This document shows positions 1 through 57,816 of a stretch of 57,816 nt of DNA, one piece after another (within the stretch, counting starts at the first letter, position 1; every line of letters begins with the position of its first letter). The stretch comes from Candidatus Brennerbacteria bacterium (GTDB taxonomy: Bacteria; Patescibacteriota; Minisyncoccia; UBA6257; GWB1-50-10), in contig JAZDNP010000004.1 in NCBI GenBank assembly GCA_043799565.1, positions 1 to 57,816 on the forward strand, written 5' to 3'. Position numbers and translations under genes: made by a program. The notes beneath the pieces are model-generated. The model saw nothing but the letters and a program-made list of their open reading frames with translations. It had not been told where the DNA came from and ran no database searches.

Positions 1-1
1 A

Positions 2-1819
2 ATGCGAGCCGTAATTTATGCTCGTGTCTCTACCGAGGAACAGGCCAAGCATAACTTCAGCTTGGAGTCGCAAGTCGATCTATCTAGAAAATGGGTCACC
101 GACCACCACTTCAAATTGGCCTGTGAACCATTCGTCGATGCTGGTGAGTCAGCCAAGACTATGAATCGTAAAGCTCTGGTCAGACTTTTGGAATACTGCC
201 GGACACATAAAGGTAAAGTAGATGCTGTTCTGATTTATAAAATAGACCGCATTGCCCGAAACATGGCAGACCATGTTGCGATCCGGTCCCTCCTTAGCCA
301 GTACGGCGTAAGAATTTACTCGGTGACCGAACCGATCGGTGGTGACAATTCCACCAGCAAACTTTTGGAAAATGTCATGGCCTCATTTGCTCAGTTTGAT
401 AACGATGCTAAAAGCGAGCGCACCAAAGACGGCATAAATAAAAGAGTGAGCAAGGGCGAGATCTCCTGGGTCGCTCCGGTTGGCTACAACAATGTCATGA
501 AGCCGGGCGGATACAAAACCATCGTACCTGATCCGGAACGTGCGCCGATGGTGAAAAAACTTTTTGAGGAATACGCGAAAGGTATTTATAAAGAGTCGGA
601 AATTACTCGAATGGCAAATAAATTAGGATTCACCACTATCAAAGGCAATAAGATAAGACAACAGGTAATCCATAAGATGCTCCGAAGCAAAATCTATACC
701 GGAACATTTATGCATAAAGGTAAAGAAAACCAGGGTGTGTTTGAACCACTGATCACTACCGAACTATTTGAACGGGTCCAGTTTTATATACGCACTAAAA
801 GCGGCCGACTCACTAACCATCCGAAACGTGCGCTCAATCCGGACTTTCCTCTGCGAGTCACTGCCCGGTGCGTGTGCGGTGGCAGGTTTACCGGAAGCTG
901 GTCACGAGGCCAGCTGGGTGGACGCTATGCCTATTACCACTGTGCTAAATGCCACAAGAAAAGCGTCAAGAAAGAAGTGTTCGAGGAACATTTCATGGAA
1001 TTTCTTACCCGGCTTGCTCCCAAGAAAGAGGAAATGGGAATGTTCAGATCTTTAATTATTGATTATTGGGAAGGCAAGCACACTGAACTCAATACCGACA
1101 TAGCTACCATCGACCGGAATATCGAGAAAGTCGAGGAGGAGAAAGTGCGAGTTGTCGACCTCACCAAGCAAGGAGTCTTTGATGCCGAGACCGCCAAGGA
1201 GGAGCTAGACCGGATCAAAGAGAAAATAACCGTACTCCGATTAAACAGAAACGACTTACAAATCGAGGAGTTCGACGTAGAATCCTGCGTCAACTACTGC
1301 CTGTACTTTATGGTCAATATTTACAAGCTTTGGTACGAGGTAAAACTGACCGACAAGATCAAGTTTCAAGAGATGATTTTTCCAGAAGGCGTTTTATACG
1401 ACTATTCAGCATTTGGAACCACAAAAACAGCCCATATTTACACGCTTAAACAGCTAATTGATACTCCAAATTCTACTATGGTGCCCTCGAGAGGAATCGA
1501 ACCTCTATTACAAGATCCGCAATCTTGCGTCCTATCCGTTGAACGACGAGGGCCGTTCGAAGTTACGCGCTATAAAAGTAACGTATTGCGTAACCTAACG
1601 CAACTTCCTTGCGGGATACATAAGAAGATAACTCTACTACTTCGAACGGCCCGAGGGCGTCTTACAATCCGAGCCAGTCCGCAAATATGTCCAAAAGCGA
1701 TTCCTGGTATTCTTCCTCAGGAAGCCTTTCCGCAAGGAGAGCGCGCGCACGTTTCGCGGTTTCTCGATCCGCGGGGATGCGGAGATAGGGGTTCACATAT
1801 GCGTTTTGTTTCACGATAA
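2..1819 (+). CDS. large serine recombinase; the ORF tail after about nt 1480 reads through a tRNA gene and is probably not part of the functional protein
   Basis: N-terminus MRAVIYARVSTEEQ (catalytic Ser motif) and IYKIDRIARN. Cys-rich CVCGG...YYHCAKC zinc-ribbon-like block, then a coiled-coil-like EKVEEEKVRVVDLTKQ...KEKITVLRL. No stop codon until 1819. Confidence 0.85.
   Translation: MRAVIYARVSTEEQAKHNFSLESQVDLSRKWVTDHHFKLACEPFVDAGESAKTMNRKALVRLLEYCRTHKGKVDAVLIYKIDRIARNMADHVAIRSLLSQYGVRIYSVTEPIGGDNSTSKLLENVMASFAQFDNDAKSERTKDGINKRVSKGEISWVAPVGYNNVMKPGGYKTIVPDPERAPMVKKLFEEYAKGIYKESEITRMANKLGFTTIKGNKIRQQVIHKMLRSKIYTGTFMHKGKENQGVFEPLITTELFERVQFYIRTKSGRLTNHPKRALNPDFPLRVTARCVCGGRFTGSWSRGQLGGRYAYYHCAKCHKKSVKKEVFEEHFMEFLTRLAPKKEEMGMFRSLIIDYWEGKHTELNTDIATIDRNIEKVEEEKVRVVDLTKQGVFDAETAKEELDRIKEKITVLRLNRNDLQIEEFDVESCVNYCLYFMVNIYKLWYEVKLTDKIKFQEMIFPEGVLYDYSAFGTTKTAHIYTLKQLIDTPNSTMVPSRGIEPLLQDPQSCVLSVERRGPFEVTRYKSNVLRNLTQLPCGIHKKITLLLRTARGRLTIRASPQICPKAIPGILPQEAFPQGERAHVSRFLDPRGCGDRGSHMRFVSR
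1479..1553 (-). tRNA. tRNA-Arg(GCG), CCA encoded
   Basis: Hand-folded cloverleaf. Acceptor GCCCTCG/CGAGGGC, T-arm AGAGG-TTCGATT-CCTCT, anticodon arm CAAGA-TTGCGGA-TCTTG, 3' ACCA. Confidence 0.85.
1550..1653. repeat. 14-bp inverted repeat (GGGCCGTTCGAAGT / ACTTCGAACGGCCC) enclosing about 76 nt; MITE-like hairpin abutting the 5' end of tRNA-Arg
   Basis: Perfect 14-bp arms at 1550-1563 and 1640-1653. The 7-nt tRNA 5' acceptor string (plus-strand CGAGGGC) occurs at 1547-1553 and again at 1653-1659. Confidence 0.6.
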
Positions 1820-2153
1820 GTTCATGGAGCGCATCCTTCCGTTCTCGAAGCGAGAACGATTCCAGGCGCTCAAATGCGAAGAATTTTTCTCCGATACCAA
1901 CGCCTTCGGCGGTTATCCTGAATTCAAAAACTTTTGGACGGCGCTTGCCGAAGTTTGCGAGGATAATGCCCGCAAGCGCCACAAAAATCGCAAAGAAATA
2001 GTTTGCTTGCCAGAGCGCGATGATGAAAAGAAGGAGTGCGAGCCCCCCGATCGTGAGGTACCACACGACATCCTTTTCCACGTACTCGTGCTCTGCCGCA
2101 CTCCATGAGAGCTCTTTCGGTACGTGTATTTCCTTTTCTGTTTTTTCTTTCAT
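1662..2153 (-). CDS. hypothetical membrane protein (two TM helices, then a soluble domain)
   Basis: 163-aa ORF with hydrophobic stretch WYLTIGGLALLLFIIALWQANYFFAIFVALAGIILANF. Coding-like composition. No family recognised. Confidence 0.55.
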   Translation of the reverse strand: MKEKTEKEIHVPKELSWSAAEHEYVEKDVVWYLTIGGLALLLFIIALWQANYFFAIFVALAGIILANFGKRRPKVFEFRITAEGVGIGEKFFAFERLESFSLRERKDALHELIVKQNAYVNPYLRIPADRETAKRARALLAERLPEEEYQESLLDIFADWLGL

Positions 2154-2156
2154 GTA

Positions 2157-2174
2157 CTTGTAGCCCCAAGGAGA
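2157..2174 (-). repeat. orphan copy of the tRNA-Glu 3' end (trailer + discriminator + acceptor 3' strand + T-stem)
   Basis: 18-nt CTTGTAGCCCCAAGGAGA is identical to 2308-2325. It lies 4 nt upstream of the start codon of the 1662..2153 gene. Confidence 0.8.
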
Positions 2175-2311
2175 GATCGGCTTTAACTCAATTATGCGTC
2201 GTCACGCATAATCGGTCTAGCCACCGCCTCGCGTACCGTTCTGCCAAACGGCACAAGCTCCGGCGCTCGATTCTCCACGCGAGCCAAGCAGTTGGCTCGC
2301 TTTGGTTCTTG

Positions 2312-2383
2312 TAGCCCCAAGGAGAATCGAACTCCTGTTTATTCCGTGAAAGGGAATTGTCCTAACCACTAGACGATGGGGCC
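2312..2383 (-). tRNA. tRNA-Glu(TTC)
   Basis: GGCCCCATCGTCTAGTGGTTAGGAC...; anticodon arm ATTCC-CTTTCAC-GGAAT; T-arm AGGAG-TTCGATT-CTCCT. No encoded CCA. Confidence 0.9.
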
Positions 2384-2393
2384 TTTAAAATTC

Positions 2394-2416
2394 TGCGGAG
2401 GCGGAAGGCACTCGAA
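2394..2416 (-). repeat. orphan copy of the tRNA-Ser 3' end
   Basis: TGCGGAGGCGGAAGG (2394-2408) is identical to 2589-2603. The next 8 nt match 6/8 (CACTCGAAC vs ATTCGAAC region). The T-stem partner is missing, so this is not a functional tRNA. Confidence 0.75.
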
Positions 2417-2590
2417 CATCGCTCGTATCCACTCGCTCTCCGAAACCCTTCGGTTTCAGTACTTCCGGTACGGGAAACCTCTCCTCTGCGGTTTCCCGGC
2501 CCCTTCCCTGTTCGAATCTTTCCCGCGTCACAATCAATTGTGCCGCTCGCCTCTCGTAAAATCAAATCCGCCTTTCGGCGGATTATTTTG

Positions 2591-2677
2591 CGGAGGCGGA
2601 AGGATTCGAACCTTCGAGGGGATTGCTCCCCTAACATCTTAGCAGGATGCTGCCTTAAACCACTCGGCCACGCCTCC
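2591..2677 (-). tRNA. tRNA-Ser(GCT), long variable arm
   Basis: GGAGGCGTGGCCGAGTGGTTTAAGGCAGCATC-CTGCTAA-GATGT, variable arm GGGGAGCAATCCCC, T-arm GAAGG-TTCGAAT-CCTTC. Confidence 0.9.
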
Positions 2678-2741
2678 TTCGCACAGAACGTGTTGTGTTT
2701 ATAACATTTCTCTGTTACGGTTACAACATTCTTACTTCACC

Positions 2742-4178
2742 ATGACGGAGAAACGACCTCCCGTTGTGGCGATCTTGGGACACGTAGACCATGGGAAAAC
2801 CACTCTCCTCGACTTCATCCGTAAGGCGAACGTAGCGGCACGGGAGGCGGGCGGCATCACCCAGTCGGTCGGTGCTTACGAAATCGCCCACAACGGCAAA
2901 AAGATAACGTTCATTGATACGCCCGGCCACGAGGCGTTTTCCTCTATGCGGAGTCACGGCGCAAAAGTGGCCGATCTTTGCGTCCTTGTGGTTGCGGCGG
3001 ACGACGGTGTGAGGCCGCAAACGAAGGACGCACTCTCCGCGATTACTGTGGCCGAGACGCCCTACATCATCGCGGTGAATAAAGTGGACAAGCCGAGCGC
3101 GAACGTGGAAAAGGTGAAACAGGAACTCTCGGCCAATGGCGTGCAGTTGGAGGGGTACGGAGGTTCCGTTACCTGGCAGGCGGTATCAGCAAAGACCGGT
3201 GAGGGGGTTTCCGAGCTTTTGGACCTCATTCTTCTCGCTACGGACATGCTAGATCTCACATGGGACAAAAGTGCGCCTGCGTCTGGCATCGTGCTCTCAA
3301 GCCGGATTGATGCGCGCCGCGGGGTGTTGGTCGGCGTGGTGTTGAAGAATGGCGTGCTCGCGCAGGGAGAACTTATCACCACCGAAACCGCGAAGGGGAA
3401 GGTGAAGGCATTTGAGGATTTTATGGGGAAGCGCGTGAAAGAATTGTCACCTTCCGCCCCCGCGCTTATTGGCGGTTTTGAAACGGCACCCCAAGTCGGC
3501 GAAGTATTCGTTGCGGGAAGCGGTGCGGGAGCAGGTGAGCTCTATAAAGGAGCGTTGCCCGCAAAAGTTCAGCTTCGCGCAGGCGAAATATCTGCGAAAG
3601 TTGCGGAAGGAATGCCGCTGATTTTGAAGGCCGACGAATCCGGTTCACTGGAAGCGCTCGTGGCGGTGGTCCAAAAAATATCCCGTGAATTTCCTTGCCG
3701 CATCGTGGAGAAAAGCGTGGGCAATATCTATGAAGGCGACGTGAAGTTGGCGGAGAGCACGGGGGCGACCATTCTTGGGTTTGGTATCAAAGCGGACCGC
3801 GCGGCGGAAAATCTTGCGGAAGGGAAGAAAGTGATGATTGAGATCGCTACGATCATTTACGAACTTGAGAAATTCCTGCGCGAGCGGCTCGTCGGCGAGA
3901 AGAAAGAGGAGCTCGCAAAACTTGAGATACTCGCGGTATTTGGGGTTGGCAAGGGCGAAGAACAGATTGTGGGTGGTCGCATCGCAGAAGGGACGGTGAA
4001 GAACCGCACGCTTTTTACGGTGCTTCGGGGTGGGCGGAAGGTGGGCGAGGGGCAGGTTACAAACCTTCAATCCAAGAAAAAGAACGTATCCGAGGCGGGC
4101 GCGGGAATTGAAGTGGGACTTTTGGTTGAAAGCTCTGCAACTATTGAAAAAGGCGATGTGTTGAACTTCGCTTCATAA
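2742..4178 (+). CDS. infB: translation initiation factor IF-2 (short form, starts directly at the G domain)
   Basis: GHVDHGKTTLLD, DTPGHEAF and NKVD GTPase motifs. 478 aa. Followed by rbfA as in the canonical operon. Confidence 0.9.
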   Translation: MTEKRPPVVAILGHVDHGKTTLLDFIRKANVAAREAGGITQSVGAYEIAHNGKKITFIDTPGHEAFSSMRSHGAKVADLCVLVVAADDGVRPQTKDALSAITVAETPYIIAVNKVDKPSANVEKVKQELSANGVQLEGYGGSVTWQAVSAKTGEGVSELLDLILLATDMLDLTWDKSAPASGIVLSSRIDARRGVLVGVVLKNGVLAQGELITTETAKGKVKAFEDFMGKRVKELSPSAPALIGGFETAPQVGEVFVAGSGAGAGELYKGALPAKVQLRAGEISAKVAEGMPLILKADESGSLEALVAVVQKISREFPCRIVEKSVGNIYEGDVKLAESTGATILGFGIKADRAAENLAEGKKVMIEIATIIYELEKFLRERLVGEKKEELAKLEILAVFGVGKGEEQIVGGRIAEGTVKNRTLFTVLRGGRKVGEGQVTNLQSKKKNVSEAGAGIEVGLLVESSATIEKGDVLNFAS

Positions 4179-4185
4179 CGTTTCT

Positions 4186-4479
4186 ATGCGCCCCTATCGC
4201 AATCTAAAAATGGAGGACCTGATTGAAGAGGAATTGGGCAAGCTCATCACGCGCGAGGTATATGTGGAAGGCGCGCTTATCACCATTACCGACGTGTTCA
4301 TTACGCCCGATTTATTGCAGGCAAAGGTGAAGCTTGGTATCATCCCTAAAGCGAAGGAATTGGAGGGTTTTCTCACGGTGGAAAAGAAGTTGCCGGCACT
4401 GCGTCACGCATTAGTACGAAAAATGAACGTGAAGCCGATGCCGCGCCTCTCTTTTTCACTCGATACGAAGAAGGAATAA
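4186..4479 (+). CDS. rbfA: ribosome-binding factor A
   Basis: 97 aa, lies directly after infB. EELGKLITREV...ITITDVFITPDLLQAKV pattern is typical of RbfA. Confidence 0.8.
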   Translation: MRPYRNLKMEDLIEEELGKLITREVYVEGALITITDVFITPDLLQAKVKLGIIPKAKELEGFLTVEKKLPALRHALVRKMNVKPMPRLSFSLDTKKE

Positions 4480-4499
4480 CTCCGCGCGCTTCTCTATAA

Positions 4500-4520
4500 G
4501 AGCTGTCCAGCTCTTTTTTG
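4500..4520 (+). terminator. rho-independent terminator after rbfA
   Basis: GAGCT-GTCC-AGCTC hairpin followed by TTTTTT. Confidence 0.6.
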
Positions 4521-4564
4521 GTTTTGTAGTTGCAGGGTATTTCATTACCACTTATAATTCGGAT

Positions 4565-5299
4565 GTGGGGATTAAATACCACGTGGACGAAAAATTCTTT
4601 GACGGATGGAGTCCTATCATGGCCTACGTGTTGGGGTATTTCTATGCCGATGGGAGTATGTATCCGTCTGTACGAGGCAAATACATCGTGGTAACGAGTA
4701 TAGATCGCTCTACTATCTTGAAGATCAAAAAATGGCTCCACTCCCATCATACGGTCCGTGAAGAATCTTCGACATGGGCGAACGGCAAGAAACGATACAT
4801 ACTCAGGATAGGAAACGCCGCGCTTTATGAGGCATTGAAGTTGCGCGGACTTTACCCAAACAAATCCCTTACCATTAAAATACCGACTATTCCACGTAAA
4901 TTTCTAAAAGACTTCGTTCGAGGTTATTTCGATGGCGATGGATGCGTATACTTGTACCGATCAGCTGGAATTTCTCAACTGCTAATTCTTCGTAAGCTCT
5001 CGATCATATTTACGAGCGGAAGCAAACGTTTTCTCATAGGATTACTCGCACAATTAAAGAAAGAATTGCCATTAAACCAGAAAAACATTTATCGGGGGCA
5101 ACGATCGTTTCAGCTCCGGTTGTCCACCGGAGATAGCGTGTCGCTGTTCAAGTTTATGTATGGAGGGGTTAAATCCGATGTATTCCTCCGGAGAAAATAC
5201 GATACGTTTTCCAGATATTTTAAATTGCGACCACAGCGGATTGATGGGGAGGTGAAAGCCGTACTACAATTCATAGGCAATGGCCACGTGGCGAAGTAG
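4565..5299 (+). CDS. LAGLIDADG homing endonuclease, double-motif, free-standing
   Basis: Two motifs: YVLGYFYADGSMY and FVRGYFDGDGCVY. By eye more A/T-rich than its neighbours. The last 18 nt overlap tRNA-Cys. Confidence 0.85.
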   Translation: MGIKYHVDEKFFDGWSPIMAYVLGYFYADGSMYPSVRGKYIVVTSIDRSTILKIKKWLHSHHTVREESSTWANGKKRYILRIGNAALYEALKLRGLYPNKSLTIKIPTIPRKFLKDFVRGYFDGDGCVYLYRSAGISQLLILRKLSIIFTSGSKRFLIGLLAQLKKELPLNQKNIYRGQRSFQLRLSTGDSVSLFKFMYGGVKSDVFLRRKYDTFSRYFKLRPQRIDGEVKAVLQFIGNGHVAK

Positions 5300-5354
5300 C
5301 AAACGCGGCGGTCTGCAAAACCGCTATTCATGGGTGCAAATCCCATCGTGGCCT
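5282..5354 (+). tRNA. tRNA-Cys(GCA)
   Basis: Acceptor GGCCACG/CGTGGCC, anticodon arm GCGGT-CTGCAAA-ACCGC, discriminator T. T-loop is TGCAAAT (G at position 55). Confidence 0.85.
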
Positions 5355-5359
5355 CAAAT

Positions 5360-5557
5360 ATGAAATTCCCACCGAAAAAGAAGGATGCGTATATTCTCGA
5401 TAATACACAGGACAGAAGAATATTTCGGAAGCTGGGAAAGTTTAAATTTCACAAACTCTCTCTAAGAGAAGAGGAACTTATAAAGTTTTTATACTCTCAA
5501 CTTGAACGTGATTGGCGTACACCTCTTGAGAAATTTATCAATAACTTGCTAAAGTAA
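5360..5557 (+). CDS. small hypothetical protein (65 aa, basic, A/T-rich gene)
   Basis: ORF in the track trimmed to the ATG at 5360 (MKFPPKKKDAY...). Lies between tRNA-Cys and tRNA-Leu. No family recognised. Confidence 0.4.
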   Translation: MKFPPKKKDAYILDNTQDRRIFRKLGKFKFHKLSLREEELIKFLYSQLERDWRTPLEKFINNLLK

Positions 5558-5563
5558 GCACGG

Positions 5564-5646
5564 GTCCGGGTGGCGGAATGGTTTACGCAGGGGACTTAAA
5601 ATCCCTGACCCGAAAGGGTTTGTGGGTTCGACTCCCACCCCGGACA
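5564..5646 (+). tRNA. tRNA-Leu(TAA)
   Basis: GTCCGGGTGGCGGAATGG..., anticodon arm GGGGA-CTTAAAA-TCCCT, long variable arm, T-arm GTGGG-TTCGACT-CCCAC. Confidence 0.9.
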
Positions 5647-5689
5647 CAAAAGTTTGAAGATTTTTTTTCTGTGGGGTAGCATATCATGC

Positions 5690-5881
5690 ATGCAGGGAAA
5701 GGTAATCACTGCACTCGTGGGGCTCTTGATAATTGCGGTTCTTTTGTATGTACTGCTCTCCTCGCTCGCGCCCATCGGCCGTAGCCCGGCAACTGGCGAG
5801 GTGGAGGGAATCAGCGCTCCCCGCGGACCGGTAGGGGATCCGTTTGTGAATGGCCCTATCCCTCCTCCGCCGGAAAATTAA
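5690..5881 (+). CDS. small hypothetical membrane protein
   Basis: ATG-trimmed ORF MQGKVITALVGLLIIAVLLYVLLSSL... with one TM helix and a Pro-rich tail. Confidence 0.4.
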   Translation: MQGKVITALVGLLIIAVLLYVLLSSLAPIGRSPATGEVEGISAPRGPVGDPFVNGPIPPPPEN

Positions 5882-5885
5882 GAAT

Positions 5886-5974
5886 GCGGCCATGGTTCCC
5901 GCCCAAAACGAAGTATTGTGGCGGGTCCGCCTGAATGTCCGCCTTCGGCGGCTTTCGGCGGATAGTGGCAGGAT
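5886..5974 (+). pseudogene. orphan 5' part of tRNA-Gly (nt 1-12 and 13-24) split by a 65-nt hairpin-rich insert
   Basis: GCGGCCATGGTT (5886-5897) equals 6251-6262. TAGTGGCAGGAT (5963-5974) matches 6263-6274 at 11/12. The two blocks are contiguous in the intact tRNA. Confidence 0.75.
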
Positions 5975-5983
5975 GAACTAATA

Positions 5984-6265
5984 ATGTTTTACACGTACGT
6001 TTTGCTATGTGAAGACAGCGCGCGAGGTCGGCGAAAACTTTATGTCGGTTCGACCGATGATTTACACGCCCGTCTCCGAGAACATGAATCGGGGAATGTG
6101 AAAACTACAAAAAGCTTTAGCAAGGTATCGTTAGTGTATTATGAGGCATGCAGGAACAAAAAGGACGCAAAAAAGCGGGAGCTGCAGTTGAAAACAGGCT
6201 TTGGAAGGGGTTACATTAAGAAGCGGATAGAAAGTGACTTAGATAAAGAAGCGGCCATGGTTTAG
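5984..6265 (+). CDS. small GIY-YIG nuclease family protein (93 aa)
   Basis: FYTYVLLC...KLYVGSTDDLHARLREH...YYEAC...KRELQLK pattern (GIY / YIG / Arg / Glu). The last 5 codons overlap the tRNA-Gly 5' end. Confidence 0.85.
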   Translation: MFYTYVLLCEDSARGRRKLYVGSTDDLHARLREHESGNVKTTKSFSKVSLVYYEACRNKKDAKKRELQLKTGFGRGYIKKRIESDLDKEAAMV

Positions 6266-6321
6266 TGGCAGAATACGACCTTGCCAAGGTTGAGACTCGG
6301 GTTCGATTCCCGATGGCCGCA
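6251..6321 (+). tRNA. tRNA-Gly(GCC)
   Basis: GCGGCCATGGTTTAGTGGCAGAATA-CGACC-TTGCCAA-GGTTG, T-arm TCGGG-TTCGATT-CCCGA, acceptor TGGCCGC. Confidence 0.9.
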
Positions 6322-6375
6322 CAAAGCAAAAACTACCAGAAAGGGTACTATAATTAATTATAGTACCCTTTCTGG

Positions 6376-7554
6376 TTACGATATCCTAACCTTTACGAAT
6401 TTTTTCTTCCCTATCTTTAATATGTCGCCATCCCGAATCTCTATCTTTGGGTCGCGTGCCGTTTCACCATTTCGCTTAATTGCACTTTGTGAGAAGAGGC
6501 GTACGGCTTCACTGTTGGAACCCACGCCGGCTGCACGGACGGCCTCCAAGAGTGTCGCACCCTGTTTCACCTTTACCGTATCAACATTGTTCGGCGTTTC
6601 TTTTTTTGAGAACGTTCGTATCCACTCCTCGCGTGCCTTCGCGGCGGCTTTCTGATTGTGATAAAGCTTCACCACTTCGTACGCGAGCGAAAGCTTCGCG
6701 TCGCGCGGATTGCCGTCCCGCTCCATCATTTTTTCAATGTCTTCTATCGCCATCTCGGTGCAAAATTCTGCAACTGGCCTGATTCCTTCATCGGGGAGCG
6801 CCATCAATTTACCGAACATATCATTTGGCTTGTCGTCCAAGCTGATGAGCCCACCCTCACTCTTGTTCATAAGTTTCTTTCCCGTCCTCGGATTTTCCAA
6901 AAGCTTGGTAGTGACAACGAATTTTTCCTTGTTTTTGTATTCACGGAGGAGCTTGCGTCCGGCGAGCATATTGAAGGTTTGGTCGGTGCCGCCAATTTCC
7001 ACGTCCACGTCAAGCGCGACGGAATCGTACCCTTGCATCAAGGGATATAGGAATTCGTGGAGACCGATGGGCTTATCGTTTCTTTTTCTCTCTTGGAACA
7101 TGTCCCGCTCCACCATTTGCTGCTCGGTGAAGTGTGAAGCGAGTTCAATAAGTTTCTCAAACGTCATCTTCGCGTGCCATTTGGAGTTGAATGCGAGTTT
7201 TGCGGCGTTGGTCCCCGAAAAGTTAATTATTTTCGCTGCCTGCTTTTTAAACGTCTTGAGGTTTTGCTTTACCTCGCTTGCGGTGAGCGGCTTGCGTGCC
7301 GCAAGTTTGTCGGTAGGGTCGCCGATGCGTGCGGTGAAGTCGCCGATGAGGAGAATAACTTTATGTCCAAGCGCCTGGAATCTCCGGAGCACGAGAAGGT
7401 TTGTCGCGTGGCCCAAGTGGAGGTGGGGGCCGGTCGGGTCCACACCGAGGTAGACAGTCAGTTTTTTTCCCGACGAGAGCGCTTTTTCAAACGCCTCGCG
7501 CGAAGGGTATATGGTATCAACCGAACGAGTCAGAAGATTGTTGAGCGCGTCCAT
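6376..7554 (-). CDS. tyrS: tyrosyl-tRNA synthetase
   Basis: HLHLGH (HIGH) and KMNKS (KMSKS) motifs. GDFTARIGDPTDK. C-terminal S4-like region. Start trimmed to the ATG at 7554, because the track start at 7584 is TTG. Confidence 0.85.
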   Translation of the reverse strand: MDALNNLLTRSVDTIYPSREAFEKALSSGKKLTVYLGVDPTGPHLHLGHATNLLVLRRFQALGHKVILLIGDFTARIGDPTDKLAARKPLTASEVKQNLKTFKKQAAKIINFSGTNAAKLAFNSKWHAKMTFEKLIELASHFTEQQMVERDMFQERKRNDKPIGLHEFLYPLMQGYDSVALDVDVEIGGTDQTFNMLAGRKLLREYKNKEKFVVTTKLLENPRTGKKLMNKSEGGLISLDDKPNDMFGKLMALPDEGIRPVAEFCTEMAIEDIEKMMERDGNPRDAKLSLAYEVVKLYHNQKAAAKAREEWIRTFSKKETPNNVDTVKVKQGATLLEAVRAAGVGSNSEAVRLFSQSAIKRNGETARDPKIEIRDGDILKIGKKKFVKVRIS

Positions 7555-7650
7555 GTTAGCTCCATTATATAGAAGCTTTACCAAAACAAAAACGCCCTCC
7601 CAGGCGCTATCCCTCGCTACGCTCGGGATGAATTTTAGCGGAGCTCAAAT

Positions 7651-8235
7651 TCACTTCTTCGTTTTGATAATCTCGTCTATGAGGCCGTACTGCTTTGCTT
7701 CTTCTGCGGTAAGGTAGAAGTCGCGGTCGGTGTCGCGCTCAATGCTCGAGAGTTTTTGCCCCGTGTGCTTCGCGAGAATCTGGTTCAGTTTGTCCTTGAT
7801 TTTTACGATGTGCTTTGCGGTAATCTCTATCTCGATTGCCTGACCCTCGGCACCGCCCATCACCTGGTGGAGAAGTATTTCGCAGTTCGGAAGCGCGAGG
7901 CGCTTGCCTTTTTTCCCTGCGGCGAGCAGAACCGCGCCCATGGATGCCGCCATGCCGACGCAGATGGTGGACACCGGGTTCTTCACATATTGCATCGCGT
8001 CGTAGATGGCGAGGCCCGCGGTTACAGAACCGCCCGGTGTGTTCACATATATTTTAATGTCCTTTTTCTGGTCCTCATGTTCCAAGAAGAGGAGTTGTGC
8101 GATAACCGCGTTCGCGACCACGTCGTTGATAGGGCCGCCGAGGAAAATGATGCGGTCCTTCAATAGGCGCGAATAGATGTCGTACGCGCGCTCACCGTAT
8201 CCAGTTTTTTCGATAACGGTAGGTATAAGGTTCAT
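7651..8235 (-). CDS. clpP: ATP-dependent Clp protease proteolytic subunit
   Basis: [22 protein letters not shown]...[19 protein letters not shown]...MGAAS-type motifs. Start trimmed to MNLIPTVIE. Confidence 0.9.
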
Positions 8236-8237
8236 CC

Positions 8238-8711
8238 CTAGTACCTTACCCATTCCACCTCTCTCGCGTCAAATGTTCCTACATTACGAACGTTTTCATC
8301 GCTCCGTACCATAACTGTGTCTCCTACTTTCAGGCTTGAAAAGGTTTGTGGGGTGCGAGAGGGGTTTCCTCGGGCGTCAAGCGAGGAATAATCGATGAGC
8401 GTAAACATAGTATTCGCCGTCACATTGACCGTCCGCGATTCCTTAGTGCGCGGGGAACCGTCAAGGTGAGGGAGATAGTCGTCAATGTTGTCAATTTCAA
8501 GCGTAAACGACGCACCGTAGGCGTTAGTAACGGTGCCGCCGAGCGACTGAATATTTAGAGATGGTTTAGGGAACGCGAGTTCAAGAAATGGGGCAAGTCT
8601 TTGCTCAACCGCCGCGCCGCCGCGCGCCGCGCCGATAAAATATCCCCCCGCGAGTCCGACAATAAGCCCTATAATCCCTACGGTGGCGAGTACATTCCGA
8701 TTGGTCTCCAT
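8238..8711 (-). CDS. hypothetical membrane-anchored protein
   Basis: Trimmed to [27 protein letters not shown] (one TM helix). No family recognised. Confidence 0.5.
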
Positions 8712-8806
8712 TGATTGGATTATACCACACGAAGAAGTAGCGGAGCGGTTGGGAGGCTTGTGGATAATCGGGTTTACGGAGAATGTGCTGTGATATAATA
8801 AAAGCA

Positions 8807-9964
8807 ATGAAAAATCCCTTGGCACGGAACCCGTTTTTCTATGTGAGTATCGTGTTTTCGCTCGCGCTCGGGTTTCAAGTGTACGGCATCGTGTCGGCGC
8901 AAACCAACTGGGTGGGGCCTACTGATGTGCCGCCCACAGCAAACGTTGCACAGCCACTCAACACAGGCGTGAGCCTACAGTACAAGTTGGGATCGTTCGG
9001 CGTCGGGAACGGGAACGAGAACCTCCTTTTAAAGGCAGCTTCGGGAGTAAGAGAGCTTTTTTTCACGGAGGGCGCAAACAATGCGGCGATCAAACTTGAT
9101 GGCACGACAGGGAAGCTCATGTTTCGCAACGCCGGCGAAGGGTTCAAAGAACTTGGCTCGGGCGGCGCGTTTTGGCAGACGGTAAGCGATGGGATTAAGT
9201 ACGATGGCGAAACTGCGCGGGCGAAAAATTTAGTGGCCGAGTCAGTCGTCACAAAAATCGACACTACCTATGCGTACATTTATTCCGGAACCATAGTGGG
9301 GCCTTCGTCGTCCTCCGACCACCCTCAAGGGTGGACTCCGAGACTCTTGTGCGACGGCGGAGTGATTCAGACTTCAGAATGTCCGGATGTGTATAGCGAT
9401 AATGTCACTGCAAGCTCTCCGAACGTTGCATATGATAACTATCTTGCACGCGTGTGTACAGGTAACCTAATAGGAAACTATCAATGTGGCAGCAAATATT
9501 ACGCGAAGGTATATAACAAAATAACCTCGCCGGCGGTTACCTATGTGACGGGCGGGGTCATTAAAGGGAGGGTAATGTCCTATCCATGGACGGGAGGTAG
9601 GCGAACCGTTTGCGTTGATGATACCGCCTCCGTCCGCCTAGTGAACGATGGCACGAGGGCTTATCTCGAGCTGGGAGGAAGAGGGCCCGGAGGCGAATGG
9701 ATGAATAATTGCTCTTACTCGCCTGCAATAAAGACCCCCACGTGGAAATGGGAAAACGTCTCGAACGGCGCAATGAAAATTTGCGTTGAATATGACAATG
9801 ACGGTATCGGTTTTTGGACGACTTGCAAATACGTGACCATCGGCGACCAGTCGAATGAAAACTTTATGTCTTACCAGATTGATGCCACCGAAGGCGAAAG
9901 AGATATATGGGTGACCTGGAGTTTAGAGGGCGCTCCGTTCGCTTTTTCAAGCTACGAGCCATAG
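8807..9964 (+). CDS. secreted hypothetical protein
   Basis: Signal/TM-like N-terminus MKNPLARNPFFYVSIVFSLALGFQVYGIVSA. Cys-rich C-terminal half. Followed by a terminator. Confidence 0.6.
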   Translation: MKNPLARNPFFYVSIVFSLALGFQVYGIVSAQTNWVGPTDVPPTANVAQPLNTGVSLQYKLGSFGVGNGNENLLLKAASGVRELFFTEGANNAAIKLDGTTGKLMFRNAGEGFKELGSGGAFWQTVSDGIKYDGETARAKNLVAESVVTKIDTTYAYIYSGTIVGPSSSSDHPQGWTPRLLCDGGVIQTSECPDVYSDNVTASSPNVAYDNYLARVCTGNLIGNYQCGSKYYAKVYNKITSPAVTYVTGGVIKGRVMSYPWTGGRRTVCVDDTASVRLVNDGTRAYLELGGRGPGGEWMNNCSYSPAIKTPTWKWENVSNGAMKICVEYDNDGIGFWTTCKYVTIGDQSNENFMSYQIDATEGERDIWVTWSLEGAPFAFSSYEP

Positions 9965-9971
9965 AGATTTT

Positions 9972-10003
9972 AAAAGCCGCCCTCGAGGGCGGCTTTTGTT
10001 TTT
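9972..10003 (+). terminator. rho-independent terminator
   Basis: AAAAGCCGCCCTC-GAG-GGCGGCTTTTGTTTTT. Confidence 0.75.
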
Positions 10004-10030
10004 CCGTAACGCCTCGCAAGATTTGATATA

Positions 10031-13000
10031 ATGGAGCTGATGAAAGGAATACGTCATCTTTTTCTCCTCACTATTCTCGCGGGGGTGGCGGGCGCCAGCG
10101 TGTGGTTGGGAGGGTATTTAGTAAAGGCGCAGACGTTGCCTGCAGTGCCCGATCTCCAAAGCGCAAATGCCATTTCGGCCTGCGCGGTAGAGCTTCGCTG
10201 GAACCAGCCAGACAGTGCAGATTATTTCAATTACTCAAGGAACAATTCAAACTCTTCCCTCGTCCCGAACGTTACGGGCGATGGAGCAAAATCGTTCACA
10301 CAAACTCAGCTTCTTCCCGCGCGGAGCTATGTCTATAAAGTGCAGGCGTGCCGGATAGTGGGCGGCACGGGCGGAAACTGCAGCGCATTTTCAAATACAC
10401 AGACCATTTCAACCCTCGCAATCGCGGAACCTCCCGCGACCCCGACCGACCTTCGCGTTGCGCGGTGGGAGTCAAACGGCAGTGCGGCGGTGCTTACTTG
10501 GACGCCCTCCGCAACGCCTCCAAACTCCGGTTTCCGAATTTTCCGTTCGGATGACGGCGGAAACACCTTTGTTCTCGTCACAAACGGGACTATTCCGCTG
10601 AAAAGTTTTCAAGACAATCGGAGTGAGTTTCGCGATGCGGTTTCCACCGACGTATTCCATATTTACAAAATTGCAACGTATCAGACCGATGCCTCATGTG
10701 CTCCCGTTACGAGCGATACGCCTGACGAAAATATCGTGGCGGGACCGGTGCCGGCATATGTGCGGTTCTCTCCGCTCTCCCCGGATTTTGTTGTGCCCCC
10801 ACGGCCCGCATCGGTTTCAGTAAAAGAGGCCAGCAACGATCGGACGAGGGTGAATTTTGAATGGAGCAACGTGGAGGGAGAAAACGCTTTTCAGTTCGAA
10901 ATGTCCGAGTTTGAGGATTTTAGAACACTGGCAACGCCGAATGGGCAGCCCATCGTGAAAAATCAAAACGTTTTGCAAACCGGTTTTTTCACGGTTCAAG
11001 CGCGAAAGGCGCTCCACTATCGTATACGCGCCTGCACCGCCGTGGGATGTTCGGAATATCGCAGGAGTATAGAGCCGTACGTGAGTGGATTCGTTGGTCC
11101 GAGTGAATTGTCCGCTTCCGTAGTGCCGCATGGCGCGAGCGCTGCAGATGTCAGGCTTTCATGGCGCGACTTCGCTGATTACTATCACCGTACGCGCATC
11201 TATCGGAAACTTTCCACCGAGGCGAATTTTCCCGCGATTCCACTTGCGGAACTTCCCGGTTCAGGCTGTTTTGGTAGTCCAATAACGTGTGATTCTTACC
11301 CCGTTTCGTATACCGACGCAAACCTTTCCCTCGGAAACCGAACCTATGAGTATCAGGTCAAATTTCTCGTACTCCCCGCCGCCACTGAGGAAAGTGAGCC
11401 GTCAAAAACCGAGTCGGCAAACTTAAACCTCACTTTTCTCAATCAGTGGGGATGGGCGAACGTGGGTGATGTTCGCGCGAGCACTCCCATTACTGAAATG
11501 CAGTGGGTGGGCGTTACGAGTGCCGGCAATCCGAGAGAAAGTTGCGAGGCGTGGCTTGCGAGGACGGGCCAGTGGAGCCCAGGCGGGGAACTTCCTCGCG
11601 TGAGAGACCTTACGCCGGGGCGGAGCAACCCCCCCGATGCGGGCAAGTGCATCTATATTACGAGCGACCGCTCTTTACTGAGCCCGAGGATTTTTCCTTC
11701 CAATGACGCATCGCGGGATTATTCGCCCGCAAGCGATTACGTGGGCTCTATCGGCGAATATGTGACCGAGGTTCGGCGCGATGTGGTAGTAGGACAGGAA
11801 GAGTCCGTTGTCGGTTATCTTGGCATCGGATGGATACGGTCCGCCTACGACGCGGTGAAGTCGGCGTGGGGCATTTCCGCGGAACCTCCAGACAGCCAGT
11901 CTTATGGCGTTGCGGTAGATGGGAGCGGGAAAATTTCCGGCCACGCGTGGACTCCGAATGGCGGGTGGCTCTCATTCAATAACGCCGAATTGGAAGGATG
12001 TCCGCAGATTCCCGGCGCGGAAGCGCCATGTGAGGCACGCATAAATCTTGTCACGGGGGCGGTTTCCGGGTGGGCGAAGTTTATAGGATGGGGTTCATCG
12101 GATGGATGGGTCAGTTTGTCCGCGAAGTCGGGAGAGCCCGCGTACGGACTCATATATGTGATGACCGACTGGAGCCCAACGACGAGAGTATTAACCGGGC
12201 AAGCGTGGGGCGGTGAAGTAACGGGTTGGCTCTCCTTCGGTGACTACGTGCCGCCTCTCCCGGCGCCAATATTGCGCGTGACATCGCCAACCGAAACTTC
12301 ACTTACCTTGGAATGGGATAATCCTGTGGATTATGAAAAAGTGGCGGTCAGTTATAAGCGTTCGAACGTAACAAATTTCGGTTCCTTGCCAGGAAGCGAC
12401 ATTACGGAGTCCTCTCTTGTCTCCCAAGGCCAAAACAAAAGATTCATTGTACCTGACCTTACATCCAATACTTCCTATGATTTCTTTTTGAGGGGGACGA
12501 AGGGGAGTGAAACCTCCGTTTCGAATATTGCGTCCGGTTCCACGCTCGCGCCAGGTCAGGCGGCCGGATATACCTTCATCTGCCGCGCGAACGGCACCAC
12601 CTCCACGCTCCTTTTGTGGGTTGGGCCGACCGAAAATGTGCGTGGACTTTCAATCTTGCATGGGGCGAGCTCAAGCACGCTCGGCGCGCTTGCAACCCCG
12701 AATCCCGGGAGCGGCTCCATGAACGTAGCGGTGTCTGCGAACGCCACGCGTTACTACCAGCTTGAGGTGGATTACCAGACCGGGCTCGACGTGCGCGTGC
12801 CGCGCGACGGTCCCATTTCATGCACCACACTTGCTCAGATACCACAAAACCCCGAAGGGCTTCAGGTAACACCGCTTGGTCCATCCTCGCTCTATGTAAC
12901 ATGGAAAGACAACGCGACCCGGCCTCACAACTTTGTGTTGGAGCGCATCAAAGTAACGCCGGCGGTCTCAACCGATGTAACGGCGACGAGGAATGGAAAT

Positions 13001-13891
13001 CGCGTAGATCTTTCGTGGAGAAATACTACAAACGATCAGACGTTCCGGAGCCCCTATTACCACAAAATAGAGCGGAGCACAGACATAAATCCTACCTCGC
13101 GTTTCACTGCGGATGATGGGAGCTATCGCACATTTGACGTAGCGTTCTCCGAGGACAGGAACTACAATGCGGCAACGAAGAAGACTACATATCAATGGCC
13201 CGATGCGGCTCCGCCCGCGAGTCCTGTGTATTATCTCGTGAGAGCGTGTTCGCTTATCAAGGTGGATTACGACGGGAACGGTTCGCTGGACGATGTGTGC
13301 ACCGAAGGATACCCACAAGGAGAAGGTGCAGTGGCTTCTGCGGTCTCCGCGCCTTCCGGACGGGTTGCATCGTTCATTGGTGCCGCGAAGGATATGGTGA
13401 GTAATATCGCGTGGAGAATGACGCAGGCCATCTCTCGCATCGCGGACAGGGTATTAGCGCAGAAGGTGCCGGAGAAGTTCGTGACGATCGTGGACGGTGC
13501 GGAGGTAAACCTGAACCTTTATTTTGGACAGTTCCGTGCGGGGACCGGGGGAGTGCTCTCATTTGGAACGAATCCCGGCGTCTATCGCGACAACAATCTT
13601 GTACCGAACTCGGTCTACCTCTATCGCGCAAAAGCAACGTACACGGATACGGCGAGGGGAGAGACCTCATATACGAATGAAGGCGCCGCGAAGACGTTGA
13701 GAGAAAGCGTTGGTCCGCCTGCCCAACCGATCTCGGTTCTCGTCTGCATCCGCAACAACCTCTGCGGATCTATCGAGGGGACGAAAGTTTTCCAGCCTGG
13801 AGTAGGTTTTATTTCTCCTACAAACCAATGCAATACGAACGCGGACTGTAGGAATGTCGGTACCACCCGCCAATTCTTTGAGGAGCAATAA
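10031..13891 (+). CDS. giant secreted surface protein (1286 aa) with fibronectin-III-like repeats
   Basis: N-terminal TM/signal. Repeated motif (L/V)xWxxP...(Y/F)x(I/V)xR and Y.YKV/YRIRAC beta-sandwich-like units. GWLSF-type motifs. Confidence 0.7.
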   Translation: MELMKGIRHLFLLTILAGVAGASVWLGGYLVKAQTLPAVPDLQSANAISACAVELRWNQPDSADYFNYSRNNSNSSLVPNVTGDGAKSFTQTQLLPARSYVYKVQACRIVGGTGGNCSAFSNTQTISTLAIAEPPATPTDLRVARWESNGSAAVLTWTPSATPPNSGFRIFRSDDGGNTFVLVTNGTIPLKSFQDNRSEFRDAVSTDVFHIYKIATYQTDASCAPVTSDTPDENIVAGPVPAYVRFSPLSPDFVVPPRPASVSVKEASNDRTRVNFEWSNVEGENAFQFEMSEFEDFRTLATPNGQPIVKNQNVLQTGFFTVQARKALHYRIRACTAVGCSEYRRSIEPYVSGFVGPSELSASVVPHGASAADVRLSWRDFADYYHRTRIYRKLSTEANFPAIPLAELPGSGCFGSPITCDSYPVSYTDANLSLGNRTYEYQVKFLVLPAATEESEPSKTESANLNLTFLNQWGWANVGDVRASTPITEMQWVGVTSAGNPRESCEAWLARTGQWSPGGELPRVRDLTPGRSNPPDAGKCIYITSDRSLLSPRIFPSNDASRDYSPASDYVGSIGEYVTEVRRDVVVGQEESVVGYLGIGWIRSAYDAVKSAWGISAEPPDSQSYGVAVDGSGKISGHAWTPNGGWLSFNNAELEGCPQIPGAEAPCEARINLVTGAVSGWAKFIGWGSSDGWVSLSAKSGEPAYGLIYVMTDWSPTTRVLTGQAWGGEVTGWLSFGDYVPPLPAPILRVTSPTETSLTLEWDNPVDYEKVAVSYKRSNVTNFGSLPGSDITESSLVSQGQNKRFIVPDLTSNTSYDFFLRGTKGSETSVSNIASGSTLAPGQAAGYTFICRANGTTSTLLLWVGPTENVRGLSILHGASSSTLGALATPNPGSGSMNVAVSANATRYYQLEVDYQTGLDVRVPRDGPISCTTLAQIPQNPEGLQVTPLGPSSLYVTWKDNATRPHNFVLERIKVTPAVSTDVTATRNGNRVDLSWRNTTNDQTFRSPYYHKIERSTDINPTSRFTADDGSYRTFDVAFSEDRNYNAATKKTTYQWPDAAPPASPVYYLVRACSLIKVDYDGNGSLDDVCTEGYPQGEGAVASAVSAPSGRVASFIGAAKDMVSNIAWRMTQAISRIADRVLAQKVPEKFVTIVDGAEVNLNLYFGQFRAGTGGVLSFGTNPGVYRDNNLVPNSVYLYRAKATYTDTARGETSYTNEGAAKTLRESVGPPAQPISVLVCIRNNLCGSIEGTKVFQPGVGFISPTNQCNTNADCRNVGTTRQFFEEQ

Positions 13892-13895
13892 GTTT

Positions 13896-13922
13896 AAAAA
13901 GCCGCTCCAAGAGCGGCTTTTT
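13896..13922 (+). terminator. rho-independent terminator
   Basis: AAAAAGCCGCTC-CAA-GAGCGGCTTTTT. Confidence 0.75.
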
Positions 13923-13963
13923 GTCGGTCAAACTTGACACGCGGTTTATTCGCTGTCGTAATA

Positions 13964-13993
13964 TTGACTTTCACCCCAATTTCGTGGTATAAT
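13964..13993 (+). promoter_or_regulatory. sigma70-like promoter (TTGACT, 18-nt spacer, TGgTATAAT)
   Basis: TTGACT at 13964-13969 and TATAAT at 13988-13993 with an upstream TG. GAAGGAG RBS precedes the ATG at 14045. Confidence 0.5.
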
Positions 13994-14044
13994 ATATCCA
14001 GCGTTGAGATTTAACATCCACTAAACAATTGAAGGAGTACGGTC

Positions 14045-15379
14045 ATGAAAAGGCTCGTGGTGCTTTGGCTTGCATTCGCAAGCATCGTGCCCGCCTTTTC
14101 TGTGCGGGCGCAGGAAATATCAAAGGCTGCAGTGGTCACCAGCGTGAGGAAAGTGTTCCCCGAGTCAGTGAGGGTCGGCATCGGCAGTATCATCTTCACG
14201 TCCCGGGGATATATGTTCGCAGGCGCGGGACCAGGCGGCTACGTATGGCGCTCGTCCGATTTCGGAAATACCTGGAAGAAGCTTACGAGCGGTATCGGCG
14301 GGTGGGCTATGGTGAGCGAACTCATTGAAACCGATTCGGGAAGCATTCTCGCGGGAAATCCCGACGGCGTCTATCGTTCCACCGACAACGGCGATCACTG
14401 GAAAGGCGTGGTACTTGATGAAGACATTTCCTCCGAGTTTGTAAAGAATCGGAATGGCGATATTTTCGTGGGTACCGGAAATGCCGCAAAGCCCCTCTAT
14501 CGTTCAACGGACGAGGGGAGGACATGGACCCTGCTTGCGGAAGGAATTCTCGACAGCTCCCGCGTTCAGGGACTCTGCATCTCGCAGGAAGGTTGGCTCT
14601 ATTTTGGCGCAGGAGGCTTTATGCCGACACTTCCTTATGAACGAGGCGAAGGCATGTTCCTTTCCACCGACAACGGCGCGACATGGAGGGTCATCAACAA
14701 TGGTCTTCCGGTGGTGAGCGGACAGATTCCTATCTGGCCCGTGGCAACCGGTCAGAGCGGTTACCGATATGTCGGAGTGCTGACGAAGGGCATCTATCGC
14801 TCCACCGACTACGGTGAATCGTGGCAGGAGTCGAACGGTGACAACGCCGAACGATATCCCACGGCGCTTCACGTGTCGCGTGAAGGATATGTCTTCGCGG
14901 GATTTGACAATGCGTGGCCCGGTAAAGGAGGGGTGTATCTCTCTCTTGATCGCGGGAATTCATGGCGTTATATCGGAATGAAAGGCATGGGAATTATTTG
15001 GGCGCTCGCGTTCTCTGCCGATTCCAGCTGTCTCTTTGTGGGGACACACCAAGACGGTGTCTGGAGGATTGATCTCAACCTCGTCACGAAAGTGGAGGAG
15101 GTGAGCGATGTCCCAAGTGCGTTCGCGCTTCTAGAGAATTATCCGAACCCCTTCAATCCTTCTACGACCATTGAGTTCACGCTTCCCGAAAGAGCGCTCA
15201 TCACTCTCACAGTGATGAATCTTCTCGGACAGGAAGTCGCGACGCTGGTCAACGAGGAAGTTTCGGCCGGCACCCACCAAGCAACGTGGAATGCTTCCGA
15301 ACTTCCGAGCGGCGTCCACTTCGCCCGCATTGAAGCCAAAAACTTCGTTGCGACGAGGAAGATGGTCCTGCTCCGCTAA
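14045..15379 (+). CDS. secreted BNR/Asp-box beta-propeller protein with a T9SS-type (Por) C-terminal sorting domain
   Basis: Six SxDxGxTW-like boxes (SSDFGNTW, STDNGDHW, STDEGRTW, STDNGATW, STDYGESW, SLDRGNSW). C-terminus LENYPNPFNPSTTIEF...GVHFARIEAKNFVATRKMVLLR. Confidence 0.7.
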   Translation: MKRLVVLWLAFASIVPAFSVRAQEISKAAVVTSVRKVFPESVRVGIGSIIFTSRGYMFAGAGPGGYVWRSSDFGNTWKKLTSGIGGWAMVSELIETDSGSILAGNPDGVYRSTDNGDHWKGVVLDEDISSEFVKNRNGDIFVGTGNAAKPLYRSTDEGRTWTLLAEGILDSSRVQGLCISQEGWLYFGAGGFMPTLPYERGEGMFLSTDNGATWRVINNGLPVVSGQIPIWPVATGQSGYRYVGVLTKGIYRSTDYGESWQESNGDNAERYPTALHVSREGYVFAGFDNAWPGKGGVYLSLDRGNSWRYIGMKGMGIIWALAFSADSSCLFVGTHQDGVWRIDLNLVTKVEEVSDVPSAFALLENYPNPFNPSTTIEFTLPERALITLTVMNLLGQEVATLVNEEVSAGTHQATWNASELPSGVHFARIEAKNFVATRKMVLLR

Positions 15380-15429
15380 CGCGGACGGACAAGTCGCTCA
15401 TGAAGTAGTAGATTCATTATTCATGTTTC

Positions 15430-15461
15430 AAAAGCCCCGTGCAGTAATGCGGGGCTTTTTG
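15430..15461 (+). terminator. rho-independent terminator
   Basis: AGCCCCG-loop-CGGGGCT followed by TTTTTG. Confidence 0.65.
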
Positions 15462-15523
15462 TTGCGCACGCGCCTTGTTTTCCGTTATAACTAGTGGAAA
15501 CATCGGCGGAGGGCCGCTTTTTT

Positions 15524-17287
15524 ATGTCTATGGGGAAAAATAAAAGCCCGGTGAAACGCATACTCGTCCTCATGAAAGGCCAGGGGAAAATGGTCGCGGT
15601 TTTGCTGTTTCTCATTATCGTCGTGACCGCGCTCGACCTCGTGGTTCCCATCATCTCACAACGGCTTATCGACACACTCATCGGCTTTTTCCAGAATGGA
15701 GGCACTCCTCCCACGCGCGCCCTCTTCCTCGCGGTCGCGGGCATCCTCGCCGCCACCATCGCGGGTCGCGCCGTTTCCTCGACATACAACTACCAACTTT
15801 TCAAGACAGTGACGAAGACGGAGGACGCCCTGAAGCACCGCGCGTTCGAAAAATACCTTACCCTCCACGCGCTCTTCCACCACGGGTCTTCGAGCGGTCA
15901 GATGATCGGGAGGTTGGAACGCGGCGCATCCGCGGTCTACTCCATTCTCCACGATGTCGTGGGGCATAACCTCCTCCGACCGCTTATGGTTTTCACGGGC
16001 GTCATTATCGTGCTCCTCTTCAAGAATCCCCTGATCGCGCTCATTGTATTTCTCCCCCTCCCCATCTATGTGTTCCTTGTGAAGCGGCTCTCGAATCGGA
16101 TTTACGAGGTGGAGAAGCGGGCGAATCGGGAATTCGAGGCGGTCGCGAAGGAATCGTACGACGCGGCGTCGAACGTGCTCACCGTGAAAAAGTTTTCACA
16201 GGAAAGTGCTGAAACGAAGACCCAGGTCCGGCTTCAGACGAAGGCACGCGAAACGCAGTACCGCGCCGAGCGCATCTGGACATTGATTGAGAACACGCAA
16301 ACGGCCATCGCGACCATCGGCCGCACTGCGGTCATTCTCCTTGGTGGGTTCCTCGTGCTCCAAGGGAAAAGCACCATCGGCGAACTTGTGCTCTTCATCT
16401 CGCTTCAAAACATGGCCTATGACCCCCTAGGTCGGCTCGCCGTGCTTTTTCCGCGCCTCCGCAGGAACACCGCGCGCGCCGAGCGAATTTTCCAGATTCT
16501 TGACGAACCCGTGCAGGTGACCGACGCGCCGAATGCCGAACCCCTTTCACCGCTCTCGCACGAAATCTCTTTCCGCCACGTGTGGTTTCGCTACGGCGAG
16601 GGAAGGAGTTGGGCGCTCAAGGACATCAACCTGACCGTTCCAGTGCGGACGACGGTGGCGCTCGTGGGGCGTTCGGGAAGCGGCAAGACCACATTTGCAA
16701 ACCTCCTTATGCGTTCATTCGACCCGGTGCGGGGCTCGATCGCGATTGATGGGCATGACCTTAGAGACGCGACGCAGAGGAGCTTGCGGGAGCAGATCGC
16801 TGTGGTGCCGCAGGAGGTGGACCTTTTCTCGCGGACCATTGCGAAGAACATCTCCTACGGGCGCCGGCGAGTTTCTCATGCGCAGATCAAAACGGCGGCG
16901 CGGACCGCGCTCGCACACGATTTCATCATGAAAGCGGAGCGTGGCTACCGAACGATGGTGGGGGAACGCGGCATCAAGCTTTCCGGCGGTGAGCGCCAGC
17001 GAATCGGTATCGCCCGGGCGGTTCTCCGCGACCCGCACATTCTCATCCTCGACGAGGCGACGAGCCACTTGGACACCGAGAGTGAGCGCCTCATCCGCGA
17101 GGCGACCGATGCCCTCATTAAGAACCGGACTTCCTTCATCATCGCGCACCGTCTTTCGACCGTGCTCCACGCCGACCTCATCCTTGTGTTCGACAATGGA
17201 AGTATCGAGGCAATGGGAACGCACGCGGAACTTTTAAAAAAGAGCCCCACCTATAAACGTCTCCACGATCTCCAGTTCGCGAACTAA
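15524..17287 (+). CDS. ABC transporter, fused permease/ATPase (MsbA-like exporter)
   Basis: Walker A GRSGSGKTT, signature LSGGERQR, Walker B ILILDEATS, six-TM N-terminal half. Start trimmed to an ATG (the track start is GTG). Confidence 0.85.
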   Translation: MSMGKNKSPVKRILVLMKGQGKMVAVLLFLIIVVTALDLVVPIISQRLIDTLIGFFQNGGTPPTRALFLAVAGILAATIAGRAVSSTYNYQLFKTVTKTEDALKHRAFEKYLTLHALFHHGSSSGQMIGRLERGASAVYSILHDVVGHNLLRPLMVFTGVIIVLLFKNPLIALIVFLPLPIYVFLVKRLSNRIYEVEKRANREFEAVAKESYDAASNVLTVKKFSQESAETKTQVRLQTKARETQYRAERIWTLIENTQTAIATIGRTAVILLGGFLVLQGKSTIGELVLFISLQNMAYDPLGRLAVLFPRLRRNTARAERIFQILDEPVQVTDAPNAEPLSPLSHEISFRHVWFRYGEGRSWALKDINLTVPVRTTVALVGRSGSGKTTFANLLMRSFDPVRGSIAIDGHDLRDATQRSLREQIAVVPQEVDLFSRTIAKNISYGRRRVSHAQIKTAARTALAHDFIMKAERGYRTMVGERGIKLSGGERQRIGIARAVLRDPHILILDEATSHLDTESERLIREATDALIKNRTSFIIAHRLSTVLHADLILVFDNGSIEAMGTHAELLKKSPTYKRLHDLQFAN

Positions 17288-17297
17288 GCTTCTCGCG

Positions 17298-17951
17298 CTA
17301 CGCCTTTGCGAAGACGAGGGCGGTGATGTGGCGGGCGCCTGAGGATTTCAGTACACGTGTGGCTTCCGCAAGCGTGGCGCCCGAGGTTGTGACGTCGTCT
17401 ACAAGGAGGATATTGTTCCCGCGGACGGATTGTATGTCCGAAACCTCAAAACAGTTCGCCACGTTTTTCTTCCGCGCCTCATAGTCGGGTCTCTCCGTCT
17501 GTGTTTCCGTCTGGCGGACTCGTTGCAACGCCGAAACGAGCGGAACGTGTCGGAATGGTTCATGGTGCTGCAATGCCTCCGCAAAAAGCACGCTTTGATT
17601 GAATCCGCGTTCCCGTTCACGCTTCGGATGGAGTGGTATCGGCGCCATACGCCAGTCGTTATTGGTGAGAAATTCATGTTCCAACGCGTCACGAGTTGCC
17701 GCCGCAGTAATAAGCGCGAGCGTGGATGCAGCTCTTTTGTTGCCGCCGTATTTGAGGGCTTTTATCAACGCCTGCGCTTCGGGTGACCCATACAAAGTTG
17801 CCGCAATGAGCGTGTAGGGAAGTTTAGGGTTGTGGAGGCATAATCCAAAACGCGGAATTCGTGAGATGCACGAGGCACAGAGCGTTTCGCCTCCGGCATC
17901 AAGAAAATCGCCGCATGCGACACAGAGCGAAGGAAAAAGCGTTTCAAGCAT
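17298..17951 (-). CDS. comF: ComF family protein (phosphoribosyltransferase domain)
   Basis: N-terminal Cys pairs CVACGD...CASC and C-terminal ILLVDDVTTSGATL PRTase motif. Start trimmed to MLETLFP, because the track extension runs into the repeat element. Confidence 0.75.
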   Translation of the reverse strand: MLETLFPSLCVACGDFLDAGGETLCASCISRIPRFGLCLHNPKLPYTLIAATLYGSPEAQALIKALKYGGNKRAASTLALITAAATRDALEHEFLTNNDWRMAPIPLHPKRERERGFNQSVLFAEALQHHEPFRHVPLVSALQRVRQTETQTERPDYEARKKNVANCFEVSDIQSVRGNNILLVDDVTTSGATLAEATRVLKSSGARHITALVFAKA

Positions 17952-18011
17952 TACGTGCCACCACGAATACATACATATATATAGTAGCGCGCACGTGTTA
18001 GAATGGGTGTA

Positions 18012-18136
18012 ATGAATCCCGTTAGAAACAACCAAATTTAATGGTTATGCATACCGAAAAACACCTCCGATTGTTTCTAAAGGTCTCGTGTAACATACAC
18101 GGTCGCCTGCAGGCGACCTGTTTCTAACGGGATGAA
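18012..18136 (+). mobile_element. ORF-less mini copy (125 bp) of the ATGAATCCCGTTAGA...TCTAACGGGATGAA element, ending on the pilM start codon
   Basis: 15-bp perfect inverted repeat ATCCCGTTAGAAACA (18016-18030) / TGTTTCTAACGGGAT (18119-18133). ATGAA at both ends. Internal palindrome GGTCGCCTGCAGGCGACC. Confidence 0.8.
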
Positions 18137-19244
18137 TCTCGGTTTTGTTAAGGATTTTTTCACCGACATCAGGAATTTCTTCTCCTTCGGGCGCGTACTC
18201 GGAGTGGATATTGGCACGGTGTCCATAAAACTCGTGGAACTCGCGCGGAAAGGGGATGTCGTTTCTCTCGAGAATTACGGCATGGTTACCTCTAAGGAAT
18301 ACCTGAAGCGTCCGAATGCAGTCGTCCAATCGAGCTCGCTCAAACTCTCCGCGCGCGATGCCGCCCCACTTCTCAAAACATTGGTGGACGAAGTAAAGCC
18401 GAAAGCGAAGAAGGTCATCGCCTCCGTGCCCGCGTTCGCGTCGTTCGCGGTGCCGATAGAAATGCCGCTTATGAGCCGTGAGGATACCGAGAAGTCCATC
18501 GGGTTCCAGGCGCAGCGCTTTATCCCTATGCCGGTCACCGAAGTTTCATTTGAATGGGAAAAGGTGGGGGAATACGAAAGTGCGGAAGGACGGAAGTTCC
18601 AGCGCATTCTCCTTGTTGCGGTACCGAACGAGATCGTGAAGACCTATCGCGAACTTTTTCACGCGGCGGGACTCACCCTTTCCGCATTGGAGGTGGAACA
18701 TACGGCGCTCGCGCGTGCAATAACCTCGCCGTCCTCGCGCCACACGATGCTCGTGGATATCGGGGCCGAATCCACCTCCATCATAGTTACGGAAGGAACG
18801 ACGGTGCGTGCGGTGGGACAGGCGGACTACGGTGCGGTCACTTTAACCCAAGCGCTCGCGCGAAATCTTGGGGTGTCCGAAACGCGTGCGGAAGAGCTGA
18901 AGAAGCGGCGAGGTCTCATGGTGGGTGAGGGAGAATACGAGTTATCCACCTCACTTCTTCCTTTTTTGGATGTTATAATACGAGAGTGCGAAAGGGTGCG
19001 CGCAAGTTATGAGCGCACGTTTGCTCACCCAATCGAGCGTTTCACATTGGTCGGCGGCGGCGCAAATCTGCTCGGCATTGAGCGGTACTTTGCGGAAGCG
19101 CTCGGCATTTCACATGAGCCGGCGCGCCCATTTTCCAAGGTGAGATATGACGCCGGGTTGGAGCCCGCGATGAGGACCTTGAATCACGACCTTGCGGTTG
19201 CAACCGGGCTCGCTTTGAAGGTCTACCTAACCCCTCAACTATGA
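18132..19244 (+). CDS. pilM: type IV pilus assembly protein PilM (actin-like ATPase fold)
   Basis: VLGVDIGTVSIKLVEL N-terminus. 370 aa. First gene of the pilMNO block. Confidence 0.8.
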   Translation: MNLGFVKDFFTDIRNFFSFGRVLGVDIGTVSIKLVELARKGDVVSLENYGMVTSKEYLKRPNAVVQSSSLKLSARDAAPLLKTLVDEVKPKAKKVIASVPAFASFAVPIEMPLMSREDTEKSIGFQAQRFIPMPVTEVSFEWEKVGEYESAEGRKFQRILLVAVPNEIVKTYRELFHAAGLTLSALEVEHTALARAITSPSSRHTMLVDIGAESTSIIVTEGTTVRAVGQADYGAVTLTQALARNLGVSETRAEELKKRRGLMVGEGEYELSTSLLPFLDVIIRECERVRASYERTFAHPIERFTLVGGGANLLGIERYFAEALGISHEPARPFSKVRYDAGLEPAMRTLNHDLAVATGLALKVYLTPQL

Positions 19245-19813
19245 ACGGTATCAATACAACCAACGGAGCTCCCGAAAACGTAGTCGCGGAGCAATTTGCG
19301 CAAGAGCGGTTGCCGGTCGGATGGCCATGGCGCCTTCTTGTTTTTTCCATCGCGCTCTTCGCTTTTTCCATCCTGGTATATTTTGGGATTCGGGTCGGAT
19401 ACTCCGCGTATTTGGAAGATCGCATCGTGGAGGTAGATGCCGCCCTTACCGCGCTTACGAGCGAGGTCACCTCCGCCGACCAGGAGCAGTTCGTGGGTTT
19501 CTATTCGCAGATTGTGAATTTGAAGTCGGTGTTGGAGTGGCATGAATATGGTGCGAACATCTTCACGTTTTTGGAAAAATACACTCTTCCCGAGATTCAG
19601 TTCACGGAAGGTGAGTTGAATGCGGAAGAATTTACACTCTCGCTTCGCGGAAGCGGTGTATCGGTTAATATCGTTGGCCAGCAGCTCGCGGCGCTCGAAA
19701 CGGCGCCCGGAGTTGCGAAGGTGCTTTTGAGGGACGTGAATACGGAAGGGCGTGCTACATTTTCATTCACCATTGTGTTCACTGAAGCGTTCTTTGACCG
19801 CCCATTACTTTAA
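19241..19813 (+). CDS. pilN: PilN-like pilus assembly protein (single TM)
   Basis: ATGA overlap with pilM. TM WRLLVFSIALFAFSILVYFGI. Position in the locus. Confidence 0.6.
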   Translation: MNGINTTNGAPENVVAEQFAQERLPVGWPWRLLVFSIALFAFSILVYFGIRVGYSAYLEDRIVEVDAALTALTSEVTSADQEQFVGFYSQIVNLKSVLEWHEYGANIFTFLEKYTLPEIQFTEGELNAEEFTLSLRGSGVSVNIVGQQLAALETAPGVAKVLLRDVNTEGRATFSFTIVFTEAFFDRPLL

Positions 19814-19818
19814 TCACC

Positions 19819-20388
19819 ATGCGCGTATCCACTAAACGAATTCTTTCCATCCTTGTGGGCCTTGCGTTCCTTATGGGCGCGTTCTTCGTGTACCTCGGGC
19901 TCATTCGCGGGGAGATGACGGAAGCTGAGAGGGTGCGCGGGCTCCTTGCATCCAAAGAAGCTCTTTTCGCGAACCAGGAACGTGCCGTGAATCAGGTGAA
20001 GGATCTCTTGAATGAGTTCAAGAATTTCGCGCGACTTGAAGAAACGGTGAGCCGCGCGGTACCGAACGGCGCATCCACCATTTCCGCACTCCGTCAGTTG
20101 GAAGCGGTAGGGCGTACGGCAGGCGCCGTTATCACAAAATTGGATTTCTCCACTCCCACTCCCAGCTCACGCGGAGCGCCGGGCGCGACGTCGGTAGTGA
20201 AGCGGCTCCGTACGCTTGAGGTAAAAGTGCGTGCAGAAGGTCCCTATGAAAACCTCAAACAATTCACGAAGTTATTGGAAACGAGCGTGCGGGTAGCGAA
20301 CGTTACGCGGCTGAATTATGCGCCGGGAGGCATCGCAAGCTCGGGCGACTCCCTTTCGTTGGAGGTCGATATGTACTATCAAGAATAA
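19819..20388 (+). CDS. pilO: PilO-like pilus assembly protein (single TM + coiled coil)
   Basis: TM ILSILVGLAFLMGAFFVYLGL followed by a coiled-coil-like segment. Position in the locus. Confidence 0.6.
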   Translation: MRVSTKRILSILVGLAFLMGAFFVYLGLIRGEMTEAERVRGLLASKEALFANQERAVNQVKDLLNEFKNFARLEETVSRAVPNGASTISALRQLEAVGRTAGAVITKLDFSTPTPSSRGAPGATSVVKRLRTLEVKVRAEGPYENLKQFTKLLETSVRVANVTRLNYAPGGIASSGDSLSLEVDMYYQE

Positions 20389-20391
20389 TTT

Positions 20392-20679
20392 ATGGCCATC
20401 GTTGTTGAAGAAGAAAAGAAGAAGGCGAACTGGATGACCATCATCTCAGTCGTGGTGTTTCTCGCGGTCGTGTTTTTCGGTGCATACTATCTGTTTTTCA
20501 AACAGCCGGAGCTTATTGATTTGGTCGCACCGGCAGAATTGGAGCGGTTGAGTGCGATATCATCCGTGAAGTTCAACCCCCGCGAAGTGGTGGATGCGCC
20601 CACGTTCAAAGCACTCCGTGATTTTTCCGGCACCAGCACCATACCCCGCACCGGCAAGGCAAATCCATTTGCGCTCTAG
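20392..20679 (+). CDS. small membrane protein of the pilus locus
   Basis: 95 aa with TM WMTIISVVVFLAVVFFGAYYLFF. Tightly packed between pilO and pilB. Confidence 0.5.
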   Translation: MAIVVEEEKKKANWMTIISVVVFLAVVFFGAYYLFFKQPELIDLVAPAELERLSAISSVKFNPREVVDAPTFKALRDFSGTSTIPRTGKANPFAL

Positions 20680-20704
20680 CCCAGGTGAGCGACCATGACT
20701 CTCC

Positions 20705-22432
20705 ATGACCGATCAAGAACTCGCACAAGCACTCGTTACCAAAGGGGTTCTTCGTGACGCCGACCGCGTAGAGCTTGAGAAAGCCACGCGTTTTGGAAGC
20801 ACCTCGCTGGAAGACGCGCTCTACGCGCGTCGTTCTGTTTCGGAAGAGGATATCGCGAGCGTGAAGGCGGAACTTTTGGGAGTGCCCTATCGTGCCGTGG
20901 ATGTGGCCGCTGTTCCCGAAGAGCTTTTCAAAGTAATACCGCGCGAAACGTCGCTCACATACCGCGTGATGCCCATTGAACGCGCGAAGGGGATGCTCGT
21001 AGTCGGCATGCTTCGGCCCGACGATCCCCGCGCACAGGAAGCACTTCGTTTTATTGCAAAACGTGAAGGGGTAAGTTTGGGCGTCTACCTTGTCACTCCT
21101 TCGGCGCTGAACGCCGCATGGCGCAGGTACGCGCCGTATCGCACCGAGGTGGAATCCGCAGTGAAGGAAATCGGTCGTACCAAAGACGACGCGGAGGACC
21201 GCGTGCTCCTTGAAGAGGCGACTGCGGGGGAGGACGCCCCCATTATTAAAATCGTCGCGTCCACGCTCCGCCACGCGGTGGAAGGCGGCGCTTCCGATAT
21301 TCATATTGAACCCCAGCGCTCAAGGGTTCGCATCCGTATGCGCATTGATGGAAAGTTGGAGGAGATAAGCACGTTGCCTCCCTCGCTCGCTCAACCCATC
21401 GTTTCGCGCGTGAAAGTTTTGGCGAGATTGAAGTTGGACGAAACCCGTATTCCGCAGGACGGAAGATTCCGTACGCTCATTCAAGGGCGCGACATTGACT
21501 ACCGCGTTGCCACATTTCCGACGCCTTCGGGCGAGAAAGTTGCCATCCGCGTGCTTGACCCTGCGACCGGGATGAAAGGATTGGACCAGATAGGGCTTGA
21601 GTCGTACCACGCGCCGATTGTGGAGCGCGCGCTCGCGCGACCCTTCGGCATGCTCCTTATCTCCGGCCCCACCGGTTCAGGGAAGACCACTACGCTTTAC
21701 GGCATGATGCAGCGCCTAAACCGCGAGTCGGTCAATATGGTTTCGCTCGAGGACCCGGTTGAATATTTCGTGGAAGGAATGAATCAATCGCAGGTGCGCC
21801 CAGAAATCGGCTACACGTTCGCTTCTGGCCTCCGCCAGATACTTCGGCAGGATCCGGATGTCATTATGGTCGGTGAAATACGCGACGCGGAAACCGCGAA
21901 CTTGGCCGTGAACGCCGCACTCACGGGCCACGTGATGCTCTCCACCATCCATACGAATAATGCGGTGGGCGTCATTCCGCGCCTCATTGATCTTGGTGTT
22001 CCTCCATTTCTCCTTTCCTCTTCGTTGAACTTAATGATGGCCCAGCGTCTTGTGCTCCGGCTTTGTCCGGAGTGTAAGAAAGAGACCAAAGCGCCGAAAG
22101 AAGTGGCCGACGTGATAGACGAAGCGCTCTCTTCGCTTCCCGCGGCAGTAAAGACGGGAGCAAAAATAAAAACACCCTACACCATATGGACCGCGGAACC
22201 GAAAGAAAGTTGTCCGGTGTGCAAAGGGAAGGGTACTGCGGGCCGCGTGGCGCTCTTTGAACTTTTTCAAATGACGCGCGAAGTCGGAGACCTCATTGCG
22301 CGCGCGTTCACCGAAGGGGCGCTCGTGGACGAGGCAAAGCGGCAGGGTATGGTAACCTTACGTCAGGATGGAGTGCTGAAGGCACTCCGAGGCATGGTAT
22401 CAATGGAAGAAGTGATGCGCGAAACCACATAA
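20705..22432 (+). CDS. pilB: type IV pilus assembly ATPase PilB (GspE family)
   Basis: N-terminal T2SS-E N domain. Walker A GPTGSGKTT. Asp/His boxes. Tetracysteine CPEC...CPVCKG. Confidence 0.9.
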   Translation: MTDQELAQALVTKGVLRDADRVELEKATRFGSTSLEDALYARRSVSEEDIASVKAELLGVPYRAVDVAAVPEELFKVIPRETSLTYRVMPIERAKGMLVVGMLRPDDPRAQEALRFIAKREGVSLGVYLVTPSALNAAWRRYAPYRTEVESAVKEIGRTKDDAEDRVLLEEATAGEDAPIIKIVASTLRHAVEGGASDIHIEPQRSRVRIRMRIDGKLEEISTLPPSLAQPIVSRVKVLARLKLDETRIPQDGRFRTLIQGRDIDYRVATFPTPSGEKVAIRVLDPATGMKGLDQIGLESYHAPIVERALARPFGMLLISGPTGSGKTTTLYGMMQRLNRESVNMVSLEDPVEYFVEGMNQSQVRPEIGYTFASGLRQILRQDPDVIMVGEIRDAETANLAVNAALTGHVMLSTIHTNNAVGVIPRLIDLGVPPFLLSSSLNLMMAQRLVLRLCPECKKETKAPKEVADVIDEALSSLPAAVKTGAKIKTPYTIWTAEPKESCPVCKGKGTAGRVALFELFQMTREVGDLIARAFTEGALVDEAKRQGMVTLRQDGVLKALRGMVSMEEVMRETT

Positions 22433-22437
22433 ATAAA

Positions 22438-23508
22438 ATGGATTATCCAAGCAAGCTCAACGAATTACTTCTCATAACCGCGCGGCAAGGCGCGTCGGAC
22501 CTCCACATCGCGGTTGGGCGGAAACCCACCATCCGCGTGGACAGCGTTTTGGTGCCTTTGGAGAAAGAGCCCATTCTTACCAAAGAAGATGCGGAGGGAT
22601 TAGTGAACGCACTGCTTACTCCCGAGCAGAAGGACAAATTTTCCAAACTGAAACAACTGGACTTCTCGTTCAATTATGAGGACAAGGCGCGCTTCCGGGT
22701 GAACGTGTATCTCCAGCGCGGTTTTCTCGCGGCGGCGCTACGTCTCATCCCCGCACAGATACGCACCGTGGATGAGTTGAATCTCCCCCCGCTTCTCCAT
22801 GATTTTTCGAAACTCCATCAAGGATTTGTGCTCGTGGTGGGTCCGGCGGGGCATGGGAAGTCCACCACGCTCGCGGGAATATGCGATGAGGTCAACCACA
22901 CGCGTACCGAGCACATCATCACGGTGGAAGACCCTATAGAATATCTTTTCTCGCAGGACCGTTGCATTATCTCTCAACGTGAAGTGGGGAGTGACGCCGT
23001 GTCGTTCCACGAGGCGCTCCGCGCGGTCCTTCGGCAGGACCCGGGCGTTATCATGATCGGTGAAATGCGCGACCCCGAGACCATCGCCACTGCGATGACC
23101 GCGGCGGAAACGGGACACTTGGTTTTTTCCACGCTCCACACAAATTCCGCTTCGCAGACAATTGACCGCATCATCGACAGTTTTCCTCCGGAACAACAGG
23201 GCCAGGTGGTGTCTCAGCTCGCCTCCACGCTCGTGGGTATTATTTCCCAGCGTTTGGTGCCGCGGATTGGCGGCGGCAGAATGCCCGCGGCAGAGATCAT
23301 GCTTACCAACTCGGCGATCCGGAACCTTATCAGGGAGCGGAAAATCTACCAAATTGACCTCGTGATAGAAACCAGCGTGCAGGAAGGGATGATTTCCCTG
23401 AACCGCTCGCTTGTGAATCTGTTGAAACGGAAGGAAATATCACTTGAAGCGGCGGAATCGTTCTCACTGAATCCCGCTGAACTCCGCATTTTACTTGAAA
23501 GGACGTGA
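22438..23508 (+). CDS. pilT: twitching motility / retraction ATPase PilT
   Basis: 356 aa. ASDLHI, Walker A GPAGHGKST, GEMRD, TGHLVFSTLHTN. Confidence 0.9.
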   Translation: MDYPSKLNELLLITARQGASDLHIAVGRKPTIRVDSVLVPLEKEPILTKEDAEGLVNALLTPEQKDKFSKLKQLDFSFNYEDKARFRVNVYLQRGFLAAALRLIPAQIRTVDELNLPPLLHDFSKLHQGFVLVVGPAGHGKSTTLAGICDEVNHTRTEHIITVEDPIEYLFSQDRCIISQREVGSDAVSFHEALRAVLRQDPGVIMIGEMRDPETIATAMTAAETGHLVFSTLHTNSASQTIDRIIDSFPPEQQGQVVSQLASTLVGIISQRLVPRIGGGRMPAAEIMLTNSAIRNLIRERKIYQIDLVIETSVQEGMISLNRSLVNLLKRKEISLEAAESFSLNPAELRILLERT

Positions 23509-23512
23509 GGTC

Positions 23513-23797
23513 ATGAATCCCGTTAGAGACAACAAAACTTATTATGTTTACGTCTTGCGTAGCACTAAAGATAAACGCTGGTATACTGGACTTACCGATG
23601 ACCTACGGAAGCGCTTCAAGGAACACAATGCCGGACATGTTGGGTGGACAAACGGACGTGGCCCATTCGAGCTCATCTACTACGAAATGTGTAAAAACAT
23701 CACTGATGCAAGGTCGCGAGAGAAGTATTTCAAATCAGGCATGGGCAAGCGCTACTTGAAGAATCGCTTGAAGCGCTTCCTGTCTCTAACGGGATGA
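23513..23797 (+). CDS. GIY-YIG nuclease family protein (94 aa)
   Basis: MNPVRDNKTYYVYVLRS...RWYTGLTDDLRKRFKEH...YYEMC...REKYFK. Start ATG lies in the left arm. Stop TGA overlaps the pilC ATG (ATGA). The track start at 23495 overlaps pilT and is rejected. Confidence 0.85.
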   Translation: MNPVRDNKTYYVYVLRSTKDKRWYTGLTDDLRKRFKEHNAGHVGWTNGRGPFELIYYEMCKNITDARSREKYFKSGMGKRYLKNRLKRFLSLTG

Positions 23798-23798
23798 A
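23513..23798 (+). mobile_element. autonomous-looking copy (286 bp) of the inverted-repeat element, carrying a GIY-YIG ORF, inserted exactly at the pilC start codon
   Basis: 15-bp perfect inverted repeat ATCCCGTTAGAGACA (23517-23531) / TGTCTCTAACGGGAT (23781-23795). ATGAA at both ends. Confidence 0.85.
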
Positions 23799-24999
23799 GT
23801 TCAACTATAAGGCACGTACCGCACAAGGCGAACTCCAGGTGGGAGACGTGGAATCGTCATCGCGCGAAGCGGCGGTGAATATCCTTCTCACGCACGGCCT
23901 CTACGTTTTGACCATTGAGCCGGTGAAGGAGGACAAGTGGTGGAACCGCATTACGGATTTCTTCGAGCGCGTGAAGGTCGCGGACCTTATGATATTCACC
24001 CGGCAGTTCGCGACCTTGATTGCTTCGCAGGTGCCTATCGGCGACTCGCTCCGCTCGCTCTACGAACAGATCACGAAGCCGGTCCTGAAAGAGGTCATTG
24101 CGGAGGTCACTTCCGACATTGAATCGGGTTTCTCGCTTTCGCAGGCGCTCGCGCGGCACCCCGGCGTATTCAACGAATTTTATGTGAATATGGTGAAGTC
24201 CGCCGAAGTCACCGGCCGCCTCTCCGAAGTGCTGGACTTCCTTGCGGACTATCAGGAGAAACAATCCATCCTCATCGGGAAACTGCGGAACGCATTGGTC
24301 TACCCCGCGTTCGTCGTCGGGCTTTTCGTGCTCGTCGTCATCATCATGGTCACCATGGTGCTTCCGCAAATTGCCCCTATTTTTGCAGAAGTATCGGTGG
24401 ACCTCCCATTTTTCACGCGTGTTCTTCTTGCGACGGGTACTTTTATGTCCAACTATTGGTGGGTACTCCTTATTCTCATCGGAGTGCTCGTGGCGCTGGT
24501 CATTGACTACCTTCAAACCACGGAAGGAAAGGCGGTAGTGAACGAAGTGAGTTTGAGAATTCCGTTCGTGGGGAAACTACTCCAAAAGGTTTATATTGCG
24601 CGTTTTGCGGAGTCCGCGCGGGTACTCATTAAGGGAGGTCTTACCATCCCACAAGCGATAGAAATCTCCTCGCATACCATAGGAAACTATGTGTACGAGG
24701 ATATTTTGCACGAAGTGGCACAATCCATCCGGAAAGGGCTCCTTCTTTCGCAGGCCCTGAAAGGCGCTCCCTATTTCCCGCCTTTGGTCTACCAACTGGT
24801 TTCGGTGGGCGAATCCACCGGCAGATTGGAATCAATGTTGGAGCGTGTATCCGCGTTCTACAACCGTCAGGTGGACGACACGGTATCCAATTTGGTGGAG
24901 CTCATTCAGCCCGCGCTCCTTGTGGTCATCGGGCTTATGGTTGCAGGGCTCTTTGCCGCGATACTTTTGCCTCTCTACAACCTTACGAAAGCGTTCTGA
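23794..24999 (+). CDS. pilC: type IV pilus platform protein PilC (GspF family)
   Basis: 401 aa, two GspF-type repeats, three TM segments. Follows pilB and pilT. Confidence 0.9.
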   Translation: MKFNYKARTAQGELQVGDVESSSREAAVNILLTHGLYVLTIEPVKEDKWWNRITDFFERVKVADLMIFTRQFATLIASQVPIGDSLRSLYEQITKPVLKEVIAEVTSDIESGFSLSQALARHPGVFNEFYVNMVKSAEVTGRLSEVLDFLADYQEKQSILIGKLRNALVYPAFVVGLFVLVVIIMVTMVLPQIAPIFAEVSVDLPFFTRVLLATGTFMSNYWWVLLILIGVLVALVIDYLQTTEGKAVVNEVSLRIPFVGKLLQKVYIARFAESARVLIKGGLTIPQAIEISSHTIGNYVYEDILHEVAQSIRKGLLLSQALKGAPYFPPLVYQLVSVGESTGRLESMLERVSAFYNRQVDDTVSNLVELIQPALLVVIGLMVAGLFAAILLPLYNLTKAF

Positions 25000-25045
25000 T
25001 ATAATGAAAACGTCCTGAAAGGTCGAGGAAAAAGATTCAACAAAC

Positions 25046-25453
25046 ATGAAAAACAACCAAAAAGGCTTTACGCTCATTGAAATGCTCGTAGTGGTAGCGA
25101 TCGTTGGGCTTTTGTCCTCGGTCGTAGTGGTCGGGGTAGGCGGCGCGCGTGAAAAAGCGCGTGATGCAAAGCGTGTGGCGGACATCCGTCAGATCCAGAC
25201 CTATCTTGAAGCGGAATACGACAACGGTTATCCTGCGCAAGTAACCTGGCCCACTTCACTTGCCACAGACCCAAGCACGGGAACCGCATACTTCTTCTGT
25301 ACGGCCAACAGCGATTTGTCTTATGTGCTCGGTGCGGATCTGGAGAACCCAGACAATCGCCCCACGGGCGGTATTACGGACGTTACGGGATTGTGCGCGC
25401 CGGCGGGGGTTACCTGTTCAGCGACTGATGCATATTGCGTATCAAACGAGTAA
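25046..25453 (+). CDS. type IV pilin (major pilin candidate 1)
   Basis: Prepilin leader and N-methylation site MKNNQKG/FTLIEMLVVVAIVGLL. Cys pairs in the C-terminal part. Confidence 0.85.
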   Translation: MKNNQKGFTLIEMLVVVAIVGLLSSVVVVGVGGAREKARDAKRVADIRQIQTYLEAEYDNGYPAQVTWPTSLATDPSTGTAYFFCTANSDLSYVLGADLENPDNRPTGGITDVTGLCAPAGVTCSATDAYCVSNE

Positions 25454-25461
25454 GCGTTCTT

Positions 25462-25908
25462 ATGAAAGCGCGTTCAACTTCTGGTTTTACCCTGATAGAG
25501 ATGCTCGTGGTGGTTGCCATCATCGGGCTTCTCTCCTCCATTATTTTGGTGGGGCTTGGGGACGTGAGGAAGGACGCGCGTGATACCCGCCGCCTTGCGG
25601 ACATCCGCCAGCTCCAAAATGCGCTTGAGATTTACTACTCCACGAACGACTCGTATCCGCAGGATGCATACGAGTCGCTCCAAACCGCTCCCTATGATCC
25701 GGTACTGGATCCGCTCACGGGGGCAGTGATGCCATACGGGTATGAGCGGCTCTCGCCGCAAAGTTATATCTTGGGCGCGTGCCTTGAAGGGGAGCGCCAG
25801 ACGGGGGTGAGCCATATCAACGAAAACATCCGGAACGGTATTACGAATTACGGCGAGGGGTGTAATTGTGACGACGAAGACAATCAAGTGTATTGCGTGA
25901 AGAGTTAA
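25462..25908 (+). CDS. type IV pilin (major pilin candidate 2)
   Basis: MKARSTSG/FTLIEMLVVVAIIGLL. Paralog of the preceding pilin. Start trimmed to the ATG at 25462. Confidence 0.85.
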   Translation: MKARSTSGFTLIEMLVVVAIIGLLSSIILVGLGDVRKDARDTRRLADIRQLQNALEIYYSTNDSYPQDAYESLQTAPYDPVLDPLTGAVMPYGYERLSPQSYILGACLEGERQTGVSHINENIRNGITNYGEGCNCDDEDNQVYCVKS

Positions 25909-25911
25909 GAA

Positions 25912-26814
25912 ATGCCCGTACTGTTCTATGTGTGTAGTGCGGTGTTCGGACTTGCGGTAGGCAGTTTTTTGAACGTGCTCACGCTCCGGTACAAGCCGGA
26001 GCGGAGTTTTTTTTCACGTGCGTCATTGGGCGGCCGTTCACGGTGCATGCGGTGCAATGCAACGCTCAAGTGGTACGAACTCGTGCCGCTCCTGAGCTTC
26101 GTAGTGCAGAGAGGGAAGTGTCGCTCGTGCGGTGCACGTTTGTCGCGACAATATCCTATTGTGGAATTCGTGGTTGCGGCCTTTGCCGTCGGCATCCCGC
26201 TTTTTTTCGGCGCATGGCACGGTATGCGCGGTGTGGCAACGCTTGAAGCGCCGCTGTGGTACTACGGGTACCTATTATTGTGGTTTGTGGTTGCGCTGGT
26301 GTGGCTTGCCATCGTTATCGTGGATGCAAAGCATTATATTGTGCCCGATGAACTGAATGTGGTGCTCGCGGGCGTGGGGATAGGGCTTGTGGTACTCATT
26401 GCGCTTCACGAGAGCTCGCTCCCCGTGTTCCGCTTCTCATTTCTCAAACATTACGCGCTCATTTTTACTCCCGGTTTTCTTGAAAGTGTGTGGGCGTCCC
26501 ATATTGCGGGAGCGCTTATCGGAGGCGCGTTCTTTTGGCTCCTCTCGCTCATCCAGCGCGGTGCGGCGATGGGGTTTGGGGATGTGAAGCTCGCGTTCGT
26601 GTCGGGGCTCGTGCTCGGATTCCCTGATATCATTGTGGGGGCGGGCATCGCATTCGTGTTAGGGGGAATATGGGGAGGCGTGCTCATGGCGATCGGAAGA
26701 AAAAAAATGGGTGACAGAATCCCCTTCGCACCGTTTCTGGTGCTCGGGTTTCTTATCACCGTTACGCTCGGTTTTCCGATTCTCTCGTGGTATTTCAAAC
26801 TGCTGAATTTTTAG
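25912..26814 (+). CDS. pilD: prepilin peptidase (A24 family)
   Basis: N-terminal CMRC...CRSC zinc motif, polytopic membrane protein, GFGDVKL aspartyl motif. Confidence 0.85.
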   Translation: MPVLFYVCSAVFGLAVGSFLNVLTLRYKPERSFFSRASLGGRSRCMRCNATLKWYELVPLLSFVVQRGKCRSCGARLSRQYPIVEFVVAAFAVGIPLFFGAWHGMRGVATLEAPLWYYGYLLLWFVVALVWLAIVIVDAKHYIVPDELNVVLAGVGIGLVVLIALHESSLPVFRFSFLKHYALIFTPGFLESVWASHIAGALIGGAFFWLLSLIQRGAAMGFGDVKLAFVSGLVLGFPDIIVGAGIAFVLGGIWGGVLMAIGRKKMGDRIPFAPFLVLGFLITVTLGFPILSWYFKLLNF

Positions 26815-26838
26815 TGAACTGCGGGTATACTAATAGAG

Positions 26839-27354
26839 ATGAGAAACGGGTTCACGCTGGTGGAAACGCTTATCGTGGTTGCAATCACGCTTTTTCTCTC
26901 CGGCATGCTTCTCTCATACAATCGTTCCACCGACAACCAAGTGGTGTTGGCGGCCGAGCAAGCGCGGGTGGCGGGGGTCTTGTTCCGCGCAAAGTCGTTT
27001 GCACTTCAGAAAAATGTGCAGAGAGGGGCTACGGAAGCGTGCGGGTTCGGCGTGCATTTTGAAAAAACGGGAGGCCGTCTCATTCTCTACGGGGATATTC
27101 CCTCGCCGGGAGAAAATTGTGCTGCGAGCGATAATGCCTATGTACCCGGGGAAGAAATTGAAGAAGTGGTTCTGAATCCTCGTGTGGCAATTTATTCGTA
27201 TAGCGAAGACCCTACCGCCACATCTTTCGATATTTTTGTCCGGTCCCCATATCTCGAAACGGTAGGCGCGGGGACGATTACATTGGAACTTACCGCGACC
27301 GGCGATACGCGTGACATTGTGGTAGGCGAAGGCGGCGCTATTGGTACTCCATAA
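26839..27354 (+). CDS. minor pilin / pseudopilin
   Basis: MRNG/FTLVETLIVVAITLFL prepilin N-terminus. Confidence 0.7.
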   Translation: MRNGFTLVETLIVVAITLFLSGMLLSYNRSTDNQVVLAAEQARVAGVLFRAKSFALQKNVQRGATEACGFGVHFEKTGGRLILYGDIPSPGENCAASDNAYVPGEEIEEVVLNPRVAIYSYSEDPTATSFDIFVRSPYLETVGAGTITLELTATGDTRDIVVGEGGAIGTP

Positions 27355-27358
27355 GACC

Positions 27359-27883
27359 ATGAACACCAGACAAACCAGGCATAAAGAAAACGGCAGTTCG
27401 CTTGCAGAGGCCATGGTGGCGCTCGGTCTCGTGATGATGGGCCTTGTCGGTATTGTGGTCCTTTATACGCGTTCGTTCGCACTGAACCGCGACGTGGTGA
27501 ACCGGACCATCGCGGCGGGGCTCGCCGCCGAAGGGGTTGAGATAGTAAAAAACGTGATTGATATTCATATCGCGGAGCGCGCGGGCTTCGCGGCTTTTTT
27601 GGATGAAGGAGATTACGGTCCAGATTATACAAGCGTTACCAATGATGCGGTGGCGCTCCCTCCGCCGAGTGCCCCTCTTCATATGATAGGGAGCGACGCG
27701 TCATGGTGGGCTTATATACGTCAGATACCGAGAGTGAGTACGCCGACCGGTTTTTCGCGCACCGTTTCCATATCATTTCTCTCTCCCGACGAGATTTCCG
27801 TGACGTCCACCGTGGCATGGGCCGACCATGGGGGAACAAAATCGGTAAACATTGAGGACCATTTCTATAATTGGCGCCCATGA
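27359..27883 (+). CDS. minor pilin-like protein
   Basis: Degenerate prepilin N-terminus ...ENG/SSLAEAMVALGLVMMGL. Start trimmed to the ATG at 27359. Confidence 0.55.
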   Translation: MNTRQTRHKENGSSLAEAMVALGLVMMGLVGIVVLYTRSFALNRDVVNRTIAAGLAAEGVEIVKNVIDIHIAERAGFAAFLDEGDYGPDYTSVTNDAVALPPPSAPLHMIGSDASWWAYIRQIPRVSTPTGFSRTVSISFLSPDEISVTSTVAWADHGGTKSVNIEDHFYNWRP

Positions 27884-28454
27884 AAAACGATTTCCGACAA
27901 GGTTTCACAGTGACGGAGCTTATCGTTGCGATGGGTGTGTTCGTGATCATCGTAACTATCGCGGTCGGAGTGTTCGTGAATGCGGTGAAAAGCCAGCGCC
28001 GCCTTACTGAACTTATGGCGGTGAATAACAATGCGGCAGGCGCGCTGGAACAAATGGCGCGCGAGATACGCACCGGATACCGTTTTTGCGGTGTTCAGGA
28101 TCCCGATGCGCCGTGCGATATTCCGAGTGGGGAAACGCTTACATTTGAAAACCACGTGGGAGACGAGGTCACGTATGCGCGTACCACCGAAGGAGCGGTA
28201 ACGCGTTCTGCGGGAGGAGCCCCCGCGTTCGAACTTACCGCACCAGATACGATCGTGACATACCTCGCCTTCGTTGTGAGGCAATACGGGGACGGAGTGA
28301 ACGACGCATGCAATCCATGGCGCATAACGGTTGCGATGGGGGTGAAGCCGAAGAACGACGTGCTCGGAGGCGACGAGGTGAAGCTTCAAACCACCGTAAG
28401 CTCGCGCGTGTTTCCGGTGGAAGCGCCGGGCGCATCCCAAAGCATAATTGAAAT

Positions 28455-28467
<13 letters not shown>
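27880..28467 (+). CDS. minor pilin (PilW-like)
   Basis: MKNDFRQG/FTVTELIVAMGVFVIIV. ATGA overlap with the preceding gene. Confidence 0.7.
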
Positions 28468-30939
<2,472 letters not shown>

Positions 30940-30962
30940 AATAACGGGCATAATACCGAATA

Positions 30963-31247
30963 ATGCTGAATGAAAAGGACGTGGAAAATTTAGCCGAACT
31001 TGCGCGGATACGCCTTACGGAATCAGAAAAGGAGCATGCCCTCTATGATTTGGAGAAGATACTTGCGCACGTTGCCGAATTGAAAGAGGTGGAAACGGAC
31101 GGAATACCGCCGATGGCGGGTGGGACCGCGCTCACGAACGGAGTGCGTGCAGACGAAGGCGACGAGCGTCTCGCGGGTGACGTGGCTCGTGGCGCATTCC
31201 CCGAAGAGAAGGGAGGATTTTTGAAAGTTCCGCCGGTATTTGAATAG
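30963..31247 (+). CDS. gatC: Asp/Glu-tRNA amidotransferase subunit C
   Basis: 94 aa. LARIRLTESEKE...EVETDGIPP pattern. Immediately upstream of gatA. Confidence 0.85.
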   Translation: MLNEKDVENLAELARIRLTESEKEHALYDLEKILAHVAELKEVETDGIPPMAGGTALTNGVRADEGDERLAGDVARGAFPEEKGGFLKVPPVFE

Positions 31248-31249
31248 GT

Positions 31250-32707
31250 ATGGATACAAAAACGTTTACTATCAAGTCGTTCATTGAAGGCCTTCGCGCC
31301 GGAACTTATTCCGCGGTGGACGTGATAAAGAATCACCTTGATGCAATCAAATCGCAGGACGGGGACATTCATGCATACCTTGAAACGTACGGCGGAGAAG
31401 CCCTTTCTCTTGCGGCACATGCGGACGCCGAAATCCGGGAAGGGAGCAGTACAAAGCCGCTTCTCGGCGTTCCGGTGGCGCTGAAAGACAATATGCTGGT
31501 TTCGGGGCATCGCGCCACCGCGGGTTCAAAGATATTGGAGAATTACACGGCAAGTTACGATGCGACGGTCGTGAAGAAATTGCGTGATGCGGGGGCCATA
31601 ATCATCGGGAAGACCAACTTAGATGAATTCGCGATGGGCTCGTCCACCGAGAATTCGGCATTCGGTCCCACAAAGAATCCACACGATGTTTCACGTGTGC
31701 CAGGCGGTTCTTCGGGCGGTTCCGCGGCGGCGGTCGCAGGCGGCATGGCACTTGCGGCGCTCGGAAGCGACACTGGCGGTTCCATACGTCAGCCAGCGGC
31801 GTTCTGTGGTGTGGTGGGGATGAAGCCGACGTACGGGGCGGTTTCACGCCATGGTTTGATTGCGATGGCGTCCAGTTTGGACCAGATTGGTCCGTTCGCG
31901 AGAACGGTTGAGGACGCGGAAATACTTTTTAACGTGATCCGTGGCGGGGATCCATTCGATGCAACAAGCCTGCCTACCGGACAGGCAGGTGCGAAGGAAA
32001 GCGGCGGACGTGAAGAGAAAAAATCATTCACTATCGGCATTCCAAAAGAATATTTCGGAGAGGGATTGGATAAAGACGTGGCGAAAGCGATTGGTGTCGT
32101 CATCGCGCGCTTTAACGAACTGGGATATAAAACAAAGGAGGTTTCGCTTCCTCACACGAAATTCGCACTTTCGGTCTATTACCTTGTGATGCCTGCAGAG
32201 GTTTCGGCGAATCTCGCGCGGTTTGATGGTATCCGCTTTGGGCGCATTCCAGAAGCAGCAGACACTGGAACGCTTCGTGATATTTACGATATCCAGCGTG
32301 GGAAAGGGTTTGGTATGGAGGTGCGCCGCCGCGTGCTTCTTGGCACATTCATACTCTCTGCAGGCTACTACGATGCCTATTACGCGAAAGCACAGAAGGT
32401 GCGGACGCTCATCTCACGTGATTTTGAGAATGTTTTCAAAGATGTGGATGTGCTTCTTGCGCCCACCACGCCTACCCCCGCTTTCAAGTTCGGAGAAAAG
32501 ACGCAGGATCCGGTGCAGATGTATCTTTCCGATATTTTTACCATCCCCGCGAACCTCGCGGGCATTCCCGCCATATCCATCCCGGTTGAAAAATACGAAG
32601 CGGGTTCGGGGAAGCTCCCTATTGGGTTTCAGCTTATGGCGCCGCGTTTCCACGACGCCGACCTTTTCACCCTCGGCAAGAAGTACGACGAGGCATATAG
32701 AAAATAA
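31250..32707 (+). CDS. gatA: Asp/Glu-tRNA amidotransferase subunit A
   Basis: Amidase signature GGSSGGSAAAVA...GSDTGGSIRQPA. 485 aa. Confidence 0.92.
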   Translation: MDTKTFTIKSFIEGLRAGTYSAVDVIKNHLDAIKSQDGDIHAYLETYGGEALSLAAHADAEIREGSSTKPLLGVPVALKDNMLVSGHRATAGSKILENYTASYDATVVKKLRDAGAIIIGKTNLDEFAMGSSTENSAFGPTKNPHDVSRVPGGSSGGSAAAVAGGMALAALGSDTGGSIRQPAAFCGVVGMKPTYGAVSRHGLIAMASSLDQIGPFARTVEDAEILFNVIRGGDPFDATSLPTGQAGAKESGGREEKKSFTIGIPKEYFGEGLDKDVAKAIGVVIARFNELGYKTKEVSLPHTKFALSVYYLVMPAEVSANLARFDGIRFGRIPEAADTGTLRDIYDIQRGKGFGMEVRRRVLLGTFILSAGYYDAYYAKAQKVRTLISRDFENVFKDVDVLLAPTTPTPAFKFGEKTQDPVQMYLSDIFTIPANLAGIPAISIPVEKYEAGSGKLPIGFQLMAPRFHDADLFTLGKKYDEAYRK

Positions 32708-32888
32708 AGGGTTTGTCCAAATTCAAATTAAGTAAAAATACTCCGCCAGGGAGTATCTTGATTTGCACAGTATTTCAGGCAACACAGAACTAAGTTCCTT
32801 CTGCCTGGCTTTCAAATTTATCTACCAAAACCAAAGCCTCGGTTCTGATTTGTCCTAATGTTGTATTTTCATCAATCGGAATTTCAAG

Positions 32889-33212
32889 CTAAACGCCTTT
32901 TTTTGGAACTGAGCCGTGAATCATCCCTTCCTTTCCGATGCTAAGGGCAATTTCCTTATTAACCGGACTTAGTGAATCGAAGTCCAAAGCTATATGGGCG
33001 TACCCTATTCCTACATCTTTTTTATTTGCTGAAGAAAATATTGTTTTTATCCCTTTATCAAAGAATTGCTGGCAAGCCTCAAGTAGCGGTGCCTCAACGA
33101 AAAATTTTAAATCCTCTTTATCTCCAACTATCACCCCACCCTCTTCGATCGGCTCAATTTCACTAAGAGGGGTATCCCCCGATAGCTCATTTCTCTGTTC
33201 AAAATTTTCCAT
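32889..33212 (-). CDS. hypothetical acidic protein (107 aa) in an A/T-rich islet
   Basis: Clean ORF with codon-like periodicity. Composition by eye is much more A/T-rich than the flanks. No family recognised. Confidence 0.45.
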   Translation of the reverse strand: MENFEQRNELSGDTPLSEIEPIEEGGVIVGDKEDLKFFVEAPLLEACQQFFDKGIKTIFSSANKKDVGIGYAHIALDFDSLSPVNKEIALSIGKEGMIHGSVPKKGV

Positions 33213-33230
33213 AGTTGAACGTATTATTTG

Positions 33231-33305
33231 CGCGGGCGATGGGATTTGAACCCACGACCTTCCCCGTGACAGGGGGACACTCTAACCAGGCTGAGCTACG
33301 CCCGC
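33231..33305 (-). tRNA. tRNA-Asp(GTC)
   Basis: GCGGGCGTAGCTCAGCCTGGTTAGAG..., anticodon arm TCCCC-CTGTCAC-GGGGA, T-arm GTGGG-TTCAAAT-CCCAT, discriminator G. Confidence 0.9.
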
Positions 33306-33339
33306 AACAAAACCAATCTACCTTAACCGCGGATGTTTA

Positions 33340-33849
33340 TCAAATTCTAACCACGATTATGCGCTGTTTCCACCCTTTAAGGAATTTCGTGAGCGGAACT
33401 TTTCGAGGGATGGCATGTCGGGTTTTTGAATCAGGGTCGTTATAAAAAACAATATTTTTTTCGAATCCGGTGACGACCACCAAATGTCCTGAAGATCCGT
33501 ACTTGAGGTTTCGATATATGGAAGCGATAACAGGCCCGCGCTTCAGCGCACGAAGCATCGTAATGGAGGCAGATTTTGGTGTTTTTGAGGACCAGTTATA
33601 TTTTTTGCCTTTAAACCCATAACGCATTGCGACGCGTGCGAGTCCGGCGTGCGACCATCCTACGTTTCGAATGTAAGCGTGCGCGCGGATTCGTGCTTTG
33701 ATGAGGCGAGGGAACGTTCGCGTGACCGTGTGTTTTGGTTTGAGAAAATCCAAGACCATTTTGAGCGCCACGATGCCGCAGCTCCGCCGCTTCCACGCGC
33801 GGTTTTTCACGTCTAGATACTGGGAATACGCGGGGACGTTGAAGCGCAT
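33340..33849 (-). CDS. peptidase C39-like (papain-fold) domain protein
   Basis: Catalytic-type SCGIVALKMVL (Cys), GHLVVVTGF (His) and YNDP (Asp) spacing. Confidence 0.6.
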   Translation of the reverse strand: MRFNVPAYSQYLDVKNRAWKRRSCGIVALKMVLDFLKPKHTVTRTFPRLIKARIRAHAYIRNVGWSHAGLARVAMRYGFKGKKYNWSSKTPKSASITMLRALKRGPVIASIYRNLKYGSSGHLVVVTGFEKNIVFYNDPDSKTRHAIPRKVPLTKFLKGWKQRIIVVRI

Positions 33850-34322
33850 CAGAAGCGTTTTATAAGCTCTATGCGGTAGTGGGGGTCTTTGATGAATTCG
33901 GAAAGCGTGCCTTCACGAACCTCGCCGTAGCTTTTCTTTGCCTGAATAATCGACCCGTTGCCGAGATAGAGCGCCACATGGCCGATGTAATGGCGTACAC
34001 CGTCGAAAAGCTCGTCGTCGTAGTGGCCGGCGACGCCGGTCATGAAGAGTAGATCTCCCGGCTCAAGGCTCGAGAGGTCCGGCGCGGGAACGATCGTTTT
34101 TCCCTTTTGATCGGCCGCTTGTAGGATCGAGGAGCGTGGCAGTTCAATGTCTATATTTTTGAAAATATACTGGATAAAGGAAGAGCAATCGAAAACATTC
34201 GGCGCATCTTCCGGTTTTGCACCGTATTCATACGGTTTTCCTACAAGGCCGCGCGCGAGCGAAATAAGCTTTTCTTTTTGTGTCTCGGTCATTTGCTCGT
34301 ATTGTACCAGTTTTATTGACAT
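33849..34322 (-). CDS. NlpC/P60 family cell-wall hydrolase
   Basis: FDCSSFIQYIF (Cys) and GHVALYLG (His) motifs. TGATG overlap with the downstream gene. Confidence 0.7.
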   Translation of the reverse strand: MSIKLVQYEQMTETQKEKLISLARGLVGKPYEYGAKPEDAPNVFDCSSFIQYIFKNIDIELPRSSILQAADQKGKTIVPAPDLSSLEPGDLLFMTGVAGHYDDELFDGVRHYIGHVALYLGNGSIIQAKKSYGEVREGTLSEFIKDPHYRIELIKRF

Positions 34323-34393
34323 TCACCTCGAGCCGCTTTCATACTGGGGAAAGAGCATTTCCACATTCCCTACCAACCTTAAGGGAGGTTAGT

Positions 34394-34606
34394 ATGACAC
34401 GGCCAATTAACCCCGCCGAACGAGCCTATCGGCTCGAAGAGGTCGACAGCGTTATCGTGAAGACCGAGAACAGTAGCGAACTTGTCCGCGCGAAGGTCGT
34501 CGGATTTGACCAACGCAGGGATCATAAATCTCCGATTTTTTCCGTCGTATCAGAAGGGCAGATGAAAGGACGGACGCTCCATTGGTGGCATGTCAGTTTC
34601 ACATGA
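34394..34606 (+). CDS. small hypothetical protein (70 aa)
   Basis: Strong RBS AAGGGAGG 6 nt upstream of the ATG at 34394. A terminator follows. Confidence 0.5.
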   Translation: MTRPINPAERAYRLEEVDSVIVKTENSSELVRAKVVGFDQRRDHKSPIFSVVSEGQMKGRTLHWWHVSFT

Positions 34607-34625
34607 CGAAGGCTTTATCAACCGG

Positions 34626-34655
34626 AACGAGCGAGAAAAATTCTCGCTCGTTTTC
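34626..34655 (+). terminator. rho-independent terminator
   Basis: AACGAGCGAGAA-AAA-TTCTCGCTCGTT followed by TTCATTT. Confidence 0.7.
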
Positions 34656-34678
34656 ATTTCAATTCCCTTACCGATATG

Positions 34679-34974
34679 TTGCGGGGGCGGGAATTGAACC
34701 CGCTGCCTTCTGGTTATGCATCTCGCTACGGCTTTCGCCGCCTCCGACATAAAGTCGTGAGTTTGCGGTCTGGACTATACCTTCACCCCTAAGGGTGCTC
34801 GCCGTCTAGTCTCTACACCTTGTCGCGCGAGGCGACCTTGGCTCGGTATTACCATTTCTCGAATTGAAAAGAAGGCTTCACCGAGTTTGACGAGTGTTCC
34901 ATGAATCCTTTCGGAATCATGAGCCCAAATTGAGCCAGGCGTGCAACCGTTACACTTCCCCGCGGAAAAAGTAT
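34679..34974 (-). tRNA. initiator tRNA-fMet(CAT) interrupted by a 224-nt group I intron in the anticodon loop
   Basis: Exon 1 (34974-34943): CGCGGGGAAGTGTAACGGTTGCACGCCTGGCT. Exon 2 (34718-34679): CATAACCAGAAGGCAGCGGGTTCAATTCCCGCCCCCGCAA. C1:A72 mismatch and A73 as in bacterial initiator tRNA. The spliced loop would be CTCATAA. Confidence 0.85.
34719..34942 (-). ncRNA. group I intron (IC3-like, no ORF)
   Basis: The 5' exon ends in U and the intron ends in G. P2 is CATGATTCC-GAAA-GGATTCATG. Core strings CCGAGCCAAGG and AAGGTGTAGAGACTAGACGG...CCTTAGG...GGTATAG closely resemble the Azoarcus tRNA-Ile intron core as I recall it. Confidence 0.85.
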
Positions 34975-35054
34975 AGCAGTTCGCCTTTGAAACGCAAGCG
35001 AGAAAAAATACCAGCGGAAATGGTACAATTACCTATGTAACGTAGGTATCAAAC

Positions 35055-35735
35055 ATGCGCGTAAAGGAAAAAACCCAGGCCGTTCTTATGCGAAAAAAAG
35101 GAATGAGTATGGGAGAAATTGCAAAGAAACTCCAAGTCAGTAAGGCCTCAATAAGCCGGTGGTCTCGGGGCATAACATTATCTATCGCACAAAGGAAAAA
35201 ACTTGACACACGCCGGCGAGCTATAAGTATTGCTACACTCCGACGTGCCGCGGAAATAAAAAAGGAGGAAAAATCCGCTGAAATAAAAAAAGTTCGCGCG
35301 AACGGAAAAAAGGAGGTCGGCGCATTAAGTGATAGGGATTTTTTCATTGCCGGCCTAGCGTTGTATTGGGGAGAGGGAGGAAAAGGAGGAAAAGCGGGAG
35401 TCGAGTTCACCAATTCAGAGCCTACGAGTATTATGTTTGTCGTGCGATGGCTTAAAAAATTTTATGGAATTTCAAGAAAACATTTAAAACTGCGTGTTAC
35501 CATAAACAGAATACACGAACCGCGCATTCGCGAAGTGTTAAGATTTTGGTCGGGCCTCGTACGTGTATCGTCCTCACAATTTTCCCAAACCAGTTTTGTA
35601 AACACTAGGCAACGCCGATTGTACAAAAATTTTGCTACTCATTACGGCACATTGCGTTTGAACGTAAAAAAGAGCACCAACCTTCACCGCCGAATCATAG
35701 GGTCGATGGAGGTTCTGCAAACGATTGGTAAATAA
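35055..35735 (+). CDS. HTH + LAGLIDADG-like (single-motif) putative homing endonuclease
   Basis: N-terminal HTH MSMGEIAKKLQVSKASISRW. FFIAGLALYWGEGGK resembles a LAGLIDADG motif. A/T-rich gene sandwiched between two CAT-anticodon tRNAs. Confidence 0.55.
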   Translation: MRVKEKTQAVLMRKKGMSMGEIAKKLQVSKASISRWSRGITLSIAQRKKLDTRRRAISIATLRRAAEIKKEEKSAEIKKVRANGKKEVGALSDRDFFIAGLALYWGEGGKGGKAGVEFTNSEPTSIMFVVRWLKKFYGISRKHLKLRVTINRIHEPRIREVLRFWSGLVRVSSSQFSQTSFVNTRQRRLYKNFATHYGTLRLNVKKSTNLHRRIIGSMEVLQTIGK

Positions 35736-35778
35736 ATCTTGCCGTCTCACTTAGTTCAGTTTATGCTGTTTTTGTAGC

Positions 35779-35850
35779 GCCAGGGTAGCTCAGTGGTAGA
35801 GCGAGGGACTCATAAGCCCTAGGTCGGGAGTTCGATCCTCCCCCCTGGTA
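35779..35850 (+). tRNA. elongator tRNA-Met or tRNA-Ile2 (anticodon CAT)
   Basis: GCCAGGGTAGCTCAGTGGTAGAGCG-AGGGA-CTCATAA-GCCCT, T-arm GGGAG-TTCGATC-CTCCC, G1:U72. Confidence 0.85.
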
Positions 35851-35857
35851 CTGATAT

Positions 35858-36997
35858 ATGAAAGAAATCGTCATTGACTCAGCGGAAGAAAAAAAATTAC
35901 GCGCAGAATTGGAGAAACGGACGGACCCCAATGGACTCCGTATGGCGCGGTTTCTCAATATGCCGGACCTCTCGCGACGAGAAGGCAGTCCTATTGCGGA
36001 AATCGTCGCACGCATATTGGCGAGCCCGTATTTCAAAGATCTCGACATTATCAGAACCCCCGAAATCGTGCCGGCGGACGTGAGTTTCGATCTCTTTGAT
36101 TTTCCTTCCGACCATCCCGCACGTAGCCCATCGGACACATATTATGTGAATGATGGGAACATTTTACGCACCCACACCACCATCATGTGGTATTACTACC
36201 TTTTAAATGAAGACGTGAAGGCGCGTATCGCGGTGAGCGAACCGGTGGGCTGTTTCAGCTTCGGGAAGGTGTACCGTAGGGACGAGATAGACAGGAATCA
36301 CATGAACGTGTTCCATCAGATTGACGGCTGGTATCTTGCGCCAAAATCTTTAAAGACGATAGGGATTAAGGAATTGGAAGAGGCGCTTGGCGCTATCGCG
36401 ACCGCGGTATTCGGGCCAAAGGTGAATTTTCGTTTGAACAAAGACACGTTTCCATACACCGACCCTTCGCTTGAAATGGAGGTTGAGATAAACGGAGAAT
36501 GGGTTGAGGTCGTCGGCTGTGGCGTGGTAAAAGGGAGTGTGCTCGAAAAAATGGGCGTTGACTCGTCGAACTATACCGGATGGGCGTTTGGTTTCGGGTT
36601 GGAGCGTTTGGCAATTGTGAGCATGAGCCTTCCCGACATCCGGCTTCTTTGGTCCGAGGACGAACGCGTGAAGCGTCAGCTCAAACTCGGAAACGAGTAT
36701 AAAGAGGTGAGCAAATTCCCTCCCATCACGCGCGACATCTCATTTGTGGTTGATACAGGTTTTGTGCCGAACGATTATTTTGACCTTATCCGGGACATCG
36801 GTGGCGACATCGTGGAAGAAGTAACACTTTTGGATAAGTATGAAGATGAGAAAAAGTTTGGAAGTGGTAAGATAAGCTACACCTACCGAACGGTGTATCG
36901 TTCGAACGAGCGGACGCTTACCGTGGAGGAAATCACTCCGATACAGGAGGACATAACCAAAGAAACAAAAAAGCGGTTCAATGCGCAAGTACGCTGA
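35858..36997 (+). CDS. pheS: phenylalanyl-tRNA synthetase, single-chain form: alpha-type catalytic core fused to a C-terminal FDX-ACB anticodon-binding domain
   Basis: Class II motifs FDFPSDHPARS, GKVYRRDEIDRNHMNVFHQIDGW and GWAFGFGLERLAIV. These are followed by KFPPITRDISFVVD...DLIRDIGGDIVEEVTLLDKY...SYTYRTVYRSNERTLT. Confidence 0.8.
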   Translation: MKEIVIDSAEEKKLRAELEKRTDPNGLRMARFLNMPDLSRREGSPIAEIVARILASPYFKDLDIIRTPEIVPADVSFDLFDFPSDHPARSPSDTYYVNDGNILRTHTTIMWYYYLLNEDVKARIAVSEPVGCFSFGKVYRRDEIDRNHMNVFHQIDGWYLAPKSLKTIGIKELEEALGAIATAVFGPKVNFRLNKDTFPYTDPSLEMEVEINGEWVEVVGCGVVKGSVLEKMGVDSSNYTGWAFGFGLERLAIVSMSLPDIRLLWSEDERVKRQLKLGNEYKEVSKFPPITRDISFVVDTGFVPNDYFDLIRDIGGDIVEEVTLLDKYEDEKKFGSGKISYTYRTVYRSNERTLTVEEITPIQEDITKETKKRFNAQVR

Positions 36998-36998
36998 T

Positions 36999-37430
36999 AT
37001 GACGCCCATCATTAAATTTTTCGACAAACTTGAGGACAAGGTACGCGGATGGCTTTCCCACTATCCGATCCTCTACGGTATCATTGGCGGCATCGGTACG
37101 GTGCTCGCGTGGCGTGGTATTTGGCATACGACGGATTTCATTTCGACCCATTACTTCCAGAACGGCACCGAAGGAGTCCTTGGTACCATGAACTACCCCG
37201 TGCTTTGGGATGGCCTTGCGTCGCTCATTATCGGTGTGGCGATACTTCTTGCGACAGGCCTCTTTGTCGCGGGTTTTATTGGGGATCACATCCTCATCTC
37301 GGGATTGCGTCACGAAAAGAAGGTTACTGAGAAAACCGAGGAGGAAGTTGAAGAAGAGGCGGTGCGATTAAAAGGATTAAAGGTCCAACTGGACAGGATA
37401 GAGAAGCGATTGGAAGAAATGAAAAAATAG
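36999..37430 (+). CDS. hypothetical membrane protein with a C-terminal coiled coil
   Basis: Two TM helices (YPILYGIIGGIGTVLAW, LASLIIGVAILLATGLFVAGFIG), then an EEEVEEEAVRLKGLK segment. ATG lies 1 nt after the pheS stop. Confidence 0.55.
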   Translation: MTPIIKFFDKLEDKVRGWLSHYPILYGIIGGIGTVLAWRGIWHTTDFISTHYFQNGTEGVLGTMNYPVLWDGLASLIIGVAILLATGLFVAGFIGDHILISGLRHEKKVTEKTEEEVEEEAVRLKGLKVQLDRIEKRLEEMKK

Positions 37431-37458
37431 AAAGGGCCCCCGATTTCAAGGAGACCCT

Positions 37459-38103
37459 TTATTGTTTTTGAACCGCTTCTTTGAGCGTGATGCCGACTTC
37501 ATCGTCCGCAAGATAGACGGAGATGAATGGATAATGGAACGGATGGGGATTTGAAGAGACCTCTATCGTGCCGCTCACCTCTGTTTTGCCCGCCGCGTCC
37601 ACTGCCTGCACCGCAAAGCGCGTTCGATCAGGAGGCAGCATTCCATAAGGAATGCGGAACGCGTGCGCCGCGAGCGGTTTTCCGCCGAATGCAAAAGTTC
37701 CATAAAATGCATTTCGCGCATCGTCCTTAAAGAGCCGTTCGCACTCGCGTATGAAGCGAATGACATCAGGGCCGAGCGTCTTCTTCAGTTTTCTCGGAAT
37801 CCATACTGCGGAACGGTAATGGGCGGTATCGGAATGGAATTGTGCCCACACCTTCCCGTTCCCGTCCTTGAGTTCCATGAAGAACTCTTCTCGATTGCCA
37901 GACTTCCAGCGGGTTGCGAGAAGCTCGAACTGTGAAGGCAAAAGCCCCGCAATTCCTCCCAGAATCCGTTCATACCATGCAACGTCCCATTCTGCCTCGT
38001 AGACGGTCCGATGAACGGTTTCTGATGCTTTGGCAGTACGCTGTGCGGTACCGATGGTCGCGACAATGAGCGACAGGAAAAGCACCACCGCGCTATGTTT
38101 CAT
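37459..38103 (-). CDS. secreted hypothetical protein
   Basis: Signal peptide MKHSAVVLFLSLIVATIGTAQRTAKA. No family recognised. Confidence 0.55.
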   Translation of the reverse strand: MKHSAVVLFLSLIVATIGTAQRTAKASETVHRTVYEAEWDVAWYERILGGIAGLLPSQFELLATRWKSGNREEFFMELKDGNGKVWAQFHSDTAHYRSAVWIPRKLKKTLGPDVIRFIRECERLFKDDARNAFYGTFAFGGKPLAAHAFRIPYGMLPPDRTRFAVQAVDAAGKTEVSGTIEVSSNPHPFHYPFISVYLADDEVGITLKEAVQKQ

Positions 38104-38138
38104 TTCTTCCTCCTCGGATGTGAATGACTGGCGCTATT

Positions 38139-40292
38139 TTACTCGAAGTGTACGCGCTTGGCGAATTCCGTAAGCCGGGCACGTAAATTCGGCTCCCGAG
38201 CGAGTTCCGGATCCTTTTTGAGAATAGCTTCGGCCGCCAGGCGGGCTTTTGGCACGAGCGTGGGATGCGCCAAGGCCTTCATCGCAATATCGGGCATTCC
38301 GGTCTGCACGGTACCTAGGAATTCTCCCGGTCCTCGGAGCTTCAGGTCTTTTTCCGCAAGCTCAAAGCCGTTCTTCGCGCACACAACCGCCTCCAGGCGC
38401 TCACGCGTGGCTTTTGTGGAGGATTCGGTGAAGAGAAAGCAGAACGACTGGTGGAAGCTTCTGCCCACGCGCCCGCGAAACTGGTAGAGTTGGGCGAGGC
38501 CGAAGCGCTCGGCACTTTCCACTATCATCACGGTCGCGTTTGGCACGTCCACGCCCACCTCCACGACGGAGGTGGCGACGAGAATGTCGGTCGTGCCTTC
38601 CGCAAACCGCCGCATGATCTCCGCTTTTTCTTTTGCCTTCAGCTTTCCGTGGAGCATCTCAACTTTTAGGTCGGGAAATATTTTTTTTGAGAGCTTCTCG
38701 TATTCCTCCGTCACGTTTTTCATTTCGAGCCGTGCGAGCGTTAAAGGGTCGAGCGTTTCCCCGGTCTCAATGTTGGTAGGTTGAATGCGTGGGCAGATGA
38801 CGAACGCCTGCCTCCCCTTTTTCACGAATTCCTTAATGAACGAGTAGGCCTTCATGCGATTCTCTGGAGCCACCACCTTTGTGAGGATCTCTTTCCTGTC
38901 CTTCGGGAGCTCGGTGATCTGTGAAACGGTAAGGTTGCCGAAGAGAGTAAGAGCGAGCGTGCGGGGAATAGGAGTTGCGGACATGGAGAGGAAGTGGGGA
39001 GCGGCGCCGTCCTTTGCGAGCGCGGCTCGCTGCGCCACGCCGAAACGGTGTTGTTCATCCACCACCACAAACGCGAGGCGATGGAAGCTTACCCCCTTCT
39101 CGATGAGTGCGTGGGTGCCTATGGTAATAGCAACCTTCCCTGCTTTCAGTAACGCGCGAAGTTCCTCTTTTTTTATCTCTCGCTCCAATCCCTCGCCGAG
39201 AAAAATATATGTTTCGCTTCCGGTGAAAAGAGCGATACCTTCCTCAAAGTCGGGGAAGAATTTTTTGAGCGTCGCGTAGTGCTGGAGTGCGAGTATCTCG
39301 GTCGGCGCCATAAAAGCCGTTTGGTACCCCGCTCCCGCGACTGCGCGCGCCGCGATGGCCGCTACCACGGTTTTCCCCGACCCCACGTCTCCTTGGAGAA
39401 GCCGGTTCATCGGGTGAGGAGCGGTTATATCGTCCAGTATCTCGTGGAGCGCTACCACTTGTGTATCGGTAAGCGTGAAGGGAAGTTTCGCAATCACCTC
39501 TTCTAAACGTTTTTTAGGAAAACGAATTGGATTCGCGTTCTGCTGTTTTATGCGCGCGCGTTCGCGGGCGTTCACGAACTCAAGAAGAAAAAGGTCTTCA
39601 AATGCAAAACGCCGCCTCGCTTCTTCGGCCTCTGTGAGTTCATCAGGGAAATGCGCGTGGCGAAGCGCAACGTCGAGCGGAGGGAGTCCTTCCTTTTTGC
39701 GTATCTCGTGCGGGAGAAATTCCTCCGCATCGGCAGATTCGAGGATTGGGCGAAGGATATAGCGGATACCTTTGGATGTGAGCCCGCGCGTTTCTGGATA
39801 AATGGGGACGATGCGCGCGGTGTGGGTGGGGCTAGCCCGGCGCTCGGTCGCCCAAGGGTCGTGGCGTTCGTGCTCGCGCACGAACTCGAACGCGGGATTG
39901 GAGAAGTAAAGTTCGCCGTTCTCGCCCTCCGACACTTTGCCGGAGAAGTTCGCCCTGATGCCGGGACGGAGCGTGTTCGAGAGGTATGGTTGGTTGAACC
40001 ACACCGCGCGGATGAAGTCCTCGCCGTCCGTGATGACGGCTTCCGTAACGTAGTAGGTGCGGCGCCATGTTTTTCGGCCCGTTATCTCATAGATCTCGCC
40101 TTGAATGGTCGCGTCCTGGCGCGGCTCCAGTTCCGCGATGCGGTACACGTGTGAATAGTCCTCATACCGCGAAGGAAAATGGTAGAGGAGATTGCGGACG
40201 GTGGTGATGTTAAGGCGTTTTAATGACGCAAGATAGCGCGGCGCGATGCCGTGGATGTCTGCGAGAGACGTCTCAAGCGCGATTCCACCCAT
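38139..40292 (-). CDS. recG: ATP-dependent DNA helicase RecG
   Basis: Wedge/OB N-terminal domain, Walker A GDVGSGKT, DEQHRFG, and helicase C motifs QFRGRVGR. Confidence 0.92.
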   Translation of the reverse strand: MGGIALETSLADIHGIAPRYLASLKRLNITTVRNLLYHFPSRYEDYSHVYRIAELEPRQDATIQGEIYEITGRKTWRRTYYVTEAVITDGEDFIRAVWFNQPYLSNTLRPGIRANFSGKVSEGENGELYFSNPAFEFVREHERHDPWATERRASPTHTARIVPIYPETRGLTSKGIRYILRPILESADAEEFLPHEIRKKEGLPPLDVALRHAHFPDELTEAEEARRRFAFEDLFLLEFVNARERARIKQQNANPIRFPKKRLEEVIAKLPFTLTDTQVVALHEILDDITAPHPMNRLLQGDVGSGKTVVAAIAARAVAGAGYQTAFMAPTEILALQHYATLKKFFPDFEEGIALFTGSETYIFLGEGLEREIKKEELRALLKAGKVAITIGTHALIEKGVSFHRLAFVVVDEQHRFGVAQRAALAKDGAAPHFLSMSATPIPRTLALTLFGNLTVSQITELPKDRKEILTKVVAPENRMKAYSFIKEFVKKGRQAFVICPRIQPTNIETGETLDPLTLARLEMKNVTEEYEKLSKKIFPDLKVEMLHGKLKAKEKAEIMRRFAEGTTDILVATSVVEVGVDVPNATVMIVESAERFGLAQLYQFRGRVGRSFHQSFCFLFTESSTKATRERLEAVVCAKNGFELAEKDLKLRGPGEFLGTVQTGMPDIAMKALAHPTLVPKARLAAEAILKKDPELAREPNLRARLTEFAKRVHFE

Positions 40293-40306
40293 AAAGTCGG
40301 CATATT

Positions 40307-40413
40307 ATACCCCGTTCAAAGTAGTAGTTCAACGGAAAAATTTACTCGCGGTTGTATAGCGTGTGTTTATACGAAGCTTCAGAACCCAAACCCAAAACTT
40401 TGAACGGGGTTAT
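40307..40413. repeat. inverted repeat ATACCCCGTTCAAAGT / ACTTTGAACGGGGTTAT enclosing about 75 nt (MITE-like or structured RNA)
   Basis: Arms at 40307-40322 and 40397-40413 (15-16 matching positions with one indel), between the recG start and the tRNA-Lys 3' end. Confidence 0.55.
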
Positions 40414-40440
40414 AGCCGATTTTTTCTGGATTTTCTATTG

Positions 40441-40511
40441 TGCCCCCACTAGGAATCGGACCTAGATACACCGCTTAAGAGGCGGGTGCTTTACCATTAA
40501 GCTATGGGGGC
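40441..40511 (-). tRNA. tRNA-Lys(CTT)
   Basis: GCCCCCATAGCTTAATGGTAAAGCA-CCCGC-CTCTTAA-GCGGT. T-arm CTAGG-TCCGATT-CCTAG (C at position 55). Confidence 0.8.
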
Positions 40512-40597
40512 AATGATATGAACTGGCGGGACAAAAAACAGTATATCCGATATGCTGGAATCAGTTCAACCACAACTTCATTTACAGGGAGAAAGAC

Positions 40598-40820
40598 CAT
40601 GGCGAGGCAAAAGAGCGCGCGCAACCGGAAATCGCGGAAATCTGCAAGGGTCAGTTTGCAGGAAAGAATGGATAGAATTGGTAAGATCAGAGAAAAGATT
40701 AGGAATGTCAGAAATTTCCGGTCGCTTCTCACGAAAGGCCAGAAGAAACGCCTTGATCGCAGACATCGGCGTTTCATGAGCGGCAGAGCGAAAATGTGGT
40801 GCGTCGGCGATTTTTTGTGA
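40598..40820 (+). CDS. possible small, highly basic protein (74 aa)
   Basis: GGGAGA RBS-like string upstream of the ATG at 40598. MARQKSARNRKSRKS... The region has overlapping ORFs on both strands, so coding status is uncertain. Confidence 0.3.
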
Positions 40821-41082
40821 ACGCGCCAGGCGCACATAATTATTCCACGACCGCCTAATCTCCACGGAGGCCCGTATGGCATGTTCAAAGTTCTTTCACA
40901 GTACAAAACCCTGGCTCCGTCTTCTCTCGAAGTCCGAGAAGAAACAGGTTAGGGAATTTGGGGACGCTCTCGCGCGTGGAAAGATTAGAAAGTGGGTGCT
41001 TTCCACACAAGTGGAACGTGCTGGTACCTGTGCTGGTGATTGACCTCATGAAAGGCTGCACGATGTGCGGCCTTTCCTATTT

Positions 41083-41955
41083 TTATGAACTTATTGCCGA
41101 GAGGAAAATGACGCTCGCGATGGTGACCACGACGCCCACAACTTGGTGCCACTTAAGGCGTTCCTTGTTCATAAAAACGCCGAGGAGTACGGCAAGCACG
41201 ATGTAGCTCTCACTTATGGTGGTGGCAATGGCAATAGGGATGTAGGTGGTAGCAACTGCGAATGATATCCACGCAAGGTTGTCTAAAACACAGACGCCGA
41301 GGATAGGAACGGTGTGAGCTCGGATGTCTGCCACGAGTTCGCGGAGCTTATGGTGACGCGCGAGATAGACAAGGCAGACTGCGGTAAAGAGAAGGTTGGT
41401 GAACCATACCGTGAGGAGAGGCGAGGTCTCCTGACTCCCGACGCCGACGAGAAAATTGAAAAGCCCCATTCCGATCGCTCCGAGGCCTGCGAATACCACC
41501 CCTTTCTCTATCCTGATGCGGCGGTGGTAGTGAAGGTGAGTATGGTGCTCGGTGACCGCAAGCACGATGCCGATGAGCGTCGCGAGCGCGAGGAGTAGTT
41601 GCACGAGGGTGATATTCTCGCCCCAGATGAGCGTGGAAAGGCCAACAGTGATGACAAGTTCGAATCCAAGGACCGGTTCCACTATCGCGAGCTTGCCGCG
41701 ACGTAGCGATTCGAATTCAAACAGAGCGGTGAAAAGTACCACTATACCCGCGAGCGAGAGAAGGGCGAGGTGTTTGGGAGAACCGAAAAGATCGTCGAGT
41801 TCCCCAATGATGAACGGGAAGATGGTGACAATCCCGGCGACGCCAATGAAAAACAGCGCTTTCCATATGCCGACTGCGCGGCTGGAACGTTGGATAAAAA
41901 AATCGCCGAACCCCCATGCGAAAAGTGCTCCGAGCGCAAAGAAAATGCCGGTCAT
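41083..41955 (-). CDS. EamA/DMT family transporter
   Basis: 290 aa, about 10 TM helices in two repeated halves. WGFGDFF and similar EamA-like segments. Confidence 0.7.
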   Translation of the reverse strand: MTGIFFALGALFAWGFGDFFIQRSSRAVGIWKALFFIGVAGIVTIFPFIIGELDDLFGSPKHLALLSLAGIVVLFTALFEFESLRRGKLAIVEPVLGFELVITVGLSTLIWGENITLVQLLLALATLIGIVLAVTEHHTHLHYHRRIRIEKGVVFAGLGAIGMGLFNFLVGVGSQETSPLLTVWFTNLLFTAVCLVYLARHHKLRELVADIRAHTVPILGVCVLDNLAWISFAVATTYIPIAIATTISESYIVLAVLLGVFMNKERLKWHQVVGVVVTIASVIFLSAISS

Positions 41956-41965
41956 AAATTTATAG

Positions 41966-42037
41966 TGCCCTCGCCCCGATTCGAACGGGGAATAGCTGCT
42001 TCGAAGGCAGCCGTGATATCCGTTTCACCACGAGGGC
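41966..42037 (-). tRNA. tRNA-Arg(TCG)
   Basis: GCCCTCGTGGTGAAACGGATATCACG-GCTGC-CTTCGAA-GCAGC, T-arm CCCCG-TTCGAAT-CGGGG. Confidence 0.88.
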
Positions 42038-42083
42038 GAACGAGACGTTTCCTTGTTCCGCATTCAATGTACAATGAGAAATG

Positions 42084-42197
42084 ATGAATCCCGTTAGAAA
42101 TTGTGGTGCTATTCATCCTATACGCATGAACTATTCAATACTATATCCTGCGAACATCAAGCAGTCGAGCATGCCCTACTATTTCTAACGGGATGAA
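42084..42197 (+). mobile_element. ORF-less mini copy (114 bp) of the inverted-repeat element, ending on the cca start codon
   Basis: 14-bp perfect inverted repeat ATCCCGTTAGAAAT (42088-42101) / ATTTCTAACGGGAT (42181-42194). ATGAA at both ends. Confidence 0.8.
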
Positions 42198-43647
42198 GTT
42201 CAATGTTCCGAAGGAAGTGAAGACCGTTTCGGAAACGCTCCAAAAGAATGGCCACCAGGCGTATCTGGTGGGCGGGTGCCTGCGTGATCTTCTCCTTAAG
42301 CGTGAACCGAAGGACTGGGATATCGCGACGGACGCGCGTCCCGAGGAGATCCAGAAATTATTCCCGGAGAGCGTCTACGAGAACACGTTCGGCACCGTGG
42401 GTGTGAAGACGGAATCCGACGACCAGAAGCTCAAAGTGGTGGAAGTAACGACGTTCCGCATTGAAGGCCACTACACCGACCTTCGCCACCCCGATGAGGT
42501 GAAGTTCGCGAAAACGATAGATGAGGACCTCTCCCGTCGCGATTTTACGGTGAATGCAATCGCCGCGAACCTGGAAGGCGAGCTCACAGATCCGCACGAA
42601 GGTGCCGCGGACCTCAAGGCGAAGCTCATCCGCGCGGTGGGGGACCCCAAAAGGCGTTTTGAAGAGGATGCGCTCCGGCTCATGCGCGCGGTACGGCTCG
42701 CGGCGGAGCTTGGGTTTGAGATGGAGAAAAATACGAAAGAAGCCATAGCCCACCACGCCGGTCTTCTTGAAGCCATCGCAAAGGAGCGCATCCGTGATGA
42801 GTTCGTGAAATTGATAGAGAGCCCGCGTGCGGCGGAAGGTGTTGTCGCGATGGAAGACCTCGGACTCCTAAAGTTCGTTGTTCCCGAACTCCGCGAAGGA
42901 ATTGGGTGTGGCCAGAACAAGCATCATATCTACACCGTCTTTGACCACAATGTGCGTGCTTTGAATTATGCGGCGGAGAAGGAATACTCGTTTGAGGTTC
43001 GCCTCGCCTCGCTCCTTCATGACGTGGGAAAGCCGAAAACAAAGCACGGCGACGGGCCCGACTCCACCTTCTATAACCACGAGGTCGTTGGTGCGAAGAT
43101 GGCGGCAATTATCATGGACCGTTTGCGGTTCGGGAAGGATGTCACGGAACGTGTGGTGCACCTCGTGCGGCATCACCTTTTCTACTACAACGTGGGCGAG
43201 GTTTCGGAGGCGGGTGTGCGCCGCTTCATCGCGCGTGTGGGGCCGGGATACATCGGTGACCTCCTGAAGGTTCGCGAGGGAGACCGTATTGGTTCCGGCG
43301 TGCCGAAGGCATTCCCGTACAAACTTCGCCATCTCCTCTTTATGATGGAGAAGGTGAAGAAGGACCCCATTCATCCCAAGATGTTGGCGCTCAAAGGCGA
43401 TGACGTTATGAAGATTCTCGGCATCCCCGCGGGTCCTAAGATCGGCAAGATCCTCGGAGTGCTTTTAGAGGAGGTGTTGGATGACCCGAAGCGGAACACC
43501 CGCGGATATTTGGAACCGCGCGTGCGGGAGCTTGCGAACCTGAAAGATGATGAATTGGAAACGCTTGCCCGCGCGGCACGAGAGAAAAAAGAGGAATTTG
43601 AGAGTGGAGTGGAGGATGAGATGAAAAGGAGATACTACGTGAAATGA
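42193..43647 (+). CDS. cca: CCA-adding enzyme (tRNA nucleotidyltransferase with HD domain)
   Basis: YLVGGCLRDLLLKREPKDWDIAT head domain. HDVGK HD motif. 484 aa. Confidence 0.88.
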   Translation: MKFNVPKEVKTVSETLQKNGHQAYLVGGCLRDLLLKREPKDWDIATDARPEEIQKLFPESVYENTFGTVGVKTESDDQKLKVVEVTTFRIEGHYTDLRHPDEVKFAKTIDEDLSRRDFTVNAIAANLEGELTDPHEGAADLKAKLIRAVGDPKRRFEEDALRLMRAVRLAAELGFEMEKNTKEAIAHHAGLLEAIAKERIRDEFVKLIESPRAAEGVVAMEDLGLLKFVVPELREGIGCGQNKHHIYTVFDHNVRALNYAAEKEYSFEVRLASLLHDVGKPKTKHGDGPDSTFYNHEVVGAKMAAIIMDRLRFGKDVTERVVHLVRHHLFYYNVGEVSEAGVRRFIARVGPGYIGDLLKVREGDRIGSGVPKAFPYKLRHLLFMMEKVKKDPIHPKMLALKGDDVMKILGIPAGPKIGKILGVLLEEVLDDPKRNTRGYLEPRVRELANLKDDELETLARAAREKKEEFESGVEDEMKRRYYVK

Positions 43648-44594
43648 GCGTGGGTCTACGAGAGATTCTTGTTGGAGCGGTAGGCGTGTGCCTCGCGCTT
43701 CTCGCGGTCCTATGGCAGCCGAGCGCTTTTCAAGAGGCAGGCAGTTTTTTCGCCGCGCTCGTGGTTCCCGAACGCGTGACGCCCGAAACGCTCCATGCAA
43801 AGTATGAGATGCAAGCTCCCATCAATGTCCTCGTGGTGCCGGGACATGACGATGAATTCTGGGGTACGGAGTATCGGGGGCTCCGTGAGGCGGATATCAC
43901 TTTGGAGCTCGCGGGAATGGTAAGGGACAGTTTTGCGGGAGACCCGCGTTTTTCGGTCACCATCACACGGGAGGGAGGTGGGTATACGGAGGAGTTCGTG
44001 GGGCATTTCGATGTTTATTCCTCGCTCATATGGGAGTTCCGCGACTATGCGCGCACGGTTTTCGCGAGCGCGGTGTTGCGTGGTGATGTGGTCCCGAAGA
44101 CCGAGAATTTTCACGGATTCGCTTCCAGCGAAATCGCGCGGCGGCTCTACGGAGTGAATATGTGGGCGAACGACCACCGCGTAGACGTGGTACTCCACGT
44201 ACACTTCAATGATTATCCACGCGCGCGGCAAGCGAGGGCGGGGAAGTATAAAGGGTTCAGTATCTATATTCCAGAGTCGCAATTTCCGAACGCGCGGGCA
44301 AGTCGGGTAATCGCGGAAAAGGTTGTGGAGCGGCTTCGGACCGCGCTTCCGATAAGTAACTATCCGCAGGAGGCGGCCGGGGTCGTGGAAGACCAAGAGC
44401 TCATCGCGGTGGGCTCTTACGGCTCGCTCTATCCCGCGTCACTCCTCATTGAGTACGGTTACATTTATGAACCTCACTTCATGGAGCCGAATCTCCGTAC
44501 ACAACTTTTTCCATCGCTCGCGACGCTCACATACCAGGGCGTAGTGGATTTTTTTGAGGTGTCGGGGTTTAATGGAGAGCGGAACGGGGAGTAG
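43644..44594 (+). CDS. N-acetylmuramoyl-L-alanine amidase-like protein (Amidase_3-like)
   Basis: N-terminal TM. VLVVPGHDDEFWGTE and VVLHVHFND metal-ligand-like strings. ATGA overlap with cca. The stop codon lies inside tRNA-Pro. Confidence 0.5.
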   Translation: MSVGLREILVGAVGVCLALLAVLWQPSAFQEAGSFFAALVVPERVTPETLHAKYEMQAPINVLVVPGHDDEFWGTEYRGLREADITLELAGMVRDSFAGDPRFSVTITREGGGYTEEFVGHFDVYSSLIWEFRDYARTVFASAVLRGDVVPKTENFHGFASSEIARRLYGVNMWANDHRVDVVLHVHFNDYPRARQARAGKYKGFSIYIPESQFPNARASRVIAEKVVERLRTALPISNYPQEAAGVVEDQELIAVGSYGSLYPASLLIEYGYIYEPHFMEPNLRTQLFPSLATLTYQGVVDFFEVSGFNGERNGE

Positions 44595-44655
44595 TATAGT
44601 GGCAGTACGCGGGGTTCGGGACTCCGTAGTCCGGGTTCGATTCCCGGCTCCCCGA
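44585..44655 (+). tRNA. tRNA-Pro(CGG)
   Basis: CGGGGAGTAGTATAGTGGCAGTACG-CGGGG-TTCGGGA-CTCCG, T-arm CCGGG-TTCGATT-CCCGG. Confidence 0.88.
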
Positions 44656-44656
44656 C

Positions 44657-44730
44657 GGGCCTGTAGTAAAGTGGCATTACGCGGCATTCGCATTGCCGAG
44701 TCGGGAGTCCGATTCTCCCCAGGTCCACCA
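44657..44730 (+). tRNA. tRNA-Ala(CGC), CCA encoded
   Basis: GGGCCTG acceptor with G3:U70, anticodon arm CGGCA-TTCGCAT-TGCCG. T-arm GGGAG-TCCGATT-CTCCC (C at position 55). 3' ACCA. Confidence 0.85.
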
Positions 44731-44762
44731 AAGACGCGCGCGTGAGGCGCGTCTTTTTTGTA
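44731..44762 (+). terminator. rho-independent terminator after the tRNA pair
   Basis: GACGCGC-GCGTGAG-GCGCGTC followed by TTTTTTG. Confidence 0.7.
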
Positions 44763-44774
44763 CAATTAAGAGCA

Positions 44775-46463
44775 ATGGCAACAGGGATCATTGAACTTGC
44801 GGCGGTCGTGATGCTCGCGGCAATCATCGGGATAGCGATGAAGCTTTTGAAGCAGCCGGTCATCCTCGCGTACCTCGCGACGGGGGTGGTGATCGGCGCC
44901 CTCGGTTTCACCGACCTTATTACACAGGAAACGTTCCGTGTGTTCTCCAGCTTGGGTATCATGCTCCTCCTCTTCATGGTGGGGCTGGAAATAAACTACA
45001 CTTCGCTCCGTCTCGTGGGGAAGGAGTCCATTTTCGTGGGACTTGGGCAGATCGTATTCACGGCGCTCATTGGGTATGGTCTTGCCACGCTTCTCGGATT
45101 CGAAACGCTCCCCGCGCTCTATCTCGCAATCGCGCTTACCTTTTCCTCCACCATCATCGTCGTGAAACTTCTCTCCGACCGGAAGGATCTCCAAAGCTTG
45201 TATGGGCGCATCAGCGTGGGATTTCTCTTAGTGCAGGACGCGGTTGCCATCCTCATCCTGCTTTTCCTTGCGGGAGCAGGTTCGGGAATGGGGTCGGGAG
45301 ATGCGGGGATAAATCCTCTCCTCGCCGCCGTGCTTACCATCGCGGAGGGGATTCTCCTTTTTGCGGTCATGCTGTGGCTCGGGAGGAAGGTCCTTCCGCC
45401 TCTTTTTGACCGGGTCGCTCGCTCGGAGGAGCTTCTCTTTCTCATCTCGCTCGCGTGGTTGTTCGCGGTCGTGGTTGCGGTTTCCAAGCTCGGGTTTTCC
45501 ATAGAGATCGCGGGGTTCATGGCAGGTCTTGCGCTCGCAAACTCATCCGAACGTTTTCAGATTGCAAGTCGTATTGCGCCATTGCGTGATTTCTTTATCC
45601 TCATCTTCTTCGTTATTCTCGGCTCGTCGGTTGCCTTCTCAAGTATCGCCGGACTCGTCGTTCCAATCATTGTACTCTCGCTTTTCGTACTTATCGGGAA
45701 TCCTTTAATTGTCCTCATTGTTATGGGGCTCATGGGATATCGGAAGCGTACGAGCTTTTTTTCAGGCATTACCGTTGCGCAGATATCGGAGTTCAGTTTG
45801 ATATTGGTTGCAATGGGGGTGACGGTGGGGCATGTGGGGCAGGACGTGGTTGCGGTCACTACCGCGGTTGGTGTTATCACAATAGCGATATCGGTTTACG
45901 CCATTGTGCACGCGGACGGGTTTTATCGGCGACTTGCGCCATTCCTTTCTATTTTTGAGAGGAAGCACACGACGGAAGCTCACATTCCAGAATCCGGGTT
46001 TCACAAACCCATCGTTTTAATCGGCGGGCATCGCACGGGTGAAGTTATCGCAATGAGTTTGCCGCGCGACGACGTGCTCATTGTGGACTTTGACCCGGCG
46101 GTTGTGAGACGAATGGCTGGGCGGGGATACGCATGCCTTTTCGGAGACGCGCGCGACCGTGAGATCATGGAAACCGCGGATGTGGCTGCGGCGCGACTTC
46201 TCATCTCCACAAGTCCAGACCTTGAGGACAATCTCACTCTTCTTGAGGAGCTCACGAAGCAAACGGTTCGGCCGAAGCTCGTGGTGCGCGCGGAAACGGA
46301 GGAAGAGGCGCGTATTCTTTATGCCGCGCAGGCGGACTATGTGCTTCTCCCGCACTTCACTGCGGGTCAATATTTTGGCCGTACACTAGGTCTTGATCCG
46401 GAGATGAAGGTGCTCTCCGAGCTCAAATCACGCGACCTCTCGCTCCTCGCGAAAAAGGAATAA
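44775..46463 (+). CDS. cation:proton antiporter (CPA2/Kef-type) with a C-terminal RCK/TrkA-N domain
   Basis: About 12 TM helices starting LKQPVILAYLATGVVIG. C-terminal IVLIGGHRTGEV Rossmann-like domain. Start trimmed to an ATG (the track start is GTG). Confidence 0.8.
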   Translation: MATGIIELAAVVMLAAIIGIAMKLLKQPVILAYLATGVVIGALGFTDLITQETFRVFSSLGIMLLLFMVGLEINYTSLRLVGKESIFVGLGQIVFTALIGYGLATLLGFETLPALYLAIALTFSSTIIVVKLLSDRKDLQSLYGRISVGFLLVQDAVAILILLFLAGAGSGMGSGDAGINPLLAAVLTIAEGILLFAVMLWLGRKVLPPLFDRVARSEELLFLISLAWLFAVVVAVSKLGFSIEIAGFMAGLALANSSERFQIASRIAPLRDFFILIFFVILGSSVAFSSIAGLVVPIIVLSLFVLIGNPLIVLIVMGLMGYRKRTSFFSGITVAQISEFSLILVAMGVTVGHVGQDVVAVTTAVGVITIAISVYAIVHADGFYRRLAPFLSIFERKHTTEAHIPESGFHKPIVLIGGHRTGEVIAMSLPRDDVLIVDFDPAVVRRMAGRGYACLFGDARDREIMETADVAAARLLISTSPDLEDNLTLLEELTKQTVRPKLVVRAETEEEARILYAAQADYVLLPHFTAGQYFGRTLGLDPEMKVLSELKSRDLSLLAKKE

Positions 46464-46892
46464 CACAACAACGGCAGCGCCCACAGCGTCCAGAGCGAGG
46501 TCGGAGAGCGTGTCAATTGTCGGTTGGAAGAAATTGAGGTCGCCGAAACGCGCCGTGGCCCACAGGGCAAATCCATACTCGTAAATTTCCCAAAGTCCTC
46601 CAGCGATGAGGACAAGAAAGACGATACGAAGCACGTACCGGAAGGGGGGAAACCCAATAAAAAACGATGGGTATCGTAGGGGGCCAAGTGCCGCGAATAT
46701 TGAAGCAAGCCATGCTCCGCCAAGCGCGTGGAGAACCATGTCGAACCACGAAAATTGTGTGTAAAGCGAGAAAAACGAGCCAATTCCATAAAGCGCAAGA
46801 AGGAAAAGGGTGAGGATAACTAATATGGGTGTGCCGGTTGCCATGTGGTATACTGGTTCGCGTAAGGCTTCAAAGGTCGATTCAAATTCCAT
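46428..46892 (-). CDS. hypothetical polytopic membrane protein
   Basis: 154 aa with four hydrophobic helices. Convergent 36-nt overlap with the antiporter gene. Confidence 0.5.
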   Translation of the reverse strand: MEFESTFEALREPVYHMATGTPILVILTLFLLALYGIGSFFSLYTQFSWFDMVLHALGGAWLASIFAALGPLRYPSFFIGFPPFRYVLRIVFLVLIAGGLWEIYEYGFALWATARFGDLNFFQPTIDTLSDLALDAVGAAVVVLFLFREEREVA

Positions 46893-46905
46893 TTATTATA
46901 TACCA

Positions 46906-47589
46906 ATGGTTCTTCAAGATTGGACTTCGGTCATCGTAGCTTCGCTCCAGAGTTTGTGGGGCGGCACGTTGGGCGTTATCGCGAACATCGTGGGCGCGCT
47001 CATCGTGCTTATCATTGGGCTCATCGTGGCTTCTGGATTGGGAACGCTCGTCGAACGGGTGATTGCGCTTATAAAGCTCGATCGTGGCCTCGTGAGTTTG
47101 GGGGTAAAGCAGTATTTTGACCGCGCAGGGATGCAGTTGAATAGCGCGCGGTTTTTCGGGAAACTCGTGTACTGGTTCTTGGTGGTTGTGTTCTTGCTAG
47201 CGGCAAGCGACATCTTGGGCTTCTACTCGCTTTCCTCCTTCCTTCGGGAAGTGTTGCTCTACATTCCGAACGTCATCGTAGCGGTGCTTATCATGCTCGC
47301 CGCGGTGGTCATCGGGAACGCTCTTCGGCATGTGGTACGCGCATCCGTAAAGGGCGCCCAGCTTCACGCGTCGAACTTTTTGGGTTCGCTCACGTGGTGG
47401 GCGGTGGTGGTATTTGGGTTCCTCGCCTCGCTGTCCCAGCTCGGGATTGCGACGGCGATTGTGAACTCTATCGTCACCGGCTTTGTAGCCATGCTCGCAC
47501 TTGCGGGAGGCATCGCCTTCGGCTTGGGCGGCAAGGATTACGCCGCGTCGCTTGTGAATCGCCTTCGCGAACACACGGAGCAGCGCTAA
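46906..47589 (+). CDS. membrane protein with repeated TM-helix units
   Basis: Trimmed to MVLQDWTSVIVASLQSLWGG... Repeated GxxIxxIVGALIVLIIG-type helices. Confidence 0.5.
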   Translation: MVLQDWTSVIVASLQSLWGGTLGVIANIVGALIVLIIGLIVASGLGTLVERVIALIKLDRGLVSLGVKQYFDRAGMQLNSARFFGKLVYWFLVVVFLLAASDILGFYSLSSFLREVLLYIPNVIVAVLIMLAAVVIGNALRHVVRASVKGAQLHASNFLGSLTWWAVVVFGFLASLSQLGIATAIVNSIVTGFVAMLALAGGIAFGLGGKDYAASLVNRLREHTEQR

Positions 47590-47613
47590 TACGAGAGTTC
47601 TTTGACTCTGACC

Positions 47614-47645
47614 CCGCCCCGACTCAAATCGGGGCGGGTTTCGTT
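47614..47645 (+). terminator. rho-independent terminator
   Basis: CCGCCCCGA-CTCAAA-TCGGGGCGG followed by GTTTCGTT. Confidence 0.6.
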
Positions 47646-47690
47646 CCATAATTTGACTATTGTTTCCTCCTCCGCTTTAATGGACTGGCT

Positions 47691-47999
47691 ATGAAATTTG
47701 CGATTATCGAAACAGGAGGAAAGCAGTATCTTGCGGCGCAAGGTACCGTGCTTACCGTTGAAAGACTTCCTGAAGGGAAGGGGAATGGCGTGAAGTTTGA
47801 AAAGGTGCTCCTTGTTGCGGACGGGGAAAAAGTGGAAGTGGGTGCACCCTACGTGAATGGTGCGGATGTGGAGGGGCGCGTGGTGGACGAAGGGAGGGGA
47901 GATAAGAAAATTGTGTTCCGTTACCACGCGAAGACGCGTTATCGGAAGATGAAGACCCACCGCCAGCAGTTCACGAAAGTGGAAATTACGAAGATATAA
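47691..47999 (+). CDS. rplU: 50S ribosomal protein L21
   Basis: MKFAIIETGGKQYLA...GDKKIVFRYHAKTRYRKMKTHRQQFTKVEI. Confidence 0.92.
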   Translation: MKFAIIETGGKQYLAAQGTVLTVERLPEGKGNGVKFEKVLLVADGEKVEVGAPYVNGADVEGRVVDEGRGDKKIVFRYHAKTRYRKMKTHRQQFTKVEITKI

Positions 48000-48020
48000 A
48001 ACCCCAATAAATGGGGTTTT
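47998..48020. terminator. bidirectional hairpin terminator between rplU and recR
   Basis: AAAACCCCA-ATAA-ATGGGGTTTT. Confidence 0.65.
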
Positions 48021-48618
48021 AGTTTCTCCCATCCAACGCACTCCCTAATGTTTCCTCGTCCGCGAACTCTATCTCGCCTCCCGTGGGGATACCCCTCCCC
48101 AAACGCGATATTCTAGTCGCTTTGCTCTTAAATCCTTCTGTGATGAGGCCTGCCACGAAGTCGCCGAAGGTCGTGGGGTTGAGTGCGAGTATCAATTCGT
48201 CCACCTTCCCGCCGAGCTCGGCGTCAATGCGCTTCATGAGCGTCGCAAGGCGGAGCTTGTGTGCGGTTTCCAATATTCCCCGCTCGGGAAGCTCGCCGAA
48301 GACAAGATAGTGACCCTTGAAACGCCCGGTGCGCTCCAGAGAAAGAACGTCGGTATCCTTTTCCACCACCGCGATGGTCTTCGCATTTCTTCCGGGCGCG
48401 GAACAAATGGCGCACGCTTTTTCTCGGCGTTCCTTGAGGAAAAAACAGCGCGGGCATCGGTCCAAGTCCTTGAGCCCCGAAAGTCCTGTAACAAGAGTTT
48501 CAAACGTGCTTTTGTCCAATCCCACCATATGGAACGCGAGGCGCGTTGCGGTACGCGGCCCGAAAGAAGGAAGTTTTTCGAATGCTGCAACGAATTTTTG
48601 TATCGCGTCCGGGATCAT
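48019..48618 (-). CDS. recR: recombination protein RecR
   Basis: HhH N-terminus FGPRTATRLAFH. Zn finger CPRC...CAIC. Toprim domain. Confidence 0.9.
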   Translation of the reverse strand: MIPDAIQKFVAAFEKLPSFGPRTATRLAFHMVGLDKSTFETLVTGLSGLKDLDRCPRCFFLKERREKACAICSAPGRNAKTIAVVEKDTDVLSLERTGRFKGHYLVFGELPERGILETAHKLRLATLMKRIDAELGGKVDELILALNPTTFGDFVAGLITEGFKSKATRISRLGRGIPTGGEIEFADEETLGSALDGRN

Positions 48619-48622
48619 AAAA

Positions 48623-48654
48623 TAGGCATTAGGCGCTAGGCATTAGGCGTTAGC
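48623..48654. repeat. left arm of inverted heptad-repeat array (TAGGCAT TAGGCGC TAGGCAT TAGGCGT TAGC)
   Basis: Tandem 7-nt units. 27/32 positions are complementary to the right arm at 49007-49038. Confidence 0.75.
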
Positions 48655-49001
48655 TGAGAAATCATGGTATTCAGCATTCTCATAACTCCGTCTAATAACA
48701 ATGAAACTTTGGCACAGTTTTCTTCATTTACCAAGCCGAGTTTCTTTGAGGCCTCAAGTTGAGTTTCTAATTCTCCCCCTGAACCAAACGCAATGAGGAG
48801 AAACTTGCGCAACTCCTTGTCTGAACCCCTTAGTTTTCCCTCGGCGATATTAGAGGGAATTGAAATTGCCGCTCGTCTCATCTGTGAAGTGAGTCCGTAC
48901 AGCTCCTCCTTGGGAAATTTTTCTGTGAGTTTGTACATTTCAACGGTGAGCGTTACTCCTTTCTGCCATACGGTAAGATCCCGGTAAGTATGGGTTTTCA
49001 T
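48636..49001 (-). CDS. four-helix-bundle protein (23S rRNA intervening-sequence protein family)
   Basis: YRDLTVWQKG...FPKEELYGLTSQMRRAAISIPSNIAEG...F...A.GS..ELETQL, a pattern typical of the family. Confidence 0.85.
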   Translation of the reverse strand: MKTHTYRDLTVWQKGVTLTVEMYKLTEKFPKEELYGLTSQMRRAAISIPSNIAEGKLRGSDKELRKFLLIAFGSGGELETQLEASKKLGLVNEENCAKVSLLLDGVMRMLNTMISQLTPNA

Positions 49002-49006
49002 GTTGT

Positions 49007-49038
49007 GCTAATGCCTAGAGCCTAACGCCTAGTGCCTA
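49007..49038. repeat. right arm of inverted heptad-repeat array (GCTAATGCC TAGAGCC TAACGCC TAGTGCC TA)
   Basis: Reverse complement TAGGCACTAGGCGTTAGGCTCTAGGCATTAGC aligns with the left arm. It contains the dnaB stop codon. Confidence 0.75.
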
Positions 49039-50385
49039 CTCTTCTATGTGGCGCGTATCCACATTTTTGAAGCTCACCTTCTCCTGGTCAAAGTGAAGTT
49101 CCACGGAACCCAAAGGACCGTTCCGGTGTTTTGCGATAATGATCTCTACGCGATTTTGGTCCTCCGCCGGCACGTCACCTCGTTCGCGGTCCTTACGGTA
49201 TATAAAGAGCACCACGTCCGCATCCTGCTCGAGCGAGCCGGATTCGCGGAGGTCGGAAAGGCGGGGAATCTTTACCTCACGCTGGTCAACGGCGCGCGAG
49301 AGCTGGGAAACCGCGATGACGGGAATAGAAAGTTCTCGCGCGAGCGCTTTCAGTCCGTGCGATATCTCGGTCACTTGAGTCACCATATTGTCCGAATTGG
49401 TGCGCGACTGGACGAGTTGGAGATAGTCCACAATGACGAGATCCAACCCGTGCTCTATTTGGAGCCGCCGCGCCATGGAACGCATCTGGAGCACGGTAGG
49501 GGATGCCGAGTCGTCAATGAAAAGTTTTGCTTTGGAAAGCTCGTCCAATGCTTGCTGTACCAGTGCGAATTCAAGGTCGTCGGTGAGTTTGCCGGTACGG
49601 AGGCGCCAGAGCGGAATCTGTGCCTGGCTTGCGATAAGCCGGTCCACGATCTGGTCCTTAGACATCTCGAGCGAAAAAATACCGACGGATTTTCCTTGGA
49701 GCGCGACGTGTCGCGCAACGTCCAATGCAAGCGTGGTTTTTCCGTATGAGGGCCGTGCCCCCACAATTATAAGGTCGGAGCGTTGAAGGCCTGAAAGAAT
49801 ATTGTCCAGTCCTGTGAATCCTGTGGGGATGCCTCGGTAACCTCCATGTTCGCCGCGGTGGAGCTTTTCCAGTCGTTCATAGGCACCGGGGAGTTCGCTT
49901 TGCACGGGAATGAATTTCTGCGGCCGCGAGCGCTCCGAAATGCCGAACACCTTTGATTCCACCTTGTCCAAAAGTGTTTCAAAATCATCGGAATCCAGCG
50001 AGAGCTCGTTGATAATGGACGATGCTTCAATAAGGTCGCGGCGCACGCGTTTTTCTTTCACCATTTCCGCATAGTGTTCCACGTGCGCGGCGGTTGGTAC
50101 TTTCTCCACAAGCTCGGTCAAGTAGTCCGCGCCTCCCACCTCCTGCACGAACTTTTTATCTTTGAGGTCGTGAGAGACGGTGAGAAGATCGATGGGCTTG
50201 CCGCGTTCAAAAAGCCCTAAGATGCTCGCATAGATTTTTTGGTGTCCCGGATGGTAAAAGTCCTCGGGCGAAAGCGAATCCGCGATTTTTACTATCGCGG
50301 TTTTGTCCAACATCAATGCGCCGAGTACCGAGCGTTCGGCTTCAAGATCTTGCGGAGGAAGTTTTATTCTTTTTTCCGGTGGCAT
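49036..50385 (-). CDS. dnaB: replicative DNA helicase DnaB
   Basis: PPQDLEAERSVLGALML N-terminus. Walker A GARPSYGKTT. 449 aa. Confidence 0.92.
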   Translation of the reverse strand: MPPEKRIKLPPQDLEAERSVLGALMLDKTAIVKIADSLSPEDFYHPGHQKIYASILGLFERGKPIDLLTVSHDLKDKKFVQEVGGADYLTELVEKVPTAAHVEHYAEMVKEKRVRRDLIEASSIINELSLDSDDFETLLDKVESKVFGISERSRPQKFIPVQSELPGAYERLEKLHRGEHGGYRGIPTGFTGLDNILSGLQRSDLIIVGARPSYGKTTLALDVARHVALQGKSVGIFSLEMSKDQIVDRLIASQAQIPLWRLRTGKLTDDLEFALVQQALDELSKAKLFIDDSASPTVLQMRSMARRLQIEHGLDLVIVDYLQLVQSRTNSDNMVTQVTEISHGLKALARELSIPVIAVSQLSRAVDQREVKIPRLSDLRESGSLEQDADVVLFIYRKDRERGDVPAEDQNRVEIIIAKHRNGPLGSVELHFDQEKVSFKNVDTRHIEE

Positions 50386-51742
50386 GAGGGGTGATGATGG
50401 GTCCTTGCGGCGTATCGTCTACCGTGTATCCTAACGCACCGATACGTGTCCGCAAGGTGTCGGAGAGCGCAAACTGTTTATTACGTCTGCATAACTCGCG
50501 CTCGGAGGCAAGTTTCCTGATTTCTGCGGGGATTGTACGCGGTTTTTTCACATCCTTGAGCCCCAACCCCAGAACCTCGTCGTAGGAAAGGAGGAGCGAG
50601 AGTTTTTCCCGTGGCGCGAGTTTGGTGCTGTTCACCGTGTCCCAGAGGCAGGCAAGCGCGCGTGCGGTGTTGAGGTCGTCGGCGAGCGCGTTATTAAAAC
50701 GTTTTGTGTATGAACGCACTTGCGTGCTCATAGTGTGTGGCGTGTGTGTGCCGCTCCCTTTCAGCGCCGCGACTGCGCGGCGCAATTTTCCGAACGCTTG
50801 TGCTGCCGCGTGGAGCGCATCCCACGTGAAGTTAAGTTGTGTGCGGTAGTGGGCGCCGAGAACGAAGTAGCGATACGCGAGCGGATCCTCGCCGCGCGCG
50901 GCGAGATCGCGGAGCGTGTAAATATTTCCGAGCGACTTGGACATTTTCTTTCCGTCCACGAGCAAGTGTTCGCCGTGAACAAAGTATTTTACGAAAGGTT
51001 TCCCCGTCGCGGCTTCCGATTGTGCAATTTCGTTCTCGTGGTGGGGGAATATAAGGTCTACGGCGCCCGCGTGGATGTCCACGGTTGTCCCGAGGTATTT
51101 CATGCTCATCGCCGAACACTCAATGTGCCATCCCGGTCGCCCGCGTCCCCATGGACTTGGCCATGAGGGTTCTCCCGGCTTCGCCGCTTTCCACAGCACA
51201 AAATCCTGCGCGTCCTCTTTCGCATACTCATCGGAACTTACCCGCGCGCCCTGCTTTATGGTCCGCAGGGCAAGTCGTGAAAGTGCTCCATAGGACTTGA
51301 ATTTCCGTATATTGAAATACACAGAGCCGTCCTCTCCACGATATGCGATTCCACGAGCCGCGAGCTTGGTAATGAGAGTAATGATGGGTTTGATATGGCT
51401 CGTAGCCGCTGGGTAATGGTTGGCGCGCCCAATATTGAGTTTTTTCAAGTCCTTATGGAACGCTTTTGTGAAAGGAGCGGTGACGGCGCGAATATTTTTA
51501 TTCTCACGACGCGCGCGCGCGATTATCTTGTCCTCAACGTCCGTGATGTTCATCACGTGCGTTACCTTGAAATGTTCTCGCAAGAGCACGCGCTTTAGCA
51601 CGTCTTCAAAAAGGTAGGTGCGAAGGTTGCCGATGTGGGCGTAGTTGTAGACCGTCGGGCCGCAGGTATAGAGTCCTACCGTTTTTTTATGGAGAGGCCG
51701 GAACGTTTCCTTTCGCCGCGTGAGGGTGTTGAAAATTTTCAT
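50342..51742 (-). CDS. cysS: cysteinyl-tRNA synthetase
   Basis: CGPTVYNYAHIGN (HIGH region) and KMSKSLGN. 466 aa. 44-nt overlap with dnaB. Confidence 0.9.
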   Translation of the reverse strand: MKIFNTLTRRKETFRPLHKKTVGLYTCGPTVYNYAHIGNLRTYLFEDVLKRVLLREHFKVTHVMNITDVEDKIIARARRENKNIRAVTAPFTKAFHKDLKKLNIGRANHYPAATSHIKPIITLITKLAARGIAYRGEDGSVYFNIRKFKSYGALSRLALRTIKQGARVSSDEYAKEDAQDFVLWKAAKPGEPSWPSPWGRGRPGWHIECSAMSMKYLGTTVDIHAGAVDLIFPHHENEIAQSEAATGKPFVKYFVHGEHLLVDGKKMSKSLGNIYTLRDLAARGEDPLAYRYFVLGAHYRTQLNFTWDALHAAAQAFGKLRRAVAALKGSGTHTPHTMSTQVRSYTKRFNNALADDLNTARALACLWDTVNSTKLAPREKLSLLLSYDEVLGLGLKDVKKPRTIPAEIRKLASERELCRRNKQFALSDTLRTRIGALGYTVDDTPQGPIITPHATGKKNKTSSARS

Positions 51743-51746
51743 CCCG

Positions 51747-52730
51747 TTACTTTGACCAAATCAGCACGATGTCCTCGATGGTCGGCGTGTCCGTTTGGAG
51801 CGTGTTCGTGCGGAGCCGCACCTTGTAGCGAAGGTAGCGCGCGGAGCCGATTTTCTTGTCTACACAGATTGCTTTGTCGGGACCGGCGGCAGACGAAGAA
51901 ATGCCGACAAGCGGGCACTCCACGCCATAGTACCCGCTGGTGCTTGCGCCAGGACCTCGGAAGGTCCAAGGACCTGAAGACGAAGAAGATGTGGCGATTT
52001 GAAAATCAACGGACGTGCCCGAGGGTTGCGAACCTTGCCAGACAATACTTTGGAGCACGCTGCCGCTCGTGAGTTGAGTGTCAAAGACCGAGGATTCAAG
52101 AAATGCATAGGTGGAAGTCGCGCGCCAGGAAGTTGCAACCTTGTAGTCGGAGTCGTTGCAGTCGCCGCCGCCGGTGTTGCCGCAGTTGAAGCTTATCCAC
52201 CCGACGGTGTCATTCCATGCGTAGCCCGATAATTCGCCATTCGCATCTATCGTGACTGCGTAGTCGTTAGGACCAACGCAGGTGTCGGTGCCTCCTTCAT
52301 GCGAAGAGTTGTCGCAGTTGAAACTGATCCATCCAATAGTGTCATTCCACGCGTATCCGGTGAGTTCGCCGGTGCCGTCTCCTGAGTCACATGTGCCGTC
52401 GAGATTTAGTGGATCCTTTGGTCCTGGACCGTTGCAAATGCCGTAGTTTGAAGAACCGCAGATATTTCCCGATGCAGTAGTGGCGCAGTCAAGAGACATA
52501 TCGCCCACCGTTGAGCTCGCGTATCCCTCAATGCGTGTGCCGAACACCGTTACCGAGTCCGTGTTATAGAAATCCCACCATCCATTCACGTCGTCCCATG
52601 CCAGATGTTCGGTAGAGGTTGCGGAAGTGTTGGTTGTGGCGTCTACTCGAAGCGCAGCAAAAAGCGCGAGGAGAAGAGTGATCCCGACAAGTATCCACAG
52701 CGCGATTTTGAGCGGTCTCATCAGTTTCAT
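51747..52730 (-). CDS. secreted protein with GYAWNDTxGWISFNC repeats
   Basis: Trimmed to MKLMRPLKIALWILVGITLLLALFAALRVDA. Two near-identical GYAWNDT(I/V)GWISFNC units plus one degenerate unit. Confidence 0.6.
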   Translation of the reverse strand: MKLMRPLKIALWILVGITLLLALFAALRVDATTNTSATSTEHLAWDDVNGWWDFYNTDSVTVFGTRIEGYASSTVGDMSLDCATTASGNICGSSNYGICNGPGPKDPLNLDGTCDSGDGTGELTGYAWNDTIGWISFNCDNSSHEGGTDTCVGPNDYAVTIDANGELSGYAWNDTVGWISFNCGNTGGGDCNDSDYKVATSWRATSTYAFLESSVFDTQLTSGSVLQSIVWQGSQPSGTSVDFQIATSSSSSGPWTFRGPGASTSGYYGVECPLVGISSSAAGPDKAICVDKKIGSARYLRYKVRLRTNTLQTDTPTIEDIVLIWSK

Positions 52731-52765
52731 TATAACGCAAGGCACGCAGGCGAATACAGGAGTAC

Positions 52766-52782
52766 TCACTTCGTAACATATG
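52766..52782. repeat. 17-bp direct repeat TCACTTCGTAACATATG, copy 1 (upstream of the PaaX-like gene)
   Basis: Identical to 53373-53389. Preceded by AGTAC, whose inverted partner GTGAGTACT follows copy 2. Confidence 0.7.
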
Positions 52783-52797
52783 TGATAAACTGAATAC

Positions 52798-53322
52798 ATG
52801 GCAAAAACGGCACGTGATGGATATCGGCATGCCCAAATGTGGATTGACTTCTTTTATGATGTGGGGACGGCAACCGAGGAGATGGTGAAGGAAGTTGTTG
52901 TCGCCTCGAAACAGGCGCGGTATGTACGCCAGAGTTTAAAGCGTCTTGAGCAGAGAGGGTTTGTGGTAAAAAAAGGAAACCGTTTTGCGCTCTCGCGTGA
53001 AGGAAAGAAGTTTTCGGAGCGGTACGCGCGTCGTGAAGCGGTTGAAAAGGCGCACGGCAAGTGGGATGGAAAATGGCGGTTGGTCAGTTTTGACGTGCCA
53101 GTGGTGCAAAACCGCGCGCGTCATCAACTCCGCGTGCTTCTCATTGAGTTCGGCTTCTACCCACTCCATAAAAGTGTGTGGGCAAGTCCCTATGCGGTGG
53201 AAGGACTCTTTTGGCATGCGGTGGTGGATGAGAATCTTCAGCCGTTTTGTAAGGCAATGGTGGTGGAAATCATTGAGGGTGACGAGGAACTTCGGAGAAA
53301 TTTTAAGCTACCACTCGCTTAA
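52798..53322 (+). CDS. PaaX-like transcriptional regulator (winged helix + PaaX C-terminal-like domain)
   Basis: KWDGKWRLVSFDVPVVQNRARHQLRVLLIEFGFYPLHKSVWASP matches the WDGxWxxVxFDxP...R..LR..L...GF..L..SVW pattern as I recall it. Confidence 0.6.
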   Translation: MAKTARDGYRHAQMWIDFFYDVGTATEEMVKEVVVASKQARYVRQSLKRLEQRGFVVKKGNRFALSREGKKFSERYARREAVEKAHGKWDGKWRLVSFDVPVVQNRARHQLRVLLIEFGFYPLHKSVWASPYAVEGLFWHAVVDENLQPFCKAMVVEIIEGDEELRRNFKLPLA

Positions 53323-53372
53323 AACGCATAAAGGCACAAAGAGGATGCGGGGGAGAAATAATGGAGATGTAT

Positions 53373-53389
53373 TCACTTCGTAACATATG
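53373..53389. repeat. 17-bp direct repeat TCACTTCGTAACATATG, copy 2 (downstream of the PaaX-like gene)
   Basis: Identical to 52766-52782. Forms hairpin TCACTT...AAGTGA with the following sequence. Confidence 0.7.
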
Positions 53390-53546
53390 CGGGAAAGTGA
53401 GTACTTATGGCATTGTCATGGTCTATTATGCACTGTTACGGCGCTGTTATGACGCTGGCATGACACTAATATGGCGCTGTACGCCGTTGAGGAGGTTTTT
53501 GCCGCACATCCTTCGCCATCTTTGATATAATTGATTGATAGAGCCG

Positions 53547-54083
53547 ATGTCCCGGAAACAACTCATTATTCTCGCCTCGCTTGGAGGATTCATCGTCCTC
53601 GTGGTGGTGTTCGGATTTATCTCGGGGAACGAAATGATGCCCGGAGTCCTTGTCCCCTCCGGAGGAGATGAAGCTCCAGGAACAATAGAAGGTGCTCTCA
53701 ATGGCGGGCAAATCTTCACGTCAGAAGTGCCGGAGAGCGCGGTTTTGACCACTCCAACGCAGACTATTGAGATCGTGAATCAGCCGGGCGAACGTCCAGG
53801 GGTGAAATTTCGTATTTTCCAGATCGTGGCGAATAGGAACGGATACACTCCCTCGTCGCTCACGGTTAATAGAGGAGATACGGTTGAAATCAACCTCAAT
53901 GCCGATGGGGAATCCTATGACATGTTTTCTTCAAGCGCTGGATTTTATGCGAGTGCGGCGCCCAATGCGCCAGGGAAGGTGAGTTTTAAGGCCGGTACCG
54001 GAGGGACATTTCTTTTTGAATGCCGCGATCACTGTCCGCCGGGCGACAAAATAAAGGGAACGCTTATCGTAATTTCCGAATGA
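53547..54083 (+). CDS. membrane-anchored cupredoxin-like domain protein
   Basis: TM LIILASLGGFIVLVVVFGFI. C-terminal YTPSSLTVNRGDTVEINL...GTFLFECRDHC...GTLIV pattern. Start trimmed to an ATG. Confidence 0.55.
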   Translation: MSRKQLIILASLGGFIVLVVVFGFISGNEMMPGVLVPSGGDEAPGTIEGALNGGQIFTSEVPESAVLTTPTQTIEIVNQPGERPGVKFRIFQIVANRNGYTPSSLTVNRGDTVEINLNADGESYDMFSSSAGFYASAAPNAPGKVSFKAGTGGTFLFECRDHCPPGDKIKGTLIVISE

Positions 54084-57013
54084 GCCACATGAAAGTTCCT
54101 CTCTCTATATTGCGTGCGGCACTTACCGTATTTCTCGTGTTTGGTGCTGCTACTACTGCGCACGCGTTCATCGGCCCCGGCACGCAATCCCCGGGTTCTG
54201 GTGGCGGACTTTTCTACGTTGACCCAAACAGGAACATCGGGTTCGGGACTTCATCCTCAACGCCCGTTTCCACATTCAACCCGACATCCACAGAGAGCGG
54301 GCCATCCAATTTCGGGTACGTGTTCACGGTGGCGTCCACTTCAAACCCCGGTATCGCCGTTAAGAAAACCAGTGCCACTGGTTTTGGGTATGTGCAGTAC
54401 ATATGGTCGGTGCGTGATTTCGGCAATCTCCAACTCTACCGCGAGGCCTCGAACCTCCCTGGCTTCGCTATCTTTGATATAAACCCATATGGTGACGTTG
54501 CGATTGGGCAAAAGGCGACGTCTACCGGAGTGGGAGTGCCGGCCCGACTTTTTGTGGGTGGCAGTATAAAAGCAGCTGAAAATGTTATAGCAAGTAGCTC
54601 GTTCATCGGGAACGCGGCGAATCTCACCGGCGTTTCTCCCCTCTCGATTTCCGGCGGATTTTTTCAGAATGCGGTGTACGCATTCCCCGGCCCTGGCGGA
54701 GGGGCCGCCTCTCTTGCAGTTGGTACTTCTACGATCGCTAATTTGCCCCAAGTTCTCTCTGTATACGGCGGCGGGTATTTTAGCGGCTCGGTCGGCATCG
54801 GGACGACCACACCGGCTACAACCCTGCAAATAGTCTCAAGCGGGAATAACGGCGTTGCAATAGGTACCACCGGTTACCCATCTTGGATGGGAAACAATGG
54901 TTTGTACGTTGATGGAGCTTTTAGGGCCGGCACTTACTTGGTTGCTAGCGGAGGGAGTGTAACTTGGGGCGCGTCGACGGCTTATATTGTGGGATATAGT
55001 TCCGGTTCGTCCATGAATCTTCGGTTTTATACATCAAGTACAGAAAGAGTACGCATCGCAGAAAGCGGCAACGTCGGCATCGGCACCACCACGCCCGCTT
55101 CGCGCCTTACCGTAATCGGCTCCAGTACCATTACCGATGATATTTACTTGACCGACAGCAAATCTCTCCGGTTGGATTCGGCCGCCGCGACCACGCTTTT
55201 GATTGGTAACTATAACAGCGGCAGTTTTACCTACGGTACTGGCGCGGGCACCGCTTCGCTCGCGGTAGAAGGGGATGTGAAAGGCAATCGCTTATGCTTC
55301 GGCGACGCGGATTGTCAAACCTCCTGGTCCGGCATCGTGGGCGCGGGCGGGGGTAATTATTGGATACAGTCCGGAAGCAACCTCTACCCCTCCAGCACGA
55401 GCTGGAACGTGGGGATTGGGACGACGACACCTTCCGCACAATTACACCTTTACAGCACAAATGTTCCTGAGATCAGATTGCAGGATGATAGTAGCGCCGA
55501 TTATTCATATCTTACTACAAATACCGGTCAGGATTTTGTTTTAGCCGTTACGGGCTCTAACCCGATAAGGTTTTATACAAATGGGAATGAAAGAGTGCGA
55601 TTTGATGAAAATGGTAATGTCGGTATCGGGACCTCGACGCCATCACAAAAGCTCACAATAGTGGGGAATATAGAAATTAACAATACTATTGCCGGAGTTC
55701 CTCAAATAAGGTTCTTTGAATCTGATTCCGCTTATACAGAATCTATGAGATTGTTAAGGAATAATGATAAATTAAGCTTGACTTATGGTCATAATGCAAA
55801 TGAGGAAGCATTAACCATTACCAATACCGGTAATGTCGGCATCGGCACCACCACCCCCTCTAAGAAACTGCACGTCGAGTCCGGCGGAGCGAACTCCGCC
55901 ATCTTCAGCGATCCCATCACCATCGGGTACACCTTTGCCTCCACCGACGCGGCCCGCAAGGACTACGTAGACAACAATTTCGCCCCCATCGGCGGCGCAA
56001 GTGGGGTGTGGCAACTCTCCGGCTCCAACCTCTACGCCTCCAGCACGAGCTGGAATGTGGGGATTGGGACCTCGACGCCAGTAGCCGCCCTCAATGTTCT
56101 TTCGTCTTCCAATGACATTTCCCGCTTAGCGGGGACTGCGGTAACAGGTGGGTATCAGTCATTCTATGACAACGCCTCGGGAACCACTCGTGGCTATGTG
56201 GGGTACGGCTCAACCCTGTTTACCGCGCAACCCATCACAACGTTTGGTATCCGCTCGCAGGGCGCTTTGGCTCTCGGCCGTTCCGGCTCAGCGATTTCGA
56301 TGTTGATAGACACTTCCGGCAACGTCGGCATCGGCACCACCACGCCTGCCAAGAAACTGCATGTCGAGTCCGGCGGGGCGAACTCCGCCATCTTCAGCGA
56401 TCCCATCACCATCGGGTACCCCGCCTCTTCCACCGACGCCGCGCGGAAGGACTACGTGGACTTGGCGATAGGTGCGGTCAGTAGCTCTACCGCCACCGCT
56501 TACGCGACGAGTTCCGGCGCATGCGATATAGACGCTACCTGCGAGATGAACGGTGCAAATCTCCAAGGAGGAGACATTTTGGGAGTAGACAAGCTCACCG
56601 TAACTACCATCGACCCGCTCTATCAAATCGGGGCCGTGAAGTATGCAACGTATGCCGCATCCATCGCGGGCGGCGTGAAGGAAGAATATGTCGGGAGTGC
56701 GACCCTCGCGAGGTTCAATAAAAAAGCGGACGCATATGAATATACGATCGACTTTGACGCCATAAACGACGGCTCTTCGCTCTGGGTGTGGAGGAAAACG
56801 GTTGAGTTCGGGAAAGACACCGTGCAGGTTTTGATGACGCCGTACGGTCAGTCCGCAAATCTCTACTATCTTATTCAGGACAATAAGCTTGTGCTTCGGG
56901 GAGATAAACCGGCAGAATTTTCCTTCCGGCTCATCGGCAACCGTTTTGACTGGCGTGATTGGCCAACGCTTGCAAAGGACCAAACCGAGCGCGCGGGTCT
57001 CTACATTAAATGA
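54080..57013 (+). CDS. large secreted fibre-like repeat protein (about 977 aa)
   Basis: Signal peptide MSHMKVPLSILRAALTVFLVFGAATTAHA. About 8 copies of the GNVGIGTTTPxxxL motif. ATGA overlap with the upstream gene. Confidence 0.7.
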   Translation: MSHMKVPLSILRAALTVFLVFGAATTAHAFIGPGTQSPGSGGGLFYVDPNRNIGFGTSSSTPVSTFNPTSTESGPSNFGYVFTVASTSNPGIAVKKTSATGFGYVQYIWSVRDFGNLQLYREASNLPGFAIFDINPYGDVAIGQKATSTGVGVPARLFVGGSIKAAENVIASSSFIGNAANLTGVSPLSISGGFFQNAVYAFPGPGGGAASLAVGTSTIANLPQVLSVYGGGYFSGSVGIGTTTPATTLQIVSSGNNGVAIGTTGYPSWMGNNGLYVDGAFRAGTYLVASGGSVTWGASTAYIVGYSSGSSMNLRFYTSSTERVRIAESGNVGIGTTTPASRLTVIGSSTITDDIYLTDSKSLRLDSAAATTLLIGNYNSGSFTYGTGAGTASLAVEGDVKGNRLCFGDADCQTSWSGIVGAGGGNYWIQSGSNLYPSSTSWNVGIGTTTPSAQLHLYSTNVPEIRLQDDSSADYSYLTTNTGQDFVLAVTGSNPIRFYTNGNERVRFDENGNVGIGTSTPSQKLTIVGNIEINNTIAGVPQIRFFESDSAYTESMRLLRNNDKLSLTYGHNANEEALTITNTGNVGIGTTTPSKKLHVESGGANSAIFSDPITIGYTFASTDAARKDYVDNNFAPIGGASGVWQLSGSNLYASSTSWNVGIGTSTPVAALNVLSSSNDISRLAGTAVTGGYQSFYDNASGTTRGYVGYGSTLFTAQPITTFGIRSQGALALGRSGSAISMLIDTSGNVGIGTTTPAKKLHVESGGANSAIFSDPITIGYPASSTDAARKDYVDLAIGAVSSSTATAYATSSGACDIDATCEMNGANLQGGDILGVDKLTVTTIDPLYQIGAVKYATYAASIAGGVKEEYVGSATLARFNKKADAYEYTIDFDAINDGSSLWVWRKTVEFGKDTVQVLMTPYGQSANLYYLIQDNKLVLRGDKPAEFSFRLIGNRFDWRDWPTLAKDQTERAGLYIK
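55829..55972 (+). repeat. 144-nt intragenic repeat, copy 1
   Basis: GGTAATGTCGGCATCGGCACCACCACCCCCTCTAAGAAACTGCACGTCGAGTCCGGCGG... is nearly identical to 56318-56461. Confidence 0.8.
56318..56461 (+). repeat. 144-nt intragenic repeat, copy 2
   Basis: Encodes GNVGIGTTTPAKKLHVESGGANSAIFSDPITIGY...STDAARKDYVD, as does copy 1. Confidence 0.8.
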
Positions 57014-57067
57014 TGTGGTACAATGGAATTACAGTCGTAAAGGTCGTTGCTAATTATTCAATACGCT

Positions 57068-57628
57068 ATGGATGAAAATAAAAAAGTAGTGTGGTGGATC
57101 GTGGGCGGCGTGATACTCGGCGTGGTGGTCATCTACTTCGCGGTCTCGGGCGGTGTTGACCTCTCGGGAACACCATCATATGAAGGCGTGCAAACCGAGC
57201 AAGGCACGGTGGTGGTGCCGGGAACGAACCCAGTATCTGACGAGGGCGTGGTAGTGAACGAACAGGGGGTGGAGGTGCAGTCGGACGCTCCGTACGGTTC
57301 CGCCGAGGCGCCCCAGCAGTCCGCGTTGGTGAACAAAGAAGAGTTGCCGGATTCGGTCATACAGATAGAGCAATTATCCAATAGCTTCTCGCCGTCCCAG
57401 TTCACCGTGAATGCGGGGAGAGCGGTCGTGCTTTCGGTGACGGCGCAAAGTGGTTGCAGTTTTCGTTTCCAGGACGCGGCTTTGAGCGCCATCGGAGTGG
57501 GTGTTGGTCCCGGCGAGACGAGGGTAGTGCCTTTCAACGCTCCGGAGATAAAAGGGAGGTACCAGTTCTTCTGTGACATTCCGGGGTATGAAACTCGCGG
57601 TTGGGTTGGCACGATGATAGTTGAATAG
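57068..57628 (+). CDS. membrane-anchored cupredoxin-like domain protein (degenerate metal site)
   Basis: TM VVWWIVGGVILGVVVIYFAV. C-terminal FSPSQFTVNAGRAVVLSV...YQFFCDIPGYETRGWVGTMIVE. Start trimmed to an ATG. Confidence 0.55.
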   Translation: MDENKKVVWWIVGGVILGVVVIYFAVSGGVDLSGTPSYEGVQTEQGTVVVPGTNPVSDEGVVVNEQGVEVQSDAPYGSAEAPQQSALVNKEELPDSVIQIEQLSNSFSPSQFTVNAGRAVVLSVTAQSGCSFRFQDAALSAIGVGVGPGETRVVPFNAPEIKGRYQFFCDIPGYETRGWVGTMIVE

Positions 57629-57715
57629 TAGAAGCTGATAACGCGGAATTGTACGCGGATAAACGCAGACAAACGGACGAGTTTTGACTTGTCCGGTTGG
57701 TTTATAATTACATCA

Positions 57716-57816
57716 ATGCCAGGACACCTCATTTATAAAGATCTAAGCTATCAAATCAGAGGGTCTTGTTGTGAGGTGTATAAGAAATTTGGCGGCGATT
57801 TTAAGGAAAGTGTTAT
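57716..57816 (+). CDS. GxxExxY family protein, 5' fragment (runs off the window)
   Basis: MPGHLIYKDLSYQIRGSCCEVYKKFGGDFKESV resembles the N-terminus typical of GxxExxY (PD-(D/E)XK-like) proteins. Confidence 0.5.
   Translation, partial: MPGHLIYKDLSYQIRGSCCEVYKKFGGDFKESV

Follow-up and report, generated by a model that had tools for sequence, protein, structure and literature searches.

Does this stretch of DNA encode an initiator tRNA that is interrupted by a self-splicing intron, and is such an intron linked to the genes around it? In the window, by which we mean the whole stretch of 57,816 nt that was analysed, a routine tRNA scan found twelve tRNAs, and the interrupted tRNA(CAU) was not among them. 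A sequence-only reading had placed a group I intron in the anticodon loop of the initiator tRNA. This placement was borne out by four lines of evidence, namely a covariance-model match, a covarying structure, intronless syntenic orthologs, and two relatives whose introns are homologous and occupy the same site.

The host of the locus is a small-genome CPR bacterium and not a phage. The genes in the window include those for NAD-ligase, GatA, RecG, DnaB, CysRS, type IV pilus ATPases and a one-piece PheRS. Of the thousands of relatives of this PheRS, the best ones that carry a name belong to Patescibacteria (Minisyncoccia, Candidatus Brennerbacteria). The loci of its closest relatives are syntenic with the window, with the order ligase, GatC, GatA and, further along, C39 peptidase, NlpC/P60, a tRNA(CAT) gene on the minus strand, a tRNA(CAT) gene on the plus strand, PheRS and RecG.

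Both tRNA halves quoted in the sequence-only reading were found verbatim on the minus strand. When joined, they give a tRNA of 72 nt that ARAGORN calls tRNA-Met(CAT), with the loop CUCAUAA and C1 opposite A72, in agreement with the loop CTCATAA and the anticodon CAT read beforehand. The CCA end is not encoded in the 3' exon. When ARAGORN was run in intron mode on the unspliced region, no tRNA was detected. Counting the interrupted gene, there are 13 tRNA genes in the window; they have 12 different anticodons, and none is duplicated, the two CAT genes being of different type.

The position of the insert was determined from relatives. The syntenic minus-strand tRNA gene is uninterrupted in L001, L002 and L005, to which the 5' exon can be aligned; all three genes read GGCTCATAACC across the join and carry GGCUCAUAACC at the junction site. 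The tRNAs of L001 and L002 are near-identical to the joined halves, almost base for base, and that of L005 is more diverged. Given these uninterrupted syntenic orthologs, the junction lies at GGCU/CAUAACC, between nt 33 and 34 (U33/C34). The insert begins with CAAUUU, and it follows a U (U33) and ends in a G (the terminal or omega G, 34719), as had been read and as fits this junction. The extent needed correction: the insert is 214 nt long (34932..34719) and not 224 nt, and the element starts at 34964 instead of 34974.

The Rfam group I model RF00028, which had been named as a check, matched 34942..34755 on the minus strand over model positions 1-253 at 50.2 bits. With the gathering score set at 50, this is borderline, only 0.2 bits over the threshold; the E value, taken over the whole window, is 8e-10. 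The homologous introns of L128, L130 and L071 scored 52, 54 and 60 bits, respectively. Those of L128 and L130 sit at the identical position, with 93% and 85% identity to the window intron. The 356-bp spacer at 34323..34678 gave no match to anything. Taken together, the sequence evidence supports a group I intron of IC3 type in an initiator-type tRNA(CAU), between its nt 33 and 34, and very probably this is the initiator-type tRNA(CAU) gene of the lineage, split at U33/C34 by a compact, ORF-less IC3 intron of the kind named "fMet.2Ug". The features of the locus are collected in Table 1.

Table 1 Coordinates of the features at the interrupted tRNA(CAU) locus, in positions of the window
Feature	Position	Strand	Description	Basis or remark
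Possible promoter	34970..34997	-	TTGCGT, 16 nt, TATACT	By eye; ends 5 nt before tRNA position 1
5' exon, tRNA(CAU) nt 1-33	34964..34933	-	Acceptor 5' strand, D arm, anticodon-stem 5' strand, C32, U33	CGCGGGGAAGTGTAACGGTTGCACGCCTGGCT, exact string match
Group I intron	34932..34719	-	IC3-type, 214 nt, ORF-less	RF00028, covarying structure, homologs
P1	34922..34936	-	Exon GGCU and intron CA (34936..34931) with internal guide UGGGCU (34927..34922)	Sequence
P2	34900..34921	-	Hairpin, 9 bp, one U·U mismatch, GAAA tetraloop	RNAfold
P3 domain	34798..34894	-	Encloses P4, P5/P5a and P6/P6a	
P3	34894..34889 with 34803..34798	-		100% paired in 10 introns; compensatory changes at 3 pairs
P4	34884..34879 with 34848..34843	-		100% paired in 10 introns; compensatory change at 1 pair
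P5/P5a	34875..34852	-		Enclosed by P3
P6/P6a	34842..34817	-		P6a 100% paired in 10 introns; compensatory changes at 5 pairs
P7	34772..34813	-	Pseudoknot, guanosine-binding: G-A-GACUA (34813..34807) with UAGUCC (34777..34772)	
P8	34797..34784	-	UUAG loop	100% paired; compensatory changes at 3 pairs
P9, P9a, P9b	34720..34769	-	P9, P9a hairpin, P9b hairpin GCGGC-GAAA-GCCGU	P9a/P9b 98-100% paired, compensatory changes
3' exon, tRNA(CAU) nt 34-73	34718..34679	-	CAU anticodon, anticodon-stem 3' strand, variable loop, T arm, acceptor 3' strand, A73	CATAACCAGAAGGCAGCGGGTTCAATTCCCGCCCCCGCAA
226-aa ORF	35055..35735	+	N-terminal HTH and uncharacterised C-terminal domain with GLALYWGEGxK	Divergent from the tRNA gene
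Second tRNA(CAU)	35779..35851	+	Elongator type, G1·U72 paired	Conserved partner of the initiator gene

To describe the structure of the intron, the helices were assigned by hand after the published seed alignment of bacterial tRNA introns, and a ten-sequence alignment (A4) was made of the window intron, those of L128 and L130, and seven compact introns of other phyla. In this alignment 90.7% of the pair cells are paired, compared with 35-40% when the partners are slid by 1-3 columns; 27 pairs have changed on both sides, and none of 500 shuffles reached the observed covariation score. The P3-P8 core, including the P3/P7 pseudoknot, is present, with compensatory changes at 12 pairs of P3, P4, P6a and P8. 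P7 is 100% paired and nearly invariant, varying on one side only. Among the introns of the window, L128 and L130, seven paired positions vary, four of which have changed on both sides and are still paired, and P2, P5a, P9a and P9b stay hairpins in L128 and L130. The folding energy of the region is better than that of all 200 shuffles (z -3.84, RNAfold), and the RNAfold centroid alone recovers P2, P3, P4, P5, P6a, P8, P9a and P9b.

The P2-like hairpin with a GAAA loop, also claimed beforehand, is present. MAFFT misaligns P2 between subgroups (52% paired in the ten-intron alignment), so P2 was judged from single-sequence folds instead, which give a hairpin in each sequence. In L128 and L130 a G:C pair of P2 has become A:U by a compensatory change, and the U·U mismatch is repaired to G·U. 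The four core strings that had been likened beforehand to the Azoarcus intron are all there, agreeing with the Azoarcus-type seed row at 15/18, 10/11, 20/20 and 15/16 positions; J8/7 reads AAGGUA, and the string of the P7-P8 region is identical to the Azoarcus-type core. The 3' extension with its GAAA-capped hairpin also exists, but it is not an extra element: it is the usual P9/P9a/P9b, which, with its GCGAAAGC hairpin, most of the bacterial tRNA introns in the published seed share, as do the relatives. P9 of the window copy is partly mismatched, with C·A and A·G in the register of its relatives.

At the splice sites, P1 has the U·G wobble (U33·G) at the 5' splice site and a 3-nt loop, and the G at 34719 directly precedes the 3' splice site. 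The U·G (U33·G16), C:G and G:C pairs of P1 are invariant in 10 of the 10 aligned introns. The sequence-only reading had made its proposal hang on P1 and P10 being able to form, and both can, P10 in a short version: U14 and G15 of the guide are able to pair with the CA of the 3' exon, giving two contiguous pairs, or four with one mismatch. These are the same guide bases that pair with the first CA of the intron itself in P1. Such weakness of P10 is common when the exons are aligned by the tRNA body.

The borderline Rfam score and the mismatches in P2 and P9 of the window copy might be taken to mean that this tRNA(CAU) gene is a redundant copy put out of action by an intron that is dead or decaying, with an intact initiator gene lying outside the 58-kb window, the search for other initiator genes having covered the window only. 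We consider such a pseudogene very improbable. The relatives have a single initiator-type gene, exactly at this locus; the exons have hardly diverged from the functional intronless orthologs; the catalytic core does not vary, and compensatory changes keep the helices among the window, L128 and L130. In addition, Patescibacterial genomes are small, and the tRNA set of the window is without duplicates.

Next to be considered was the identity of the tRNA. The C1:A72 mismatch and A73 that had been noted are both present in the joined tRNA, together with the CAU anticodon. The other CAT tRNA in the window has a paired 1:72 position, so the interrupted one is, as had been stated, the sole initiator-type tRNA in the window. 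Two further hallmarks are missing. Instead of three G:C pairs at 29-31/39-41, the anticodon stem has U29:A41, G30:C40 and G31:C39, which agrees with the two G:C pairs counted beforehand, and the D stem has U11:A24 in place of A11:U24, along with A8 instead of U8. U11:A24 and A8 are shared by the intronless orthologs of L001 and L002, and the anticodon stem with two G:C pairs is also found in the intronless orthologs. In the distant Patescibacterial orthologs L132 and L133, the 1:72 mismatch and A11:U24 are kept and U29:A41 is the same; these tRNAs are otherwise canonical, and the stem with two G:C pairs is therefore a trait of the initiator in this phylum.

With the three G:C pairs and A11:U24 missing from the interrupted tRNA, and three G:C pairs at 28-30 in the neighbouring CAT tRNA, the roles could be thought to be reversed, the interrupted gene being an elongator tRNA-Met or a lysidine-type tRNA-Ile2 and its neighbour the initiator. 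This seems highly unlikely to us: C1×A72 and A73 occur only in the interrupted tRNA, the neighbour has a paired G1·U72, L132 and L133 show U29:A41 in company with the 1:72 mismatch and A11:U24, and a relative encodes a tRNA-Ile(UAU), which argues against the need for an Ile2(CAU). The interrupted tRNA(CAU) is thus initiator-type by its sequence and presumably functions as an initiator. Because the three G:C pairs and A11:U24 are missing, we call it "initiator-type" rather than a canonical tRNA-fMet. Upstream of the gene, the possible promoter motif is conserved in L128 and L130; in a scan with the sigma-70 consensus it stayed below the threshold and was not flagged.

Based on these features, a splicing pathway can be proposed, of the standard type of two-step, guanosine-initiated transesterification. 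The tRNA gene would be transcribed from the minus strand, and the intron would fold into P1-P9b, with the GAAA tetraloops L2 and L9b probably clamping the core as in the Azoarcus ribozyme. An exogenous guanosine bound in P7 would attack the phosphate after U33, marked by the U·G wobble in P1. The terminal G would then take the place of the exogenous guanosine in the binding site, and the freed 3'-OH of U33 would attack the 3' splice site, while the exons would be held by the tRNA body and by the short P10, in which the guide bases pair with the CA of the 3' exon. The predicted products are the released 214-nt intron and a continuous 72-nt tRNA, which would then be end-trimmed and receive its CCA; a gene for a CCA-adding enzyme is present in the window at 42193..43647. 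We infer catalytic activity from the intact core and the structure-preserving substitutions.

How does this intron compare with known ones? The name fMet.2Ug denotes one of the four classical classes of bacterial tRNA introns, all of which are IC3 (Williams 2020, 10.1101/2020.01.27.920355), and this class was first found in cyanobacteria (Biniszkiewicz et al. 1994; Paquin et al. 1997; both as cited in PMC8450103). Introns of this kind have been known since 1994, now from many phyla; they are known to make fMet genes go "missing" from the output of tRNAscan-SE, and group I introns in tRNAs of complete CPR genomes have already been noted. The window intron has the setting of the class, CU/c...g/CAUAA at nt 33/34, and, by comparison with the seed rows and the relatives, the IC3 architecture, without P5abc, with GAAA in L2 and with a P9 that carries a GAAA-capped hairpin. 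At 214 nt it is too short for an ORF, and no I-Ssp6803I-type PD-(D/E)XK endonuclease is encoded in it. Such an intron-encoded endonuclease marks only a mobile subset of fMet.2Ug introns and does not define the class.

To find relatives elsewhere, one genome per species was scanned for a G before CATAACC...GGTTCRAWTCC, the 3' half of the initiator. The scan gave at least 120 loci, and 98 of those among the matches listed have a matching 5' half. Their hosts, again among the matches listed, come from about ten phyla, with Cyanobacteria, Nitrospirota, Omnitrophota, Acidobacteriota, Planctomycetes, Rhodothermales, Chloroflexi, Proteobacteria and two Patescibacteria. Among the matches listed, nearly all of the 98 fMet introns begin with CA or CG, and the sizes fall into two groups of 193-345 nt and 630-722 nt. 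The insertions of 238 nt in L050 and 260 nt in L031 are odder and look like partial duplications. The ORFs recovered from the ORF-bearing introns (630-722 nt) are all I-Ssp6803I-like except that of L051, among the matches listed, and the ORF of the L071 intron matches PF11645 (PD-(D/E)XK).

The tRNA-fMet introns of cyanobacteria (Synechocystis PCC 6803, Scytonema, Dermocarpa and Gloeobacter) share the host gene and the insertion point with the window intron, and both are IC3 with P9a and a GAAA-capped P9b; the seed row Tpc1.fMet.2Ug is 76% identical to the window intron. The window intron differs from the cyanobacterial class in its Patescibacterial host, its compact size, its ORF-less state and the non-canonical tRNA of its exons; the ORF-bearing fMet.2Ug copies outside L051 (630-695 nt) encode an I-Ssp6803I-like protein, among the matches listed, unlike the window intron. 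The intron of the Azoarcus pre-tRNA-Ile(CAU) (row Aol6.Ile2.5Ug) has a nearly identical P3-P8 core, with 20/20 positions for AAGGUGUAGAGACUAGACGG, and GAAA in L2 as in the window, with 72% identity over 182 aligned nt. However, it is inserted after nt 36 of another tRNA and not after nt 33, and it has one short P9 hairpin in place of P9, P9a and P9b. Outside the lineage, the nearest among the matches listed are compact introns of Omnitrophota and Planctomycetia (L105, L090, L062 and L102), which are 71-74% identical to the window intron over 137-178 nt. Like it, they are ORF-less, sit at the same site and fall in the same size range (193-221 nt). Their P5 is shorter and lacks P5a, their P2 differs, their initiator tRNA exon is canonical, and no HTH ORF was found within 8 kb of them. 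The window intron is therefore real and an ordinary member of a well-known class; the instance and the host lineage are new, and the kind is not.

The two CAT tRNA genes are 814 bp apart in the window and about 65-155 bp apart in L001, L002 and L005, and the extra DNA between them is the 226-aa ORF. Inverted repeats lie at 35000..35050. The closest relative of the ORF is from Candidatus Jorgensenbacteria. Homologs with 68% identity stand at the same place in the intron-bearing L128 and L130, and the ORF is missing, along with the intron, from the close relatives L001, L002 and L005. A neighbour-joining tree of GatA, PheRS and RecG puts the window beside L001, which requires ORF and intron to have been gained or lost jointly at least three times. 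Judging from its patchy presence among close relatives and its co-occurrence with the HTH ORF, the intron is very probably a mobile or recently exchanged element.

The ORF family comprises 1139 clusters at E<=0.001, all named ones of which are Patescibacterial. At each of the nine loci inspected, the ORF directly precedes an elongator tRNA-Met gene, which it often overlaps, and in eight of them a tRNA-fMet gene stands on its other side, with an intron in five (of two subtypes) and none in three; in the ninth, L140, the contig end is too close to show the tRNA-fMet side. In L051, a Patescibacterium, an ORF homologous to the C-terminal domain of the 226-aa ORF runs antisense inside the tRNA-fMet intron. 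BLASTP between the 226-aa ORF and the L051 intron ORF was not significant (E 0.79); the homology was found by hhalign of the C-terminal domain (98%, E 1e-13), and tblastn via other family members agrees. Searches of Pfam, NCBIfam and PHROGs gave only HTH matches for the ORF and nothing credible for its C-terminal domain. In the GLALYWGEGxK motif, E107 and G108 are invariant.

A LAGLIDADG enzyme, as which the ORF had first been assigned by eye, is not supported by the fold. The best PDB match of the ORF profile is marginally (E 0.007) the catalytic motif (motif 2) of I-DmoI, and Pfam gave no LAGLIDADG match. Together with the GLALYWGEGxK motif, this marginal I-DmoI match hints weakly at a LAGLIDADG-like nuclease. 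In the AF2 model (pLDDT 93.4), strands and helices come in the order beta-alpha-beta-alpha-beta-beta instead of alpha-beta-beta-alpha-beta-beta-alpha. Foldseek of this model found no match at E<=0.001 in the PDB or in BFVD (viral models), and the LAGLIDADG assignment was dropped because of this; the top 50 PDB entries contain no LAGLIDADG structure, and BFVD returned one LAGLIDADG protein, at rank 19 (E 0.73). In its patchy presence at a fixed site among close relatives, and in having homologs inside self-splicing introns, the ORF resembles a homing endonuclease gene. Going by sequence comparison, the 226-aa ORF is a candidate for a mobile, homing-endonuclease-like gene that is linked to the intron.

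Do the ORF and the intron then form one mobile unit? The homing of ORF-less introns in trans by free-standing endonuclease genes, or collaborative homing, has been described in phages (reviewed in PMC3984707), with mobE and I-TevIII of T4 as such a case (PMC2790892). Both there and in the window, a mobile-looking ORF is found no more than about 100 bp from an ORF-less intron. The ORF and the intron of the window are gained or lost together among close relatives, like collaborative homing systems, and the ORF domain of L051 is intron-internal. Unlike in the phage systems, the host is a bacterial chromosome, the nuclease role of the ORF is putative, and the ORF also stands beside uninterrupted genes. 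By analogy, we tentatively propose, as an idea with clearly less than an even chance of being right, that the ORF-less intron and the 226-aa HTH ORF would be one mobile unit, in which the ORF would be a free-standing homing endonuclease of an undescribed family, homing at the tRNA-fMet/tRNA-Met locus and carrying the intron along by co-conversion or collaborative homing. L051 would then stand for the step at which, on the proposed route to mobile group I introns, an endonuclease gene has entered an intron.

Strict collaborative homing, in which the target of the ORF would be the intron insertion site itself, is weakened by L132 and L133, where the ORF stands beside an uninterrupted gene that has the same UGGCUCAUAACCA sequence. 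In L137 the ORF is also beside an uninterrupted tRNA-fMet gene, but there the anticodon arm differs. Since the ORF occurs beside uninterrupted genes with the same anticodon-loop sequence, a target at the insertion site is unlikely, and it is more economical to assume co-conversion from a cut made nearby.

The uninterrupted tRNA-fMet genes beside the ORF in L132, L133 and L137, the HTH families as the sole hits in Pfam and NCBIfam, and the lack of a nuclease fold in the Foldseek results would also be expected if the ORF had nothing to do with intron mobility and encoded an ordinary HTH regulator of transcription for the tRNA cluster. We hold such a regulator to be a serious possibility, if somewhat short of an even bet. 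It does not sit well with the joint absence of ORF and intron from the closest relatives, nor with the homology of the C-terminal domain to an ORF inside a tRNA-fMet group I intron in L051, nor with the I-DmoI catalytic motif as the best PDB sequence match.

For annotation, the locus means that standard tRNA finders miss the interrupted gene; as ARAGORN finds nothing even in intron mode, the genome would seem to be without an initiator tRNA. For the organism, the intron would make translation initiation in a minimal-genome bacterium dependent on a ribozyme. The intron alone adds little, since the case is one more host for a well-known intron class, and the adjacent ORF family is the part worth following up and more interesting than the intron. 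If its nuclease activity were proven, the family would be a widespread new family of homing endonucleases. The loci form a series of states, with no element, the ORF alone, the ORF with the intron, and the ORF inside the intron, and this series would bear on the origin of mobile group I introns if the ORF is a nuclease.

Within the window, the gene lying divergent from the intron-bearing initiator tRNA encodes a helix-turn-helix (HTH) protein with an uncharacterised C-domain, and this gene belongs to a family represented in Patescibacteria by more than 1100 clusters. The C-domain carries the motif GLALYWGEGxK, and the residues Y104, E107, G108, N120, W165, F176 and G198 are invariant. When nine loci with this gene were sampled (the window, L128, L130, L132, L133, L135, L137, L138 and L140), an elongator tRNA-Met gene was found directly downstream in all nine, and a tRNA-fMet gene flanked the HTH gene in eight. 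Among close relatives, the fMet intron and the HTH gene are either both present or both absent. In another Patescibacterium (L051), a homolog of the C-domain of the HTH protein is encoded at 5499..5954, antisense within the intron of tRNA-fMet.

Features of the window discussed in this section, with coordinates
Feature	Position	Strand
Non-coding spacer, 356 bp, tRNA 3' end to NlpC/P60 start	34323..34678	
Two inverted repeats, directly upstream of the HTH gene start	35000..35054	
HTH protein, 226 aa	35055..35735	+
Elongator-type tRNA(CAU)	35779..35851	+
Single-chain PheRS, 379 aa	35858..36997	+
tRNA-Pro(CGG) and tRNA-Ala(CGC), 0 or 1 spacer base between	44585..44730	+

In L128, a relative with the homologous intron, the module of intron-bearing tRNA-fMet, HTH gene and tRNA-Met (4400..5600) is inverted with respect to its flanking genes, taking the window and L130 as reference. 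P8 of the L128 intron is extended by a 20-nt insertion into a longer perfect hairpin, which is a peripheral expansion of an otherwise 93%-identical intron. Among the matches listed from the genome search for an initiator tRNA 3' half preceded by G, some from Acidobacteriota (L026, L031 and L050) are not introns; each consists of either a short 37-nt duplication of the initiator 3' half or an odd insertion of 238-260 nt starting CATAACC. At the Moranbacteria locus L133, a LOOT RNA (RF03000, 62 bits) at 5318..5454 (-) adjoins a large serine recombinase.

Initiator-type tRNAs were compared using the joined exons of the window (34679..34964) and the genes of L001, L002, L005, L132, L133, L135 and L138. 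These Patescibacterial tRNAs have U29:A41, which breaks the "three G:C pairs" rule, and some stems are weaker still; those of the window's sub-lineage additionally have A8 and U11:A24. In the elongator-type tRNA(CAU) of the window, which may be a Met or an Ile2 tRNA, the lowest position of the anticodon stem is mismatched (A31/G39) and the acceptor stem starts with G1·U72; its counterpart in the close relative L005 shows a joint change at positions 32 and 39 (C/G to G/C). In the 58-kb window there are 13 tRNA genes, and no encoded CCA was found among those checked.

The PheRS gene encodes an FDX-ACB anticodon-binding domain fused to the class II catalytic core, a single-chain arrangement that is also known in mitochondria. 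At E<=1e-20 it has more than 6500 relatives, and all those with a named source are from Patescibacteria or unclassified bacterial MAGs.

The spacer 3' of the interrupted tRNA resembles no sequence fetched for comparison, and the same interval in relatives is at most about a dozen bases. A palindrome with a 14-bp stem lies within it at 34624..34654 and is scored as a terminator on the plus strand. Compared with L128 and L130, the spacer upstream of the HTH gene shows 81% conservation. Its first inverted repeat, TACCA-N7-TGGTA, overlaps a TACAAT box, and the second, TACCTA-N7-TAGGTA, spans the likely ribosome-binding site of the HTH gene; these repeats may be operator or translational-control elements.

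What the first reader, a model, noticed from the sequence alone, without database searches (positions are those of the whole stretch)
35858..36997. Single-chain, mitochondrial-type phenylalanyl-tRNA synthetase
Bacterial PheRS is normally an (alpha-beta)2 enzyme encoded by adjacent pheS and pheT. Here the alpha-type catalytic core (motifs 1-3) is fused directly to a domain of about 95 aa: KFPPITRDISFVVD...FDLIRDIGGDIVEEVTLLDKY...SYTYRTVYRSNERTLTVEEI.
- That domain matches the FDX-ACB anticodon-binding domain normally found at the beta-subunit C-terminus.
- As far as I remember the human FARS2 sequence (…[21 protein letters not shown]…CYRITYRHMERTL…), it also closely parallels the mitochondrial monomeric enzyme.
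- The long N-terminal coiled coil of bacterial PheS is absent.
- No pheT follows; the next gene is a small membrane protein.

If no pheT exists in the genome, this organism uses a minimal PheRS without the editing domain.
Basis: partly seen in the sequence, partly recalled or inferred. Interest (0 to 1): 0.6.

Follow-up and report, generated by a model that had tools for sequence, protein, structure and literature searches.

The report
One-piece PheRS replacing pheS/pheT in CPR
This ultra-small (CPR/Patescibacteria) bacterium charges tRNA-Phe with a 379-residue one-piece enzyme built like the mitochondrial one, sitting exactly where its relatives keep the textbook two-subunit genes, so it has no proofreading domain and contradicts the rule that all bacteria use the four-chain enzyme.

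Summary
Window 35858-36997(+) encodes a 379-aa protein with a PheS-type class II catalytic core (residues 63-274) fused to an FDX-ACB anticodon-binding domain (285-379). It is the only PheRS-like gene in a 662-kb, ~96% complete Patescibacteria genome. That genome has tRNA-Phe(GAA) but no pheT, no second pheS and no B3/B4 editing domain.

- **Distribution:** in about 240 related genomes, all 31 that carry this gene lack a complete pheT, and none of the pheS-pheT genomes examined carries it.
- **Synteny:** within the window's own family, the single-chain gene and pheS-pheT occupy the same slot between tRNA-Met genes and recG.
- **Integrity:** the catalytic motifs are intact. The AlphaFold model (pLDDT 95.7) superposes over its whole length on human mitochondrial PheRS.
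- **Phylogeny:** the CPR proteins form a clade sister to all eukaryotic organellar PheRS, distinct from NCBI's "mystery ligase" SrmL and far from local PheS. Inside CPR the gene tree conflicts with taxonomy, which indicates repeated lateral spread.

Function is inferred, not assayed. The oligomeric state is unknown. I found no published description, and reviews call this architecture organelle-only. This scan has, however, noted the same thing on some 180 other genomes.

The parts
35858..36997 (+). Single-chain PheRS gene (379 aa, protein P0001)
   Evidence: ORF. Pfam tRNA-synt_2d plus FDX-ACB. Only PheS-like gene in the genome.
36044..36679 (+). Class II PheS-type catalytic core (residues 63-274) with motifs 1-3 and the Phe-pocket loop FPYTDPS
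   Evidence: PF01409 E 8e-54. The alignment shows DHPAR, LRTHTT, GKVYRRDEIDRNHMNVFHQIDG and GWAFGFGLERLA conserved. Invariant residues R89, R104, R140, D142, H148, Q154 across 76 sequences.
36710..36994 (+). FDX-ACB anticodon-binding domain (residues 285-379), homologous to domain B8 of bacterial PheT
   Evidence: PF03147 E 5e-23, profile positions 1-94 of 94. Matches pheT_bact profile positions 694-798.
35779..35851 (+). tRNA-Met(CAU) on the same strand, ending 6 nt before the PheRS ATG. It is a synteny anchor and probably co-transcribed (inference).
   Evidence: Aragorn. Rfam 66 bits. The same adjacency, with a 0-3 nt gap, occurs in G002, G001 and G011.
36981..37430 (+). 149-aa small putative membrane protein overlapping the PheRS stop by 17 nt. 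It is a conserved neighbour within the genus only.
   Evidence: No Pfam match. Homologues follow the PheRS gene in L005 (44% id) and L007 (70% id).
38139..40292 (-). recG, the convergent downstream synteny anchor
   Evidence: Homologous recG flanks the single-chain gene in L006, L007, L011, L038-L041, and flanks pheT in L014, L018, L019.
33230..33305 (-). tRNA-Asp(GUC), part of the upstream tRNA-Asp/tRNA-Met cluster that marks the slot
   Evidence: Aragorn. Rfam. The same cluster lies next to the PheRS gene in most family-f1 loci.

Best explanation
The gene encodes the cell's only phenylalanyl-tRNA synthetase. One polypeptide carries the PheS-type class II active site, which activates Phe with ATP and transfers it to A76 of tRNA-Phe. 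It also carries a C-terminal ferredoxin-fold domain that reads the GAA anticodon, as in human mitochondrial PheRS. It has replaced the ancestral pheS-pheT pair at the same chromosomal position, so the beta-subunit B3/B4 site that hydrolyses Tyr-tRNA-Phe is gone and accuracy must rest on the synthetic site alone. The gene belongs to a bacterial lineage of single-chain PheRS that is sister to the organellar enzymes of eukaryotes. That lineage has spread laterally among Patescibacteria, displacing pheS-pheT lineage by lineage. Shown here: architecture, intact motifs, fold, sole-copy status, mutual exclusivity with pheT, same-slot synteny, and phylogenetic position. Inferred: Phe-tRNA-Phe charging activity, absence of any trans-editing factor, and oligomeric state.
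For: - **Architecture and fold:** Pfam core plus FDX-ACB. AlphaFold2 pLDDT 95.7 and pTM 0.91. Foldseek's best hits are human mtPheRS 5MGV/3CMQ at TM 0.78 over the whole chain, while bacterial PheS chains cover only the core at about 0.55.
- **Active site:** motifs 1-3 and the Phe-pocket residues are conserved, including the Thr after FPY and the Ala in GWAFG. By my recollection these correspond to E. coli T251 and A294.
- **Sole enzyme with its substrate present:** no pheT, no other pheS and no B3_4 domain in a 96.2% complete genome. tRNA-Phe(GAA, A73) is present at C6:52318-52390.
- **Mutual exclusivity, relatives:** among 41 relatives, 21 have the single chain and no pheT, 19 have pheS+pheT and no single chain, and 1 assembly (88% complete) has neither.
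- **Mutual exclusivity, phylum sample of 201:** all 11 single-chain genomes lack a full pheT. The apparent exception, G046, is a 137-aa tRNA_bind protein.
- **Same slot:** the order tRNA-Met(s) - PheRS1c - recG matches tRNA-Met(s) - pheS - pheT - recG in genomes of one family.
- **Family support for a tRNA role:** some members carry an N-terminal tRNA_bind domain.
- **Phylogeny:** single-chain proteins separate from PheS at 100/100; the organellar clade has 98/91 support; CPR plus two other bacterial proteins have 94/75.
Against: There is no biochemical evidence. The protein scores just below NCBIfam's curated pheS_mito cut-off (244.1 vs 258.35) and below the SrmL cut-off (241.5 vs 300), so no curated equivalog model claims it, and NCBI labels relatives 'hypothetical protein'. 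Two active-site positions differ from most PheRS: FPF becomes FPY, and HQxEG becomes HQIDG. The Asp is also seen in some organellar enzymes. The genome is a 15-contig draft, so a missing gene cannot be excluded from this genome alone.
Confidence: 0.85

Rival explanations
1. The gene is an accessory PheS-like paralogue of other or unknown function (SrmL-like 'mystery ligase'), and the real pheS-pheT lies in the unassembled ~4% of the genome.
For: NF051887 (SrmL) is the second-best NCBIfam hit at 241.5 bits. The genome is a 15-contig draft at 96.2% completeness.
Against: The score is below the SrmL cut-off of 300. True SrmL (P0223) scores 415 bits, has altered pocket and motif residues (HPY, GLASG, PHQVD) and sits on a separate long branch. 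All 31 genomes with this gene lack a complete pheT, including several at 100% completeness in 1-10 contigs. The gene sits in the pheS-pheT slot.
Confidence: 0.03
2. The single chain arose recently and independently in this CPR lineage by an in-place deletion that fused local pheS to the last domain of local pheT. Under this reading the resemblance to mitochondrial PheRS is convergent.
For: The gene lies exactly where pheS-pheT lie in sister genomes. A deletion from the end of pheS to domain B8 of pheT would give this architecture.
Against: Both domains are closer to organellar enzymes (core 33-40% id, 136-154 bits; ACB 36-41%, 67-86 bits) than to PheS/PheT of same-family genomes (26-29%, 103-117 bits; 30-34%, 47-60 bits). 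All single-chain proteins group at 100/100 against CPR PheS. The linker and ACB motifs are shared with organellar enzymes. An ancient in-place fusion somewhere in CPR, at the origin of the whole family, is not excluded.
Confidence: 0.05
3. The enzyme charges tRNA-Phe but does not act alone. It works with the stand-alone 107-aa tRNA_bind (B2-like, Trbp111-type) protein encoded on contig C7, which supplies extra tRNA affinity in trans.
For: Some close relatives (P0079, P0080, P0096; ~505 aa, 75% id) carry a tRNA_bind domain fused to the N-terminus. This genome has a stand-alone tRNA_bind gene at L002:1480-1803 (PF01588, E 1e-27).
Against: Stand-alone tRNA_bind genes occur equally in pheS-pheT genomes (G008, G017, G028, G033). 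The stand-alone protein is only 28-30% identical to the fused domains. Such proteins are general tRNA chaperones in many bacteria (established knowledge).
Confidence: 0.12

Closest known systems
Mitochondrial/organellar PheRS (human FARS2, PDB 3CMQ/3TUP; yeast MSF1; NCBIfam TIGR00469; 'PheRS-M' of AARS Online, PMC11580382)
   Same: Both are one chain made of a PheS-type catalytic module plus a C-terminal FDX-ACB (B8-like) domain. Neither has an N-terminal coiled coil or an editing domain. The folds superpose over the whole length (TM 0.78). The two are sister clades in the tree. Identity is 33-41% in both domains.
   Different: This protein is encoded by a bacterium as its sole cytoplasmic PheRS. 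It lies outside the organellar clade (98/91) and scores 244 bits against a 258 cut-off. It lacks the ~30-residue insertion of the animal enzymes between motif 2 and the FPF loop. It has its own ~10-residue insertion before motif 2, and FPY in place of FPF.
NCBIfam NF051887 'PheS-related mystery ligase SrmL'
   Same: Same two-domain single-chain architecture and similar length. The profile aligns over positions 22-345 of 349.
   Different: The score is 241.5 against a cut-off of 300. A true member (P0223, 415 bits) has altered pocket and motif 3 residues, 2.4% Phe, and a very long separate branch. The window protein has about 5% Phe by my count of the translation, and it is the genome's only PheRS.
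Canonical bacterial (alpha-beta)2 PheRS, PheS/PheT (TIGR00468/TIGR00472; T. thermophilus 1PYS, E. coli 3PCO)
   Same: The catalytic core and the anticodon-binding domain are homologous to PheS and to PheT domain B8. The presumed substrates are the same.
   Different: It is one chain instead of two, 379 residues instead of about 1100 per alpha-beta pair. It has no coiled coil, no B1-B7, and therefore no B3/B4 editing site. Identity to the PheS of sister genomes is only 26-29%.
Editing-deficient PheRS of reduced genomes (Mycoplasma PheRS with degenerate editing sites; yeast mtPheRS relying on synthetic-site specificity; both from my own knowledge of Ibba-lab work, not checked here)
   Same: These are small-genome or organellar translation systems that have dispensed with Tyr-tRNA-Phe proofreading.
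   Different: In Mycoplasma the beta subunit is retained with point changes. Here the whole beta subunit except B8 is gone.

Membership tests
PheRS-M / TIGR00469 pheS_mito | Single chain: PheS-type class II core followed by a C-terminal FDX-ACB domain | tested here: met
   Pfam PF01409 at 63-274 and PF03147 at 285-379.
PheRS-M / TIGR00469 pheS_mito | Score at or above NCBIfam's curated cut-off (258.35 bits) | tested here: not met
   244.1 bits. The CPR relative P0121 passes at 264.3, so the clade straddles the cut-off.
PheRS-M / TIGR00469 pheS_mito | Whole-chain structural match to solved mitochondrial PheRS | tested here: met
   Foldseek against 3CMQ/5MGV: TM 0.78, rmsd 3.5 A, ~388 columns. 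The model has pLDDT 95.7.
PheRS-M / TIGR00469 pheS_mito | Falls inside the organellar clade in a phylogeny | tested here: not met
   The organellar clade (98/91) excludes it. The CPR clade is its sister.
PheRS-M / TIGR00469 pheS_mito | Active as a monomer | tested here: inconclusive
   The homodimer prediction gave no verdict. Solution measurements are needed.
PheRS-M / TIGR00469 pheS_mito | Charges tRNA-Phe with Phe | not testable with these tools
   Inferred from conserved motifs, sole-copy status and the presence of tRNA-Phe.
SrmL (NF051887) | Score at or above the curated cut-off (300 bits) | tested here: not met
   241.5 bits. True SrmL P0223 scores 415.3.
SrmL (NF051887) | Groups with SrmL in a tree | tested here: not met
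   P0223 lies on a separate branch of length 2.3-2.9, outside the CPR clade.
Canonical bacterial PheS (TIGR00468) | Score at or above the cut-off (237.45 bits), with an N-terminal coiled coil | tested here: not met
   154.6 bits, and the match covers profile positions 92-322 only.
Canonical bacterial PheS (TIGR00468) | Partner pheT (beta subunit with B3/B4 editing domain) encoded in the genome | tested here: not met
   No pheT beyond the ORF's own ACB domain and a tRNA_bind protein. No PF03483 match even at E <= 1.

The most novel reading that the evidence does not exclude
The one-piece PheRS was invented in bacteria, possibly by an ancient in-place pheS-pheT fusion within CPR. Under this reading the mitochondrial PheRS of all eukaryotes descends from such a bacterial donor by transfer before the last eukaryotic common ancestor, and was not assembled inside eukaryotes from the endosymbiont's pheS and pheT. 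The CPR and organellar clades are sisters. A post-LECA eukaryote-to-CPR transfer is therefore disfavoured, but the direction between the stem lineages is open.
Probability: 0.3. Interest if true: 0.8.

Novelty: new variant of a known kind. Interest (0 to 1): 0.62.

Why it matters
Reviews state that the heterotetrameric PheRS is conserved in all known prokaryotes, and that the mitochondrial enzyme is the only monomeric class II catalytic module (PMC3275996). AARS Online lists PheRS-M with only the human mitochondrial gene and structure as its example (PMC11580382). A bacterial lineage that lives on a 379-residue one-piece PheRS has several consequences.

- **Exception to the rule:** it breaks the stated generalisation about prokaryotic PheRS.
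- **Natural experiment:** it shows a cell doing without Tyr/m-Tyr proofreading.
- **Origin of FARS2:** it provides the closest known prokaryotic relatives of the human enzyme, so the origin of that chimeric architecture becomes testable.
- **Gene displacement:** it is a clean example of xenologous displacement of an essential translation gene at a fixed locus.
- **Annotation:** NCBI labels most members 'hypothetical protein', so pipelines may report these genomes as lacking PheRS.

Tried and rejected
- **Literature:** searches for 'SrmL', 'PheS-related', monomeric/mitochondrial-type/single-subunit PheRS, and PheRS with Patescibacteria and mitochondrial found no description of bacterial single-chain PheRS. 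One search was malformed.
- **Sequencing runs:** none was listed for window 35700-37500 and no RNA holder was listed. This is no evidence on expression.
- **Homodimer prediction (two copies, alignment A1):** no verdict, score 0.00 against a mark of 0.42. This is not evidence for or against dimerisation.
- **G046, apparent case of both forms:** resolved as a stand-alone tRNA_bind protein matching pheT profile positions 38-156 only.
- **Recent in-place fusion of local pheS and pheT:** rejected on domain-wise similarity and on the tree.
- **SrmL membership:** rejected.
- **Promoter and terminator scan:** no promoter-like site between tRNA-Met and the ATG, and no terminator-like site between the PheRS gene and the next gene. 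These are consensus matches only, so weak.
- **Aragorn on the split tRNA:** with intron options it did not find the intron-bearing tRNA upstream. Rfam and reading by eye did.

Full report
**What is there.** Window 35858-36997(+) is an open frame of 379 codons. Pfam finds the PheRS class II core (PF01409, residues 63-274, E 8e-54) followed by a complete FDX-ACB anticodon-binding domain (PF03147, residues 285-379, E 5e-23). NCBIfam ranks the mitochondrial model TIGR00469 first (244.1 bits, cut-off 258.35), then NF051887 'PheS-related mystery ligase SrmL' (241.5, cut-off 300), then bacterial pheS (154.6, cut-off 237.45, profile positions 92-322 only). The C-terminus matches positions 694-798 of pheT.

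**Is it the cell's PheRS?** The window is contig C5 of a 661,984-base, 15-contig genome estimated 96.2% complete. Names given to near-identical proteins place it in Patescibacteria/Minisyncoccia.
- The genome has no pheT. The only matches are this ORF's own last domain and a 107-aa stand-alone tRNA_bind protein on C7.
- It has no second pheS and no B3/B4 editing domain even at E <= 1.
- It does encode a normal tRNA-Phe with a GAA anticodon and an A73 discriminator.

**Distribution.**
- Among 41 genomes of the same family and order, 21 carry the single-chain gene (48-100% identity) and no pheT. Nineteen carry adjacent pheS-pheT and no single-chain gene. One 320-contig assembly has neither.
- In an even sample of 201 genomes of the phylum, 11 carry the gene, spread over at least six families and several classes, and 187 carry pheT.
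- The one genome that seemed to have both (G046) has only a 137-aa tRNA_bind protein that matches pheT profile positions 38-156.
- So all 31 carriers examined lack a complete pheT. The only other pheT-less genomes are four assemblies 77-87% complete.

**Same locus.** In the window's family, the single-chain gene lies between a tRNA-Asp/tRNA-Met cluster and a convergent recG (window; L005-L007, L011, L038-L041). In sister genomes of the same family, pheS-pheT lie between tRNA-Met genes and recG (L014, L018, L019). This is a replacement in place. In other classes the neighbours differ.

**Is it intact?** An alignment with organellar enzymes, SrmL and CPR PheS shows several conserved features:
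- DHPAR...DTYY and LRTHTT;
- motif 2, GKVYRRDEIDRNHMNVFHQIDG;
- the pocket loop FPYTDPS;
- motif 3, GWAFGFGLERLA;
- residues R89, R104, R140, D142, H148 and Q154, invariant across 76 sequences.

CPR-specific features are FPY for FPF, Asp for Glu in HQxEG (also seen in some organellar enzymes), a ~10-residue insertion before motif 2, and no animal-type insertion after motif 2. AlphaFold2 gives pLDDT 95.7 and pTM 0.91. Foldseek's top hits are the closed form of human mtPheRS (3CMQ/5MGV, TM 0.78 over the whole chain), whereas bacterial PheS chains match only the core at about 0.55. Some close relatives carry an extra N-terminal tRNA_bind domain, which fits a tRNA-charging role.

**Where does it belong?** An exhaustive search of 1.84 billion cluster representatives finds 246 clusters at E <= 1e-30. 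Named members of the clusters I looked up include mitochondrial PheRS of amphioxus and shark, proteins of fungi and a choanoflagellate, a chromerid PheRS, and one Oligoflexia MAG protein. NCBIfam scans show that all the members of the large clade that I scanned pass the pheS_mito cut-off, that P0223 is a true SrmL (415 bits), and that the CPR clade straddles the pheS_mito cut-off.

A careful ML tree (LG+C20+F+G4, with canonical PheS of sister CPR genomes as outgroup) gives the following (consistent with the quick 90-row tree):
- single-chain proteins against PheS, 100/100;
- the organellar clade, 98/91;
- CPR plus the Oligoflexia protein and one unnamed protein, 94/75;
- SrmL alone on a very long branch.

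Both domains are individually closer to organellar enzymes than to PheS/PheT of same-family genomes. That argues against a recent local fusion. Because the CPR and organellar groups are sisters, the tree does not show who donated to whom. It does disfavour a transfer from crown eukaryotes into CPR.

**Spread within CPR.** A careful tree of 29 CPR proteins conflicts with taxonomy. Well-supported branches force at least five separate placements of the window's family. A protein from another class (G154, 75% identical) is sister to the window's subclade (98/98), and proteins of three other-class genomes nest with a same-order one (100/99). With only about 5% of the phylum carrying the gene, the simplest reading is repeated lateral transfer with displacement of pheS-pheT. 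Within the family, transfer may proceed by recombination through the conserved tRNA and recG flanks; this last point is inference.

**Mechanism proposed.** The enzyme activates Phe and transfers it to tRNA-Phe, with the ACB domain reading G34-A35-A36 as in FARS2. That mechanism is established for 3TUP and inferred here. There is no post-transfer editing, so discrimination against Tyr must rest on the synthetic site. From my own knowledge (not checked here), yeast mitochondrial PheRS works this way and Mycoplasma PheRS has lost editing. The tRNA-Met gene ends 0-7 nt before the start codon in several genomes, and no promoter-like site intervenes (weak evidence). The gene is therefore probably co-transcribed with the tRNA and translated from a nearly leaderless mRNA after tRNA processing; this too is inference.

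[quoted passage not shown] The AARS Online paper lists PheRS-M with only FARS2/3CMQ. A 2024 study groups giant-virus PheRS with organellar ones but does not mention CPR bacteria in the passages I read. I found no paper describing the bacterial form. Public annotation is 'hypothetical protein' (NCBI) or 'PheRS alpha chain' (JGI). This scan has already noted the same architecture in about 180 other genomes, so within the scan it is a recurrent finding.

**Limits.** No assay was done. The oligomeric state is unknown (one search gave no verdict). No expression data were available. The outgroup was limited to CPR PheS. The 'organellar' label for unnamed metagenome proteins rests on the TIGR00469 score and on clustering with named eukaryotic sequences.

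Noticed in passing
window 34672-34963 (-): A tRNA(CAU) gene is split by a ~214-nt group I intron between U33 and C34 (Rfam RF00028, 50.2 bits, right at the gathering score). Aragorn misses it and finds only one other CAU tRNA in the whole genome. Another agent of this scan has already followed it up (e1-4957155).
   Followed up: partly
window 35779-35857; also L005, L007, L039: A same-strand tRNA-Met ends 0-7 nt before the PheRS start codon in several genomes of the family, leaving no room for a Shine-Dalgarno sequence. This suggests a tRNA-mRNA co-transcript and a near-leaderless PheRS mRNA. In pheS-pheT genomes the tRNA-Met genes are on the opposite strand to pheS.
   Followed up: partly
P0079, P0080, P0096 (relatives, ~505 aa); own genome L002:1480-1803: Some CPR single-chain PheRS carry an N-terminal tRNA_bind (PF01588, B2-like) domain. 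This genome and many relatives encode that domain as a stand-alone ~107-aa protein. CPR PheT proteins of this order lack the first ~155 profile positions (B1/B2).
   Followed up: partly
P0126 (MBX7144632.1, Oligoflexia MAG, 414 aa): A non-CPR bacterium (Bdellovibrionota-type MAG) carries a single-chain PheRS that nests within the deep CPR group (98/97). This suggests export of the gene from CPR, or a mis-binned contig. I did not check whether that genome also has pheST.
   Followed up: no
window 35055-35735 (+): A 226-aa ORF with an N-terminal HTH (HTH_23, E 2e-6) lies between the intron-bearing tRNA and tRNA-Met. It has no counterpart in the syntenic loci of relatives, so it looks like an insertion. 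The scan noted it earlier as possibly LAGLIDADG-like.
   Followed up: no
window 33340-34322 (-): Two adjacent papain-like peptidase genes (C39-like and NlpC/P60) lie next to the tRNA cluster and are conserved in relatives L005, L040 and L041.
   Followed up: no
P0223 (true SrmL, 422 aa): The one true SrmL in the representative set has only 10 Phe (2.4%) and altered Phe-pocket residues. This is in line with an earlier scan note that SrmL is a Phe-poor backup enzyme.
   Followed up: no

Follow-up and report, generated by a model that had tools for sequence, protein, structure and literature searches.

A 104-bp insertion on the start codon of a Patescibacteria cca gene is a miniature member of a mobile family whose full-length copies carry a GIY-YIG open reading frame

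A 104-bp sequence located on the start codon of the CCA-adding enzyme gene of a Candidatus Brennerbacteria bacterium is a miniature, non-autonomous member of a family of small elements with conserved, base-paired ends. It lies at 42089-42192 of the stretch of DNA analysed here, which is 57,816 nucleotides long and is referred to below as the window. We put at about 70% the probability that this sequence is a miniature of a tiny DNA transposable element, that it inserted within the first five bases of cca and thereby duplicated ATGAA, and that its family is driven by a nuclease. The mobility of the element is well supported, whereas the role of the nuclease as the agent of this mobility is what we infer from the full-length relatives of the insertion.

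The cca copy, termed copy 3, was compared with an initial annotation of the window, which had described perfect 14-bp arms at 42088-42101 and 42181-42194. Both the coordinates and the complementarity hold, with the left arm reading ATCCCGTTAGAAAT and the right arm being its exact reverse complement. The complete span, 42084-42197 (ATGAATCCCGTTAGAAAT ... ATTTCTAACGGGATGAA), carries ATGAA on both sides (42084-42088 and 42193-42197). As had also been noted, copy 3 ends on the cca ATG at 42193, where an open reading frame (ORF) of 484 amino acids begins; its PolyA_pol, PolyA_pol_RNAbd and HD domains identify a CCA-adding enzyme. A tRNA-Arg(tcg) gene lies upstream of cca on the opposite strand. The features of this locus are as follows.

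42070-42075, + strand: host -10-like TACAAT, outside the element and kept in the empty site of L003 (see below)
42084-42088, + strand: left target duplication of copy 3 (ATGAA), which aligns to the single ATGAA of the L003 empty site
42088-42101, + strand: left arm of the terminal stem, overlapping the left duplication by one base, its final A
42089-42192, + strand: copy 3 element proper, 104 bp (TCCCGTTAGA...TCTAACGGG), the exact gap in the L003 alignment
42084-42188, + strand: 34-codon ORF (MNPVRNCGAIHP...YYF) on the borrowed ATG of copy 3, ending on a TAA within the right arm
42181-42194, + strand: right arm of the terminal stem, ending in the A and T that open the cca ATG
42193-43647, + strand: cca gene, whose first 5 nt (42193-42197) are the right target duplication

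The TACAAT hexamer had been reported to end 8 nt before the ATG of the element, and it is indeed found there; an additional in-frame ATG at 42081 lies 5 nt from it. The left ATGAA thus marked out holds the original position of the cca start codon behind this host hexamer. The 34-codon ORF is without homologue, and its TAA (42186-42188) is followed 4 nt further on by the cca ATG.

Chance is ruled out as the source of the inverted repeats in the window. Six perfect repeats with arms of 14 bp or more, whose starts are separated by 30-330 nt, are present, compared with a mean of 0.015 in 200 block shuffles. The strand carrying copy 3 is predicted to fold more stably than expected (z = -4.1 as RNA and -3.9 as DNA). 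Rfam covariance models run over the whole window gave nothing at gathering score on any of the three copies of the element, and matches with E up to 10 at the copy 3 locus reached 11-16 bits at best against cut-offs of 40-74. The Rfam matches at gathering score in the window are tRNAs and one group I intron only. The interior of copy 3 has no homologue elsewhere in the window. This agrees with the earlier observation that the copies share their ends but not their interiors, an observation that holds apart from a match between copy 1 and the initial 29 nt of copy 2.

A comparison of the tRNA-Arg/cca junction with relatives had been proposed as a check on insertion, and it is positive. The closest cca relative found, L003, has a cca gene that is 89% identical and the same order of genes as the window, EamA(-)/tRNA-Arg(-)/cca(+)/amidase. 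Its intergenic region is alignable, contains one ATGAA and reads ...tacaatggagaatgATGAAGTACAAC at the cca junction. Alignment with the window leaves a single clean gap of 109 bp, and the empty site is ATGAAGTACAAC. The gap and the single ATGAA in L003 together imply that the window has gained a 104-bp element and a 5-bp target duplication. This empty site, along with more than a hundred copies in other genomes, bears out the proposal that copy 3 belongs to a mobile family recognised by its ends. For the same two reasons, the alternative that had been offered in its place, an operon-leader motif, is refuted.

Filled and empty sites are also found at the start of pilC, for which a scan of metagenomes with PilC returned eight loci. 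A full-length copy occupies the site in the window and likewise in L125, which has a PilC of 67% identity, while L024 carries a 114-bp miniature at this position and L126 and L127 are empty, reading ATGAAATTTAAA. The pilM start of relatives is not ATGAA and holds no element, and hence cannot serve as an empty site for copy 1.

Two further sites in the window have these arms, 18016-18030/18119-18133 at the pilM start and 23517-23531/23781-23795 at the pilC start. These copies, and a probable solo end, are as follows.

18012-18136, + strand: copy 1, a miniature on the pilM start, with ATGAA duplications at 18012-18016 and 18132-18136
23513-23797, + strand: copy 2, a full-length and putatively autonomous copy with a 94-aa GIY-YIG ORF, on the pilC start
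23517-23531, + strand: left arm of the outer stem of copy 2, pairing with 23781-23795; the two arms code for NPVRDN and LSLTG
23607-23620, + strand: left arm of the inner stem of copy 2 (GGAAGCGCTTCAAG), pairing with 23767-23780, which abuts the outer right arm
51738-51749, - strand: probable solo right end (TAACGGGATGAA), at the start of the gene at 50342-51742 (- strand)

Copy 2 is economical in its layout. The element proper (23518-23793) is 276 bp, or 92 codons, and the ORF is completed from outside. Its start is ATG plus AA from the left duplication (23513-23517), and its end consists of the final A of Gly94 and TGA from the right duplication (23794-23798), which is also the pilC start, so that the TGA stop overlaps the pilC ATG. 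The product is 94 aa long (MNPVRDNKTYYVYVL...RFLSLTG), and its first codons after the ATG, AAT CCC GTT AGA GAC, form the reverse complement of the final ones, TCT CTA ACG GGA T. That the pilC copy is an intact protein gene, and likely the autonomous member, had been overlooked in the initial annotation. Copies 1 and 3 are miniature derivatives that keep the ends only. In copy 1 the element proper (18017-18131) is 115 bp, has a subterminal hairpin at 18101-18118, and carries an ORF that ends after nine codons. At the probable solo right end, the upstream gene terminates on the TAA of the arm, and simple arithmetic gives an expectation of ~0.007 for such a 12-mer match in the window. The window contains another hairpin family, the arm motif of which, CCGTTCRAAGT, is absent from 140 of 140 fetched loci.

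A scan of a genome collection with one genome per species (596 Gb), using the seed ATGAATCCCGTTAGA, gave at least 120 stretches. Among the matches listed, at least 107 elements have both arms, a number that includes the three from the window and 104 from other genomes. Chance matches to a 15-mer are expected in 596 Gb, and the matches in Psychrobacter, Bacteroidia, Synergistaceae and others are without a right arm. The two-armed elements among the matches listed come mostly from Patescibacteria, including Paceibacteria-type groups, Saccharibacteria and Levyibacteriota, and a CCT/AGG subfamily is present in Omnitrophota and Planctomycetota metagenome-assembled genomes. The 107 listed elements measure 35 to 506 nt from ATG to GGGAT, with a mode of 112-128, and only about five of them are full-length copies. 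An ORF of at least 50 codons begins on the right-hand ATG in ~90% of the 107, and GAA follows the right arm in 103.

Several genomes show that the family has been active recently. In L095, three genes within 8 kb each carry a near-identical miniature, and tandem insertions are present in L082, L013 and L109. No relatives of the GIY-YIG family protein were found in a viral collection, and tblastn against phage records gave matches below 40% identity only. The two-arm DNA pattern matched three stretches of the viral collection (two distinct, as L141 equals L143), all of them chance palindromes that lack flanking ATGs.

The predominance of ATGAA among the targets is in part imposed by the scan seed ATGAATCCCGTTAGA. 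Some elements were located in the same loci without constraint on their flanks. One is bounded on both sides by ATGAG and precedes a host gene that begins MRNIPEY..., another by ATGGA (host MERTYNF...) and a third by ATGTA (host MYVIPAID...); further flank variants are ATGCA(A) and ATGG. Because these repeats match the second codon of each host, bases 4 and 5 derive from the host and were copied to the left side. The 5-nt repeat is a true target duplication, made of the host ATG and the two nucleotides that follow, an identity that the first reading of the sequence had passed over. Exceptions without a left repeat are L014 and L052, which have a recurrent ACTTG, and the second L094 element, which has ATTCT.

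The 11 nt that follow the cca copy had been described as identical to those after the pilC copy. This is correct, as ATGAAGTTCAA follows both, but the preference for a target of about ATGAAGTTCAA that had been suggested on this basis finds no support. The 107 listed elements show no conserved sequence upstream, or downstream beyond ATGAA (at most 0.3 bit per position), and these family-wide profiles, together with the empty sites ATGAAGTACAAC and ATGAAATTTAAA, speak against it. A co-mobilised flank of this sequence is rejected by the same profiles and the empty cca and pilC sites. The shared 11 nt are host sequence, since both proteins begin MKFN.

A true duplication means that the element proper lacks start and stop codons of its own. 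Taking ATG+NN from the left duplicate accounts for the MNPVR (AAT) and MSPVR (AGT) N-termini among the homologues, and taking the stop from the right duplicate accounts for the ATGA overlap that every full-length copy examined has with the gene after it.

Within the window, 3 of 10 ATGAA sequences at crudely called gene starts are occupied, compared with 0 of 144 within genes. Among the 19 counted as intergenic, the sole element sequence is the left duplicate of copy 3 with its interior. This bias may mean that ATG is recognised at the insertion step. It could also reflect survivorship, with insertions elsewhere possibly lethal or quickly deleted. At a start codon the duplication would restore the gene, imprecise deletion would be lethal, and full-length copies would gain expression.

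The terminal stem has a median length of 14 bp in the 107 listed elements, and its 11 outer pairs are fixed. At stem positions 12-14, which comprise 16 different triplets, the two arms pair completely in 88 of 107, compared with 11.5 +/- 3.1 for shuffled partners, so that pairing rather than sequence is conserved at these variable positions. Conservation reaches further inward at the right end, where W-C-C-T precedes the arm. Before it comes one of two structures, a small GG...CC hairpin or a second helix whose partner sequence lies immediately internal to the left arm. The two ends are therefore not equivalent. This additional right-end conservation, WCCT with the small hairpin, is another feature absent from the earlier description.

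RNAalifold analysis of seven full-length copies predicts the outer stem and a 14-bp inner stem (23607-23620 with 23767-23780 in copy 2). Compensatory and mostly synonymous changes affect two pairs of the outer stem and 5 of the 14 pairs of the inner stem in these seven copies. For example, a change of AAT to AAC in L139 is matched by GGA to GGG, and the host start becomes GTG. Synonymous divergence is 0.47 per site in the stem codons versus 0.82 elsewhere. The stems of full-length copies are almost purely Watson-Crick, with hardly any G:U. The miniature stems were examined for an RNA-specific signature, in which G:U is tolerated and A:C is not, and gave no asymmetry (11 versus 7, both small numbers). 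Watson-Crick pairing without an excess of G:U leans towards a fold in DNA and is not decisive.

The ORF of copy 2 matches PF01541 with E = 1.8e-16 (60.6 bits against a curated cut-off of 22.6), and its protein has 3535 homologue clusters. Among the best 120 of these 3535, exactly 94 aa are encoded in 95, the MNPVRD and LSLTG ends are near-invariant, and the named homologues are mostly from Patescibacteria. A dN/dS of 0.11-0.21 indicates purifying selection and, on this evidence from sequence, the ORF is functional. The expected catalytic residues (Tyr of the GIY and YIG motifs, Arg and Glu) are conserved by alignment, with Y11/Y13, Y24-x-G26, R32, H38 and E58 invariant in 26 sequences.

Both sequence searches and structure prediction point to the Slx1/UPF0213 lineage for this protein rather than to the UvrC/homing-endonuclease branch. 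In phmmer searches it matches UPF0213 protein BH0048 (1zg2) with E = 2.4e-9, and EF2693 as well. The AF2 model (pLDDT 87.9) has as its top Foldseek matches 1zg2 and eight Slx1 chains (TMq 0.58-0.63), the best of the latter being 7cq3_A (TMq 0.63, rmsd 1.9), while I-TevI and UvrC score 0.47. Dunin-Horkawicz et al. (PMC1564403) classed 1zg2 and 1ywl as minimal, mainly vertically inherited Slx1-family proteins from bacteria and derived the selfish GIY-YIG enzymes from the UvrC lineage. A caveat to the Slx1 assignment is that Asn84 is invariant in the protein, whereas a C-terminal Asn is reported to be absent from Slx1 (PMC1564403).

The 94 residues correspond to the catalytic domain alone, without a DNA-binding domain, and the score against TIGR01453 is 21.7 bits compared with a cut-off of 56. 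The genes downstream of full-length copies are pilC, an NTP-transferase gene, a GT4 glycosyltransferase gene and smpB. In the full-length copies examined, which have no accompanying transposase gene, the GIY-YIG ORF is the only one between the ends, and no Y1 HUH transposase (TnpA) is present inside any full-length element.

How the host gene is expressed after insertion was addressed by examining the 89 miniatures at gene starts. In 41 of these, the frame of the borrowed ATG is open to the arm TAA, to an ATGA overlap or into an in-frame fusion with the host, compared with 13.3 +/- 2.9 for shuffled interiors (maximum 25 in 1000 shuffles) and 12 and 15 for the other forward frames. The 34-codon ORF of copy 3 is among those of the open-through type. 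This excess supports termination-reinitiation as one way in which the host gene may stay expressed. Early stops are found in about half of the miniatures, including copy 1, whose stop after nine codons implies that coupling is not universal, and translational coupling cannot be the whole story.

A TANNNT motif peaks 6 nt before the element ATG, where it is present in 15 of 96 elements against a background of ~3. Some of the host genes are probably leaderless, and the AUG at their 5' end has become part of the element. Both miniatures in the window fit this pattern: TACAAT precedes the two ATGs of copy 3 by 5 and 8 nt, and TAGAAT precedes that of copy 1 by 7 nt. No complete -35/-10 pair was detected upstream of these two copies in a simple promoter scan. 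A stable stem that starts 1 nt past the borrowed ATG should hinder initiation.

These findings can be assembled into a proposed mechanism. An element with no start or stop codon of its own uses ATG+NN of the left duplicate as its start and ATGA of the right duplicate as its stop, and the right duplicate leaves the start of the host gene intact. Its ends pair as a stem of 14-15 bp, with a second helix or small hairpin abutting the right arm. This fold may form in single-stranded or cruciform DNA and be recognised by a structure-selective nuclease, which would cut at the base of the stem and so mobilise full-length and miniature copies alike. Slx1 cleaves branched DNA 1-3 nt 3' of the branch point (PMC6902002). 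Cuts after ATGAA at both ends would fall 1 nt (left) and 3 nt (right) 3' of the branch points at the stem base, and under the 1-3 nt rule of Slx1 this would be the only fitting register of the six that a 5-nt repeat allows. Once inserted, the element would rely on the initiation signals of its host, either a leaderless 5' end or a Shine-Dalgarno sequence, and the host gene would then be translated by termination-reinitiation. Borrowed initiation followed by reinitiation would explain why insertions in start codons are tolerated and kept.

GIY-YIG enzymes hydrolyse DNA without a covalent intermediate, so strand joining would need host ligase or repair. To our knowledge, a staggered duplication of 5 nt is not a known product of this fold. 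A catalytic domain of 94 residues also has no obvious means of recognising ATG.

Three other explanations were weighed. A free-standing GIY-YIG homing endonuclease could break empty sites, with the element copied in by double-strand-break repair or microhomology, and the inverted repeat and inner helix could act mainly in mRNA, where they would limit nuclease translation and link it to that of the host gene. GIY-YIG is a classic homing-endonuclease fold, T-even phages have free-standing endonuclease genes with overlapping stop and start codons and regulatory hairpins (PMC2988022), the pilC site is filled even where PilC is only 67% identical, and the strand is predicted to fold stably as RNA. 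We nevertheless consider spread of this kind unlikely. Homing would not predict non-coding miniatures with conserved ends that spread between loci and genomes, and the many unrelated host genes that share only ATG+NN are the mark of transposition rather than of one cognate site. In addition, the protein lacks a DNA-binding domain and resembles the Slx1 lineage more than homing endonucleases or UvrC, and the stems have no excess of G:U over A:C.

[quoted passage not shown] The terminal inverted repeats, the 5-bp duplication of the target, the abundance of short copies and the existence of an empty site are all typical of MITEs, and strand transfer is not readily explained by GIY-YIG chemistry. 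Against this reading, the ORF fills the element exactly, with terminal codons that are the arms and start and stop taken from the duplication, an architecture kept in all full-length copies seen and, with 3535 homologue clusters, under purifying selection. Nor would fixed end-recognition sequences require covariation at the variable stem positions, and the full-length copies are without an accompanying transposase gene. A conserved, non-mobile cis-regulatory leader, whether an RNA hairpin or an upstream ORF before certain genes, would account for a stable hairpin, often with an open short ORF, that is always on the start codon and co-oriented with the gene. This explanation is highly improbable and already contradicted, as the closest relative found has an orthologous site that lacks the sequence, and the 5-nt repeat gives the difference an exact footprint. 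The host genes are moreover unrelated and distributed over several phyla, tandem and near-identical copies exist in one genome, the interior is not conserved and no Rfam family matches.

Nuclease-driven transposition remains the preferred reading, and it may have broader consequences. The enzyme classes known for bacterial transposition are DDE, DEDD, HUH, serine, tyrosine and Cas1; if the nuclease drives mobility, it would add a new one. It would also represent a selfish use of the Slx1 branch of GIY-YIG proteins, so far viewed as housekeeping repair enzymes. We tentatively suggest, at somewhat less than even odds, that these sequences form a class of prokaryotic transposable element not recognised before, with autonomous members that rank among the smallest at 276 bp, in which an Slx1-type nuclease would act on the folded ends of its own gene, start and stop come from the duplicated host start, and many miniatures in Patescibacteria extend to Omnitrophota and Planctomycetota. 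No published description of such an element was found in full-text literature, whose coverage lacks most subscription journals, so novelty is not proven. The design is economical, in that one ORF is the whole element, its ends double as codons, the target duplication provides start and stop, and the host is still expressed. The family therefore offers a clean system for studying how mobile DNA targets, or survives only at, translation start sites. Its copies on Patescibacteria start codons will confuse start calling, through spurious MNPVR... mini-ORFs and N-terminal extensions, and strains could be tracked by their presence or absence. As a tool, a compact nuclease that is guided by structure and has a defined hairpin substrate may be useful too.

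Structurally, copy 3 is a MITE, and the family fits no known insertion sequence type, homing-endonuclease gene, IS200/IS605-PATE or REP/RAYT system. Like the bacterial MITEs Correia/NEMIS of Neisseria and MITEAba12, copy 3 is short and non-coding, is bounded by terminal inverted repeats and a target-site duplication, has many dispersed copies and a larger relative that shares its ends, and is co-transcribed with the neighbouring gene. Unlike theirs, its larger relative encodes only a 94-aa GIY-YIG nuclease and none of the recognised transposase types (DDE, HUH, serine or tyrosine). Two further differences from MITEs are that the duplication is the host start codon plus 2 nt, with orientation fixed relative to the gene, and that the variable stem positions covary.

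IS200/IS605 elements with their PATEs, and REP/RAYT systems, are likewise very small, with folded hairpin DNA ends, a short specific target, a fixed orientation and abundant hairpin-only derivatives alongside a single small gene. They differ in using HUH tyrosine transposases, in subterminal pairing, in the lack of a target duplication and in lying mostly outside coding starts. Where IS200/IS605 elements have a fixed tetra- or pentanucleotide target that is not duplicated, the repeats described here vary (ATGAG, ATGGA, ATGTA) and are present on both sides. The seg genes of T-even phages are also small selfish nuclease genes placed between host genes, co-oriented with them, with overlapping stop and start codons and hairpins near the start (PMC2988022). 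Seg proteins, however, have DNA-binding domains and one cognate site each, and their genes are without terminal inverted repeats, target duplications or miniature derivatives. The full-length copies have neither a DNA-binding domain for a long site nor a single orthologous site.

The closest resemblance in sequence and predicted fold is to UPF0213 (BH0048 / PDB 1zg2 and EF2693 / 1ywl) and eukaryotic Slx1, with which the ORF shares a minimal catalytic domain. In contrast to this lineage as it has been described, that of vertically inherited repair enzymes, the copy 2 gene is a multi-copy insertion whose coding ends form an inverted repeat. By analogy, Slx1, a structure-selective nuclease that cuts near branch points, would be well suited to a substrate formed by the element's own stems.

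The family of small inverted-repeat mobile elements that sit on the start codons of host genes is probably also represented in the window by an isolated terminus.

51738-51749 (-): probable isolated right terminus of a start-codon element, TAACGGGATGAA

This solo end is positioned on the ATG of the gene at 50342-51742 (-), and the TAA within its arm is the stop codon of the upstream gene. It is probably the leftover of a decayed copy of the element. Besides its terminal arms, the miniature on the pilM start has a degenerate third arm inside (TTGTTTCTAAAGG, 18071-18083), which suggests that this copy is a composite or internally duplicated miniature.

In other genomes, a variant left flank, ACTTG|TCCCGTTAGA, recurs at loci from unrelated organisms (L014, L052, L007 and L034). 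These elements lack an ATG on the left side, while their right end still adjoins the ATGAA of a gene; a simple duplication model does not explain the ACTTG flank. Miniatures are also found on the start of what is apparently the same gene in three MAGs (L083, L098 and L116), two of them from Sedimentisphaerales and one from Patescibacteria. The encoded proteins of 671-782 aa begin with MKISLNWLK or MKVNLSWLQ, and the gene may be pheT, judging from this N-terminus alone.

Some relatives carry tRNA-Arg immediately 5′ of cca on the same strand (for example, at 9915-10003 of locus L001, where the call for the 484-aa cca product, P0123, begins at ATGAAA). Three cca homologues (P0125, P0128 and P0132) are annotated with a spurious N-terminal extension of ~22 aa, MDITTAFEAV... 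Because this extension is the upstream tRNA-Arg sequence in translation, the gene callers evidently ran through the tRNA in these cases.

Hairpin elements of another family, each ~103 bp long, occur twice in the window.

1550-1652: hairpin element, flanked on both sides by a 7-nt direct repeat
40309-40410: hairpin element, flanked by TATAA

Both have arms of 14 bp (GGGCCGTTCGAAGT and ACCCCGTTCAAAGT), and their arm motif had no match among the 140 loci compared. The direct repeat of the first element equals nucleotides 1-7 of tRNA-Arg(gcg). The neighbours of the second are tRNA-Lys on one side and a recG-like gene on the other, and L003, the closest cca relative found, lacks this element. Elsewhere, an ORF at 48636-49001 (-) is bracketed by TAGGCATTAGGCG-type repeats in inverted orientation (48623-49038).

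Further features are associated with tRNA or tRNA-like genes.

34685-34975 (-): group I intron (Rfam RF00028; 50.2 bits, barely passing the cut-off of 50)
5984-6265: divergent GIY-YIG ORF of 93 aa, the second in the window

The intron interrupts a tRNA-like gene at its anticodon loop, in a CTCAT context. ARAGORN made no call for this gene, whose anticodon is probably CAU.

A perfect palindrome of 21+21 nt directly follows tRNA-Gly (6335-6376). The stop codon of the divergent GIY-YIG ORF falls within this tRNA gene (6251-6322), and a partial repeat of ~22 nt of the tRNA 5′ part (GGCGGATAGTGGCAGGATGAAC) lies immediately 5′ of the ORF. The region 5957-6322 has the appearance of a tRNA gene interrupted in its 5′ portion by a related element, with duplication; the ORF of this element is 40% identical to that of the full-length pilC copy.
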